Shown: piece after piece, positions 1 to 64,000 of the stretch
Numbering within the stretch: position 1 is the stretch's first letter
Layout of the letters: each line of letters begins with the position of its first letter
Source: Diplonema japonicum
Lineage: Eukaryota > Protista > Euglenozoa: Diplonemea
Reading direction: 5' to 3'
Assembly: GCA_964019335.1 (NCBI GenBank)
Contig: OZ025660.1
Coordinates: forward strand, 124,001 to 188,000
Length of the DNA: 64,000 bases
Made by a program: the position numbers and the translations under genes
Notes under the pieces: model-generated
Databases searched by the model: none
The model's input: only the letters and a program-made list of their open reading frames with translations
What the model was told of the DNA's origin: nothing

Positions 1-232
1 TCTGTGTCATGCACGGTAGCACTGTGACCTGCATGCCGTTCTTCTCCCACACGTTGATCTTCCCCTCAATTTTGCCCTCCATCTTTCCCTTGTTCACCCA
101 GAAGACATCGTCGGTGTGCACGCCGTGTGCCTTCGTCTTGTGCCTTATGCTGAACTCCCTCCCGCCTGTCTTTGCTAGCACATCTTGAACAGGTCCCAGC
201 AGCTCTTTGAAGGTAGGGGGGATGGCGGCCAT
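1..232 (-). CDS. 5' part of a probable eukaryotic porin (VDAC-like); runs off the window edge
   Basis: Not in the ORF track; hand-translated from ATG 232: MAAIPPTFKELLGPVQDVLAKTGGREFSIRHKTKAHGVHTDD... This resembles the VDAC N-terminal helix (PPTyaDLgk.a.Dv..K) followed by beta strands. Confidence 0.5.
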   Translation of the reverse strand, partial: MAAIPPTFKELLGPVQDVLAKTGGREFSIRHKTKAHGVHTDDVFWVNKGKMEGKIEGKINVWEKNGMQVTVLPCMTQ

Positions 233-3084
233 GTTTTCCCTGTTTTTATGAAACTGTAGTGGGACAGGGAATGAGAGGGGGGGGGAAAGAAAAAAAAGGA
301 CAGAAATACAGAACCAGATGAAGTGAGAGAGAACAACAGAATGCACAACGCGTGATGGGGGGAGGGGTGCCCACCCAAGAAGAAAAACGGTATGAAAACC
401 AATAGGGACACAACAACAGAGAAGAAAAACTAGCGGGTGGAGAGGGGGTCAGATGGGGCGTGGGCTACCTTTCCAATAAAAAAAAAAAAAAAGACTACCT
501 CCAAAGAGAGATATTTTGTAGACCTAAAAATATAAAAAAAAAAGGAAACTGGAGTTTACCCCATAGACTTCAAAAAAAAGGGATTTTGCGTTACATAAGG
601 TAATAATAAGGGAACACGTGTTATCACACTCTTCATCACCCCCCCAAAAAAACGGGGGGGGGAAATCAGAAAGAGAAGTGATACACAATCTTCTTTTTAT
701 TCTAAGAAAAAAAAAGAGAGGAACTGGCTTGTTTTGCACGTGTCGGGTAGAAACCTGGATAAGTTCATAGCCGTATAAACACATTGCTAGCCTCCCCCCC
801 CATTTGTTTAGACAAGCCAAACGACTCGCTCTTACAAAAAGAAAAAAAAGAGAAAAAAAATACATATGGACTGCCGGTATCAATAAATCAAATGGCCGAT
901 TGTCAAAAGGAAACAATGGAGTGAGGGAGAGAGAGAGTGCACTATAGAAATACAGCCACGTAACAAGGTAGTTGCGGCCTTTAAGATCTTCTCCACCAAA
1001 AGCCCCCCTTAAAAAAAAAAAGACTCCATAATTGGCATTACGGTACATAATGACCTCTGATGGCGGCAGTGAATAGAAATAACAAGATATTAGGTAGAAC
1101 AAAAAAAAATTCTTTTGCTTGTACGTAACAATCACACTTTCTCCCCCTTAGTAGGGAAAAAAAAAAAAGTGGCCTCTTCTTTCTTATTCTTCCCCCTTTT
1201 CTTTTTCCTGCCTGTCTTTTTTCTTTTTCTTTTTCTTTTTTTTTTTTAGAGAAAGAAATGAAGTATAAAAAAATAGGAAAAAAATTATTTAAGCTTTCAC
1301 ACACATTTTGATTGGGGTGTGGGGGGGGGGGTTCTTTTTTCTTTTTCTCCCCCTCCCCAATCTTTTCTCTTTTTTTCTCGGGGAGAAATACAAAAAAAGA
1401 AGGGAGGGAAACTAGATTTCTTTGGGTTTGTTTGTGGGTTTAAAACACACTGCTAAAAACCCCTCCTTTCTTTTTTTTTTCTTCTTTTCGTTAGACAAAA
1501 AAAAAAGTATTATAAAAAGAAAAAGAACTGCTGGAAAAAAAACACTATGATAGGGGGGGAAATGTGTTTATAAAAAAACACTTGCTAATGGTAGAGAATC
1601 AGGAAATGTGAGTTGAAACGTGCAATTCTTAAAAAAAGCCCCTTCCACTCCACTGTGTCTCATTCTCTTACCTTCTATTCTCTCTTGGGTTAGTGGGGAG
1701 CGGGCTTTCGGAGGCCTTTATTTTCTTTCGTTTTTCTTGTATCCCTTTTCCTGTGAAAATAAGCCCGGCAACCCCGTTCTTTTTTTCTTTTTCTTTTTTT
1801 GTCTTTTTCTTTCTTCCTCAAAATGTAAAGTGTGCGCAGAAGCTTCTTTCTATTCTTGACCTTAAAAAAAAGGAATCGAAGGCAATGGGCCTGTAATACC
1901 TGTTGCATGCTGCTGGGAGCCTGTAGAAAATAAGCCCCAGCGACCTACCATGAATCCTTCTTCTTTTTTCGTTCTTTTTTTCCCCCTTCTTTTTTTCTAT
2001 GAAAAAAGTTTTTCTTTTTTCTTCCGTTTCGTTCTTTCCACCTTTTCTCCCCCCCCACCCACAAGATAATTCGTAAATGACCCGCTTAAGGGGAGGTGTC
2101 ACTACACCTAGACCCGGCTAAAGGTCTTGCTGCCCCCTTGTCAAAAAAAGAAATACTGAGATGGCGTCCAGTGGATGGATGTTGCCCACCCAGTGATAAT
2201 TCTCAAAAAAGAAAAAAAAAGAAAAAAAAAAAAACCTCCCAAAAAAGGGTTATAAAGAAAATGACTAATGTGAGTATCCAAGAAGGAGACAGCAGTTTTT
2301 TATTTTTTTATTTTTTTTTATTTTTACTTTTATTTTTTTTTTTATTATTTCTTGTCACATGTCAAGATCGCAAAAAAAAAGAAAAAAAAACTTTTTTTAT
2401 TTTGAAAGATCGCACCTGTTTTGGTTGATGCAGGAAAGAGTCCCCAACCTCTCTATAATGACGCGACCTGTATACCAAACTCAGTGTTAAATACGTACAG
2501 GGAAGGAAAAAAAAAACTTAAATAAAAGCTATCACACAGGTTCGCATTAAACACCTTTCACGATATACAGTCACCTTCCTTACTCGATTTCCTCTTTCTT
2601 TCCCTTTTTCTTTTTTTTTTGTTGCATATGCACACTTGTCTCTGGCATCTTGGTCGATATATTGCGAAAAGACAGGGCACTTTTCTTTTTTTCTTTTTCT
2701 TTTTTTTTAAAAAAGTTTTTTGTCTCTACATCGTGGGGAGGGTAAAAAAAAAAAAAAAAACAAGAATTGCTTCCTTAACATCTTTACGTGGGAAGGAGGA
2801 CATCCCTCGCCACCATTGGCTGGGGTGGGAAAATAAAAAAAAATAAAATAAAAAACAAGGAGGAGAAATAAGACGCACCACTGGCCAAAAGCCACGGAGA
2901 CGGTGATCACCTTTTGTAGGCAACAAGTAAAGAAATCTCTTTTTTCAAAAAAAAAAAAATCACTGTGACAAAGGTGGAAGAAAGAAGAATTAAAACTGTA
3001 TAAATGGGGGGGAGAGGGGTCATACCAAAATGACCTACCTCAAAAAAAAAATTAAAAAAATAAGCTAATAAGCTAATAAAAAGG

Positions 3085-5502
3085 CTATTCCTCGTCCGAA
3101 ATCGCAGAGCAGCTGGTCATGGTAGCAAGGGCCATATCAATCTCCTCGTAAGGGGGGTTGGCTGCCCCATCGATGTACTTTCTGAGGGTTTCAACGCCAA
3201 CGACGGCCTTGTCAGTGGTGAAATGCACAATGGGGGTGACAGTGTCATCATGAAGACAGGGGTTCCTGTAGGCCTCGGCTGCAGTGATGCGCTTCTGCGG
3301 GTCAGCGCAGAGCATGCCGCGGACCATATCCATCAGCAGCGTGTCTGAAGTGTGTTTGAAGGACAAGTCCTCCATGGTAGGGAAAGCCCCTCTCTCTAGC
3401 AGCTGGTAGATGACGACGCCCATGGAGTACACGTCAGAAGGCTTCCCGTGGTCCTCTTCAGGTGCTTTGTACTCGTCAACGTTGTATGACTTCTCAAATG
3501 GCATCGTGGAGTCGTGCTCGTACACATATGTGTCCCACTCCCCTTCCTCCCCGTCCTTGCTTGCCTCCATTGTGTATACTGCACGTGCTTGGCCTAAGCT
3601 TTTGTTGAAGAGAAACCCCTCAACGCTCCGTACCGTCGATACCATCACCTCCTTCGCTGCCTTCTTCACCTCATGCACTTCGATGATCTCACCGACTGAG
3701 GCGCCGCGTCCCTTTGCAAGTTTGTAGGCCTCGTACACCGGGCGGCTCCTCTCCGCATGCTCGAACCCCGTCACGATCATCTTGTCTTGCTCCTCGTTCA
3801 TGTTGATGTTCTGCGGGTTGATGCTCCTGTGCACGATGCCCTCCCTGTGCAGGAACGTCAGCGTCGACAGCAGCTGTCTGATATATCGTATCCTGTTGAA
3901 GGACCTGCGCTTCACTGTCCCCGTCTTGATCTTCTTGTAAAGCGTGTCGCCTGCCACTAGGTCGCTCACCGTGTACAACGTTCCCTCCCCGTCTTCAAGG
4001 ATCTCCTGCACGCGGCTGATGTAGTCCGAGTCTAGTGCCCCGAGCACCATCACCTCCTTCTCGAGCTTCTGCACTGTTTCAGTGTTGGTCATGTCGAGGG
4101 CACGGATCGTTCTGTACTTCCTACCAGTTCCTTTCATGCAGGTGCATGAGTGTGTGGTGCCCAAGTAGTCCTTCCCGATAGGCACCCCGAAGACATAGTC
4201 CCCCACAACAGGTGTGCTGGAGTCATAGACACTCGTGCTACTTCTATAGGAATCGGAGCCTGACTTCCCCAAAGCCGTGCAGCTGTTGAGCCATGGGTGC
4301 ATGAGGACCTCCTCTGCTGTCAACCTCTTTGTAGGGTCCAGGACGATCATCTTCTGCACCAAATCTACGGCATCAGCAGACACAGCCCTCAGCGGCTCCA
4401 TGGAGTAGTCTGCCGTCCTTATCAAACCGAACAGTGCCGTCATCTTCCCCCTGCTTGTGAGGGTTCGGTCGCGGCATACGAATGGCGGTCTGCCAGTAAG
4501 CAGTTCGTAGAGGGTGACACCAGCCGACCATATGTCAACTGGGGTCCCTCTGTAAGGGCCCTTCGAGTCAACAGAGAAGATCTCGGGTGCAACGTATTGC
4601 GGCGAGCCGTACGGGTCCTCCAGGAAGGCACTGTTAGGGCAGAGTGCTGCAAACCCAAAGTCAATGAGCTTGGTCTCACCTGTCATGCTTGAGACGAGGA
4701 TGTTCTCAGGCTTGATGTCCCTGTGGATCACGTTGTTGAAGTGGCAGTGGTGGATGGCTTCCATCAGCTGCTTGAAGTACATCTTCGCTTTGAACTCGCT
4801 TAGCTGCTTGGTGCGCAGTGTCTTTTGCAAGTCGTTGCCTTTGATGTACTCCAGCACGATGTGCACGTACCGTGCGCTCTCGAGCACCTGCTCCAAGTTG
4901 ATGATGCAGCGTGGACCAGAGATCTGGGACAGCATCCGTGCTTCTGCCCACACGTGCTTGTCAAGCTGCTTGGTCGATAATTTGTTTTTATCGAAAACCT
5001 TGATGGCGAAGACCTTGCGGGTGTCCTTCCGTGTGGCTGAGAAGACCACGCCGTAAGCTCCCACACCAATGCGAGACATCAGCTTGTAGGGACCCACCTC
5101 TTCGATGAGGTTAGTGTCTGGCGACAGTCGCTCTTGCGTCTGCACGACGTAGGAACCACCTATGATCCTGGTCCGCGGTGTGTGGGGTGAGTCGAGCCCG
5201 GTAGGTGACCCTGTGCTGGAGTACAACATTTGAACATTCAGTGGGGTTGCCGGGTTCAAGGAAGGATTGAGCGGTGTGGTAGGCACCAGACCCGTAGTGC
5301 GGGGCGTAAGCAGCCCCCCCCTCCCATCAGCCCCCCGTGGGGACGGTGCCCTCCCATTGAGCGTGTTCTTCCTGCCTGGCAGCAGCACGCCGTTGCTGTC
5401 GGTCAAGCGGTCGGCCTGCACCTCTCTCCTCTTGAAACTCGACTGTCTATTGCGCTCCTTTCGTACATTAGGGGGCTCTTCTGCTGCACAGCAGTTCCCC
5501 AT
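3085..5502 (-). CDS. N-acylated protein kinase: CAMK-like active domain plus a C-terminal pseudokinase domain
   Basis: Start MGNCC (myristoylation/palmitoylation) lies after a CAG acceptor at ~5511. Domain 1 has GVGAYG, AIK, HRDIKPEN, DFG, APE and DIWSAG. Domain 2 has HRSINPQN, TGFE, APE and SDVYSMG. The poly-F extension to 5562 is a homopolymer artefact. Confidence 0.92.
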   Translation of the reverse strand: MGNCCAAEEPPNVRKERNRQSSFKRREVQADRLTDSNGVLLPGRKNTLNGRAPSPRGADGRGGLLTPRTTGLVPTTPLNPSLNPATPLNVQMLYSSTGSPTGLDSPHTPRTRIIGGSYVVQTQERLSPDTNLIEEVGPYKLMSRIGVGAYGVVFSATRKDTRKVFAIKVFDKNKLSTKQLDKHVWAEARMLSQISGPRCIINLEQVLESARYVHIVLEYIKGNDLQKTLRTKQLSEFKAKMYFKQLMEAIHHCHFNNVIHRDIKPENILVSSMTGETKLIDFGFAALCPNSAFLEDPYGSPQYVAPEIFSVDSKGPYRGTPVDIWSAGVTLYELLTGRPPFVCRDRTLTSRGKMTALFGLIRTADYSMEPLRAVSADAVDLVQKMIVLDPTKRLTAEEVLMHPWLNSCTALGKSGSDSYRSSTSVYDSSTPVVGDYVFGVPIGKDYLGTTHSCTCMKGTGRKYRTIRALDMTNTETVQKLEKEVMVLGALDSDYISRVQEILEDGEGTLYTVSDLVAGDTLYKKIKTGTVKRRSFNRIRYIRQLLSTLTFLHREGIVHRSINPQNINMNEEQDKMIVTGFEHAERSRPVYEAYKLAKGRGASVGEIIEVHEVKKAAKEVMVSTVRSVEGFLFNKSLGQARAVYTMEASKDGEEGEWDTYVYEHDSTMPFEKSYNVDEYKAPEEDHGKPSDVYSMGVVIYQLLERGAFPTMEDLSFKHTSDTLLMDMVRGMLCADPQKRITAAEAYRNPCLHDDTVTPIVHFTTDKAVVGVETLRKYIDGAANPPYEEIDMALATMTSCSAISDEE

Positions 5503-5817
5503 GTTGTACCCTGTGTTGAAAAAATAATGAGTGAAAAGCAAAAAAGAAAAGAAGAAAAACAACGAGAAAACTCAACAAGTCTTTAAGAAAAACTCATGTG
5601 GGCAGGGAAAGTGGCTAGCAACGACCAACCAAAAAAAAAAAAACTCGAGCACTGCTCTCATGAAGAAATTCTCTTCACTAATTGGTGACCAGTCATTGTT
5701 CGGGCTGCTTGTCGCGAGGTGGACAAAAATAGAAAAAAAGAAGAGGAAACCAAGACATTCAAGGGATTTTCTGCCTGGTCAATAGGCTAGGGATCAGGGT
5801 AGGGATCAGGGTAGGGT

Positions 5818-6462
5818 TCAGGCGTACATTTCGCGGAGTTGTCGGAGGAAGCCCTCGTTGGGGCGTGCCATGCTGCGCTTTGTTTTGACGAAGGCAAGAG
5901 CGTCCTTAACGTTGGAGAGGCCGTTGTACTTGATGCTGAGGAGGTAGGCGATGACAAGGGTGGAGGAGCGGGACTTCCCTTGGGCACAGTTGACGAGCAC
6001 TGTCTTGCCAGCCTCGCGGTGTTTCGCGATGAAGGCGATGGCACTCTTTATGTCCTTGAGGGGCTCTGTGGGCGTGTCGTCCCAGTTCATTCGTAGAACT
6101 GTTATCAGCTTTGCTTTCTCACCTTCCTCGACCTTCTTCCCTACCAACGGGTAGAAGCTTTCAATGCCCTTCGCTGTTTGCACAGCTGCACTGTATTTGT
6201 AATGCCCTTGCCCCAACTCAAGGAGAGCATTCACACCCCCCAACAGCAGCCCCCCTGTCTCCTCCGTGGCCTCTATAATCACGTTACAAGGCTGCTTGCT
6301 TATCACCGCGCTTATGTAACCTCGGATGTCGTCTTCTGTCACATTGTCCTTCATGTGATCGGGGAGCTCCCTCCCACAGTTCGCGCACTTGGTTTCTCTG
6401 AACCTATTCGGAGACCATAAGGAGCAGTCCGTGGCACCAGTGAAGACAAGCTGGGTGCTCAT
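5818..6462 (-). CDS. Dual-specificity protein phosphatase with an N-terminal Cys/His (C-x12-C-x2-C-x6-H) module
   Basis: Motifs WDD, VNCAQGKSRS (CX5R) and RSMARPNEGF..QL. ATG 6462 follows TACGCAG. A second acceptor with CACTAAC + pyrimidines + CAG lies at ~6561. Confidence 0.9.
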   Translation of the reverse strand: MSTQLVFTGATDCSLWSPNRFRETKCANCGRELPDHMKDNVTEDDIRGYISAVISKQPCNVIIEATEETGGLLLGGVNALLELGQGHYKYSAAVQTAKGIESFYPLVGKKVEEGEKAKLITVLRMNWDDTPTEPLKDIKSAIAFIAKHREAGKTVLVNCAQGKSRSSTLVIAYLLSIKYNGLSNVKDALAFVKTKRSMARPNEGFLRQLREMYA

Positions 6463-6612
6463 TATACAACCTGCGTATGTATTATAGAGGCAGGTGTAAA
6501 ACGTGCAGGGGATCGAAGACTGAGCCATCACTACGGATGACCCTTTTCTGCCTTGCAAACCTGCAAGAAAGGTTAGTGAAGGGAAAAAACGGGGGGGGAA
6601 GTTCTCTTTGTT

Positions 6613-8268
6613 TCATTCGTTCTCTTTGCTCTTGGCGGCAGCAGCTGGCGTCACGGCACCGGTTTTGAGACCGCTAGCCATGCTGGAGTCCATACTGAAC
6701 AGCCTCTTGATGTGCGAGCGGTACGTGGCACGGAGGACAGAACCGTGGTGCTGTGTCATGGGTTGGTAGTAATCGCCCCACATACCTCCCACACGAGATT
6801 CTCTAGTTCGGTGGCGAGCTCCTCAACAGCAGATGACGTCGGCTCGTCTTGCAGGATGACGCCTGTCAGCCTCTTGATCACCTCGGTCCGTATCTTCGTC
6901 GCTCGTGACAAGTGCTGCATAACAAGTCACATCACAAGTAAACATACCTCAGCAGGATGGTTACCCCCCACTGGGCTGGCCACCTTTTGCTTTTTTGCAT
7001 CATTCTCGTCTCCCACTGAGTCCCTCTGTGGTGCGTGCAGAATAAACAGCAACATACTTTTCTCTTGACATCCTTGTCTTCAGTCTTTTGCACCACTTCG
7101 GGCTTGGCTTTTGCTTCTTTTTTAGGTGCAGGTTTGGCTTTTGCTTCTTTCTCTTTTTTTGGCGCCGGTTTTTTGGCAGCCTTTGGAGGGGCTTTTTCAA
7201 GCTGTGATTAGGCTTAAGGTACTTAGCTTGCATGCATACCGCGACGTAGCGCACGGCGCAACCTTCTGACACACCGTTGGACTGCAGGGTGCCTGACTTC
7301 ACTTCCTTCCCGTTCCACACGAGTGTTGCCTTACCGGTGACGTCCTTGTCCGCGCTCACATGGGCAACAAAGTCCTGCACCTGCATTGTAGCCTCGACAG
7401 TGTACTTGCACGGTTCGCATCCTATTTGCTTTACTTCTACCGTCACCTTGCTGCTTTTCTCAGGCTCAGGCTCGGGTTCGGTCTCAGGCTCGGGCTCATA
7501 CTGAGGCTCCAAGGCAGCAACAGGTTCAGCACACTGTATCTGCGACACTGTTTGACTGTTGGAAAACAAGGCAGGAATCGCCTCCCAGGACTGCGTGACA
7601 GGGGCAGGGACGGACGAATGTTCAGGCTCGTCTACTTCGGTCTTCTGCGAGTCTTCGTCATCGTCTACAGTCGAGGGCACTGCTATCCTCTTCGCATCTC
7701 CTGCAACCTTGCTAGTCTGTTCCACTGCTTGTTGCTTCTGCTGCTCCTGCTTCGCCTGATCCTGAGCACTTACTTCTTCCTCTTCACTTGCTTCCTCTAG
7801 CACAGGTACATCAATAGCCTTCGGATCGCTAGATTCGATTATCTTCTTAGCAGGCAGGCTGTCGTTGCTGTCAGGGAGGGGGCTACTATTGGGAATGGGA
7901 CTGCTATCGGGAAGGGGACTGCTTTCAGGAAGGGGATTGCTGTCGGGATCGATCCTGTCCTCGTCCTCCGGATGTGCAGCAAGGACGTGAGAGGTAACAA
8001 GGTACTTCAGGGGAAGTCTCTCTGCAGCACTAACATTGGGGTCGTGTTTGAAGACCTCGCCGCACATGGGGCAGCACACCTCGTCACAGGTGTCCTCTGC
8101 CATCCCCAGTGGGTCGTTGTATGCGTCATGCCCCCCTGCGTCTGCTTCGGAGTCCGACTCAGAAGTAGTCTCGCTCTCCAGCTCCCACTCCTCCTCCTCG
8201 GAGGACTCGCGTCTCCTGCCTCTCCCCCTGCCCCTGCCCCTTGCTGACCCACTTGCCCGGCCTGGCAT
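6613..8268 (-). CDS. Acidic protein with a CxxC..HxxxxH zinc finger, a ubiquitin-like domain and a C-terminal TFIIS-central-like helical domain; 4 introns
   Basis: Predicted GTATG..CAG introns at 7202-7239 (38 nt), 7026-7057 (32), 6915-6947 (33, in-frame stop) and 6751-6785 (35). Removing them gives a continuous frame ending ...ELATELENLVWEHHGSVLRATYRSHIKRL...KSKENE* at 6613. The Ubl region is VTVEVK...LVWNGKEV..GTLQSNGVSEG. Confidence 0.75.
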
Positions 8269-8363
8269 TTATCTGCAAGACAGTTTTGCTGTCATTAATT
8301 TCTGTAAAAAAACGAGCAAAAAACATGGCAAACAACTGTTAAGTTGTTTGAATACAAATCTGC

Positions 8364-10112
8364 TCAGCCGTCCCGTCCCCGGGTGTTGGCTGCATCTGCA
8401 TAGGGAGCTGGATCACCAACCCAACGAACGGCTCCCTTCTTTTTTCTCTCCTTCTTCGGAGGTGGCACAACTATATCTTGCTGCTTCTGCCGTATCTTCT
8501 CCCGCAGCTCCTTGAGGGACACCGCAGTGTCGAGCTGACAGGAGGACTTGTGCTTCACCTGCTGAAGTGAAAGGAGCTGCTGTTTCCGGAGGTTAACACG
8601 CGCGGCTCTCGCTTTCGGAGGTGTCGGGAGCAGCAGGTGTGGGTCATGCTTGAAGACACTGGGGTCGGAAGCCGGTAAGGCCTCTGTGCCAGTGGGTGGC
8701 TGGTCTTGTTTAACAGAGCAGCTGCCTCCGTTGTAGTGGTTGGTGATGCACTTCTGCCGCTTGGTGTTGTACTTCGGAGGGAGCATGGTCTCCTGGGCGG
8801 AGACTGGCTTCTTAGAGCTGATATGCGTGTACACACCTAGCTCTGAGGGGTGGCACCACCCAAGCTTTAGCAGATCCCTCTTCTCCTTTTCCTGCAACGT
8901 TTCTAGAACCACCCTTGGTGTGGGCTTTCCCCACGTCTTGTCATTGTCGGGGACATCGATGCTGCTGAAGGTGTCCTCCACGACAGTCTCGAAGTCTGTC
9001 TTCTCTTTGTTCGGGTGGAGGAAGGACGAAGACAGCTTCCGTGTTTTAAGGTCTTGTTCCATGGCCTCAAGATAGTCGATTCCTTTGTACATAAAGCGTT
9101 CGCCGTGTGACCTGACCCAGTCCTGGAGGGTGGGAAAGAGGATCCTTTCCATGGCGAGGAGTCTGGAGTAGGCTGTCTTCCGGAACTGGGACTCCTTGAC
9201 GAGCTTTTGCGAGTCGCCGAAGAGGCGGAGGGGGGACTCGGCGCTAGCTTCAACGTTCTTGATGAGCCCGATAAGAGCCTGCCGGTCGTCAATGAGACGC
9301 AGCTTCTTCTTTATGTCTTCTTGGTAGACCTTTTGGTGCTGTTCTTCAGCAGAGAGGTATTCCTTGCGCTTGACGAGCTGGCTGACACGGTCTGCGGAGA
9401 GACCGATCTTTGCGAAGTCGCGGGTGCGGAGGAACTCAGAGACACGGAGATCGATGGCAGTGGTTTCGATATTCTCGTTAACGAGATGTTGGCAGATTTC
9501 CTTCGAGAGGCGCAGGATGGCTGACTTGCGGTCGGCCTTGACCTCCTGAAGCTCGGAGATTTCCATTTCCAAACATTTATAGGTATTCGAGGAAATATCA
9601 TGGGTCTTAGTCCCGATAACAAAGGTGTGATTGGGCCGGATGCTGCTGTCGCCTCTTTCGTTGTTCGCGTCTCCGAGTTCGCCGACGAGTCGTGAGCGCT
9701 TTGCGAGGATGTCGTTGAAGAGGCACCTTCGCTCTGTGATCAGTTCTGTCAGCTTCTGGTGTGTGGCGTCCAGAACGTCTATAGCTGCTGTTGTTGACCT
9801 GACCTTTGCTAGTTCTGTTGGGCTGAGGTGGTTCTCTAGACTGATCTGTAGAAGTGAACACATTTCCACTATTTCCTCCCTTCTTTTGTTTAGCAGTGCT
9901 TTTTTTGACTTCTCGTCCTGAACGTCCTTCCACTCATTTTGCAGGTCTTGCACCGCCCTTAGTACCGGGCGTAGGTGCTTTGTCATTTCCTCGTCGCTCT
10001 CCCCACCGTCATACCACTGTGCGAACAGCATTTGCAAATCTTCTTTTAGCTGCCTAAACCCCCTCACGTTGCGCATCGCCCTCCAACTCTGCTCATGATC
10101 ATCATATTCCAT
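8364..10112 (-). CDS. MAP65/Ase1/PRC1-family microtubule bundling protein
   Basis: Coiled-coil N-terminus, then RLFGDSQKLVKESQFRK..YSRL..E..L...L.DW...HGERFMYKGIDY, the conserved MAP65 core. Start taken at MEYDD (10112). Confidence 0.8.
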   Translation of the reverse strand: MEYDDHEQSWRAMRNVRGFRQLKEDLQMLFAQWYDGGESDEEMTKHLRPVLRAVQDLQNEWKDVQDEKSKKALLNKRREEIVEMCSLLQISLENHLSPTELAKVRSTTAAIDVLDATHQKLTELITERRCLFNDILAKRSRLVGELGDANNERGDSSIRPNHTFVIGTKTHDISSNTYKCLEMEISELQEVKADRKSAILRLSKEICQHLVNENIETTAIDLRVSEFLRTRDFAKIGLSADRVSQLVKRKEYLSAEEQHQKVYQEDIKKKLRLIDDRQALIGLIKNVEASAESPLRLFGDSQKLVKESQFRKTAYSRLLAMERILFPTLQDWVRSHGERFMYKGIDYLEAMEQDLKTRKLSSSFLHPNKEKTDFETVVEDTFSSIDVPDNDKTWGKPTPRVVLETLQEKEKRDLLKLGWCHPSELGVYTHISSKKPVSAQETMLPPKYNTKRQKCITNHYNGGSCSVKQDQPPTGTEALPASDPSVFKHDPHLLLPTPPKARAARVNLRKQQLLSLQQVKHKSSCQLDTAVSLKELREKIRQKQQDIVVPPPKKERKKKGAVRWVGDPAPYADAANTRGRDG

Positions 10113-11618
10113 CTTCTTGTGTTGATGAGATGCATTCTTTTGATTGTTCTTTATTGCATTTCTTTTTTTCCTTTTTTTTTGTGGGGGGTGGGAAAAAAAA
10201 AAGAAGAAAAAAAACAACCATACTGCAAGCCTCTCAATTTTAGGGGGGGGTCCAAGAAGTAATTATGGGCCCGCTTTCTTTTCCTTTTCTTCTTTTTTTT
10301 ATTATTCCCGGGAAATCTTTTATTTTTCTTTGGGTGTTCCATTCCCTTGTAGCGACCCTGTCAAGCGTGGAAAGATCGTGTGCATGGGAAAAAAGAAATG
10401 AAGAAGTTTGCAGCACCTTCTTTTTTCCCCTCCCTTCTTTTGCCTCAATCTATGGATGCTCCTCAAAAAAACTGGTGCAACAGATAATGGAAAAAAAAAT
10501 AATAAAAATAAAAGATAAAGGGGGGGGGGTTTTTTTAAACAAGAAAAAGGGGAAAGTAAAATAATGAAATTGAATTTCAAGAACAACTGAAAAAAAGAAA
10601 AAGGGATGTCTCCGAAAGGCAAGTAAGCTGACGGCTCTTATTGCCATAACATGCCTTGTAAATAATAATCACATATTATCTTGTTTCTTTTTTCTTTTTT
10701 TTTTCTTAGAAAGGGAAAAGCTTATAAAAAAAAAAAGTGTCTTTGAAGATTTGTGTTAATATAAAAAAAAACAAAAGAAAAGAAAAAAAAGGTCAGATAT
10801 AAAAAAAAAAATGTCATTAGCACTTAAATAAAAATTGAATTGGATATCAAAAAAAAAAAAAAAATGGGGGAGGGAAGTAAAATAAAGGAGGGCCGCCTCG
10901 TGGGGTGGAGATTATGTTTTGCAGGGAAAAAAAAAAAAAAGAACCAGAAAATGAGAAGTATAAAATAACATCAGGAAAAGTTGAGAAACAAAAAAAGACC
11001 GGGTGTGAAGTTGCACTTTTTTTTATTCTTCTTTTTTTCTTCTTCCATGCAGCATCAACTAACACAGAAGATAATCGTCATTCTGATTCGTCTTCAAGAA
11101 AAAAGAACAAGTAAATCGAAATAGCTTCTTTTCTCTTCTACCACCTTCACCCCCCGCTCTATTCTTCCCCGGCTTTTCACCTCAGCTTTTCGTACTTTTC
11201 CTCTTCAGCACTTTCCTTCTTCCTTTTCTTTTTTTTTTAATTCTTTTCTCTAATATGCTCGCAAGGTAAAAAGAAAATAAAAAGAAAATTTAAAAAAAAA
11301 AAAAAAAACCTTAAAAATAAAAAAAAAATTAATAACCCTTAGGGAATTCTCCGGCAAGCAGCTAATGTAAGTGAACGTTGAACGTGTGAAAAAATAATGA
11401 CACACAAATAAGAAAAAAATAAATAAATAAATAAAAAAAAAAGCATCCACACCCACAGTGCTGCTTGCTATCGTCCCTTAAAGAACTTGTGTAAAGAACC
11501 TGATACTTAATACTAACCTTGTTCCTCCCCCCATGCTTTATATACCCCTTAACCCCTGAAAGCGGTGCCAATAAACAGCTACCAAAATCTAAGCATTGCC
11601 ATCCCCAAAAAAAAACCT

Positions 11619-14520
11619 TTACTGAAACTGCTGCTGTGGATAGTGGCCAGGGGGACCCGGTGGGGGGTATGCGGCTGAATATGACCCCATCTGTAAGTGT
11701 TGTTTCCCCCCGTTTCACCCCCTCCCCTTTCTTCCCCTACTTACCGGTGGAGGCACGGACATGAGTGGGAGAGGAGCGGCAACAGGAGAAACTCCCACCT
11801 GATGGAATTGTGGCGGCCCGTTGAAACCCTGTTTTTTATTATTCTTCAAGTTTGTTCATTTTCTCGCTTCATCCCTTCCTCCCTTCATACTTGCATCTGC
11901 GGATGGAGGGGCATAGGTGGCGGGGTGGACTCATGGTCTTGCATCTTCTGGGGCGGCTGGAGGGGCCCTGGCTGGGGCGACTAAAGAGGAAGAAAAAGTA
12001 GGTTGGAACAAAAATAACAAAGCTAAACATACATTAGTGTTGACAAGGTGCACTAGCTGTACGGAGCAACTGGGCACCATTCCTGCCTGGCCCCTTGCGT
12101 TGACGTAAGGGACACCTGTGGATGTGGATGTGGATGTGGATGTGGATGTGATTAAGTAACCCAACCATACCATTGAGCAGTGCAGGGGGGTCCATCGTCG
12201 GATGTGCTTGAGACGCGTCTTTGGGAAAGAAAGCAGCAGCGTCTGGGTTGAGGCGTGCCTTCTCGCTGTTCAGGAGGTGCAGGTTGTGCAAGGTGTTGAG
12301 CTGCGACATAGGTGGCCCGAGGGCTGGGGGCGAGGGGAGGTCTGAGTTGTTGGACACAGGGGAGTTGGACCTGGCATCAGTCTTCTCTGTCTTGAACTCG
12401 TGCGTCTCAGGCGGCACGTTGATGTTCCCTATGTTGATGCTGCTCTCAGTCCCGTGCCGCATCTTGTCGTCGTCTTCGTCATCCTTCTTGTCAGCCCACC
12501 CGTTGCTCGCCTGCGGCCGCACCTTGCTTGGGTGCAGCTTTCCTGCCCTCAGCAGGCTGTACTCCTCGTCGGTGACCGAGCCATCCGGCACATCCTTCCC
12601 GAGCCACATGCCGTCCACTGTGCCCAGGTCACCTTTGCGCTGTTCGTTGCTGAAGATGATAGTCCTCCGCTGCTTCCTGTTCAAGCCAGGGGGGTACAAG
12701 TAACCACTGTGTGTAAAAGCTCTGCTGCAGGACTTCCCCTGCCCGTAGCCCCCTTTGCCTCGCCTCTCCGGAGGTGGGCTTCTCCCGTCTCGATAGCTGT
12801 AGTCCCTCCTCTCGTAGCACTCTCTGTCCCTGCCCATCCCCTTCCCCATCCTGTAGTCACCCCGGTCGTACCTGTCGTAGCGCTCGTACCCTTTGCCGCC
12901 CTTCTTGCCGCCCTTCTCCCTTGGTGGCTCCCAGTTCTCCCTCTCGTCGTAGTCGTCTTTGTTCCTCCTTGCCCACATGGGCGGCGGAGCATGGTGCTTG
13001 GGGTGGCCGTGTTGATGGTGATGATGGTGGTGGTGGTGGTGATGGTGATGGTGGTGTTGATGCTGCTGCTGCTGCTGCTGCTGGCTGTGTTCCCCGAATG
13101 CGTTGGTGCTGGTAGTCTTCATCTTGCCAATGATGGGGCTGTCTGATAGACCGGAGTCGGCCCAGTGTTTCACGGGAGACGGTCCGCACGGGGGCTCAAT
13201 GTGCTGCTGGCTGGGGGAGACGGTCGGGGACACCTTGGGCTTCGATTGTGGGGTTGAGCCAGTGGAGCCAAGGGGTGAGAGGGCGGAAAAAGACTTGTAG
13301 GTGGTGGTTGCCGGGGGTATTTTGCGTGCACTGAGGATAGGGAGCAGCGGGACACACAGAGCAGTGTCAGTCTCAGACTTGCTGCGCGGTCTCGCCCCTG
13401 AGTGCTCCACGGGCCTACCCCTCTCGAGGGGCGTAGCTGCGACAAGAGGTACGCTCTCTACTATGTTGTTCTCCACCAGTGAGGGGTTCAGGCATATCAC
13501 ACCAGCCTTCTTCGCTCGTGCGGAGGGGTTCTCCTTAGGTGGGGGTGGGACTGGTGTGTCGCTGGAGATCGACGCCTGACGCATCCTCAGCATAGTTCCT
13601 GTGCCTGCCCCCGCTCGTGCAGACATAGCTATGACCCTCTCGATGCTCGGCGACTCCAACGACACCCTTGCGTCAGGCACGTCGCGTGTGTCAGGCGGTG
13701 GCGTGCTGTGCGGCCTCTTCTTCGCCATCATCATCTCCAAGGCTTCTGACTGGCAGAGCTCATCGCTTATCTTCTGGCACGAAGTGCTCTCGTAGACACG
13801 TTCCGTCCCCCGCTTCATCCTGTTGTGCGGGTTGAACACCAGCTTGATGTCGCCCAGCCTTTGCACCAGCTGGTGTTGCAGCATGTCCTGAAGGGTCTTG
13901 TCTCGCGAGGACACCCACAGCTGCAGCGTGCACGTGTTGTTGCCCTTGTTGGTGATCCCTGCACCGCAGATCATGTCGCCCCCTTCGAACATCTCTGCTA
14001 CGACAGCTAGAGAGAGGTCCATCCAGAGCTTCCCGACCTGCGGCTCTTCGGGGAGGAGGATGGTGAAGTGCCCGCCGCATTTGTTGGCTTCGTCCTCCCA
14101 GCGGGGCCGTATCCCTGCCCGGAAGAGGTACCACGAGCTGCCTTTATGCCGCGGTGTGCCCAGTGCACCATGCCAGTCCCAGAAGGTCTTGATGTTCCCA
14201 AAGGTGCCCAGGACCTTGAGATCTTGGTATGTCTCGCCTTTGTCGCTTTGCTCCCATGAGTCGATCCAGAAGGACCACGTCTTGCTCAGCATTTGGCTCT
14301 GTCCCCACACCTTTCCACCTGTGCACGTTGGGGTCATGTTCCTGTCTGAGAGGCTCCACAGCCTCTCTTCAATCGCCTTTGGCGACAAGGGCTTGATGAG
14401 GGCAGCCTTTCCCTTGGTGGCACTCGCAGGAGCGCTTGCTGCGTAGATTTCACCAGCAAAGAGATCGTCCATTTCCTCGTGGTACAGCCGCCCCCTCTCG
14501 TACCCTGGTGTCTTCGCCAT
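11619..14520 (-). CDS. eIF4E-family cap-binding protein with a very long low-complexity C-terminal extension (poly-Q/His, RG/RD-rich, PAM2-like motif, Pro-rich tail); 4 introns
   Basis: eIF4E motifs LSKTWSFW, FW, YLFRAGIRPRWEDEANKCGG, LW, ICG and LW; RLNPDAAAFFP. Predicted introns at 12116-12170, 11981-12032, 11829-11890 and 11691-11744 restore a frame ending ...GHYPQQQFQ* at 11619. Confidence 0.85.
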
Positions 14521-15706
14521 GTTTGAGATCGAAGCCCCTGCAGTGTGGTGCGTGGTCTACAGATATAAGAAGAAGAAGAAGAGGGTAAACAAGCTTTAGG
14601 TGGGAGGGGGAGAAATAAAATAAAAAAGGTCATACGGAGAGTGTAGTGTAAGAAGAATATTACCCCCCCCCCCCCCATGCCCACTGCCACAGAACCACTT
14701 CCCATTGCTCTTAAGAGAAAGCTTCTTGTGACCAAGACTCAAAGGCGTCGTAGGCAAAGGCTCCGAGAACTCGTATGATCTAGACCATCAAAGGCAGCAA
14801 TAAGTGGATTGCTGTAGCAATAGGTGGGGGGTGTTTTAGATAAGAAATACCAAGTTCCCTTCCCCTGGAGAGTTGGGGCCCTGCTCCACTTCTGGTAGCT
14901 GTACCAAAGAGCCGAATTTTAAGTCCTTCCCCAAGAGGGGGGGCATAACAGCACGTTAAGGGAGGGGGGAATGTAAATATGTGGGTCAGTCTGGTTTCGA
15001 AAACCCCAAGAGAGGGTGGGGGTGGGGGTGGGGTGGGAAGCAATAAATAGATCGCATCTGTTCTCTTATTATCTCCCCCCCCCCCCCCTTTCTTTCTCTT
15101 CCCCCTTTCTACCGAGGAGTACTTCTTTCCGGAACGAAGGGGGAAGAAGAAGGAAAAAAAAATTCTTGGGGGCGGGGTTCGAAAATCAGCTGAATGGCAA
15201 GTTATTCCTTAGCTTTGGAATTTGTAATTACAAAATCCTGGAAGAAGAAGAAAAAAAAAAGAAATACCCCCTGTTAGAGATAAGGGGATGAAAAAGAGAG
15301 AGGGGAAATGTAAATGTTAGTATTAAAAAAAAAAAGGGAGGGGGAGGAAGAAACAAGTAAAGTTGCTCACTGCGCTTCGCTTGAGTATCAAAGTCATAAG
15401 CGCATGTTCTCTCACGAAAAATAAACCTTTCCCCTTAAAAAAAAAAAAAAGCTAGACCTGGCTTTACAACGAAGCACAGACTGGCTTAGAAGGGGCAGGG
15501 TGGTGTAACCCCTTTTCGGGGAAGAAGCGAAGAACCCCCCTTGAAAGAATACACATTCCCCTGCTGTTCTTTTCTTTTTATTCTTATTTCTTTATTCCTC
15601 CCCGAACTCCCTAGGGGGGATGACAGAGAGGGCTTAAAGAAAGCTTTAAAAAAGATTCTTGTTTTCTTTGGACAACAAAAAAGCTGAAAGGCAAGGAGGG
15701 ATAGGG

Positions 15707-15739
<33 letters not shown>

Positions 15740-18700
15740 TTTTTTTTGCCTTTAATTACTAAAAGAGAGGTAAAAGCATCTTTCTCTTTTTTTTTTTTTT
15801 CTTCTCTTCTTTTTGTGCTGCAGAGAAAGATCTAAATAATAAATTAAACCATTAAAGGACGTTTACGCCCTTTACGTGCAGTAGGTTTTTCTTAATTTAA
15901 AAACATCCTCAAGCAGTGGGGTTGTAACGGTGCAAAGAGAATTCGTCAGAATCAGTACTGCTCATATGAGCTATAGTACCAGCCTTGAGGGCCAAATGAT
16001 TTCTTCTGTAGAAAAGAAATCGCGCATAAAAATTAATGGTTAAAAAGATAAAAATGCGGGGTGGATGAAAAGAAAAAAAAAAAGTAGGGGGGCATAAAAA
16101 CTCCCCACTGAAATAAAAAAAAACCCCTCCCATTCTTTTCCTTTTTTGCGGAGTGGAAAAAAAAAAAAAAAAAAAGAAAATAGAATAGGATAAAAGTCTA
16201 GATGTGTACCCTGTAACTCCGAAGTCTCTTTCTTTCTTTTCCTACTTGGAGCAAAAGTAAAAGAGAAGAAGAGAAGAACTAAGGTGAGGATTGAGAAGAG
16301 CCGGTAATCATATAAAAGTATGTCATCACACTTCTATGGTTCGATATTCTTATTGCTATTTCTTCTTTTTATTTTTTTTATGTTCGTTTTTTTTTTAAAA
16401 AAAGGGGGGGAGGGGGGAAACAGGACTCATTAAAAAAAAGTAATGGGGGGAATGAACTTCTTCGTCCCCCCAGTACACCTTTTTTTCTTTTTTAAAAATA
16501 AAAAATTATTTATGATGGGGGAGAAGTCAGACTGCCAGTGGGATTGAAAAAAAATACTCCCACATTTTTTTTTTGTCCCCCTTCCCATTTTTCTTTTTTT
16601 TTTTTTTTTGCAAGTTAAAAAAAAAAAAAAAAAAAAACATGCTTTTGAGTACATTTAAACCCGTGTGTTGTCAAACACCGGAGGTGGAGGAAAAAGAAAA
16701 AAAAAAAAGAAAAAAGAAAAGACTGCACAAACAAAAATCTGAACCTCTGCCCCTTCCCTAAAATTATCAGTCCCCACCTGTCACGGCACCGCCTTCTTCT
16801 TTAAGGGGAGATGCGTAAACAGTGGGAAAAGCAAGGGAGGGACATTGGCCCTCGGTGGCTGCGCAGTTCTAGTATGGCGAAAACGACCGAACTGTATTCT
16901 CCTTGATCATTCTTCGCCATTCTTTTTTTTTTTTTGGAGGGGGAGAGGGATGGGGGGGGGGGGGGGGGGGGAGACAACTTCTAAAAATCTAATTTAACCC
17001 AAATATGGTGTCGCTCTCAAGTGTTTTGGGTTTTAAAAAAAAAAAGAGGAAGGTCACACACTACTGATGGGGGGGGGGGGGGGGGGGGCACAATGGGGGG
17101 GGGGCACAATAATAAAAAAAAGAAAACAAACAAACAAGACGCGGAAAGAAGAATAAAGTAAATAGGCCTCCTCTTTCGGTGGGCACTTTGGCTTCTTCCT
17201 CTGAGCGGAGGGGGCTCTTGTGGGAAGGGTTAAAATCTCTATGGTTTTGTTTCCTTCCTTTCGTTCTTTACTGGTTTTCTTCTTTCTTTTTCTTTTTTTC
17301 TTTAAATACACCGGTGCATTGAGCGAGACAGGCACGAAGGAAACCTACTTTTTTGCTTTTTCTTGGTAAGTTTTGGTAAGTCCTTTTTTTCCCCCCACCT
17401 GATTCTCTGTCTCTACCAGTGGTTATTGTTTTTTTTTTTTTTTTTTTCCAGTCCTTTTTTTTTATTCTTGTCTAAGTTTTCATATTTCTTTGTTTTCTTT
17501 TCTCGGACTATTCGATGGAGGTATCTATCTGGTTTACTTAAAATGAATGTTTCAATGTGTGCTATTTCTTTTTCTTTTTTTTTTCTTTCGGGCTTTGGTG
17601 CGCGTGCTTTTTTTCGAATTGGAAAGACAGGGAAGAAAGAAATCCTATAGACGGTTGATTGCATTTCATCGACCTCCGTTCTCGGAAGCAGAAAAAAAAA
17701 TGAAGAAGGGCAGGGGAAGAAAAAAAAAAGAAAAAGAAGAAGAAAAAAAGAAATCTTCTTTTTTTTGTGTTGGTGTGTTGTGTGGGGTCCCCCCCCCCCC
17801 CCCCCCCCCCTTCTTGTTCCAACAAAAAAAAGGAAAAGAAGTACTGAATAAAAAAAAGAAAAAGACAAAAATAAAAAAGAGAGAGAGACAAACCGTGAAG
17901 ACGAGCTGTTGAGTCTCCATGAGTATATAAAAAAAAAAGAAACTATCGCCGGCACTTTCTTATTGCTTTTTTTTTTTTTTTTTTTTTTTTTTTTCTCGCT
18001 GCAGAATCCATTGTATATGATCAGCTAAAAAAAAAAAAAATTCTTTTTTTGCATGCCAGTGATTAGTTCAAGAGATGTATGCTTAAAACATGGCACAGGC
18101 ACTCCTAGGCCCGTCAGCTCATATTTTTTGGGAAAGAAGAAGAAAAAAAAAAGAACAAACAAAATCAATAAGTAATTTAAAAAAAAAATGGGGTGAAAAA
18201 TAGAGGAAAAAAAAGAGGTTTTTTTTTTTTCTTCTTTCATACAGGGTGAGGGGGGTTTCGTGATCGCGGGTACCGAGGTACCAGCCTGTTGGGGCCCAAA
18301 AGTTGGATGGTTTACTTTTCTCTTTTTTTCTTTAAAGAGATCCGTTTGATGATGCCGCAGATGGTGCTTTTAGCGGACTTTTTTCTTCTTTATTCTTTTA
18401 AAAAAAAAAAAGGAAGAGAAAAGAACAAAGTAGAGAAATAAGGGAGCTCGCATTATAGAGGAATAAAAAAAAAAAGAGGGAAAACGTGAATTTCTCCCTC
18501 CCCATCCCCATCCCCCTTCTTTTCTTACCTTTTTTCATTTTCAAAAAAAAAAAGTCGTTTTTTCTTTTTCTTTTCTTTTTCTTTTATATTTTGCAATCTT
18601 CCTTCGTAGGAATTCTGTACTTCCCCTCCACTTTTTTCTTTTCTTTTTTTTCTTCTTCGAAAAAAAAGAAGGAGAAAAAAAAATGGGAGGGTAAAATTAT

Positions 18701-18857
18701 TAATTAATCCAAAAGCTGCGCACACCGGGTACGGGTACTTGTTGTTTGTTTCCGACACCCTTTTTTCATTCCTCTTTCAATTCTAAAGCAACGCCAACTC
18801 ACAATGTCGTCTCTTTCTTTTTCTTTTTTTTATTTTTCTTTTTTAGATGATTCTTCT

Positions 18858-19277
18858 TTAACCATCTACCAACGGACCATTTTTGCCCACCAGGGGGTAA
18901 TTTTTCAAAAAAAATTCAAAAAAAAAAAAAACAAAAAAAAAAAAAAAAAACTATTGTAACGCAACGGGGCTGTTTACCACCTGAAATGCCTCCAGATGTC
19001 CTTATTCTAGAGAGGGTACCCACAGCAGAGGCTGCATCAAAATTGCATAAGTCCTCTTCGGGCCTCTTTCCGGGCGCAATTCTTTGAAGTGATTTTTAAG
19101 GGTAAATCTGGGCTGGCGTTTTTATTTTATTTTTTCATTTTCTTGTAAAGTTAGGGCAGTATTTAGTTTATATTTTTCATATTTTCCGTGCAGGACCCCG
19201 AAAGCCCTTAGCGCAAAAAGATTTTCGTTTTTTTTTTCAAATCGTCTATTTATGGACGCTCGTTGGTAGATGGTTAA
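18858..19277. mobile_element. piggyBac-like MITE (TTAA target duplication, 13-bp TIR)
   Basis: TTAA|CCATCTACCAACG (18858-18874) ... CGTTGGTAGATGG|TTAA (19261-19277): perfect inverted repeat, non-coding interior. Confidence 0.8.
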
Positions 19278-19401
19278 AAAACATTATTTTCTTTCATTTT
19301 AATCCTGGGGGGGGTTCGATCCCTCCCCCTATAAATTAAAAAATAATATCGGTTTTTTTTTTTCTTCTTTTTTTTTTCTTCTTCTTTTTATAAAAAAAAC
19401 T

Positions 19402-20139
19402 CTACCAACGGGCAACAGGATAAGCCACAGTAAGAACGAGATTTGCCTCACCAGACTTCTTAATCAGCGTCGTGATCTCCGAGTCGGTGAACACAGGGAT
19501 GCTGTTCACGCTTAACACAGTCATGTTCCTGGCAACCCCTGCCAACTGTGAAGAGGAGCGGGGGACAACCCCAGCAACCCGCGTACCCTTCAAGATCAGC
19601 CCCACTGATGTGTTGGGCTTTCGTGAAATCTGGAGTGAGAACAAACAGGCAGGCTGTGCCATGGGTGGAACTTCCCGGTCTCGCTCATCAATGGTAGCTT
19701 GCATGTTGGCGAACTCCTCATTCGACACATGGAGGTTCCATCCGCATGCGGTGGCAAAGGCCACTTCTAGCCTGTTCAGCTCTTGCAGACAGACCCCTCC
19801 AACTGCCGCATAGGCCCTGTTTGAGAAGTACATGTCGTCTCGGTATTTCACAGCCATCACCAACGCAGCCAGGAGTATCCTGTGCACCGTGCTGCTGCAC
19901 ACAACAAGCTTGCTCCTTGCAATCAGAACCACCGCCCATGCATAACACTCCTTGCTGCACTTGATCTGGCTGTCCCACCACCGTACGTACTCCGCTAGTC
20001 CGATCTCGGGTACACTTGCCGAGCTGAAGACATCGCCACTGTCCATGGGGTCCACCACCATAAGACACTCCATGACACTCTCCACCCCCACACATGGGAC
20101 ACACGGAAACGGGGCACAAGGTGAAGGAGGCCCGCACAT
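19402..20139 (-). CDS. PHO80/U-type cyclin fused to a C-terminal PDZ-like domain
   Basis: F...VP.I....Y, CSKECY, VHRILLAALVMAVKYRDDMYFSN..YA.VGGV...ELN.LE. The C-terminus is SVGLIL.G..V.GV.P.S..QLAGV......SVNS..V. Confidence 0.88.
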   Translation of the reverse strand: MCGPPSPCAPFPCVPCVGVESVMECLMVVDPMDSGDVFSSASVPEIGLAEYVRWWDSQIKCSKECYAWAVVLIARSKLVVCSSTVHRILLAALVMAVKYRDDMYFSNRAYAAVGGVCLQELNRLEVAFATACGWNLHVSNEEFANMQATIDERDREVPPMAQPACLFSLQISRKPNTSVGLILKGTRVAGVVPRSSSQLAGVARNMTVLSVNSIPVFTDSEITTLIKKSGEANLVLTVAYPVARW

Positions 20140-20395
20140 TATTATTTTCTTTTTCTTTTTTCTTCTTTTCTGCCCTCCTTTTTTTTTTTTTCAATTTTTT
20201 AAAAAAAAAAAAAAAAAAAAACTATTCTAAAAAAAAAAAAAGGGGAATATTGAAAAAAAGAGGGGGCACAAAATCAAGGGGTCAAGGGTCAGGGGCAGGT
20301 GTAGAACACGTTGGTATCGTTTCTATAAAACAAAAAAAGAAATCGTTTTTTTTTTTTTTTTTTCCTTTTTTTTTTCTGTCACCTCCGCTTTCTCG

Positions 20396-21118
20396 TCACA
20401 TCTTGCTTGCTTGGAACAGGTTCTTGACCATGTCCTTGTTGAGCGGGTCGGAGGGCTTTCTCGTTGTGATGGCTGTCTTCCCGACGCGAAGGCCCTTGTA
20501 CACGGCTGGGCGGGAAGCAAGGACGGCCGCCCAGGCCTTAGTGCGGGGGTAGTCATCAAGAGACACTCCAAAACGCTTTGCAGGGACAACCCAAGGGTAC
20601 GAGGCCATGTCGGCTATAGTGTAATCTTCGTGAGCTATGTGCGCATGCTTGGCTAGCTGTGACTCGATAACAGAGAGCAGACGTTTGTACTCATTCCTAT
20701 ACCTGTTCAGGGAATATGTGGTGTCGGACTTTGTCAGATGAGGTGCGTAGTTTATGAAGTGAGAGAGCTGGCCAGCCATGGGGCCGAGCCCTCCCATCTG
20801 CCAGAACACCCATTGCATGACAAGGCTTTTTTCGTACTTGTCTTTTGGGATGAATTTGCCGGTTTTCTCAGCCAGGTGCTGCAGAATGGCACCGCTTTCA
20901 AATATGGTCAGTTCCTTGGCCTCGCCTGGAAAGGGCTCGTAGTCCACTAGGGCGGGCATCCTGCCGTTGGGGGACAGCTTCAGGAACTCTGGCGTTCGCT
21001 GGTCTCCTTTCATCAGATTCACCATTTTCAAATTGTATGGGATGTTCATCTCCTCGAGGGCTATAGATATCTTCCATCCGTTAGGTGTGGCTGCGTAGTA
21101 CAGGTCCATCGGACGCAT
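20396..21118 (-). CDS. Glutathione S-transferase, YfcG/Ure2p (nu)-class disulfide oxidoreductase
   Basis: TPNGWK, SPNGRMPALVD, IFESGAIL, QWVFWQMGGLGPMAGQ, YTIADMA.YPW and RPAV. Confidence 0.93.
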   Translation of the reverse strand: MRPMDLYYAATPNGWKISIALEEMNIPYNLKMVNLMKGDQRTPEFLKLSPNGRMPALVDYEPFPGEAKELTIFESGAILQHLAEKTGKFIPKDKYEKSLVMQWVFWQMGGLGPMAGQLSHFINYAPHLTKSDTTYSLNRYRNEYKRLLSVIESQLAKHAHIAHEDYTIADMASYPWVVPAKRFGVSLDDYPRTKAWAAVLASRPAVYKGLRVGKTAITTRKPSDPLNKDMVKNLFQASKM

Positions 21119-21954
21119 TGTGTGTGTGGTGTTTCTTTTTTCGTTTCTTTTTCTTTTTTTTTTCTTCCCCCAATAGAAGAATGAGAAGACAAATACAAAA
21201 AAAAAAAAAGGAAGAATCAACAGACCAAAATAAAATAAATAAAACTGAACAATTGAAAGGTCTTTTTTTTTTTCTTTTTTCTCCTCTCGCACGGGAAAAA
21301 AAAAAAAGAGAAAAAAAAAAAAGAAAAGAAAAGAAAAAAAAGATCCCATCATTATCTACAGTTCGGTCTCTCGACGATTTAAAAAAAAAAAGGGGGGGGA
21401 GGAAAAGGAATAACTTTCACTACTTTGTGCTTTTTCTTTTTGCATCCATTAAAGTAAAAAAAAATATCGGAGGTGGGGTGGATGGTAAAAGAGTAAACTT
21501 CTTTTTTTTTTTGCATACATCGAATGGGTGAAAAAGAGGAACTGACCGTTGTTTGTACGTGCCGGTAAAACCTGGAGAAGTTTGTAAACCCGAAACACGT
21601 TGCCCACGTTCTCGTTTTTGCTTTGACAAGTCAAAGACTTGTTTTGCAAAAAGAAATCGATCTATTTTTGCGGAGCGCTGGTTGGTGCCCGTCGTAAAAA
21701 AAAAAAAAAAAGAAGGAAGAAAAAAAAATCATTTTACTCGAATTTAATCTTCTTGTTCATTGCTTCCCGTGCAGATTGCTCCTGTTTTTTTTCTTTTTTT
21801 GCTGGAACAAGTAAACAAATTTTTGAAAAGAATTGTTATTGCAAAAAAGAGTAGAGGCAGCTTATCCGTCTACCCCTACTGTAGGTGAAAACGGCTTTGC
21901 ACAAACAATCAGCCGACTCTTTCTTCTTCTTCTTTTTTCTTTTTACTACATTAT

Positions 21955-22092
21955 TCATACCAATTCGCCCTCATCCTCTTCCTCAGCGTTTTCTTTCGAA
22001 AGCCCTTTCAAGTATTCTATTCTCGCATCCCGTGCCTCCTCAGTGGTCCCGATATAAGGTACACATTTCCCTTTTTTTTTTTTTTTTTTTTG

Positions 22093-22129
<37 letters not shown>

Positions 22130-23510
22130 CATTTTGTTTATACGCAGTGGGCTTTGCATGCGTGAAGACTGTCTTCAGCACGGGAATGGAGAACACGAAG
22201 AAAGGGAACGCGAACAGCCCATAAAGCGTCTGCAGCCAGTACAGCGTGGCGGTAAACCGCCAGTTTGAAATAATACCCCCCTCCCTATCGGAGCTTGTAA
22301 TACGAGCCTTGCTGTTCGCATGCCCAAACATAGACACCAAACCGAGCACTAAACACAGCAAGAAGACCACCATATCATACAACAGCCACTTCATAGTCCG
22401 ATGGCCCAAGTAAGGGTACTCCGACTCCGTCTTCCTCCTGTTCATCCTCGCCTCAGTTGTAGATGCCATGTACACTCCTTCTTCCATCGCTTTGAAGCCT
22501 CTTCTTTCATGATCAGCTTTGAGCAAAGCATGGTATGAACCTTTCTTTTTGCTGCCTTTGAGCAGGTAGAAGGCTATCCACACAACAACCATATGGCACA
22601 TTAGAAGAATCAGCCCGATAGCTTCAGGCCTCGACGACCCCCACACAGCATCGCAATTGGGTGGAAGCTTCGTTATGCAGGAGAAGAATAGTGCAGACCC
22701 TATGATAACCTTTATGACACCCATTGTGATGAACTGCATGGATTTGAACGACAGAATGTACTGTAAAAGCTGGAACTCATCTTCCTTATCGATGATTAGA
22801 AAGACGAAGAACCACAGGACCTGGAGGAGACCAGGGACAGGGACGAGGCTGAGCAGTTTGAAAACGACAAAAACAGGATCGCGAAATGACTGCCACACTG
22901 TTTTGTCATATGGATACAGCCCGTACCGCAGCCGTGCGATTAGCGGTGCACAACACGTCACATCAGATTCGTTATCCTCTGTTTGGATTGGGGGGCGGAA
23001 CCGGCCGAGGACGATTTCAATAACCTCTTCTTTAGTATCAAACCAAAAGGCGTCGATGACCCTGTCGACGCAGTTTTGCAACACGCGAGGCATGTATTTG
23101 TCTTTTGCGGCTGATTTGATCTTTGGGAGGAGCTTGTCTAGACCGGTGTCGAGGAGCTCTTCTACCCGTTCGAGTGCCCAGAGGTGTAGTTTTTCTTTGA
23201 TTTCCTTGAACCAGGCTTCTAGTTCCTCGCGTTTCTCTTTCAGCCATTCCTCGGCCTCCCGTTTTGTTTTTTCAACCCATTCTTCGATGGCGGCGAGGAC
23301 CTCTTTCAACTCGGATTCTATCTTTGCAATGGCGTGTTTGCCCAGCTCCTCTGCTTGTGCTACGAGTTCTGTTTTCTTCTCCTTTACCCTCTCGCTGACA
23401 TCGTCGAAGTTTAGCTTTTCATCGATAGAGTCGACCTTGTCCTTGATGGCTGCTTTCCCTTTTTCGAGGAGGGAGCCAAGGGGCATGTCCTTTTGGGTTG
23501 CGGTGTGCAT
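21955..23510 (-). CDS. Multi-pass membrane protein with an N-terminal amphipathic/coiled-coil region; 1 intron
   Basis: About 6 hydrophobic segments; motifs PYDK.VW and DEFQL..YIL.FK. Intron 22071-22129 (GTA-T31-AGAC-A20-G) yields ...YKQNGKCVPYIGTTEE...EGELV*. Confidence 0.8.
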
Positions 23511-23586
23511 TTGATATTGCAAAAAAAAATGGGGGGGGGAAAAAGAGAACATGATTTAAAAAAAAAAACTTTTTTTTCCCTTTTAT

Positions 23587-23859
23587 TTAACGTCGGGTCA
23601 GTACCTTCCTCGCCTTCCTCTTGACGCAGTCGAATGTGAGCAGGCCTATTTTGTTCCTGCTTCCCTCCCTCGCCACCCGTTTCTGCTCTTTCTTCTCCGC
23701 TTTCTTTTTCTGAAGCTGCTGTTTTACCGACTCCTCGACACTGTCCAGATTGAAAAGCAAGCTCCCGCAGTGCTCTAGGCGCCTGTCCTCCCTCACTACT
23801 GGTGCGTGTACCTTCTTCTTTTTTCTAGCTATGGCGGTTTTGTTCTGCGATCGCGTCAT
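23587..23859 (-). CDS. Small basic hypothetical protein (90 aa)
   Basis: Homopolymer-free ORF with coding-like composition, on the cluster strand. Confidence 0.55.
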   Translation of the reverse strand: MTRSQNKTAIARKKKKVHAPVVREDRRLEHCGSLLFNLDSVEESVKQQLQKKKAEKKEQKRVAREGSRNKIGLLTFDCVKRKARKVLTRR

Positions 23860-23864
23860 CTTGA

Positions 23865-24017
23865 TTAGAGATTCTTCTTTGCCTGTGGTGATGTTGTGAC
23901 CTTCTTCTTTGACCCAAACAGGGCTTTACTAAGCAGATGCCACACAACTGCAGGCACAAGCACCACAAAGGCGATGCTTGCTACGACATCGCTGAAGCTT
24001 ACAACATGCACCCCCAT
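23865..24017 (-). CDS. 50-aa single-pass membrane microprotein (below the ORF-track cut-off)
   Basis: MGVHVVSFSDVVASIAFVVLVPAVVWHLLSKALFGSKKKVTTSPQAKKNL*: a hydrophobic helix followed by a basic tail. Confidence 0.5.
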   Translation of the reverse strand: MGVHVVSFSDVVASIAFVVLVPAVVWHLLSKALFGSKKKVTTSPQAKKNL

Positions 24018-24179
24018 TTTTCTTTTTCCCTCCCGCTTCCCTTTTCTTTTTCTCTTGCTTCACAAACAAAAAAAAATTTCAGGGGAAAAAAAAAAAAAAG
24101 AAAATTTCTTTTTTTTTTCTTTTGTGGTGAATGTGGGATAATAAAACAAAAAAACAAAAAACGTTGTTTTTTTTTCCCT

Positions 24180-25199
24180 CTATTTCTTCGATTTCTTAGT
24201 TTTCTTCTTCGCTTTCTTCGGCTTGCTCTTTTCCTCTTCTTCATCTTCGGTGACCCAGTCCTCCTCGTTAGTGTCGCAGGCGCCTAGGTAGAGCTTCAAC
24301 GCATTAGGGATGATGGAGTCCTTGAAGGTCTTCCCTATGGCATGGTCCAGCTCGAGCAGTTCAGCGTCTTCTTGGTTGAGCGCATTGACACCCGGCTCAG
24401 GCGACGCCTCATGAACAATGGTGTCGAAGAAAATGAAAAAAGAGTCATCTGAATCTGGGGCAGTGCCAGCAGTCCACACGATGGGTGTCCCAGTAGAGCT
24501 GAGGATGGTCTCTGTCCCACTCCCGTCGTCGACCTGGGGAGACACCTCGTACACCTTCTCAAGGGTAAGGGTCTTCATGAAAGGGTTTTCAGCGAAATGC
24601 ATGGTTATGACAAACCCACTACCTGAACGTTTCTCCCCAGGGTCCTCTCCATTTAACATCTTCATTTTCTGCTCGAACGTAGGGTATGACGACGACTCCA
24701 CGTGCGTCAGGTAGGCTAAGAGCTTCTCGTCTTCCTTTGTGATGACCTCAGATGCTAGTGGGTCGCTCTTCAGGACTGTCAGCCAGAACTGTGGTACTTT
24801 CTCGACAAGCTTCCTCCGTTGTGCGTGGAGGGGTTCTAGTCTACGCTCGTTGTTTAGGTCAACAAGGCTTCTTCCTAAGATATGGTCTTTTGCAATGGTT
24901 AGCCGTTTCTCATCTAGAGCTTGTAGTGCACTTACCCTTGCCCTGACACCTGTTGGAAGTGATGCAATGAAATCTTTCGGGTTTATCAAGCTTTTCATTC
25001 CTTTTTCTAGGTCGTCCATGCCCATGTCCATGCCCATGTCCATTCCCATTCCTCCTGACATTAGGTTGGCCATCATCCCCAAGCCCATGCCCATTTCACC
25101 CATTGCGCCTATGTCCATGCCCCCCAACATTTGTTCGAGGATAGCTTCCTCGCTATTTGCTGCCTTTCCGCCACGACTTTTGTGCTTTCCCTTTTTCAT
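24180..25199 (-). CDS. Nucleosome assembly protein (NAP1/SET family)
   Basis: LP..V..RV.AL..L, VPQFWLTVL, IT.EDE.LL.YL, F.ITMHF.ENPF....L.KVY, I.W, SFF.FF and IIP.A; acidic/basic tail. Confidence 0.92.
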   Translation of the reverse strand: MKKGKHKSRGGKAANSEEAILEQMLGGMDIGAMGEMGMGLGMMANLMSGGMGMDMGMDMGMDDLEKGMKSLINPKDFIASLPTGVRARVSALQALDEKRLTIAKDHILGRSLVDLNNERRLEPLHAQRRKLVEKVPQFWLTVLKSDPLASEVITKEDEKLLAYLTHVESSSYPTFEQKMKMLNGEDPGEKRSGSGFVITMHFAENPFMKTLTLEKVYEVSPQVDDGSGTETILSSTGTPIVWTAGTAPDSDDSFFIFFDTIVHEASPEPGVNALNQEDAELLELDHAIGKTFKDSIIPNALKLYLGACDTNEEDWVTEDEEEEKSKPKKAKKKTKKSKK

Positions 25200-25872
25200 T
25201 TTTTTTTTTTTTTTTTTTTTTTTGCTTTTCTTTTCTTTTGTTTGCAACGCCTCTCCCCCTCCGCACTTCCCCCTTTCCTTTTTCTTGTGTTGGTACTTAC
25301 CCAATTATTGTCATTTCTTTTCTCCTTTCCTTCATTTTCTTCGAGAAGCATCATACATATAAGAGTTTAGGGAGGTCCTTGAGAGACTCCTTTTTCTTTT
25401 TTTTTTATTCTCGAGAGGTACCGTACACATTGGGCAGTAGGAAGGATTTCGAAGTCGGGAGAGAGGGGGGAGGGGGGGGGGAGAAAATGAATCTTCTTTT
25501 CATTTCTTTTTCTTCTCCTTCTTCCCCTTGTCATGTTCTTTTTGTTGAAAAAAAAAAACTACACACTACCTTTTCTTTTCTTTCTTTCTTCTTCTTTCTT
25601 GTCTCCCGTTTCCCGTCAAGTACGACCTCATGGAAAATAAAATCTCAGGTGGGGGGGGGGGGGGGGGGTGAGGGGAGCATCTCTTGTGTTTTTGCTTCTC
25701 TTCTCGTGACAGAACAAGAGAAGAGAAAATCGATGGAGGGGTAAAGCGCCCCCCTTTTTCTTTTTCCAAGTTCTTCGGTCGGACATTAGAAACGAAGAAA
25801 AAAAGAAAAAAATAACCAACAACCCCCCTTTTTACTCCTTCTCTTTAACCTTCTCTCTTACTATATGGCACA

Positions 25873-26863
25873 CTATATATGGGTTGGGGGCATATCCGTT
25901 TTCAAATTACTAACATCTTCACCTTTATTATTATTTTTATTTTTCTTTGAAAGCAAAAAAAAAAAAAAAAAAAAAAAAAGAAAATATCAAACCTGTGAAC
26001 CATTGCATCCAAGTAGGTTTTTGCTTTGGCTGGTAATATCCGAGAGGAGAAGTAGATGCAGCGGGGGGGAGGGACTGGTTAGGTTGCTGAGGTGGGGAGG
26101 AAGGAGCGGCCGTTATGTTGTGATGGGAGAGGAGCTGCCGAAGCTGTTGGTTGTCGCATCTAAGCTCTGTGATGATGCCGTCCCGTACCTGAACATCCTT
26201 TAGGGCGGTGTTCAGACGGTACTTGAGGGTTTGTATCTGTTTTTGAAGCTGAGCGGTGTCATCCCCATCAACACTAGGAGGCCTGTCGCTCTGGTCCTTT
26301 TCCTCTTCGATCTTCTTTCCAACGACCCAAGCCCCTCGTTGCCCGTCAGGACATGTATGGTTGACATGTCTGCCCCAGTCTTCATTGCATCTTGTACAGA
26401 CCCTCTTGGTGTGCCGTGTCACGCACGAGATGTCACATGTTAACAGCTCCGCTTCGTCTTTCTGTTCCTCATCCTTCTGGGGCTCGTCAGGTGTGGGTGT
26501 GGGTGTTGAGGGTTTTCGTTCTCCTTCCTCATGTTCCACTTCTCGCAGGCACCAGTCAGAATGCAGCTCTTCAACCGTTTTCGTGAAATACACCATCGCC
26601 TCAAACACGCTCATGTCCCCCAGCTCTGTCCATGCAGACCACTTCGCCTTCTCCTTCGCGTCCCACCACGACGGCGATGGTTCGTTGTTCTTCCCGTTCT
26701 TCCCCTGCTGCTTCAGCGCGTACAGCAACAACCTCTGCTGCAATGACAGCACCGTCCCGTCGCTGTCCAAAGGCAGCTCTCTCTCTTGAAACCTCACACA
26801 GTACTCAAACTTCTCAGGGAAGCCCATCGTCAAGGCCCGCTCTTCCACCGCGGGCTGCCCCAT
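25873..26863 (-). CDS. Acyl-CoA-binding domain protein with a Cys/His module and coiled coil; probable 3' intron
   Basis: RLLLYALKQQG..G....PSWWD...KAKW.AW..LG.MS..EAM..F...V is the ACBP motif; also CTRC..WG.H..H.C. Predicted intron 25923-25992 replaces the poly-F tail with GEDVSNLKTDMPPTHI*. Confidence 0.85.
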
Positions 26864-26883
26864 TGCGCTCCTTGTTATTATTG

Positions 26884-26915
<32 letters not shown>

Positions 26916-26961
26916 CGTACAATGGAAGAAATGCTAAAAAATATATGTAAAAAGAAAAAGG

Positions 26962-27622
26962 TCAATATGATGTCTTTGCCTTTTTAACTGGCGGTTCCGG
27001 TGACACAACCGGGAAGGTGAAGCGCATCTGCTGGCCAACGAAGAGTTTCTGTTTTTCTTTTGTTTTTCTTTTCCCCCTTCTTTGCCAATACCTTCGGAAT
27101 AGGATCACCTGTTGTGGTGTCTCGCTGCGATTTCTTGGGAGCCTTGTTGAGGAGAAACCAACGGAGGGAGAAGTGGGGACGCCTCAGAGGGGTGTGTTTT
27201 ATCGCCTCAGCGACCTGGGGTGTGTGGACGAGAGAACCCAATGAGGAAGCGGGTATGTTAAGAGAGGGGGAAGGGGTAGGAACTGACACCGGACGGGAGG
27301 TGGTGTTCTGGCTTGCGGCAGGGAGGGTCTCCCTTTTCACCACGCGTACCCACATCCCGTCCACCACCTCTGAAGCATTCTTCGCCAAGGCTAAGTTTGT
27401 CTCCTTCCCAGATGAATACTGCAGCCACAGCTCCCCTGCGAACACACGGTCAAACACCACAACACCATACTGCCTAAATCCCACCAACACCCTAGCCACC
27501 TCCCCTGCAGGGATTCCACTCACACATACATACGGCTCACTAGAACCTTTCGCCTCTTCCCGTGGCTCGAACCCATGCCCGTACCCATACCCGTCCCCAC
27601 TGCCGAAGAAGCCTTGGCTCAT
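26962..27622 (-). CDS. Nup35/Nup53-type RRM protein; probable 3' intron
   Basis: YVCVSGIP....RVL..F.QYG.V......LWLQYSS......AL.KN...V..MW.V matches the Nup53 RRM pattern. Candidate intron 27049-27091. Confidence 0.6.
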
Positions 27623-27777
27623 CCTTCCTAAGAGTGTGTTGACATATCTGGTGTCGTCCAAACATATAAAAAGCTTGATACGCAGCACTACTGACACTTA
27701 AGGTAAAGGGGGAAGGCCACCTTTTCTTTTTTTCTTTCTTCTTTTCTTTTTTATATTCAAAACTTAACTTTTCTTGG

Positions 27778-28824
27778 TTAGTTTGAAGGTGTCTTATGCG
27801 CGAAAGTCAAGTAACCGGTGTGGCCCCTGCTCGTTGCCACTGGTACAAGGAGCTTCTTAGTGGCTGTCTTCTCCACGGGCTCGTGTTTTGGTTCCTCAGG
27901 GGTAGGGGAAGGAGGGGGTGTGGTGTCCTCTGGTTCGTCTTCATCAGCTTTGCGTTTCTTCCCAGTCCTGCATGTCGTGTCCGCGTTGAAAAGGCCGCGG
28001 TACCGGGGGGTGTGCTCCATGAAGTCCCTCTTCAGGACCTCATGCGTGCGTATGTGCGCGAAACCCAGGTCGGCTAGGCTCTCGCATACCTTTTGTACCT
28101 GTTTTGAAGATTTTGTCTATCCCCCCCAAAAAAAAACCTGTTCTATGCACGGTGAGTAGTTGCAGAAGATACCGTCATGCCGCAGCGTCTTGTGCACGGC
28201 GTTGCACGCCAGCCATGGCGAGGGCACGTCGAGGAACACTGCGTCCGAGGTGGCTGGTGGGAGACCGAAGCCCCACTCCTCGTCCTTCATCCCCTCCTCG
28301 TACTGCTTGCACACGTCTCGGTGGCTGGCAGAGATGACTCCCTCTAACCCATGCTCTTTGAACTCCTTGGCCGCTGCCTGCGAACGTGATTCATGGAAAT
28401 CCATCGTGTGCAGCCTTCCTGTAGGATACACGGCACGTGCTAGTGAGTGGCTCAACGAACCCGACCCCGTGCCTGCCTCGACTACCACTTTTCCTGGCTT
28501 TAAATTCAGCCTTGTGCACACCACAGCAATGTCGCATGCGTACAAAATCTGCGTCCTGTGAGGCAGGCACTCCGTCCACATCTCCATTGTTGGTTTCAGT
28601 AGAAACGCTGACACATCCCACTCCCCCTGCCTGTCCTTCACCTTCATTTCCACCTTGTCGCCGTACCTCTTCCCCAGTAGCACATCGTGCTTCCACCTTC
28701 CGTACTTGCAATACGTCCATTCCCCTTTCTTCAATGTCGCAAACTTCTTACACGTGAACCCCTCATACACGATCACAGGGCTCCCTTCCCGCAGCACGTC
28801 GTTGCTGTCTGCGCTGCACAACAT
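27778..28824 (-). CDS. TRM61: tRNA (adenine-58-N1) methyltransferase catalytic subunit; 1 intron
   Basis: LPHRTQILY, VEAGTGSGSLSHS, DFH, RDVC, DAVFLDVPSPW and YSPCIEQ|VQ joined through intron 28099-28137 to the C-terminal GHTGYLTFA. Confidence 0.95.
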
Positions 28825-28904
28825 CTTCTCTGCAGTGGTGGTGGCATGATGTAATGAAGAATTAAATAAATAAATGCGAGATTGTTGTGCTTGCAGGGTG
28901 TGGC

Positions 28905-30525
28905 TCAGGCCACGGTCCCACCCAGCACCTTATCAATGTCCGCCACGTCCTGTTGTAACACCCTCAGTGCCTCGGAGTGCTCGTCGCTGTCTACGAAGGT
29001 TGTGGAAATCTTCTTGTTGATGCTTTCTATCTGCCCCTGCAGCCTGTCCCTCGTCTGTCTGCCCTCCCTTTCAAGGCGTGCTGTGTAAAGCTGCACTGTC
29101 TCCTTCACTGTAGTGCGCTGCTGGTCCGTGAGCACCACCACCGCGTGTGCCGCATCCAGGGGTCTGCTGTCGAAGTCCAGCGAGCGCTGCGAGTCGAGGT
29201 AGTGCGCAACGAGGCTCTTCTCGCTGTCCAGCTCCGCAACCCTCGCCCTGATCGCAGAAGGGAGGTCCAGCGCCGCCTTCTGTTGCGCCTCTTCCTTCAG
29301 TGCCTCCTTCCTCGCTGCAACCTCTTCCAGCCTCGCCTTCATGGCGCGCGTCATCTCGTCCGCCGCCGCCCGCTCTGACGCGTGCCGCTCCCCGAGCTCC
29401 TTCAGGAGCTGGCCCTGCTCCACCAGCGCCGCCTGTACGTCCTTCTCCCTTTTCTCAGCTTCTGCGACCCGGCCCTTTCCTGCCTCCGCCTGCTGCCTCG
29501 TCTCCTTCACCTCTGCCTCCTGCGCTACCAGACCCTCCCTCTCCGTCCCCGTCTGCTTCTGCAACGCTTCCAGCAGCTTCTTCCCCTCCTCCGCCTTCAA
29601 GCGCCCCTCCGCCGCCTGCCTCTCCAGGTCGTGCGTCACTGCCAACACCTCCGACACGTTCGTCGCCATCACGCGCGCCGCCTTCATCGCCTCCCTGTAG
29701 TGGTCCCCCGCCGCGAGGAGCGACACCCCCAGCTCCTTCCTCACCAGCGGGTCCCTGTAAAGCTCCTCCACCACGTTGCAGTGTTTCGAGAGCCTCGCGT
29801 GCCTGTCGGCGTAGGTGTGGCGACTCTGTGGCCCTGCGCTCCCTCCTTCTTCTTCTGCTGCGGTCTCCGTCGCTGCTGTCAGCACCTCCTCCTCCCTGTC
29901 CATCTCCTCCAGCACCTCCGCAGTCTTCTGCAGCTTCTTCCTCTGCTCCACCACCTTGTCCACCTCAGGGTACCGAAGAAGAAGAAGCTTCTTTTCCGCT
30001 CCCCCTTCTTCACACAGCAGCGCTTCCTCCAGCTCCTTCTTCCTCCTCTCCAGGAACTCGGGGTCCAAAGGCTGGTCCGCCGGGAGCGACGGGTTCTCCA
30101 TCCTCAGCATGCGCTGTCCCTCGGCCACCTGCTCTGCGAAGTGCCTCTGCGCTTGCCCACACACCCCTTCCCACGTCCTCTCCACCTTCTCCACCCCCTC
30201 CTCCAGAAGGGCTCCCGACTGCTTGTACCTCTGCACCTGCTCCTTCGCTCCCTCCACAGCCTTCTCCAGCACCCCCCAGCTCCTCTCTCATCGCTGTGTT
30301 CCCTTCACGGAGTTCTGTCTCGTGCGCCTCTACCTTCCCCTTCTCCCCGCTCACCGTGTCGCACACCTCCTCCAATCGGGCCAACGTCTTCCCCTCCTCG
30401 TCCACCTGCGTCTGCAGCGCCTCCTCCATCCTCGACGACGTCACCAGCTGCGTTGCCTTCGCCTTCAGCTCCTCGTACATGTCGGTCGCCACCTTCGCCG
30501 GATTCAGGGCCTGCTGAGCCATCAT
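28905..30525 (-). CDS. Long GC-rich coiled-coil protein; split by an apparent +1 G in a G6 run (30272-30277)
   Basis: ORFs 30010..30561 and 28905..30272 join as ...MREELGVLEKAVE... if one G is removed. E/A/K-rich heptads. Confidence 0.75.
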
Positions 30526-30557
30526 TGTGTGGCTGACATGCAATTCAAAACAATACT

Positions 30558-30647
30558 GCAAAGCAAATAAGAAAGAAAAAGAAGAAGAAGAAGAAGAAGG
30601 AGAAGGAGAAGAAGAAGGAGAAGAAGAAGGAGAAGAAGAAGAAGAGG
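30558..30647 (-). promoter_or_regulatory. (CTT/CTC)n polypyrimidine tract plus CAG: probable trans-splice acceptor for the coiled-coil gene
   Basis: Plus-strand (GAA)n microsatellite followed on the minus strand by TTTGCTTTGCAG about 30 nt before the ATG. Confidence 0.55.
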
Positions 30648-31139
30648 TTAAACACTTTAAAACCTAAAAGGGGCAATCAGTGAATACCTTTTTCAAATTT
30701 TCGACAATAAGAAAATCTTGCATTTAAATCGTATGCACAAGCGTCAAAAACATAGAAAAACCGCAAGCATCACAGACTAACACTGCCACCGACCTCAGGG
30801 AAAAAAAAACAGGAAAAATCAGCACAACACCCCTAGAACATTATCACGACACATATTTCACACCACTAAACCGCGTCCTTTGGAGTACAGGTGCCTTGGC
30901 TGCCTTTTCTCTTGTTATTTTCTTTTTTTCTTTTTTCGGTTCTTTCTAAAAAAAAGAGGAAAAAAACCAGGCTTCCGAAAAAGTAAAACCGACGCGGAAG
31001 AAACAAAAAAAAAAAAAAAAGAACGTTTGCATTTTTGGAAAAAAAGAGGCCACAGATTGGGATAACAATAAAAAAAAAAAAAAAAAAACAGCCTTCCCTT
31101 TTCCCCCTTAAAGAAAACATAAAAAAAAAAAAAAAAACC

Positions 31140-31646
31140 TATGAACTCGTCCGGAAAAATGTCAACAAACGGCCCTCCACTGCAGCGGCAAAACCCCGTT
31201 AAATTTCTAAGTAGTCCATTTTGTGTGCAGAACAACCGTCTACATGTGTGCATCATAGCGGTCACAACGCACACCGTTTGTCTCATTTAGAATTGGTTTT
31301 TCAGGAAAGTGGGCCAAGTCCCTTAGGAACCCCTTGAAAAGTCCATAAAAAACCGGATTTTCCGGGGCTCTGCGGCACCATAAGTTTTTCGCAAAGTACT
31401 TTTAACAGTAACTCGACCCTGGGTTGTTTGTACCTAGGGGTCACAAGTCTGATATTTCAAGCTTCAAAATTGCATTTTTAAATGCCATTTTTCAGACCTC
31501 TGTTTTTCGCTTACCCACACCATCTTCCTGTGGTTGCATGCTGCCCCCCCCCCCTTTTTTTTTCTTTTGTTTGCTCAAATAATCAAAACGAAAAAAAAAA
31601 AAAAAAATCTTTTTTTTTCGACATTTTTAATCCGGCCGAGCTCATA
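31140..31646. mobile_element. TA-flanked MITE, family A copy 1
   Basis: TA|TGAACTCGTCCGGA...TCCGGCCGAGCTCA|TA. Both ends and the subterminal sequence are homologous to 61458-61681. Confidence 0.8.
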
Positions 31647-31649
31647 CAT

Positions 31650-32207
31650 CTAACGGTTCGAAAGCTCTGAATACAGCTCGTCCTTTAGGTTATTGTTGGC
31701 CAGCGGGCTTTTTGAGATACAAAGTGCAGCATTGAAAGCATTGGCGGTGAGGGTCTTGGACCTTCTGTCAATAATGCGAGCGTTTAGGAAAGCTGTCCGC
31801 AAAAGCGACTCAAGAGTTTGCTGGAACGAGAGTACAGCTGTACTTGAGAGGGATGACGCGAGGCTGAACTCATCTTTCGCAGACCTCATCAAGGAGCGGA
31901 CTCGAGCCTTCTTGAACACCACTCGAGGAGGGGGCACAGTGATAGTCATGTCCGCTCGCTTTCCAAAGAGCTTTCTAAAGCTGTCAGAGGTGAGGGCCTT
32001 CGCGGCATCATCAGCTGTCACTACCTTGTTAGGGCACTCCTCCAAAATCAACTTTGTAACCGACTCCAGCATTGAAGAAATTGCGACTTTTGCAGGGGTG
32101 CTTACTTTGACGTTTCGAATCTCCTTCACCCATGTGCCCACTCCAGTCGGGTTGATGGGCATCTTGTACTTTGGCTTGCGGCTCTTTTTCGTTTGCGTTC
32201 GTGGCAT
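31650..32207 (-). CDS. Tandem histone-fold (H2A-like + H3-like) protein
   Basis: Basic tail PRTQTKKSRK. Fold 1 is KVSTPAKVAISSMLE.V..LILE..NK.VT.DD...AL..D.F.KLFG. Fold 2 is FKKARVRSLMR....F......S.AV..FQ..LE..L...F..A......KTLT...F..A. Confidence 0.7.
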   Translation of the reverse strand: MPRTQTKKSRKPKYKMPINPTGVGTWVKEIRNVKVSTPAKVAISSMLESVTKLILEECPNKVVTADDAAKALTSDSFRKLFGKRADMTITVPPPRVVFKKARVRSLMRSAKDEFSLASSLSSTAVLSFQQTLESLLRTAFLNARIIDRRSKTLTANAFNAALCISKSPLANNNLKDELYSELSNR

Positions 32208-33419
32208 CTTTTTTTTTTTTTGTTGCTGTTTTTTTTTTTTTCTTTAAATTTCTGCACGTATAAAAAAAGAAAAAAAAAAAGAAGAAACAATAAAAATAAA
32301 AAAAAAAAAATAAAAAAAAAAGAAGCATGAAAAAGAAAAAAAAACTTTTTTTTTTTCTTCCCCCCCGAATTCTTTTTCCCCGCTCCATTTTCTTTTTTTC
32401 ATTTTCTTCTTTTTTCTTACTGGGGAAAAAAAAGGGGGGGGGGAGGGAAGTGAGGAATTGAAACAAAAGGAAGAAAAAGAAAAGGAGGTTAACACACAAG
32501 AAAGGCGGTGTTTAATGACAAATCCCACGAGGATCACCCTTAGGGGGTCTATCTTTGATTAAACTCCTGGGAAAAAAAAAAGGGAAAAAAAGAGGAATTC
32601 TTTTTTTTTTTTTTTTTTTTATTTGAGAGTTTTTCCTCCTTTTCTTTCCCAGATATGGTGGTATAAGTTGCTTGCAAACCCACCGGAAGTCAAAAAAAAG
32701 AGAATAAAAAAAGAAGGAATAACAAGGAAGGATGTAGAACAAAGGAGAAGAAGAAAGGGTAAAGGAAAAAAAAAAAAAAAAAAAAAATAGTAGAGAGGGA
32801 AAAAGAAAAAACAAAAAAAAGGGGGGGTTGTTCTTTTCTTCTTTTTTCATACATTCATCTTTAAAAAGAGAGGGTTAAAAAAAGAAGAAAAAAATAAAAT
32901 AAAAGAGGGCGTTGGGAGTGGTACACTGCCACACTCGAACAAGGCTTCACACAGGGCTAGGGGGAACAGATAATGAACGCGCACCGCAAATCGACAGTAT
33001 AAAGATTTATCCCTCCACGTTGCTTAAGGAAGAAAAGGAAGAGGCCCCAGCACTAGCATTTCACGATAAAAACCCCAGCTGATAGGTCCTTCACCCTTAA
33101 TTTTTATTTTGTTTTATTTAAAGAGAGAGGGGGTAGAGGAATAGAAGGGAAGAGAAAAAAAAAAAAAACTTCTCTGAACTAAATCTGAAGGGGGGCGCGG
33201 GAGGAAGGAAGAAAAAAAAAGAGAGGAAACAAAAAAAAAATATAAAATAAAAAAAATGGGGAAAAAAAATTTTTTTTTTGTGTGGTTTAGTTGCTACGAA
33301 AAAAAAAAAAAAGTTTTTGAGACCGCCCCCTTGTTCTCATCCACTTTCCCCAGCAGTTCTCTCCTGCTTTGGTCTTGCCGCCTCTCTCAGCTTGGGCCGC
33401 TATTTCCCTTCTTTCAAAA

Positions 33420-33676
33420 TACTGTAAAACAATAAATTACCGAAAGTAAAAACTTCCGGCCGTCGGAGCTTCCGGTAATATTTACTTTTTTTTTCTTATT
33501 CGTATTTCTTTTTTTTTTTTTTTTTTCCCTTGTCCGGACGTATTTCTTCAAGCACCGTTTGGGGCCAGTATATAAAAAAAAAAAGGACCCCGGTGTTGGT
33601 GGCGTCCCGATAAAAAAAAAAAAAAAGGGAATGAGAAAGAATGGATTTTTGCCAAAAAAAAGATGAAGCAACTGCC

Positions 33677-33718
<42 letters not shown>

Positions 33719-34140
33719 GGTGTTTAAGGGCAAACCCCGCTCGTGGACCCTTTTTTTGGAGCCTCACTTTTTTCCGATTTGCGGACACCAGCGTTTTACC
33801 TAGACGGCCGATGCAGTCCCTCTTCAGACTGGTTTTCAGCTGTCTTGTGTCACTCGTGAGGTGAAGATCGGTCTCGTTGCACAAAAAAAAAAAAAAAAAA
33901 AAAAAAGAAATACTGTAAAACAATTAATTCCGGAAGAAACTGGTGAAAACCCAGCAATTATTCTTCCCCTTTTGGGAGGCCAATGAAGCCGTGCTGCTCA
34001 TAATAGACCACACCGCCACTACTCGCACCCCTTTGTACTCTGCCTTGTCCCTCCTGGTCTTACGCATTTATGCCAGCTGGATACATATTTTCTTTGCCAT
34101 TAAGAAGTTCTACTTCCGGTAATTTATTGTTTTTACAGTA
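33420..34140. mobile_element. TA-flanked Tc1/mariner-like MITE with ~34-bp TIR and an extra internal left end at 33911
   Basis: TACTGTAAAACAATAAATTACCGAAAGTAAAAACT (33420) versus the reverse complement of 34106-34140, TACTGTAAAAACAATAAATTACCGGAAGTAGAACT. A third copy TACTGTAAAACAATTAATTCCGGAAG starts at 33911. Confidence 0.75.
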
Positions 34141-34297
34141 AATAAAATATAAAAAAAAAATCATAATGAATAAGAGAGCATAAAATAGCATCCTGGCTTT
34201 TGAGGAAAAAAAGGGGGGAGGGGGACATTCTTTTGTTATTTTATGCAAAAGCCGGTTTATGACCGCTAAAAAAAAAAAACTTTTTTTTTCTTTTCTT

Positions 34298-34332
<35 letters not shown>

Positions 34333-36765
34333 CTTTACAATGGCAAATCTTTTTCTTTCTTTGGTCTTCAAGCAGGTGATGACCACCGATGCAAAGCGGT
34401 GGTTGCTCATTCTCTCTTCTCCCGCTTTTAAACTTCCTGTACCCACCGTCCGCAAAAGGTTTTTTTTCTTTTTTTTTTCTTTTTTTTCCCCCCAAATATA
34501 AACAGACCGTGGATGACCAGGAAAAGGTTTAAAAGAAGACTGAAACAAAATTTAAGAAGGGGGACACCCCTCTTCGGTATTTCTTTTCTTTTTTTCTTTC
34601 TTTCTTATTCTTACTGAAACAAAAGTTTTGAGGTGGAAGGAAGGGAAGGATTGGGGAATGGACTTGGGGCTAAGGGGGCTTTTCTTTTTTTTTTTTTTTC
34701 TTTTTTTTTTTGCACTGAGCCCACCCTACAAACAAGGTCACGGGCTTCTTTTTCAGAGAACGACTGTGCAGCCTATATTTATTTTGAAAAGTAAGAAAAA
34801 AAGGAGGTATTCACGCTCATAAACAAGTTACACAAGAGAAAAAAAAAGGGGGGGGGGAAGGAAAGAAACAAGAGAAAAACAGGGAGGGGATAATCTTTCT
34901 TAATGTGACCACTTTAAAAAAAAAAAAAAAAGGGAAACGAGAAAAAGACACATATTTTCTTGCCTTCAAAAATTTTCTTCCTTTATGTCGCTAAGCATGA
35001 TGAGCACATCAAGAACCATGCACCAGGGCAAAAATAATCCATGGTACGGTTTTTAAATTGCCATCAAAAAAAAAAATGTGTGTGGTGGGGAGGGGTGGGA
35101 AATTGATTGTATGAAGACATTCTTTTTTCTCTTTTCTTTTTTTTTTATACTTAAAAAAAAAAAACGCCACTTCTTCGCACGAAAATAAAGCCTCTCTTTC
35201 TTCTTCTTCATTCTTTTTTTTTTTTCTTTTTTTTTTTTTTAAATTATAATTTATCTCCCCTTTCATTCTCTGCAAAAGAATGAAAATGATAATAACGATA
35301 AATAAAATTTGGAAAAAAAAAAAAAAAAGAAAAAAAAAACCTTTTGGAGCTTTTGCCTCATAATCACTACTAAGTTTAATGATATCAGGCAAAAGTAGAG
35401 AAATAATAAAAAAATAAAAATAAAAAAAAAGAGAGAAGCAATGGTTAGCCCTGTCAGCCTCATGCCCTTGCAAACAAAATAAATAAATAAAATCACCATA
35501 AAAAAAAGCGTTCTTTTGCACGATCCTTTCCCCCCCTTTTTTTTTTTTAACCTTCTACAGACTGGGATACGGACAACAAGCCATAAAGGGGCGTCGGGGG
35601 GGGGGGGGGTATATTGACTTTGTTCTCAAATACTTCCCAAGTAAAGTGCAAGCTTAACAACCAGCACAACCAGCAGACTCGAGGCGCATTCTGGTGTGTC
35701 CTTTAAAAATGGTTAACCCCCCCCCCCCCCCCCCATTGCTAATTGAAGATGACATCTCCTAAATAAAAAACTCCTTCCTTTTCTTTTTAAATCCCCTCAC
35801 ACTAGCATAGCAGAGTGCCCAAGTAGCCCTTTCTACTACGACTTCAGTTCTTTCTTTCTTTTTTTTTCTCTTTCTCGAAAGTAGCTTTTTCTTCAGACCA
35901 ACATTATTAATGTTTATCATCTTTTTTCTTTTTCTTCTCCCTTCTTTTTTTTCTTTCATCTTTAGGAGTGGGGGCTAATATCTCACACAAAAACCCTTCT
36001 TTTTTTATTTATATTTTTCCTTTCTTTCTTTGTTTTTTTTTTTTCTCTTTTTTTTTCCGGGAAGGGGAAAAAAAAGGCTTATTGGAGAGACACAAAAAAA
36101 AAAAATACAAAAAAAAAAACTTTTTTTTTAGAGTGCTTAATATTGTATTTGGTGATGTGGTGGAAGGGGGAAAAGAAAACAATCGTTTCTTCTTTTCCCC
36201 TTCTTAGTTTCCCCTCATTTTCGCCTGTTAACAGCTTTGGAGCAAAAGCTGGCAGGTTCACTGGGAATTCTATTTGCGTTCACCCCCAGAGAAATTTATA
36301 TAGCGGAAAGGTAGTAGCTAGCTAGACATAACGTTGCGCTGTAGGGCCCTACTAGAAGTCCTGCGGTTTCTCAATAAATAAAAAAAAGAATATAAAAAAA
36401 AAAAAAACAAGACATTTTTACACAGAAAACAGGAACGCCAAGATTTTGCTTTTTTTTGTAGTATTTCTTTTCTTCTTTTCTTCTTTTTGTTTCGTTCATT
36501 CTTTTTTTTTTCCTTCCCCCCCCCCCCAGAAACAGGATCTTTCTTTTTTTTGATATTTTTAAATTTTTCGAACCGATTTCTAAATATTCCGCAGAAGGAA
36601 TATTAAGGGAATCTTCTCGGTCCACATCCCAAAATCCTGTACAACTTCTTTTTTTCTTCTTCTTATTTTGTCACTCTGACCTCTTCCTGCCCCTCCAGCA
36701 ACCTTGTGTCACTTGCCCGGAAGGGGAGGAGGGGAATAAAAAAAGAATTTTAAAAAACAATATAT

Positions 36766-37080
36766 GAGTTAAAGGAGGCCGGTGTTGGCGGCCCTGCACA
36801 AGAACTGTCTACTTGATTACAGGGGGCGCGCCGCGGTCGAATTGTAGCTTCTTCTGCGTTCCGCGTCGTGTCCTTAATGCGTGCGGTGTACAGCTCAACC
36901 CCAGCCGGTGCGTCCCGGGTAACCAAGATTCTGCGCTCGTGCAGTTTGCTGCCTGTTCGTCACCCTGAGCATCTGCATTATGTTCTTCCACTCGGGCGCT
37001 ACCGGTGATGACCGACGAGGAGGTCAACAGCGAACAACACATCTGATGTTTTTCTTATATTTTCATGTTATCCCCACCAC

Positions 37081-37082
<2 letters not shown>
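36766..37082 (-). repeat. Dispersed ~300-bp repeat (probable retroelement 3' end / SINE-like), copy 1
   Basis: Near-identical blocks at 40716-40936; terminal part also at 44751-44793. Confidence 0.8.
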
Positions 37083-37119
<37 letters not shown>

Positions 37120-38347
37120 AAACTGAAGGAACAAAACACCGAGAAAAAAAAAAGAGTGAAAGATATGTGAAAAACAAAAAAAAAACAAAAAAAAATGAAT
37201 AAAATAAAATTCACCATGATAGGTTAGCAACGACCCCAGAAAATATATAAAATATAAAAGGAGGTGAATGGAGGCCGATGTTGAAATGTGTTTGGACCTT
37301 ATTATCTTATCTTAGGCATCTTTAAATCAAGAAATAAATATTATCTGTGTCTTTATCAGTCAGGGGTTCTTCTTACGTAGAATATTGCATGTATTATAAT
37401 GCCTATTTTAGAAGTCCAAATTCTGTAATGGGATATTACAACTTGACCATTGAGTTGAGAAAAGAAAGAAGCGCAAAAAGAGGAAAAGATAACAAAAAAA
37501 AAAAAAAGCTGCCTCTTTTTAAAAAATAGTTATTCTTAACAATCGCTTGTAAGGTGAGTATAGTCCTCATACCGGTATTTTCCTTTTTTTTCCCCCTCCT
37601 CCCTTACTTCTTTCATACCGAATGCACCTCCGTTAGTCCTGAATTAAAAAGGTAAAAAAAAAAACAAAAAAAATTAGCATTTACGCACTCCGACAATGGA
37701 AAAAAAAAAAATGAAACACCCTTCTTTTATTTTTTTAAAGAAAAAGAGAAAAATGAGAGAGAGAAAAAAAAAAGAAAAAAAAACAAAAAACACCTGTTTA
37801 CGGCGCTCTGTCAAGGCCTTCTTTTTTTTTGTTTCCTTCTGTTTTCATTGCTCCCCTCTCCCCCCATAATTTTCTTTTTGACCGATTTTCCTTCGGCTAA
37901 AAAAAACCTTTTGGGGGAAAAAAAAAAAGAAGGAACCTATTCTTTCTTCTGTTTTGAAATTATATCTCTCTTTTTTTTGCTGACAAAACCTATACAAAAA
38001 AATCACGGCACTTCTGAAGAAAAAAGGAGGGAAGGTAGGTAACGACCACCTTCACCCCCCCCCTTTTTTTTCTTTTTTCCAAAGAAAAATCACTCTAGAA
38101 CAGGAACCACAAAAGAAAAAGAAAAAGAAAAGAAAAAGCCATGTCAAGCATTCCTTTTTATATTCGACAACAAAAAATAAGCCTAGCAGAGCGCCTACAG
38201 AGTATAAGTATAAGAGTAAAAAAAGGAAGAGGGGAAAAAAATTCACACACTGGAGGGGGGGGAGGGCCTATTTTGGATAAAGCGCCATTTTTAGGGGAAA
38301 AAGGGACAATGAATATATAAGTAGGGAGGGAGGACCTACTTTCTGTT

Positions 38348-38383
<36 letters not shown>

Positions 38384-40075
38384 TAATAGACCTGAATATC
38401 ATCATTTAGCCCAGAGCACGTGAAGAATAACAGCTGAGTCAAACCAGGGCGAGCTCTGGGGCATAGTTCTACGTTTTGTCCCTGATGCCCCAGGGGTACT
38501 GGTGACCTGGAGGCTGGAATGCAACCGTGCAAGTGGAATGGTCCAGTGCAAAAAAAAAAAAATGTTTGGCTCAGCCCCTTTTTTTCCCCTATTTCTTTTT
38601 CTTCTGTCCCCCTCCCCTTCTCTTCTTTTTTATTTTTTATTTTGCATATATTTATACTTTTTTTTTTGAGGGAAAGAATTGCAGTCGACAATCAGACAAA
38701 AACCGTATTTGACATTTTTTCCTTTCTTTTTTTTTTTTTTTTTTTTTCCCTTTTTTTTTTTTAAAAAAAACCTTTTTTCTTTTTTTTTTTAAAAGCGGAA
38801 TATAGAGGGGGGAAGTAAAAGATAATTTTCTTTGTGTATGCACTTCCGCCGCCCCCCCCCCCCAAAAAAAAAGAAACGCTATTTTGCGGAAGTAATATCC
38901 TTTTTCTTTTCTTTTTGACTTATTGTCAAACTGCTGTTTCTTAATCCCATCGTTTTCATTCCTTTTTTTATTTTTTTATTTTTTTCTTATTTATTTTTTT
39001 CCTTTTTCCATCTGTATCCTTTCTGTGAACTTCCTCCTATTTTCTTTTTCTCCCTCTCCTATTTATTTTGTAGAAATTGAGACTTCCATAATTCTTGTTC
39101 ATCTCACCCTTCTGGATGCTTAACGAGCTATATTTCTCTTGTATCTTGTCAGATCCAGGTATATGGCATAGAGTATGGAAAAAAAAAAGAAAAGCAAGAG
39201 AAACATAATTCCCCTTTTTTTTCTTCTCTTTTTCTTTCTCTCCCTTCTTTCTGGAATCTCGCTGGGAAAATAAAAAAAAGAAAAAAAAAGGAAAGACGAA
39301 GAAATAAGAGAAAAGAAAAGGAGGGGGGGACACTTTGGTCGCTTTTTTCTGAACACAGAATGATATCTTTTATTCTAAATCAGGAAGGAAGGGAAAAAGA
39401 AGGAAAAAAAAAAGAGAAAATAAAAAAAAGAAAGAGTGAAGAGAAGGGGCAGGGGCAGGGGCAAGGAAAATCTGGCTCTTATGCACTGCAATGGGTTACG
39501 TCAAGAGGCTTTTTAAGCCTCTCCCCATAAAATACCGCAGAGCACAAAACAAAAAAAAAAAGGGTTGAAACGGGGGGGGGAATTCTTTAAACAAAAGGGG
39601 GTCAAAATATTCCGACCCAATTGGAGAACAAAAAAAAAAAAAAAAAAAGAGAAGAAATGGTAGCAAAGGAAATAAAAAAAGAAGAAAGAAAAGAAGAAAA
39701 AAAATATAAAGGGCATAGGTGGATGTCGGTTCTTACATCTCCCTAAGAAAGATCCTCAAGAATCTCCTTCAGGAGTAGTGGGGAAGAGGGGTTGTTGGGA
39801 TGGAAATAAACAAAGGGGGAGGTAAACAAAAGGTCACCCATTACCTCGAAAATGGTTTTATTTTATTTCTTTTTTTTCCTTTTTTTACCTCCTGTTCATT
39901 GTCTCTCTCGCTTTTTCTTTTCTTTTTTTTTCCTTTCCATTCTATTCTTTCTTTTTTTTTTTCTTTTTTTTTTTTTTTACTCAGAAAATTTTCATTTTCT
40001 GAACAACAATTATTTTTTCTTCCCCCCCCCACCGCACGCATTGCTTCTAAGCCCAGTTGTTTTAAAAGTTTTCGG

Positions 40076-40119
<44 letters not shown>

Positions 40120-40402
40120 TTGTTGAGATAAAAGGGGTGCCCCTTTCCCGCATGGAAGGCCATTTCCTTCTCAAGTGCTGCATCACATAAAGTTGCCATT
40201 TCCTGCTGGGACGAAACAATTCGCAAAGCTCCTGTTTTTTTTCCCCCTCCTTTTTTTTGTTCATAACATCTTGTTACCTATTCCAAGGGAAGGGGGGGGG
40301 GGGGGGGGGGAAGAGTAAAGGAATGCAGGGAGAGGGGGGTGGGGTGGTGATATAAAAAAATATTTACTGCAAAAACCTCATTTTTCTTTTCTTTTGGAGA
40401 CC

Positions 40403-40448
<46 letters not shown>

Positions 40449-40715
40449 CCCCCTGCCCTTATCCGTTCGCCTGACTTATAGAAAAGTCTCTGTTTAAGGG
40501 ACAAAGAACTTAGAGGTTAACCAGTATTTATTCTTTTTTTTTTTCTTTTCTTCCTCCCCTCTCACTTTGCAGCAACAACAAATAAAAACACCCCCCTCCT
40601 TTCTTATTTACCTCCAGCTAAAATCTTCCACCAAATTGAACAAAAAAAAAGGGGGGAGGGGACAAAAGGGGAAGAAAAATAAATAGCAAAAGAAATTGAA
40701 ACAAAATATATAAAA

Positions 40716-40936
40716 GAGTTAAAGGAGGCCGGTGTTGGCGGCGCCCTGCACAAGAACTGTCTACTTTATCTTCTTCTGCGTGTACAGCTCAACCCCACTC
40801 GTGCAATTTGCTGCCTGTTCGTCACCCTGAGCATCTGCGTTACGTTCTTCCGCTCGGGCGCTACCGGTGATGACCGACGAAAGGTCAACAGCGAACAACA
40901 CATCTGATGTACTTCTTATATTATCCCCCACCACCT
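40716..40936 (-). repeat. Dispersed repeat copy 2, with internal deletions
   Basis: Shares GAGTTAAAGGAGGCCGGTGTTGGCGG...CAGCGAACAACACATCTGATGT with 36766-37082. Confidence 0.8.
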
Positions 40937-42482
40937 GACCAACAAACAAAGGGAGAGAGAAAGAGAGAGAGAGATCATAAATAAGTGATTTCTTTTTTTT
41001 TTTTTTTTTTTTTTTGTAAACCTTAAAAAAAAGGTATGGGGAGGGGAGGGATAGATGATGAGGCAGCATTTGACTCCAAAACAAAAAAGAAAAAAAAAAC
41101 TTTTTTTTCCCCTCGTCGTCCACCCCCTCCCCCCCCATTTTTTCTTTTTTCTCTTGGTCATAAGAAAGAAAACAAAACAAAAAACATTTGGTCGCGGGTT
41201 CATAAAAAAAAAAGAAGAAAAAAAAAAGGAGAGGGTCCCCCGCCTAGACACAGTAAACCTTTTGCATCAACCCATCAAGAACTACTTCTTTCGTTTTCCC
41301 AGCATTTTGCACGGGGTGTGGGACAAGAGGGCAGAAGGCAAGGTATCCCAACAACGCACCTTAAGGCTGTATATAGTTCTTTTTCTTTTAGAAATAGGAG
41401 ATAGGGTTTTTACAGCAAATCTATTTCGTGTGAAATCTCCTCCTAGTGGCATAGGAGAGGCGGGGGGGGGGATTTAGTCTAATATAGCATTTTTATTAAA
41501 TTATCGTTACATCATAATTAATGATTCCTGCAACTCATTGTTAACGCCAAAAAAACGGGGGTGAGGGGTGAGGGGGGGGGTGACACATAAAATTCTCTTC
41601 TTGTTGTCGTTGACAATCCATTTTACACCATTCTTTTTTTTCTTTTGTTTTTTTTTTCTTTTTTTTCTTCCCCTCTTTTTTTTTTCTTTTTTTTTTCTTG
41701 CATTAAAAAAAATGGCAACGGCAACGGGTAGTAGCACACAAAATAAAACAAATTCGTAGTTATCTTATTTTTCATCCAAAACAAAAAAAAAAGAAAAAAA
41801 ATAACGGACGGCAGTGCTAGGTGGCGCACTTGATCCGCACAACAAAAAGTAAAAAAAAAAAAAAGAGGGTTTATGGACCGATAGGGAGTGGGTTGTGTCA
41901 CAACCTTTCTTAAAGCCTCAGTTCTGGAGTACTTTTAATTTTTTTTTTTAATTTTTCTTTTTTATCTTTTTTTTTTTTTTAAAAAAAAGGGGGGGTGGGG
42001 GGTGAAAATCTTAAAAAATCGGAGTGAAAAAGGCTGTTGTGTCTTGAAATTTACCTTGGATTGGTCTTCCTCCGGAGTCACTATCTTCCCTATTATGACT
42101 ATTTATCAATTAGAACATATGGTCAATTATTTTTTTTATTTTATTTGTATTTGTCCGTGACTTTCTTTTTTCTTTTTTTGAAATGAATTTCTTAGCTTTC
42201 TGCGTGTTCCTATGAATTTCATTTGATATGTGATATGTGCACAACAACGAGTTTTGAAGATAGAAAAAAAAAAGAAAAAAAAAAAGCAACTCAAACAAAT
42301 CAGCTGTGTTATTGACCAGCTAGGCCACAGAACTTTTGTTACGTTTTTTTTTTCTTTTTTTCTTTTTTCCTCCTTTTTCTTTTTTTAACCGTCGTCTCCT
42401 TTTTCGTTTTTTCTCTTTGAAAACGGGAAGAGAGGAACAGGAGGTAGCAAAGTATTTCACTCCCTATCCACACACACCACGG

Positions 42483-42513
<31 letters not shown>

Positions 42514-42944
42514 CTTTGGCTGGAATGAACAAAATATCATTTTTTTTCTTCTTCTTCTCTTTTTTTTTTGTTGCTTGATTGTATCTTTCCCTTTTCTTTT
42601 TTTTTTTTTTTTTTTTTTCTTTCTCTTTTTTTCTTTCGTCTTCAGAAAGGTGACCAGTCGTAGAGTAGGTGAGAAACAAGTTTATTTCCACTAAGGACCC
42701 GGCCTATGTCCAAAATTGGGTCATAGGTGATTTAAGGGGGAGTTCTTTTTAAAACCTGGAAATTTGGCAAAACCGTCTGAAGGTTCACTAAATTCTTTTT
42801 TCATTCTAACCCTGTTTTTTTGAGGTTTAACAACGGTGGGAAACCTCTTATCAGGTGAACCCCGCCTGAGCGCCAAGAACTGGAATTTTCTTTTTTTTAG
42901 CAACAAAATGCGGGCTGTGATGGGTCACTTAGCGGATATGAAGC

Positions 42945-42976
<32 letters not shown>

Positions 42977-43041
42977 ATAAACTAAATATAACGCAATTGT
43001 ACCCCTTTTTAGGCGGAGAAGTGAAGTTGTTCGCTTTCAAC

Positions 43042-43072
<31 letters not shown>

Positions 43073-43510
43073 TACCTCAAAAAGGGGGGAACAAAAGCGA
43101 GAAACAAAATGCGATATTACTCTTCTTTAAAGTAAATATGCGAAAGCAAGAGGTAGGAATGCCACCTTTTTTTTGCTGGGGGGGGTTCTCTAGATTTTTC
43201 TTTCTTTTTTCTTTTTTAAAAAATTCTTTTTTTACTGATATTTAATATTTTTTCTTTTTTTCCTTTTATTGAATGTGTTTTTTTTTCTTTTTTTTTATTG
43301 CTTTTTTTTTTTTCTTCTCCTCGACTATTGGCTTTTTTTTTTCTTTTAAAAAAATTCTTATTTCGTTAAAAAAAAAAAAAAAATAGGTTAAAATATTCAC
43401 CCAATCCCATATCCCTCCCCCCCCCCCCCTTTTTTTAAATACACCTGTCTGTTTTATACTGGACACTCTAGGTGTTTTAAAAAAAAACTTTTTTTTTCTT
43501 TTTATGTAAA

Positions 43511-43936
43511 TTACGACCGGTGGGGGGTCTCTGACGATCGCTGTTCGTTCTTTCTCTTCTCCACGGAGTGCTTGAACTTGTGCACATGAACGCGGGAACA
43601 GTGGGAGAAGTTACAGTGGCCCAGTGTGAAAGACTTGCAACGCACGATTAAAGAGTTAGAGGTTTTCCACTTAGCAGAACACTCCCTGCATCTCAGTGTA
43701 ACAGAGGTCTTCTTTGCCCTCACATTATCCCAGGAATTATGCAGGCACGGAGCCACCCTGCCCCTGCTGAACAAGACCCCAGTCTCACTTGGTTCGCCAC
43801 CGCCACCATCACTGTCACCCAGGGACGACCGAGACCCACCCAAGATTTCATCAACTTCACTCTCGCTGTATTGGTACACGTTTTGGTCCTCCGGCTCAGT
43901 GTCTATCATATACCAATGCCAAGACCACACTTCGCA

Positions 43937-43939
<3 letters not shown>
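43511..43939 (-). CDS. Small Cys/His-rich protein with a CxxC ribbon plus a CCCH-like zinc finger
   Basis: PCLHNSWDNVR...LRCRECSAKW...CKSF..GHC...C..VHVH. Isolated homopolymer-free ORF. Confidence 0.75.
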
Positions 43940-43969
<30 letters not shown>

Positions 43970-45397
43970 TGTGTACACTTTTATCTTTTTTTTTTTTGTG
44001 GGGGAGCCCGCAAAAAAAAAAAAAAAGGGAAAAAATAGGAATGGGAGAGCAAAAAAAAAAAAAAAAAAGTTAAGGAGGAAGAGGAGGAGGAGGGCGAATT
44101 GAGTTACCTACTAAATGCTTTAAAACGAAAGAGAAACGTAAAAGAAGAAAAAGAAGAAAAAAGTGGGGCTTTGGTTGCAACACTATTTGGCGTTAAGTGT
44201 GCAGCGCTAAACCGCGAGAAAAAAAAAAGGAAATTTGGGTACGCCTCCTTGAAACGCTTTGGATTTTCTTTTTCTTTTTTTCTTTCCCATATCACTTTTT
44301 TTTTTCTTTTTTTTTTTCTCTCACCCCAGAATCCATGTGTGAAGGGGTCATTTAGTGGCCATTAGGGAGAAAATGGAGGACATAAAAAAAAAAAAAAAAA
44401 AGGTGGTAACAAAAAAAGTAAGAGAAAAAAAAGGTGGGGGGGGGATTCTTTTTTTTTTGTTCGAGCACAAAAAAACTACAAAAAAAAAACTACAAAAAAC
44501 ATTTTCTATTCAAAAAAAAAAAAAAAAAAAAAAAAAAAACCGTCAGGCGAGGGTAATGGGCAGGGCGTTGACACATCTGACTGAGAAGGTCGTTTTGCCC
44601 TTGACTTTTATCTAAGGGAGGGGAGGACCACAAATTACGGGATTCTTCTTTCATTCTTATGTTTTTCTTCGGTGATCTGAAGAGGTTCGCATCCCTTCAT
44701 GTGCGTCGGCATTATCAACCTTGAGAAGGAAAAGGGGAAAAATAATATAAGAGATAAAAGAGGCCAGGGTTGGTGGCCCTGCACAAGCACTGTAATCTTG
44801 AAATAAAAGTCGACACAGAACGTGTTGTTTAAAAAAGAAAGGGGGAAAAACCCGCACACATTTTTTTTTTTTTTTTTTTTTTTTGCTAACGTTCCCCCCT
44901 TTTTTTGTTGTTTAGACAAGTCAAAAGACTCGCTCTTTTTTGGAAAAAAAAAAAAAGAAAAAAAAAAAAAAACACAATTTTTAACCGTTCGCTTTAAAAA
45001 AAAAAAAAAAAAGAAAAAGAAAAAACTGGTGTGGAAAAAATTTAAAAAATCATCCAACCCCCTCCAGTCGTTCTAAAAAACGACGGAAGGGCTTCTTTGT
45101 AACACTACTCATCCTCTTCTTCTCAGGGATATTTCGGAACCCTAAGTTGCGAGGAAGGGCAAGGACAGGGCCCCAAGGGTGACCGGTCTTGGCATTCTCC
45201 CAAAGTACTTGAATCCTTGCCATTGTTGGACCCGGGTATTGAGGGCGGGGATTTTCTGTCGCCGTCCCTTGAAAAGTTGAGGATAAGCAGTTTTCTTTTT
45301 TTTTTTTTCCTCCCCCTACCAGTACAACAAAAAAAAAAAAAAAAAAACAAAAAAAAAAAGGAGAGACGGGAAAAAAAGGGAAAAAAAAAAAAAAAAT

Positions 45398-45683
45398 GAT
45401 AAATTTCGGTGTGCGGGTGGGTGCTCACCGTTCAGGGAGAAATTCATACTACCATTCTTTGCTGTGCACTTTTGAATACGTCTTAAGATGTATCGCCCCT
45501 TCCAGCCTTCTCTGTAGGGGTCCAGCCAAGGACTGTCGGGTCTGCTCATAGTCTACAGCGAGTCCCATCGTCGTGACGGACGTCAACGTCCTGCCTGTGT
45601 ACCATCTTAGGCTCTTCCCGATGCTCCGCTCGATTTTTCAACAGCTCCCCGTTGTGATCTCATCCCACGGGCTGGTGGTCAGG
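45398..45683 (-). pseudogene. Degenerate, internally deleted 3' fragment of an older relative of the adjacent LINE
   Basis: Matches 46140-46450 (AAGATGTATCGC, TCTGCTCATAGTCTA, GTACCATC, CTCATCCCA) and the 3' terminal motif at 45856-45909. Confidence 0.75.
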
Positions 45684-45902
45684 AAAAAAAAAAAAGAAAA
45701 AAGAAAAAAAAAAAAAAAAACTGCTGATTCTTCGGCGTCATTAGGCCCCTTCCCCGCCATTGCGGGGTTGTACCTTAAAAAACCCACAGTTTTGGTGACG
45801 CGGTGGATAAAGAGGAGAAAAAAAAAGTGAAACGAGGGGGAAATAAAAAAAACTCGATAAAATTTCAGTGTGCATGGGGGTGCTCACTGTTCAGGTAGAA
45901 AT

Positions 45903-48900
45903 TCACACTAATCGGTCACCGTTCTGCGGTTGCTGTCTGGTGCCTGCGGTGGCTGTTTGTCGCGATGAGATGGACGGCATCTGGGCGAGAAACACTGCTT
46001 GGAGTCGTGCTAGGTAGGGGGGGGTTTGGCTCGAGGAGAAGAGTGGTCTCCTGTCGTAGCCGTGTGCCGTCGGGCCCCCAAGATGTCGAAGGGTATGCAC
46101 CCTTGATTTGGCGTTGGCGGGGAAGGCTGACCTTCCACAGCGTGCTGAGCATTTCTGGATGCGACCCAAGATGTATCGCATCCTTGCGGCCTTCTCCGTG
46201 AGCAGGTCCTGATCGTCGAGGGGACCTATGAGTGACCGGCGGGTGGTCTGCTCATAGTCTATGGCGAGTTCCATTGTAGTGACGGAAGTTTTCTTCTTAC
46301 CATCGTACCATCGTAGGCCTCTTAGCCACTTGAGGACGTTCTTCAGATGAAAGGTCAGGACCGCGCCTGACGCCCCGTTCGCCTTCAGCAACGCTTCCGT
46401 CGGAACATCATGTTGCCTCCCTGTCGTTACCTCATCCCAAGGGTTGGAGGTGAGCACTCTCTTGCTTTTTTCCGCTGCTCTGGCGTCACGGACCGTCACT
46501 ACTTTCAGGAGGTATTGTTGCACCATCCTGGCACGTTCTTTCCCTGCTTTGTCGGCTCCTCTTGGGACTATCCCGTGAAGGGCTGTGGCAGCTGGGAGGC
46601 CTTCTCGCTTCACCTCTGCGTATTGCTCGCTTTCCAACACACTCCTTGCCGGCTCGCACTCCCACAGTGCATGCTCCGTCATGCTGGTCGTTGTCTGGGA
46701 CCGGTGGTCGCAAACGTCACACGCTAATGCTGGGTTTTCCACACCAGGGCCATCCAATTTTCTCCCCCACACCCTCGGGTGAGTCGTGAACACTGCACCA
46801 CTAATGATGCGCCGCAACCTAAAGGACACCAACGGTCTCCGGGCCTGGAGCTTTTTCCACCAATAGTTCGTGGACGGGCACGCCCCTGCCTCCATCCCCA
46901 CGAAGGTTGATCTCTTCTCGATCAGCCTCTTCGCAACTGCCGGTCTGATGGCTTGCCTCACTTTGTGAGCCACCGCTGTATCTCCGTGCAGGTCGGCCAC
47001 AAAGGACCATCCCTTCCCCAGAAAGGGGAGCCATCTGTTCCGCAGGACTCCAATCGGACCCATCACCTCATCGTCATCACGGTCCTGGTATAGACCAATG
47101 ATCTCACCAACACGCTGCCGCAAACGCGGAGAGGCCAGGCTCTCCCGGACCAAGCTGTTTATCGTTCCGTAGATGACCTTCGACAGCGGATGTGCCGTAT
47201 GCCCTGGCAGCAGAACGCTCAGTACAGACACGGGGTTTCTCATCCCGAACTGGGGGCCCCACAGGGAGACCACTGCCGCTGTACACATCTTCTTCAGCTG
47301 GTCGTCCGAGGGTGCCGCATACGTTGCTCCGTACAGACACGACGGTAGCACAGTGCTCGTCAACATCGTCGACTTGTTCTCAAACCCTAGTGGCAAAGCT
47401 CCGAGACGGGTCAGGCGTCCCTCCGCTGCGTCCAGCTTGTCCAGCCTGTGATTCCCATCCATGCTCAGGTTCACGCCAAGTGATTTGATCTCCCCAGCTA
47501 CCTTGAACGAGGAACCGGTGCATACTAAACTAGGGCCGATCTCGTTTTTCGTCGAGAATCCCTGCGACTTCTTTCCGTTGAGGCGCATCTCTGTCCGGTC
47601 CCCGAACTCGATCACCTTGTTGGTCGCCCTTGTCAGGACCTCCGCTAAACGCGCCAGGAGGTACACGTCATCCGCGTACGAAAGTGACCAAGCTCCTGGT
47701 ACTTCCGTCATCACGCACTTCACCATCACCGACACCAAGGCGTTCACCATGATTACCGAGATGGGGCACCCTTGCAGGATACCATTCGTCACTCGGAACT
47801 CTGAGCCAACACCTGTCGGGAAACGGAATCGCCGCTTCAGGTTCGCATACATAGCTTTCAAGGGGGTCAGTATCCGCTCGTGCAAACCGAGATCTTGCAT
47901 CAGGCCAAAAGCTATCTGCTGTGGGACTCTGTCGAAGCACTTGACAAAATCCAACGCAATGCCGTTGAGAGGGGTGCCTGTCAACAGCGCCTCTTCGAGC
48001 TGTGTACTGAGCTCCATCAGAATGCTATCCGTGCCTCTCTTCGGTCTGAAACCATGCTGAGAGTCGTCGATCCACTTCTCTTGCCACAGCGTGATGTCAC
48101 GCAGCCTCGCACATGCCCACAGCCGATAGACCGCGCTCGTGACTGTGATCGGCCGATGGTTCAGAGGAGTCCTCTCGCCACCCTTCGGGATCAACGTCAC
48201 CAGCGCTGTCAGGAGTGCTTTCGGCCACTTCCCTGTCGTCTCGACTGCGTTGAACAGCTCGGCCCAAGCATCCAGCAGTACTACCGGCATGGCACGCAGT
48301 TCCGCCATCCTCCATCCATCCACCCCTGGAGCCGTTCTCGTTGACTTCTTGGCCAACACCGCCCTCAGATCCTCTCCTGTAAGTGGTCGAAGTTCCATCT
48401 TCTGCGACACGATGTACTCCCTGTACCTCGTTCTAAAGGCGTTGTACTGCGGCTCTCCTCGATCCCCACCGTACAGCTGAAAAATAGGGTCCCACTCCTT
48501 GTGCATCATCTTGTCCATCTCTTCAAGATCTGCCGTGAGAACCCCGTCGCCTTCCACTGCCTGCGTTGCTGATGCCGTTGTGCCCTTCACGAAGGCGGTC
48601 ACCCTCTTCCGTTCCTCCTTGAAGTGGGTGTTGATCCTCTCTTCATACTTCCTTTCACGCTCGACCCTCGCGTCCTTTGCGATCACTCGCGCCAGAGCGG
48701 ACAGGTCGTCGTCTAGGCGTTGAAGTTTGATGATAATCGTTTCAAAATTGTCCTTCATCAGACCCACCTCGCATCTCGGAAGCTGCGGGAGCTTCGCTAA
48801 CACCTTTATAGCATTCGCCCAAGTCCTCAGCAGCTGCTCCGGCATGTTGCTTGCTAGTCCCCTGTCGAGCAAATCTTGGACTCCCGCAAGGATGTGCGAG

Positions 48901-50021
48901 ACTTTCCGCTTCACCTCGGCGATGCACTTCTGCCAGCCCACTGCCGCACCTGTCGCCTCAACCACAGATTTCGCCGACAGGCACTTCTCCTTTGGTTGTC
49001 GCGCCACGCTTCTCCCGACGTAGGCCCTCCGTCTCACCGCTGGCAGGTCCCCGATGCAGCATTCCTCCGAAACGCACGCTAACGTACTATACGCATCGTC
49101 AATGTCGCCGTCGCCCAGCTTCTGCGCAAATCCCCCGACCTGTAGCAGCTCAGCAACTCGGTCACCATCAGCAGCTTCCATCGGCAACTCCCTCGGGACG
49201 AAGTATTTCCTCGTCATGCACTTGAGGGCCGGGATCCGGAGCTGGATTGAGAGGCAGCGGTGCTCGTTGGTGTAGACTGCGTCGTGTACCCACACCTTCT
49301 GTAGGCCTGCCGCCGCGATCGGGTTCAGCAGAACGTAGTCGATACGCGTCTTCGTGTTGGTGGCCTGCCTGGCAAAGGTGTGGCATGGTTCCACGCCATC
49401 CCTCTCGGCTTGCAGCATAGCAGCATCCACCCAATCGCTCCCCACCGCCTGTTGTAGCACTCCCGACTGTGACACCGCGGTGTTGAAATCGCCTGCCACG
49501 ATGATCGGTACGTCACCGAGGACGCATCTCATCTTGTTCAGGACCTTATCCAGCAGAGCCTCCCGCTGGTGCTTGCCGTGACCGCCCGAGTGACAGTAGA
49601 CTACGATCAGGTGTAACCACATATCTCGACCATCTAGGTTGATCATCGAGTGTACCCACCTGTTGTCGTCAGCTCTTCCTGCCGTATCTTTTACCAGAGC
49701 AGGTCGGCGTCGCTGCACCAGCAGACCCACCCCGCCCCTCTTCGCCTTATCAGGAGACGCGAGTCCATCGACCACGATGCCTGGTTGCGGGCTCCCCCAC
49801 AACGCGCGATACCTACCGTCGTCCTCGACGTGTCTCCCAACCATCTCCTGACCGTGCTCCGTCAGCTTCACTTCCTGCAGGCATGTCACGTCGCTCCCCA
49901 TAGCCAGGACCTCGTCAACCTTGTTGCTCAGGGACCCCACATTGAGTGTGGTGATTATGAGCGAATCGGGGTCCCTGGCGCCACCCGACTGGACGTCCCT
50001 CCGGACGTCCCAGTCCGCACT
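45903..50021 (-). CDS. LINE ORF2: AP endonuclease, reverse transcriptase and CCHC knuckle; no RNase H seen
   Basis: APE: TLNVGSL, LQEVK, GGVG, VY, GDFN, TRIDY, EH. RT: APGVDG, LIPK, RPIT, QHGFR, DFVKCFD, GILQGCPIS, YADD, KSLG. Knuckle: CDVC..HALWEC. The frame is open from just after the ORF1 UGA; the first ATG is only at 49901. Confidence 0.93.
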   Translation of the reverse strand, partial: SADWDVRRDVQSGGARDPDSLIITTLNVGSLSNKVDEVLAMGSDVTCLQEVKLTEHGQEMVGRHVEDDGRYRALWGSPQPGIVVDGLASPDKAKRGGVGLLVQRRRPALVKDTAGRADDNRWVHSMINLDGRDMWLHLIVVYCHSGGHGKHQREALLDKVLNKMRCVLGDVPIIVAGDFNTAVSQSGVLQQAVGSDWVDAAMLQAERDGVEPCHTFARQATNTKTRIDYVLLNPIAAAGLQKVWVHDAVYTNEHRCLSIQLRIPALKCMTRKYFVPRELPMEAADGDRVAELLQVGGFAQKLGDGDIDDAYSTLACVSEECCIGDLPAVRRRAYVGRSVARQPKEKCLSAKSVVEATGAAVGWQKCIAEVKRKVSHILAGVQDLLDRGLASNMPEQLLRTWANAIKVLAKLPQLPRCEVGLMKDNFETIIIKLQRLDDDLSALARVIAKDARVERERKYEERINTHFKEERKRVTAFVKGTTASATQAVEGDGVLTADLEEMDKMMHKEWDPIFQLYGGDRGEPQYNAFRTRYREYIVSQKMELRPLTGEDLRAVLAKKSTRTAPGVDGWRMAELRAMPVVLLDAWAELFNAVETTGKWPKALLTALVTLIPKGGERTPLNHRPITVTSAVYRLWACARLRDITLWQEKWIDDSQHGFRPKRGTDSILMELSTQLEEALLTGTPLNGIALDFVKCFDRVPQQIAFGLMQDLGLHERILTPLKAMYANLKRRFRFPTGVGSEFRVTNGILQGCPISVIMVNALVSVMVKCVMTEVPGAWSLSYADDVYLLARLAEVLTRATNKVIEFGDRTEMRLNGKKSQGFSTKNEIGPSLVCTGSSFKVAGEIKSLGVNLSMDGNHRLDKLDAAEGRLTRLGALPLGFENKSTMLTSTVLPSCLYGATYAAPSDDQLKKMCTAAVVSLWGPQFGMRNPVSVLSVLLPGHTAHPLSKVIYGTINSLVRESLASPRLRQRVGEIIGLYQDRDDDEVMGPIGVLRNRWLPFLGKGWSFVADLHGDTAVAHKVRQAIRPAVAKRLIEKRSTFVGMEAGACPSTNYWWKKLQARRPLVSFRLRRIISGAVFTTHPRVWGRKLDGPGVENPALACDVCDHRSQTTTSMTEHALWECEPARSVLESEQYAEVKREGLPAATALHGIVPRGADKAGKERARMVQQYLLKVVTVRDARAAEKSKRVLTSNPWDEVTTGRQHDVPTEALLKANGASGAVLTFHLKNVLKWLRGLRWYDGKKKTSVTTMELAIDYEQTTRRSLIGPLDDQDLLTEKAARMRYILGRIQKCSARCGRSAFPANAKSRVHTLRHLGGPTAHGYDRRPLFSSSQTPPYLARLQAVFLAQMPSISSRQTATAGTRQQPQNGDRLV

Positions 50022-52448
50022 TCAATTGAACTCGGTGTCGATGTCCTGGACAGCCAGGGGGGCGACCATCGGGGTTAGCTGCTGCACAGGTGTCCCGCCA
50101 GCTGCCGCGGCACAAAGGGGGGTGCTGTTGGGCATGATCATCGGCGTCATCTCCCTGCCTATTCCAGCGGTGGGGACAAGGGCACCTGAGGCCGCTTTCT
50201 TGTTGCCCGGCTCGTCCTCGCACTTCCTCTTCCCGCCTGTCTTCCTTGCCGCTTTCGCCTGTGCCTGCATCTCCTTTTGGATTGAGCCCACCGCCTGTGC
50301 GAGGTTGTTCACCGCAGAAGCAATCACGTCCAATTGCTCCAGACGTGCAGCCATCACTCCCATCTGCTCGCTCAGCGTTTGCACGTTCTGTTGCACGGAC
50401 ATCAACAGGTTGGCCGTCGACGCGTTCTTCCTCTCCATGTCGACGAGCCGGGCCTCCATGGTCTTCCTCTCCTGTTCGTTCTCCAGTTCCATCCTTCGCG
50501 CCCATTCCACGAACTGGTCGGTGGATGCGGTACCGGAGGTCGCAGATGGCGGTGCCGACGCCGGCGCCTGCATCACCGGTGTCGTCTGCGGTTTGCAGAA
50601 ATGCGTCGACTGCCCAGACTGCTGCGCTTGCCCAGGCTGCTGTGTCTCGGTCGCTTGTGGTTGAGGTTGAACTCCCGGTTGGGGTGCTGCAGTTGGATTC
50701 GGTGCTGGCCCAGCTTGTCTTCCCCACACGGCGTTCGGCGGCAAGGTGAAGACCGGCGTGTTCTTCACCTCCTTCTTCTTCTTATTCTTGCCCACCCTCA
50801 GCAGGTCCCCTTCCATCGGCTGGATGGCCCACCTCACTCCCTGGACTGTCAACACCAAGCTCCTTGGTTCGGTCGTCGCAGTCACCACCCACGTCTGTCT
50901 GCCACCATGCCTGTGCAGCTTCTTCCTCACCGTTGCTGGCCACCCGGAACGGCTCAGCTTGCCCTCGAGCTCCAGCCCGTTCATTGCTACCGGGACTCCC
51001 TGCACCTCGTAGTGGGCACCCTCCAGCAGGTCTACGGCGGTCGCTGTTGTCTTCAGATCTGCATGGCGGTCCTTGAGGATCTGCCTTGCGGTGTTGAGTC
51101 CGTCCTTTGGCACCCGAACGCCGTACGTGACAGTCTTGCTCGATTTTTTCAGGGTCAAACCCCATCCGCCGATGTCATTCTTCATCTTCAGGGCAACCTT
51201 CAGAGCCGTGTTCTCCAGCCAGATCACTGGCAGCAGGTCACGCGCCTCCCAAGGCTGCCTGACGAAAACGCCGTCCTCTCCGCTGCGCGTTAGGATCGCC
51301 TTAACGTCTTCCTTCTTTACCGTGATCGGTATTTCTAAAATACCGTCCTTCTTTCTGCCCCTCTTAGCGAGGTACCTCCCTGCGCGTTCTCTCAGCCATG
51401 CCAGCAGACGCGGCCGAGCTTTCTCGGCGTCCTGCGTCGTCTGCGCCAGGAGAAAAAGCTCTGCAGTGCACGTGGGCTCAGGCTCCTTCTCCTCCGTCTC
51501 CTCCATGTCCTCGACAGTCTCGCTAGTGGGCATTGCCGGGTCGCCGTGCCTTGCCGTCACGTACAGGCGCCTGTACGTCTTGCCACGTCCCTCGTTTGTC
51601 ACCAGGAGGACCTCCGCCATCTTACCGCAGAAGTAGGGTAATCGTCCCCAGGAAACCACCGTCGCCGCTGCCGTCCCCTTCAGCCACTCTGCCGCCTGTC
51701 GCTCATCACCCTGCGGCACCAGGTACACCGCGCGCTCTTGCACCGTCTCCGGGCCCTGCCACTCCTGCACGTGGACCTGCCACTCATCTCCATCGAGGCA
51801 CCCCTCGACGGGCTTGCGTACTTCTTTCTTCTCGGGCTTCGAACCACCCTTGGCCACGCTGCGTAGAGGAATGGGGTATCTCGGCCTCGGCTCATACTCA
51901 TCTGCGTCCGGCTTCCTCGCTCCTTCCTCCCTGCTGAGACACACGTAGTGGTCTCTCACATACCCTAGCCACAGCTCCTGTGTGGTCACCATCCCACCCA
52001 CCGGCCTGGAGGTGGTGCACACCAGGCGGTCGTCCCGGACCGCGTACACACAGATCACGCGGCCCATGGCTCGCGCCAGGGCATTCACCGCCATCCGGTC
52101 TCCCCACGTCCCCGGAAGAGCCACCAGCCGCTGGTACTCCTTCCACGCCCCCTCCGGGTCCTCTCCAATCATGAAGGACGAGAAGTCCTTCGTCGCCAGG
52201 TCTGCCGCCACTGCCTCCCTTAGGGCAGCGGCCCCGTCTCGCGCTCCGTGCACCGCGTATGAGGCTGCCTCATACAAGCAGTCTCCCGGCCTCCTCCCCA
52301 CGTCTTGGACCTTCCAGCCCATCCCCAGCCTGCCGGCTAGGTCGCCCACCGCTTCTCCTTGCCTGGTGGATTCGCCAGACCCCCCTTTTGGAGGAGCCTG
52401 CCCAGGAACCGCCCTCGTGGAGGCTCCACCTCGGCCTTTTGGTGGCAT
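50022..52448 (-). CDS. LINE ORF1 (808 aa) with an N-terminal OTU-like cysteine protease domain and a C-terminal coiled coil
   Basis: PGDCLYEAAS, LREAVA, GTWGDRMAVNALA, ICVY and LGYVRDHY form the OTU Cys/His boxes. Heptad region RRMELENE...EMQAQ. Start taken at MPPKG. Confidence 0.85.
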   Translation of the reverse strand: MPPKGRGGASTRAVPGQAPPKGGSGESTRQGEAVGDLAGRLGMGWKVQDVGRRPGDCLYEAASYAVHGARDGAAALREAVAADLATKDFSSFMIGEDPEGAWKEYQRLVALPGTWGDRMAVNALARAMGRVICVYAVRDDRLVCTTSRPVGGMVTTQELWLGYVRDHYVCLSREEGARKPDADEYEPRPRYPIPLRSVAKGGSKPEKKEVRKPVEGCLDGDEWQVHVQEWQGPETVQERAVYLVPQGDERQAAEWLKGTAAATVVSWGRLPYFCGKMAEVLLVTNEGRGKTYRRLYVTARHGDPAMPTSETVEDMEETEEKEPEPTCTAELFLLAQTTQDAEKARPRLLAWLRERAGRYLAKRGRKKDGILEIPITVKKEDVKAILTRSGEDGVFVRQPWEARDLLPVIWLENTALKVALKMKNDIGGWGLTLKKSSKTVTYGVRVPKDGLNTARQILKDRHADLKTTATAVDLLEGAHYEVQGVPVAMNGLELEGKLSRSGWPATVRKKLHRHGGRQTWVVTATTEPRSLVLTVQGVRWAIQPMEGDLLRVGKNKKKKEVKNTPVFTLPPNAVWGRQAGPAPNPTAAPQPGVQPQPQATETQQPGQAQQSGQSTHFCKPQTTPVMQAPASAPPSATSGTASTDQFVEWARRMELENEQERKTMEARLVDMERKNASTANLLMSVQQNVQTLSEQMGVMAARLEQLDVIASAVNNLAQAVGSIQKEMQAQAKAARKTGGKRKCEDEPGNKKAASGALVPTAGIGREMTPMIMPNSTPLCAAAAGGTPVQQLTPMVAPLAVQDIDTEFN

Positions 52449-53617
52449 TTTGTCTTCGCGACTTTTGATGTTAAAAACCCGAAACCCAGTGTTCCCTGGT
52501 ATTCCCATCCGGGTAAAAAAAAAAAAAAAAAACTCGCTATTTTCAACGTCAAGGTGACACAAGTCAAATGGCGCTCAGCACGACCACCACAGTCGGCTCC
52601 AGTGTACCATAAGTACATGTGGCGCATTTGCGATCCATGTTCCCCTGTTTTGTTGAGAAGCCTGCCCATGAATTGACACGCTTAAGGGACGTGGGGGCTT
52701 TTCGTCCGGTTTAGCGAATCTTGTCTGGCTGGCTCCAATCATTTGGAAAAATAAAAAAAACTGGTGGGCACTAAGGTAGCTCTCAGCTCCTGTTTCAGTA
52801 CTACTTTATTTTGTGGTCACAACTACACTAGCCCCCCCCCCCCCCCCTGGTGGGGAAGAATTTTGAATTGAGGGAGTTTTATTCTCTTTCCTTTTCTCTT
52901 TTTTTTTTTTCTTTCTTTTAACTAGTAGAATTCATTTACACAAAAAGTATGGGGAAAAAAACAAATCCCACCAAGAAAAAAAAAAAGAAAAAAAATAAGA
53001 GGATCATCTTTCTTTTTTTTTTTTATATTTTTTTTTTGTTTTGTTATGTTTTTTTTTTTTTTTTGTGTTTTCTTTTCTTTCTCTTTCTTTCTTCTTTCTT
53101 TCTTTTTCTTTAAAATTCCCTTTTTTTTTTGTGAGATTAATAAAATTAGAATAGAATCGGCGTGGTATTTAGTGGGGTCCTTCGTTGAAGAATTAGGGAA
53201 AGGTCCCCCCCCGTCTTATTTTTTTTTCTTTTTTTTTTTTTTTTTAAATCTTGTTCTGTAAAAAGAGAGCAGACGGGGGGCACCAGAAAGAAGGAACAAG
53301 ATATCACCATTTGAGATTCTACGAGAAAAGAAATATAGTAAAATAGACTCCAATCATCTCTCGTTTTCTTTTGATACTCCGCTGTTCGTAGAAATTGCTT
53401 CAGCAGGAGTGTCCGTATCAGGAAGCCTGCATTTTAGTGGACTAGAAAAATGCTGCTTCTTGTTTTAGCTTGGTTTAGAATTAGTTCCTTTAGTGCGGGT
53501 CACTTTGCGAGGCAAACAAACCGGTCCCCTGGAACCTTGTTCTTTAGAAAGAACAGAAAAAAAAAAAGTGTGAAAAAAGCAAATTTGTGAAGTAGTGTGA
53601 GGGTGGGGGAAACGGGG

Positions 53618-53650
<33 letters not shown>

Positions 53651-54511
53651 ACCTTTCGCAAATAACGTGACATTTCTGGGGGGGGGGGGGGGTTTGAAAT
53701 GTCTGTGTGTAAAGTAGTTTTTTTTTTTCTTTTTTTGAAAGATTCGTAGAAAAAAAAAAAAAAAACTAAAGTTTCTCTTCCCTTCTTCCGAATATTATTA
53801 TTTTCTTTTTTCAACTCAGGTCAGATTGGAAGAAGGGATAGTAACGAACCAACTAGCGGCTCAGCTATCTATTGATATGCTCACTTTCTTTTGGGGAGGG
53901 CCACTGACCTCTTCTACATAAAAAAAAAAAAAAAAAGCGATGTTTAAGAGTATCCCACTTGAGGACCCCCCAACAGCATAAAATTCGCTAAAGCTTCAGA
54001 GGAAAAAAAAAAGGTCAAGGAATAAAGCAATACAAAGGTTTAACATAAAAGAAGAAGAAATAAGAAGGAGAAAAGAAGAGGAAAAATGAGGAGGAAAAAA
54101 AAAAAAAAAAAAAAAAAAAAAGAAAGAAAGAGGAAACAAAAACTCAGACTAGCAAATATAATGTATCTAAGTTTCTTGTTCTTTTTTTTTTTCTTCTTTT
54201 TTTTTTCTTCCAACCCTTTGTTTTTATTTATTTTTTTTTCTTGTCAACCAAGAAAAAAAAAAACCGCTTGAGGCACACAACCTCTTTGCCTCAGCAGTTT
54301 GCCATTGATCCCATAAGCCCCACCTTCGTACGTAAAAATCTTTAAAAAGAAAATACAAAACCTCAGCAAAAAAAAAAAAAAAAAAAAAGAACAGTATTAT
54401 TAAAGGTGTGGGAGGGAGGGAGGGGAGAGTGAAAAAATTAAATAGAAAACAGAGAAAAGATGCCTTTGAAGGGAACCTGCAGTATGTGACAGGATCGCCT
54501 GGACAATCAAC

Positions 54512-55635
54512 TCATCTAGTGTTTGATCCCTTCTGTCGTGGTAGTGCCTTAGGCCCGTCGTGGTATCTCATCAGCAGCTTGGGCGTGAAACCGACTAGCG
54601 AGTTGTTGAGGATGCAATGAGTTCGCAGTTGCTCCTCTAGGATCGGGTGGGTTGCCTTCGGGGACGCGAAGACTGGACGAGTGGAGTATTGGCTGTGGAG
54701 CCCCAGAGTACGCAGTGAGTGCACTGACTTCATAGTTTCTGCTGGAATCAGGTGATTCCCAGTTCCTGTTCTGTGTGCCCTGTCCAGGACGTTGAGGATT
54801 CTTCCGATTTTCCTAGCCCAGCATGCCAGGTCTTCACCACCCATGTGGATTCTCTCCGTTGCTATGAAGTCGACAGCAAGCTCCGCCTTGGACACTTGCC
54901 CTGCATCCTTGCACTCAGCCATTTGAGGACAAACGGGATCAGCCCCGGGAAGTACTTCTTCCCCAGCCCGTGCTTGTGATACCAAATGAGGGGTTTCGGT
55001 TCTAATAGGTTTCCCGGTTGGAATGGTCTTTTCCAGAAGTGTAGATTATCGTATCTGACTTGCTTCTCGGCGTGCAGGCTCTCGAGTTTCCCCGCAATTT
55101 CCGCAAACATCAGGTGTAGTTCCTTGACACTTGTCAGGCTTATGTCCATATCAGAGGTAATGCCGTGTAGACGGGCGCAGCTTGGCCAGCTGACGTGGTC
55201 TTGCACCAGCCGAATGTGGTCAGTGTTGGCCGTTCTGCAGTCGGCGTGCGCCGGGCATTGCCAGATCGTATGCTGTAGTAGGGAGCTGGTCCCGTTCCCA
55301 ATGTTATATGGTGTGCCACACCCCAGGCATTTCGTATGTGAGCCGTTCATGTCGCCGTAAGCTCTGGGGTGTAGGGGAAGCATCGCGCCCGCAATGGCAC
55401 AAAGTATCCTCCTTGCTTTCTGTGGGTTGGTGGTCGTCACCTCGTTGTGGAGGAAGTTCGTTTTCTCCTCGTCAATGCCTGTTTCGACCCCCTGGTAGGT
55501 GTCTCGCTCTTCGGCCAGATCTTCACGTAGTTTGGCTTTCAGCAGCGTCCTGATCTCGTGTTTCAGGAGCTGTTTGCCTTGCGGTAGTATCTTCGTCTGG
55601 AAGTCCTTCCACCTTGACCCTATTTCTCGGTGCCA
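54512..55635 (-). pseudogene. 5'-truncated, frameshifted C-terminal fragment of a second related LINE family
   Basis: CLGC..QHTIWQC, RLHGI, S.AELAVDF, VHSLRTLG and RPVF parallel the ORF2 motifs HALWEC, ALHGI, MELAIDY, VHTLRHLG and RPLF, spread over two frames. Confidence 0.82.
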
Positions 55636-56516
55636 CAAACCAAATAAAAGAGGGGGGGGGGGGGGGGGTGGGAGGGCGAAGTTGTAACCCCCTTAAGGAC
55701 CAAAAAAGAAGGGGGGGAAAAAATAGTCGCCATTTGTACTTTTGTTTTCGCAAGCACATTATTTATTTTTTTTTTTTCCGTCATTCTTTTTTTTCTTTCC
55801 CATTTCATGAAAACGAGGTTTTACGGACCCTTGGGTTTTAACAAAAAAAAAAAAAAAAAAAAAAAAAGCACCTGATTTCTCACCCGCCTCTTCCACTTCT
55901 TTGTTAGTTGCTTGTACGCCAGGCAGGTTTATAAGCAACCAAAGTCTTTTCCCCCTTTTCATAAATTTTCATAAAGCATCTCAAGACTTTTGTTGATATA
56001 CTGAAGGGAGAACAGGATCAATATGGAAGAAGAAAAAAAAAAAGGAAGTCCTTTTCAAGAAGGGGGGGCCCTATTCCAATTTTTTCCCCCCTCATTTCCA
56101 ACCTAAACAAGAGATAGACGAAAAGAAAATTCAGACTTTCTTTTTTTTTTTTTTAAAAAAAGATAGAAAGGTACCTGCGTCAATAGACGAATACGTTCGT
56201 GGGGGAGGAAAAAAAAAAAGAAAGAACAAAAAAAAAAAAGAAAGTTCACCGATGCGGCTTAGAAAAGAAAAAAAATTACAAAGAATGGCGCGAAAAACCA
56301 AAGTAAATAGTGTCTTAGAAGAGAGGGGTAGCATCACAAGAAATCTGGTAGGGATTAATGAACCTTTTTCTGTTGTCATAAATCGATGTTGATCGTGGAG
56401 AAGGGGGGGGGGGGGGGGGGGCTTTCTAGGTTAAAGAAAAAAGAGGGGAAAAAAAAAGAAAAAGGTTCTCACCCGCCATTCATGTTTTTTTTTTCTTTTT
56501 TTTTTTCATCTTTCTT

Positions 56517-56552
<36 letters not shown>

Positions 56553-56917
56553 ATAACCGGCGCTGGGCATTAATCCCCTTCGCATTTCTGGGTCAAAAAA
56601 AAAAAAAAAACTACTTTTTCAAAAAAAAAAAAAAAAAAAAAAAAAACCCTATAGTAAGTATATCCGCTCCCCTATAAAAGAAAAAAGTCAATCACTCTTT
56701 TCATTGCAAAAAAAAGATTTCAGGGGGCTCCAGATATAAGGGGGGGGTTTTTTTTTGAAGTGGATCCGTAAAGGGAAAAGTGGCCCCGAGCCCGGTCATT
56801 GTTGGCATTCGCATTACATGCCAAAACAATGTCACATCTCCCTTATATTCTTAGACAAGCCTAAGACTCGTTCTTTTGCAAAAAAAAAAAAAAAAAAAAA
56901 AAATTAAAAAAAAAAAA

Positions 56918-58426
56918 TAAAGGGGCCCCCTGAATAATCCCTTTATTTGGGCAGTGGAGGGGGGGTGTTAGGGCTCCAAAAAAAAAGAATTATTTGGAAT
57001 ACACTTATTTGGGTTGTACTTATTTGGGCTGGGGGGCCTGCCACATGGAAAGCAGGGAGCGGGGCTTAGAGCACTTCGGAAATCTTAACATGCCAAATCG
57101 TGCCAAGACTTTTTTCATGCCCTTTTTTTTTCCAAGGGAAATTTTAACAGTTTTTCTCCCAGGCTGTGGAGAACCCACAAACGTTGCAGACAAACCGCCT
57201 GGTTTTGGCGTTAGGTGGTTGCTGGGAGGTTGCTGGGGTCTGAGAGGCTTGAGAAACTGTCAGGGCTTGAGAAGCTGCAAGGGCTTGGGAGGCTGCTGGA
57301 GTCTCATCAGGTGTAGTGTCCATTGTAACACCTGCAACAACGTTCTGTGCTGCATTGTCTAAACTTTGCTAAGTGCCCTTAGCTGTATGGCCTCCTCGGA
57401 ACTACCTGGAAGGTAGCCGTGAGATCGCACAAAGCTAAAGGTGTTGAGCAGTTGCATGACCTTTCTCATGTGCTTGCCCTATCCACAGTGCCACGTTGAC
57501 TCGGCACTCTGCTGCAGTCATCAACGTCCCACCTCGGCTGCTTGGGGCATGCCACAGCCCCCCTTAACCCCTCAAAATGGTGAGAAGCAGCCTCACAATA
57601 CAGACTTTTCTTTTTCAATCGATTGTTATATTTGTACTAATAAAATATAGCGTGCACGACGGCACTGATCAAGCGACTGGCACCTTCTGAAGAAGGGCCT
57701 CCCACGTCTGCTGGGTTGAGCAGAGGATGCCCCAGGGCGGCCGTTCCAGTCTGATCATGTTGCACTATAATATATTTCTCATCTTCTAGAAGAAAATGGG
57801 GTTTTTGCCCTCATGGCTCACTGGGCCAGCACTCTTACTTGTGTAAGCAGCCTCACAATACTGCCAGTGGGCTACGACACAACTTTGGGATCTTGCTCAG
57901 GAATGGAATATTGACATTGTGGGCCATGAAACAAAGCAAATACTGGATAAGTTGTCAACACATGAATGCACATGCCCTTCCGGCAACGCAGAAGCACCCA
58001 GGCCACCCACAAGCGCCTTTGAACTAAGTGGTTCTGTGAAATTTTGAACCGTTCATCACAAACCAGCTAGCTTCTTGCATTAAGAAAAATAGTCCCCCAC
58101 AATAACCCAGGTGCCAAACCCTGTGGTCCCTGTTCAAAATGCAAAGGAATTGCTCGTAAGTGCCCAAAACCAGGTGAAAATCGACTTTTTGGTCAAAAAA
58201 GGGGTGTCATAATGGGTTAGGTAGGCTAGTACCCTGCACAGGCATAACTGAGAAAAGCCCATTGCACGACTACCATGTGACCCCACCCTGGTCCCCAAAA
58301 AAAAAAAAGAAAGGGGGTTGGGAATTATTTGGGAAATTTGGAGTGGAAAAATCCCCAAAAAAAAAAAAGAATTATTTGGGAAAAAACACATTATTTGGGA
58401 GGGAATTATTCAGGCCCCCCCTTTAA
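56918..58426. mobile_element. Probable non-autonomous DNA transposon with imperfect TIRs and TTATTTGG(G) subterminal repeats
   Basis: TAAAGGGGCCCCCTGAATAATCCC versus the reverse complement of the right end, TTAAAGGGGGGGCCTGAATAATTCCC. Clusters of TTATTTGG lie near both ends. Confidence 0.55.
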
Positions 58427-61419
58427 TAATAATCATAGAGAGAAAAAGTGGCCCCAAAATAAGAAAAGAAAAAAAAATGCACGGGGAAAAAAAAAATGTT
58501 GTTGAGAAAAAAAAAAAAAAAAACCATCATTCCCCCACCAACTTCAGTTCCTTTCCCCCCAAACAAAAAAAAAAAAGAATTATTTGGGAACACACTTACG
58601 GTTTTCTCTTAAATTAATAGAGTTACTTTTTTTCTTTTCTTCATTTTCTGTGTTGTCTTCAATATGAAGGAAAATAGTAGAAAGAGAGAACAAAAAAAAA
58701 AAAAGAAAATGCTATGAAGGTGCTCGCTTAGCGTGCCAAGAAGCTAGAAACTTGGAGAAAGTCTGTAACCCGTAAACACACTATTTAAAGAACATAAAGA
58801 TCACTTAGCCTTTCCCCCCCCCTTTTTTTTCTTCTCTCTACCACCTTATTATCTTCCCTCTTCTTCTGAAGACTCTGCTTTTCTTTAAGTCAACTGGCAT
58901 CCCCTCCCCTGTAGGGTAACACCTCCTCTGTTATAGGTCACATTAAAACCCAAAAGACAGCGTTCTTTTTCTCTTCACTAGCTGTGAAAAGAAAATCGGT
59001 ATACAGATAAAATAATAAAAAGAGAAAAAAATAATAATAATAATAATAAAAAAAAAAAAAAAACCCACCCAAACAGAAGGGGTATCTGCGTTAATCTTTT
59101 TGAATTATACATCAGAGAGAAAATTTTTTTTCTTTTTTCCCCTTTTCCCATTTTTTTCCCCCCCCGAAAAAAGGCACCTGTTGCCATAACGTGCAATAAT
59201 TTACCTCAGGGGCAGTCCTTCTAGCCTTTCAGACGTTGGTGGATAAAAAGGGGGGTAAATAAAAAAATAAGAAAACTACTGAAAAATTGAAGAAATAGGA
59301 CTATGTGTCCTCTCTCTCTTTTTCTTTCTCCCAAAAAAAACTTTTTCTTTTCAGAGGGCACCCCTTCCCTATCTTTTACTCTTTCGACCGGTTTTTCTCT
59401 CTCTCTTTTCTTTTTTCTTTTCCCCTCCCCCCCCTTTTTTTTTGTTCTTCTTCTTACCATGTTTGGACTTTGACATGAAACGGAGAAAGTTTCAAATGTT
59501 CTTTCGCCGTTCCATATTAGTTTTCTGTTCTGATTTTTTTTTTCTTTTCCTTTTCTTTTTTTTCTCCGTTCAGTACTAAGTCCAAATATTTTGCTTTTTT
59601 CTTTTTTTTTTTCCTTCTTTTCTTGTGGATGAGATGCTGCTGTTTGTTACAACGATTTGCCACCGTCCCCTTAGACAAGTCAAAAGACTGAGAAAATTGC
59701 TATTTCTATTACACCGGCGGGGTTGAATCTCAGATTTTTTCTTAAATGTGAATTTCTGAGGGATGACAGCAAAACGGGCCACCACAGAGCTGATCCACTT
59801 CAGACCCCAGGGGATCCCTGTTTGGGAAGTCCAGAAGAGTGAACTTGAAAGAATACTGGCGAAAAAAACCGTTTAAAAAAAATATATGAAGAAAAGCTAG
59901 TTGCCCCCATCCCTCTCCCTTTGTACGTAAAAGAGAGAATCGCTGGGTAGGGGAGAGGTGTGTTTCTTTTTTTTTTCTTTTTTTTTTTTCTTTTCTTTCT
60001 TCCTTTTTTTTTTTTTTTTTTTTCTTTTCCTTTTCTATTTTTCAGTGAAGAAAACAATACCGAGTTTGGTGATTATTATGCCCCGTATAAAGTCCCAATT
60101 GGTATTAAAAAAAAAAAAAAAAAAAAACCTCGAAAAAAAGGTACAAAATTTGCATAATAAGCCCAAACCCGGAAATAAAAATTCGATAACATTTAGTGTG
60201 CAAGGGGGGGAGGGGAGTGAGGAAGGGAAAGAAGAAACGACAAACATGCATTTTTTTTAATCTTCTTTCTTTCCTTCCTTTTTCTTCTTTTCTCGATGGG
60301 GAGGAAAGGATGGGATGCTGGAGATGGAATATAAATATAAAAAAAAATGGCAAACCTAAAAAAGCTCTCTTTACATCCTTTTAAAACTGGACAGTTTCTA
60401 TATGATATTTATAACTTTTTTCCTTTATAATGATGGGGGGGGAAATATAAAAATATATTAAAAAAATGCTGTAAATACTTTTGAGGAAAATAAAAGTGGC
60501 AGACTGGAAAGAGAGGAGGGGAAGGTCAGGGACAAACAAAAAAAAAAAGAACAATCTGCGGTATAGCAAGAAATGGGGAGGGAGGGAAGAAAACAAGAAG
60601 AAAAAAAAAAGAAGATCTCTGATTCCTCAGCCCATGTATGAAAAATCACTTTTTCACGGACTAAGGTAAATGGCTATGAAAAAAATAAAAATAAAAATAA
60701 AAATAAAGAGGAATAAATAAAAAAAACAAAGAAAAATAAAAAATTGCAACCGTTTCTTTTTTTTGCTTTTTTTTTCTTCTTTTTTTTTTTTATTCGGAGC
60801 CCCGGATAGCCGGCTGCCAAAAAGAAAATAAAAAATAATCCAGACCTTAAAAATAAGAATCCCTATTTTCTTTTCAAACGTCTTCTGTTCCTACTTTCAT
60901 TTTTCGTCCCATATAAATCCAAATCCGGTAAAAGAAGATTTAAATAAAAATGCCTATCTTTTTTGATTTTTGTTTTGTTTTTTTCTCTCATTTCATTTTA
61001 AAAAAAAAAAACCAACCCTATTTCTTCAGTTGAAAGCATACAGAAAATAACAGGGAACAGAAGGGGGGGGAAAAAAAAAGAAAACTATTTCTGTGTTTTT
61101 CCCCCCTATCGTTTCATTTATTATTGTTCTGAAGTCCTGAAGGAGGTCCGGTACTTCTCTCTCCCCCCCCCCCCCCCCCCCCTCCCAGTTTTCAGGGCTT
61201 GAGGGTGTGAAGCCATGCTTTCACAGGGGATCTAGGATTCTTGTGGTCCCTTGTCAGTGATATCAAAGTGTTGTGAAAAGACCACTTACCTACTTCCAAG
61301 GAGTCTTGCAGTAGTAAATAGCAAATTTATTTTGGCTGGGGAGAGAGGGGGTGGGGGGGGGTGGGGATTCCTTCACATAAAGAAAAAAGGGCAGAAATTA
61401 GTCCTTGCTGTGCTTTTTC

Positions 61420-61450
<31 letters not shown>

Positions 61451-61457
61451 TGTACCA

Positions 61458-61681
61458 TATGAGCTCGTCCGGAAAAAAATGTCAACAAATGACCCTCCTA
61501 TGCGGCGTAAAACCCCCGTTAAATTTCTAAGTAAAAAAGTAGTCCGACACCACTTCATGTACACTATGTATGTCATCTTCCTATGGTTGCATGCTGCCCT
61601 TTTTTTGCTCAAATAATCAAAACAAGAAATCTTCGGAGGTGCCCAAAAAAGTGTTGACATTCTCGTCCGGACGAGCTCATA
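61458..61681. mobile_element. TA-flanked MITE, family A copy 2
   Basis: TA|TGAGCTCGTCCGGA..ATGTCAACA ... TGTTGACAT..TCCGGACGAGCTCA|TA: perfect 14-bp TIR. Confidence 0.85.
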
Positions 61682-62610
61682 TTTCTTTTTTTTTTTTGAG
61701 CCTTCACTTCTCAGAAGAAGGACGGGACAACGAAGAAGGTCCAAACACTTCTTGGCTTTCCTTTTTTCTTTCACCTTTTTTTTTTTCTCCCCTCTGTACC
61801 CGATGCTACAGCACGTTGTTCCATTCTGACCTATTTCGAAGGAGGTGCCAGGGGGGGAGGGGGGGGAAACGGAAGGAGTGAACCTGAGCAAAAAGCAAAA
61901 CTGGAAAAGGAAAAAAAAGGGGGGAAAAAAGAGAACAAAAAAAGAGAGAAAAACCAAAAAGAAGTAAACAAAACTGAAAAAAAAAAAAAAAGAGAGAACT
62001 GTGATTTTTTTTTTTTTCTTTTTATTTAATTCTGTAAAGTTACATCAGGGAATCCTGCAGAGAAACTAAAATCAGAAATCACTTTACCTCTTTGACGAGC
62101 AAATGCAAAGTGCCGAATAAACGTAAAGCTAAATTTGGCTAAAGTAAACTAAATTTAATTTTTAACTCCGAGCGAATCTTAGGGGTTTTTTATAAGCAAA
62201 AAAAACCTTAGCTGTATTTTTGCAGCTGTTTTCTTGGTGTCCGACTTTCCCTCACATAACTTACAAGAATTAAATAAAAATATCAATACCAAATAAGAAA
62301 ATCAGGTAATCTGATTTGTATTAAGTAAATAGTCATTTTTCTTTTTTTTTTTCTTTTTTGGGTGAACAGACAGGATAGAAAATCAAGAAGAGGTCAAAAA
62401 TCAAAAAAAAAAAAAAAAGAATAACGTGAATATCACACGACTCCCAACCAACGTACAAAAAAAAAAAAAAAAAAAAAAAAACTTCTTACTTTGTGTGTTA
62501 CCTTGTGCCAGCACTCTTCATTGAAACGAGTGAAGTGAGTAACGACCTTAAAAAGAAAATATATGCACAATGTTTGGTTTTAACTCTGGCTCTCGTATAT
62601 TTCTTTTTTT

Positions 62611-63199
62611 TTTATTTCACTCTTCAGAAATTACTTCACGCACTAGGGGGCCCATTATTTCACGCTAAATCTCATTACTTCACGGTGAAATAATGGCCTG
62701 TTTTCCGTGAAGTAATAGGGGGTTTCCGGTAAATAATATGCCTTGGTAGGCCAATTTTTGCCTCGGTTCGGTTCCCAGTGGGGCTACTTTTTCCTTTCAG
62801 TTTGCTAATTTCCCCCCAGGTTCAGCTCAATTGGCCAACTTTAGCTCAGTTCCAAGTTGGACTACTTTTTCCTCCCAATTTGCCCACTTTTGGCTAGGCC
62901 TTGTTCCCAGTTTCTGGGGGTAACTCTTCTGCGGGTAAGGGTAACTTAGTCAGCTTACCCAAGCTCCCCGAAAGAATTCAAAATATCGAAGCAGCAGAAA
63001 AAAAGGAGCCAGCGGCCGCGCCAGGTATGAGAAGGCCTGATTAGAGATGGTCACAATGGCCAGCGACAGAGGCGGCTCTAGTCAACAAAAGGAGGAAAAA
63101 CAACTTGTATTGTAACCTTTGTTACCCCTCTTGTTGTACCCCTTGTCACCCCTTTGTGCCCCTCGTGGTGAAATAATTTCAGAGTGTCGTGAAATAAAA
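62611..63199. mobile_element. Possible MITE with repeated ATTAYTTCAC subterminal motifs in inverted orientation
   Basis: (A)TTAYTTCAC at ~62612, 62630, 62654 and 62674; reverse GTGAARTAA at ~62685, 62707, 63168 and 63189. Confidence 0.45.
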
Positions 63200-64000
63200 C
63201 CACTTACCTGCCGCCAAGTATGCGGGCCCTCGACGGTAAAATGCGGAACCTCGAGGTAACGGTAAAGTCATTACTTGTTGGCAGTAAATAGCTATTTTTT
63301 TAAAACTCAAGCAAAAAGAACCTCACATGACGGGGAGAAGTGTAAGCAACGACCCACCAACAAAAAAGAAGAAGAAGAAGAAGAAAATAAAAGAGAGGGG
63401 GGAAAAAAAACTTTTTCTTTTTGTATCAAAAAAAATGGCTTCGCTCTGTTTCTTATTTAATTCGCTTCTAAATGTCTCTGAGACGTAATTGTTTTACAAC
63501 AAACCTCTGTTTGGGTAAACTTGGGTTTTCCTTTGAATATTCTTATGTTGGGGGTAGCTTGAACCCTCCTTGCAAGAGCAAAGCAAGAGGGGGATTAAAA
63601 AAAGCCAAGATATTAAAGAAAAAAATCACACGACCAAAGAGAAATGAAGTACAGTCCCATTCCCACTTCCCCCCCCCCCCCCCCCCTCTTTTTCGTCAAA
63701 GAACAAAAAAGATGTAAAAACTGGGAAAGAAAAAAAAGGGGGGGGGATTCGATGAAGTTTCAGTGTGCAGCAAGGGAGCACTTTTCAAAAAAGAGAAGGG
63801 GCACGGCATTTACGCAGTTTTCTTTTATTCGCGAAGGGGGGGGGGGGGGGGGGGGGAGAAGAGGCCGAGTTTATCCTTCTTGCAGAAAGGGTTAAAGCAG
63901 AATCGAGCGCCACCTCCCTGACTCTCAAAAACAATAATAAAAACCATCATTTCTTTTTTTTTTCTTTTTTTACAAATATTCCTCTCTGTGTGCGCGCGTG

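Follow-up and report, generated by a model that had tools for sequence, protein, structure and literature searches.

How the endonuclease-reverse transcriptase of a LINE can be made when its ORF follows a stop codon and has no usable AUG is the question raised by this locus. The window analysed, a stretch of 64,000 nucleotides, most likely comes from Diplonema japonicum and carries an intact diplonemid APE-type non-LTR retrotransposon. On the minus strand, ORF1 is open from 52574 to 50025 and is closed by a TGA at 50024-50022; the same frame then continues for 1372 open codons, from 50021 to 45906. The initial annotation had described two ORFs sharing a frame that a single UGA interrupts, two stems behind it and a first ATG downstream of the TLNV strand of the APE domain, and all of this was confirmed. 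Its fusion product of about 2181 aa holds from the ATG at 52448, whereas an earlier ATG at 52508 gives 2201 aa. The element has the following parts.

50025 to 52508, minus strand: ORF1, 828 aa from the ATG at 52508 or 808 aa from the ATG at 52448.
51954 to 52286, minus strand: OTU-like cysteine protease domain (Pfam PF02338, E 7e-7).
45903 to 50021, minus strand: ORF2, 1372 codons and its own TGA.
49320 to 49949, minus strand: APE endonuclease (PF03372, Exo_endo_phos, E 3e-11), with TLNV, LQEV, GDFN, RIDY and NEHR all present.
47469 to 48191, minus strand: reverse transcriptase with YADD (PF00078, RVT_1, E 3e-19).
46656 to 46721, minus strand: C-terminal Cys/His sequence motif, CDVCDH...HALWEC.
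52527 to 52536, minus strand: possible target-site duplication, 5′ copy, a 10-nt match of low complexity that enters a T tract.
45847 to 45856, minus strand: possible target-site duplication, 3′ copy, a 10-nt low-complexity match.

ORF1 consists of the OTU domain, a folded mixed alpha/beta core and a low-complexity tail with a terminal DTEFN. Cys57 lies in a GDC motif and His167 in an HY motif (808-aa numbering), and the structure model of the domain matches OTUD3, DUBA and OTUD1 (E 2e-7 to 1e-6). With fold and catalytic Cys and His present, the N-terminal part of ORF1 is predicted to be an OTU deubiquitinase-like protease. For the core, a structure atlas gave weak RRM-like leads with scores under 0.8. 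Homologues of ORF1 were found in D. japonicum, D. papillatum and ENA/Logan records by a full HMMER search (27 matches); a word-index search with ORF1 gave no match. ORF2 is nearly identical to proteins of D. japonicum transcripts (830 of 831 residues for P0058, 866 of 868 for P0151). Its atlas matches were unnamed reverse transcriptase clusters, and its Cys/His motif is presumably a zinc knuckle. Related sequence occurs as degenerate 3′ fragments inside the window and as variant contigs in sequencing runs. Searches for DNA of relatives gave 12 loci in metagenome and prokaryote collections, all bacterial exonuclease-III-like genes, and none among 60 candidates from viral contigs.

The junction between the two ORFs is organized as follows.

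50022 to 50024, minus strand: single in-frame UGA, in the context AAU UGA AGU.
50016 to 50021, minus strand: spacer of 6 nt from the stop to stem 1.
49987 to 50015, minus strand: stem 1, 12 bp with one bulge and a GGAG loop.
49929 to 49977, minus strand: stem 2, a perfect 10-bp stem with a 29-nt loop, 49977-49968 pairing with 49938-49929.

Local folding exceeded chance in windows picked around the stems (z of -3.55 and -3.95; 1 of 200 shuffles each), and a 45-nt window over stem 1 ranked third in energy among 723 along the element. In 6606 nt, stem 2 alone pairs perfectly over 10 bp with a loop of up to 40 nt. The whole 141-nt junction region was unexceptional (z -1.42, 19 of 200 shuffles). 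A possible 5-bp pseudoknot, in which the linker would pair with loop 2, was drawn by eye and dropped, as it is broken in a sister family (B, see below). The stop codon itself, UGA-AGU, matched none of the leaky contexts UGA-CUA/CGG, UAG-CAA-UUA or UAG-G, and UGA-A lies outside the type II leaky context. Reassignment of UGA was rejected, since 5 of the 12 other long ORFs checked, including ORF2, terminate in TGA.

We then asked whether the junction is conserved. Five runs belonging to four studies (X1, X2, X6, X7 and X12) yielded contigs in which the UGA and both stems are unchanged; such contigs drop rare variants, and one of the runs may be the source of the window. The window copy differs from the run contigs by a 3-nt indel at 50077. 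X11 covered 49500-49971 only, and X13, perhaps a run of RNA, had no piece informative on the stop, as differences close to the ends of records are unlisted. No RNA run was among those that the run search gave, which carries no information on expression. The UGA is therefore not a private nonsense mutation, the outcome that the initial annotation had named as fatal. Consistently, a sister ORF1 that is 47% identical (P0024) terminates in DEFN, at the same EFN position as DTEFN here.

Covariation of the stems had been proposed as a further check. It was assessed in sister family B, which corresponds to P0001 as judged from matching loose-end translations. Its arms were identified by visual inspection of the loose end at 49986, which terminates 6 nt short of the stop. 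The GGAG-loop hairpin is kept: 9 Watson-Crick pairs remain even though 11 of the 18 bases in the outer arms have changed, and two inner pairs are broken. In the 3′ arm of stem 2, all four fourfold sites are unchanged, whereas 11 of 18 in the neighbourhood have changed (P about 0.02). Thus, in this one sister family, stem 1 appears to covary and stem 2 to be conserved, the covariation evidence being that of two families. A conserved 3′ structure, as expected of structure-stimulated readthrough, is present with stem 1 at +10.

Next, possible start codons for ORF2 were inspected. The first in-frame ATG (49899-49901, minus strand) is codon 41, downstream of TLNV at codons 25-28. The sole other ATG between 50064 and 49895, at 49942, is out of frame. 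Codons 13-40 are identical to those of P0001 at 26 of 28 positions, as compared to 179 of 220 in the remaining APE domain. These codons are thus likely translated, although no in-frame AUG precedes codon 41. In 23 relatives the called protein begins inside the APE domain; they were not tallied as AUG-less, since several fall in 2A families.

Both closest sister families do have an in-frame Met at this place, at codon 12 in P0001 (MGGA) and at codon 11 in P0002/P0004 (MSGGA), where reinitiation would need one. Ribosomes might thus terminate at the UGA and resume translation around codon 11-12, as in L1 and SART1: by AUG in the sisters and AUG-independently in the window family, with stem 1 throttling and stem 2 positioning the ribosome. 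Stem 2 begins about 9-14 nt past the sister Met codons, a position that we take to resemble a downstream initiation enhancer. In-frame near-cognates are available (AGG at codons 8 and 16, AUA at 22, AUC at 23), and the shared frame could derive from a single-ORF 2A ancestor. L1 ORF2 is reportedly AUG-independent (PMC11485995), and SART1 is reported to require structure downstream of its junction (PMC5972666). Against this, codons 11 and 12 of the window element are CAG and UCG, each two mismatches from AUG, and AUA 22 is altered in sister B and in a single X13 contig of depth 8. The UGA neither overlaps nor borders on an AUG, so that a stop-start overlap of the SART1 type is absent. In sister B, the AUG is buried in the 3′ arm of stem 1, which has 9 bp there, and the 5′ arm ahead of it contains another AUG that is out of frame; this would be a poor layout for scanning reinitiation. 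Overall, we regard reinitiation as a serious candidate that falls somewhat short of probable.

ORF2 could also have an mRNA of its own, made at the junction through cis-splicing, editing or trans-splicing of the spliced leader. Trans-splicing is reported for nearly all mRNAs of Diplonema (PMC10161547). However, a trans-spliced mRNA would still lack an AUG ahead of TLNV. Pyrimidine runs in 49900-50200 reach at most 9 nt (at 50122), as compared to 18 nt upstream of ORF1, and the contigs compared showed no joints. Alternatively, the UGA might encode selenocysteine, as stems directly 3′ of a UGA act in Sec recoding according to the literature. Across 45000-53200, however, Rfam gave no match near gathering score and no SECIS among 11 weak matches, a search in which divergent forms could be missed. 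Taken together, these routes are highly improbable.

The window family could finally be non-autonomous, having lost its ORF2 start and being copied by the ORF2 protein of sister B, which has an AUG and is present in the same runs; the junction would then have no decoding role. Yet ORF2 is open over 1372 codons, retains all APE and reverse transcriptase motifs and shows domain-wise conservation. Moreover, no change at codons 11-12 is listed for an X13 variant whose ORF1 tail diverges by 5-10 bases per 118, so that the family appears to have been AUG-less for some time (single variant). We consider non-autonomy very unlikely.

With a single frame, kept hairpins and no usable start codon for ORF2, ribosomes may well read through. 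Most would halt at the UGA and release the ORF1 protein; a few would pass it and make an ORF1-ORF2 fusion, a step that the hairpin beginning 6 nt further on is predicted to favour. Several observations favour this reading: the AUG gap over conserved codons 13-40, the fixed stop and stems, the DEFN end of P0024, and the hairpin conservation and AUG layout of sister B, to which single-frame relatives and Gly-Gly near the APE domain (see below) are added. The hexamer UGAAGU is also given for the junction of gag and pol in an endogenous retrovirus of a frog (PMC13517186). On the other side stand the sister Met at codon 11/12, the UGA-A context, the 6-nt spacer as compared to 8 nt in viral signals, the spacing of stem 2, the covariation limited to two families, the broken inner pairs and relatives without Gly-Gly. 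MoMLV readthrough is reported to be impaired when the spacer is shortened by one codon. On balance, that the endonuclease-reverse transcriptase is made by ribosomes reading through the UGA appears to us an evenly poised proposition.

Relatives of the element suggest what readthrough may have replaced. In the gene model of P0103, a single-frame relative, two 2A motifs stand between an ORF1 core and APE-RT, and in P0028, a single truncated record, ORF1 runs on into APE in one frame. Of 31 relatives in which the start of APE is intact, 17 carry a 2A-like motif, two of these being weak; no NPGP motif is present at the junction of the window element. Neither the frame count nor the Gly-Gly count includes the D. 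papillatum models P0095, P0098, P0107 and their kin, because their ORF1-APE joins without 2A differ and look like predicted introns. The stop and hairpin may thus take over the task of the 2A peptides. The element's own OTU domain might cleave the rare fusion and so free the ORF2 protein, and a candidate site lies within the junction.

49977 to 49985, minus strand: Gly-Gly-Ala, codons 13-15, common to all three families of the clade, a putative OTU cleavage site.

Gly-Gly within 20 aa of APE occurs in 5 of 8 non-2A lineages as compared to a background of 17-24% (P 0.004-0.02, post hoc); P0126, P0083 and P0130, which have at most 5 residues before APE, were likewise excluded from the count. Gly-Gly is missing in three OTU-APE relatives (P0060, P0068 and P0113). 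A predicted complex of the OTU domain with the junction peptide scored 0.01, too low to speak for or against cleavage there.

The new features here are the covarying hairpin, the apparent swap with 2A and a possible Gly-Gly/Ala cleavage site for the element's OTU. The full scenario, an alphavirus-like LINE with a hairpin-stimulated readthrough polyprotein cut by OTU at Gly-Gly/Ala, in which 2A StopGo was replaced within one diplonemid lineage and the ORF2 AUG was lost as no longer needed, is unlikely to hold in all its parts. Synthesis of LINE ORF2 proteins is still termed an open question (PMC3894237, PMC11485995, in the sections available), and APE-type ORF products are stated in the former to be unprocessed, a statement that a processed LINE polyprotein, if true, would contradict. 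Our literature search gave no paper on OTU-bearing LINEs. The three sister families, with and without AUG, have the junction region in common, the hairpins being seen in two. Together with the 2A relatives and a related diplonemid reported to be genetically tractable, they offer a compact test of readthrough against reinitiation.

Among known systems, alphavirus opal and MoMLV gag-pol signals share with the window element a stop, a short spacer and a 3′ structure. This part of the viral layout given in the initial annotation stands, whereas the structure starts at +10 (6-nt spacer) instead of +12 (8-nt spacer) in the viral structures described, and the stop is UGA-A instead of UGA-C or UAG-G (PMC13517186, in the part available). 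The same text places an alphavirus protease site, with Gly at P2, seven codons past the UGA. The window element has two simple hairpins, and no pseudoknot was found. In Candida albicans Tca2, an LTR element, gag and pol likewise share one frame across a UGA, and a 3′ structure is predicted; the UGA and predicted pseudoknot reportedly directed no readthrough in a reporter (PMC2194720), which calls for caution here. As in SART1, a bicistronic LINE, structure lies downstream of the junction (PMC5972666, as reported), and as reported for L1, ORF2 would need no AUG (PMC11485995). Unlike both, the window family has no overlapping UAAUG and no in-frame AUG before the first APE strand.

Paramecium tetraurelia non-LTR group 3 is an APE-RT LINE with ORF1 and ORF2 in one frame, for which readthrough of the ORF1 stop was proposed (Guerin et al. 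2017, PMC5405496). The fixed stop and kept stems lend partial support to the leaky UGA proposed in the initial annotation, whose implied novelty is lowered by this precedent. Group 3 belongs to a ciliate clade, and the available text mentions no 3′ hairpin, OTU, 2A relatives or experiment; a word search of its supplement was empty, and figures may hold more on junctions. Our literature search found no tested readthrough case in a LINE, the Paramecium proposal being made from sequence.

Elements of the Ingi clade carry RNase H after the reverse transcriptase. In the window element, none of the Pfam matches with E values of 0.1 or less is an RNase H family, and our reverse transcriptase tree was built from search hits alone, without named clade references. 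Unlike Ingi/L1Tc, the element has no 2A and uses a real stop. Ingi-clade elements have 2A before APE and are reported to lack ORF1 (PMC3708506), as is found in many relatives of the window element, which itself has an ORF1 of 808-828 aa. In common with Ingi/L1Tc and other 2A-bearing LINEs, it has a euglenozoan host group and a putative recoding site right before APE (PMC3708506, PMC3894237, as reported), the position that carries 2A also in many of its diplonemid relatives.

The 3′ end of ORF1, the OTU-bearing first frame of the LINE, reads TTC AAT TGA (50024-50022, minus strand), and the same frame then stays open for 1372 codons as ORF2, so that the single-UGA arrangement of the initial annotation is borne out. 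Pfam places OTU within ORF1, and APE and RT within ORF2. The first in-frame ATG of ORF2 is codon 41 (counted from the first codon after the UGA), indeed past the TLNV strand at codons 25-28; the sole other ATG near the junction is out of frame. Both hairpins described initially were also found 3′ of the stop, stem 1 at 49987-50015 (GGAG loop) and stem 2 at 49929-49977 (10 bp). Windows chosen around them gave z values of -3.55 and -3.95, a 45-nt window over stem 1 ranked 3rd of 723 along the element by energy, and no perfect 10-bp stem other than stem 2 has a loop of at most 40 nt in 6606 nt. Folding is locally strong, though that of the entire 141-nt junction region is not unusual overall. Of 12 further long ORFs inspected, 5 terminate in TGA, ORF2 being one of them, and TGA is therefore an ordinary stop in this host. 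Overall, we judge the ORF1/ORF2 junction to be a real, conserved candidate recoding junction.

The initial annotation had considered that the UGA might be a private nonsense mutation. As far as contigs can tell, this is not so: the same stop is present in junction-crossing contigs of five sequencing runs (X1, X2, X6, X7 and X12; four studies, one possibly the window's own source). None of their listed differences lies at the stop or stems, and a narrower contig comparison at the junction listed eight differing places, none at the stop. Contigs lose rare variants, and it is in the contigs that the stop is fixed. All runs with good cover of 50077 have three additional bases there, which means that the window copy is not just the consensus of these runs; its poly-Ala run is one Ala codon shorter than in the contigs of the five runs. 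Another run, X13, contains more diverged variants, with no listed change at codons 11-12. The ORF1 homologue P0024 has the C-terminus DEFN, against DTEFN in the window ORF1.

The C-terminal part of ORF2 is identical at 830/831 and 866/868 residues to two D. japonicum transcriptome proteins, whose records stop short of the junction. This near-identity makes it most likely that the element family is transcribed. The same protein set contains two sister families, B (P0001; identity 71% over the first query) and C (P0002/P0004; 53%), which form one branch with the window family (support 1.0) in a tree of diplonemid APE-RT elements. The ORF1 model predicts an OTU fold that contains Cys57 and His167. 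Either element end adjoins the same short motif and then a T tract, which suggests insertion at T-rich sites; degenerate fragments, 44-54% and 26% identical to the ORF2 C-terminus in the order listed below, lie on either side.

52527-52536 and 45847-45856, minus strand: possible flanking repeat (10-nt match, low complexity)
45424-45670 and 54865-55692, minus strand: 3′ fragments, degenerate, from related elements, either side of the intact copy (sequence match)

Family B aligns over 49762-49986, followed by a 30-base loose end from which its stem 1 arms were taken by visual reading of the sense strand; this end stops 6 bases before the place of the stop and covers stem 1, not the frame of B. 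Other B loose ends translate to P0001. Stem 1 of B has the same GGAG loop, retains three inner pairs, carries a 2x2 mismatch in place of two pairs of the window stem, and is closed by nine Watson-Crick pairs; 11 of the 18 bases in the arms of these nine pairs are not those of the window. Stem 2 has all four fourfold sites of its 3′ arm unchanged, compared with changes at 11 of 18 in conserved codons nearby (P about 0.02); in the 5′ arm, nine positions are inferred to be unchanged from difference counts and the protein. Thus, stem 1 arms were replaced yet remain paired and the stem 2 3′ arm was kept, although two inner pairs are broken in B and two families only were compared. Within these two families, there is good evidence that RNA structure at the junction is under selection.

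Because codons 13-40 are identical to family B at 26 of 28 positions, the ORF2 stretch before the first AUG likely belongs to the protein. Ribosome readthrough of the UGA, claimed initially to give an ORF1-APE-RT polyprotein, agrees with the lack of an AUG before TLNV, with a stop that is unchanged in the contigs of this family and with the conserved stems, and we consider its chances of producing ORF2 about even, the highest among the readings weighed. The main result against it is that family B begins MGGA, with Met at codon 12, and family C MSGGA, with Met at codon 11. These positions fit reinitiation after the UGA, AUG-independent in the window family as an AUG-less variant, which is possible, if somewhat doubtful. 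L1 ORF2 is reported as AUG-independent and SART1 as relying on downstream structure (available parts of PMC11485995 and PMC5972666, respectively). However, the AUG of B lies within the stem 1 3′ arm with an out-of-frame AUG ahead in the 5′ arm, the window family has CAG and UCG at codons 11-12, and conservation does not extend to AUA 22. These weightings are judgements, not computed values, as are those for a non-autonomous family and for splicing, editing or selenocysteine at the junction, both held improbable.

Readthrough was also considered in the light of 95 relatives, of which 54 match the APE profile and 31 have an intact APE start. In 17 of these 31, a 2A-like motif (two weak) lies upstream of APE. 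Many such motifs occur in P0059-P0142, in tandem in P0103 and P0110; diplonemids are unmentioned in the available part of the 2A paper. P0103, a D. papillatum gene model, is one chain in which an ORF1 core (E 4e-12 in one comparison) is followed by two 2A motifs and then by APE-RT, and in P0028 ORF1 continues into APE through sense codons, with two Met just ahead of APE. Recoding within a single frame is thus common among these elements; this lends plausibility to readthrough and also means that the shared ORF1/ORF2 frame may be inherited.

OTU enzymes cleave after Gly-Gly. Gly-Gly-Ala close before APE is common to the window family, B and C, and Gly-Gly within 20 residues of APE was counted post hoc in 5 of 8 non-2A lineages, compared with 17-24% of background windows (P0095, P0098, P0107 and kin, P0126, P0083 and P0130 left out). 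This would be a candidate OTU cleavage site, a lead rather than a result. In P0060, P0068, P0091 and P0113, OTU stands directly ahead of APE in the ORF2 chain, not at the ORF1 start, indicating that the module moves within the element. The ORF1 homologues P0027, P0031 and P0053 have an additional N-terminal domain before OTU, RNase H-like by eye. A distant single-ORF relative (P0012, P0015, P0017) shows LKGG shortly ahead of APE and carries what we take to be a USP-like protease motif, a putative second deubiquitinase-like protease in the group.

LINE stop readthrough is not new as an idea, having been proposed for the ORF1 stop of Paramecium group 3 LINEs (PMC5405496, in the part available). 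A literature search, with most subscription papers outside its reach, yielded no publication on diplonemid LINE junctions (including the accessible parts of PMC10161547 and its supplement), OTU-bearing LINEs or experimentally tested LINE readthrough. The available text on Tca2 (PMC2194720) shows that the same kind of layout can mislead. The likeness to viral readthrough drawn initially holds for the stop, short spacer and 3′ structure, but stem 1 begins at +10 whereas the MoMLV, VEEV and CTFV structures begin at +12, and UGA-A falls outside the main leaky-stop classes. A frog endogenous retrovirus is, however, listed with UGAAGU in PMC13517186, which also describes for alphaviruses a protease site that lies seven codons past the opal codon.
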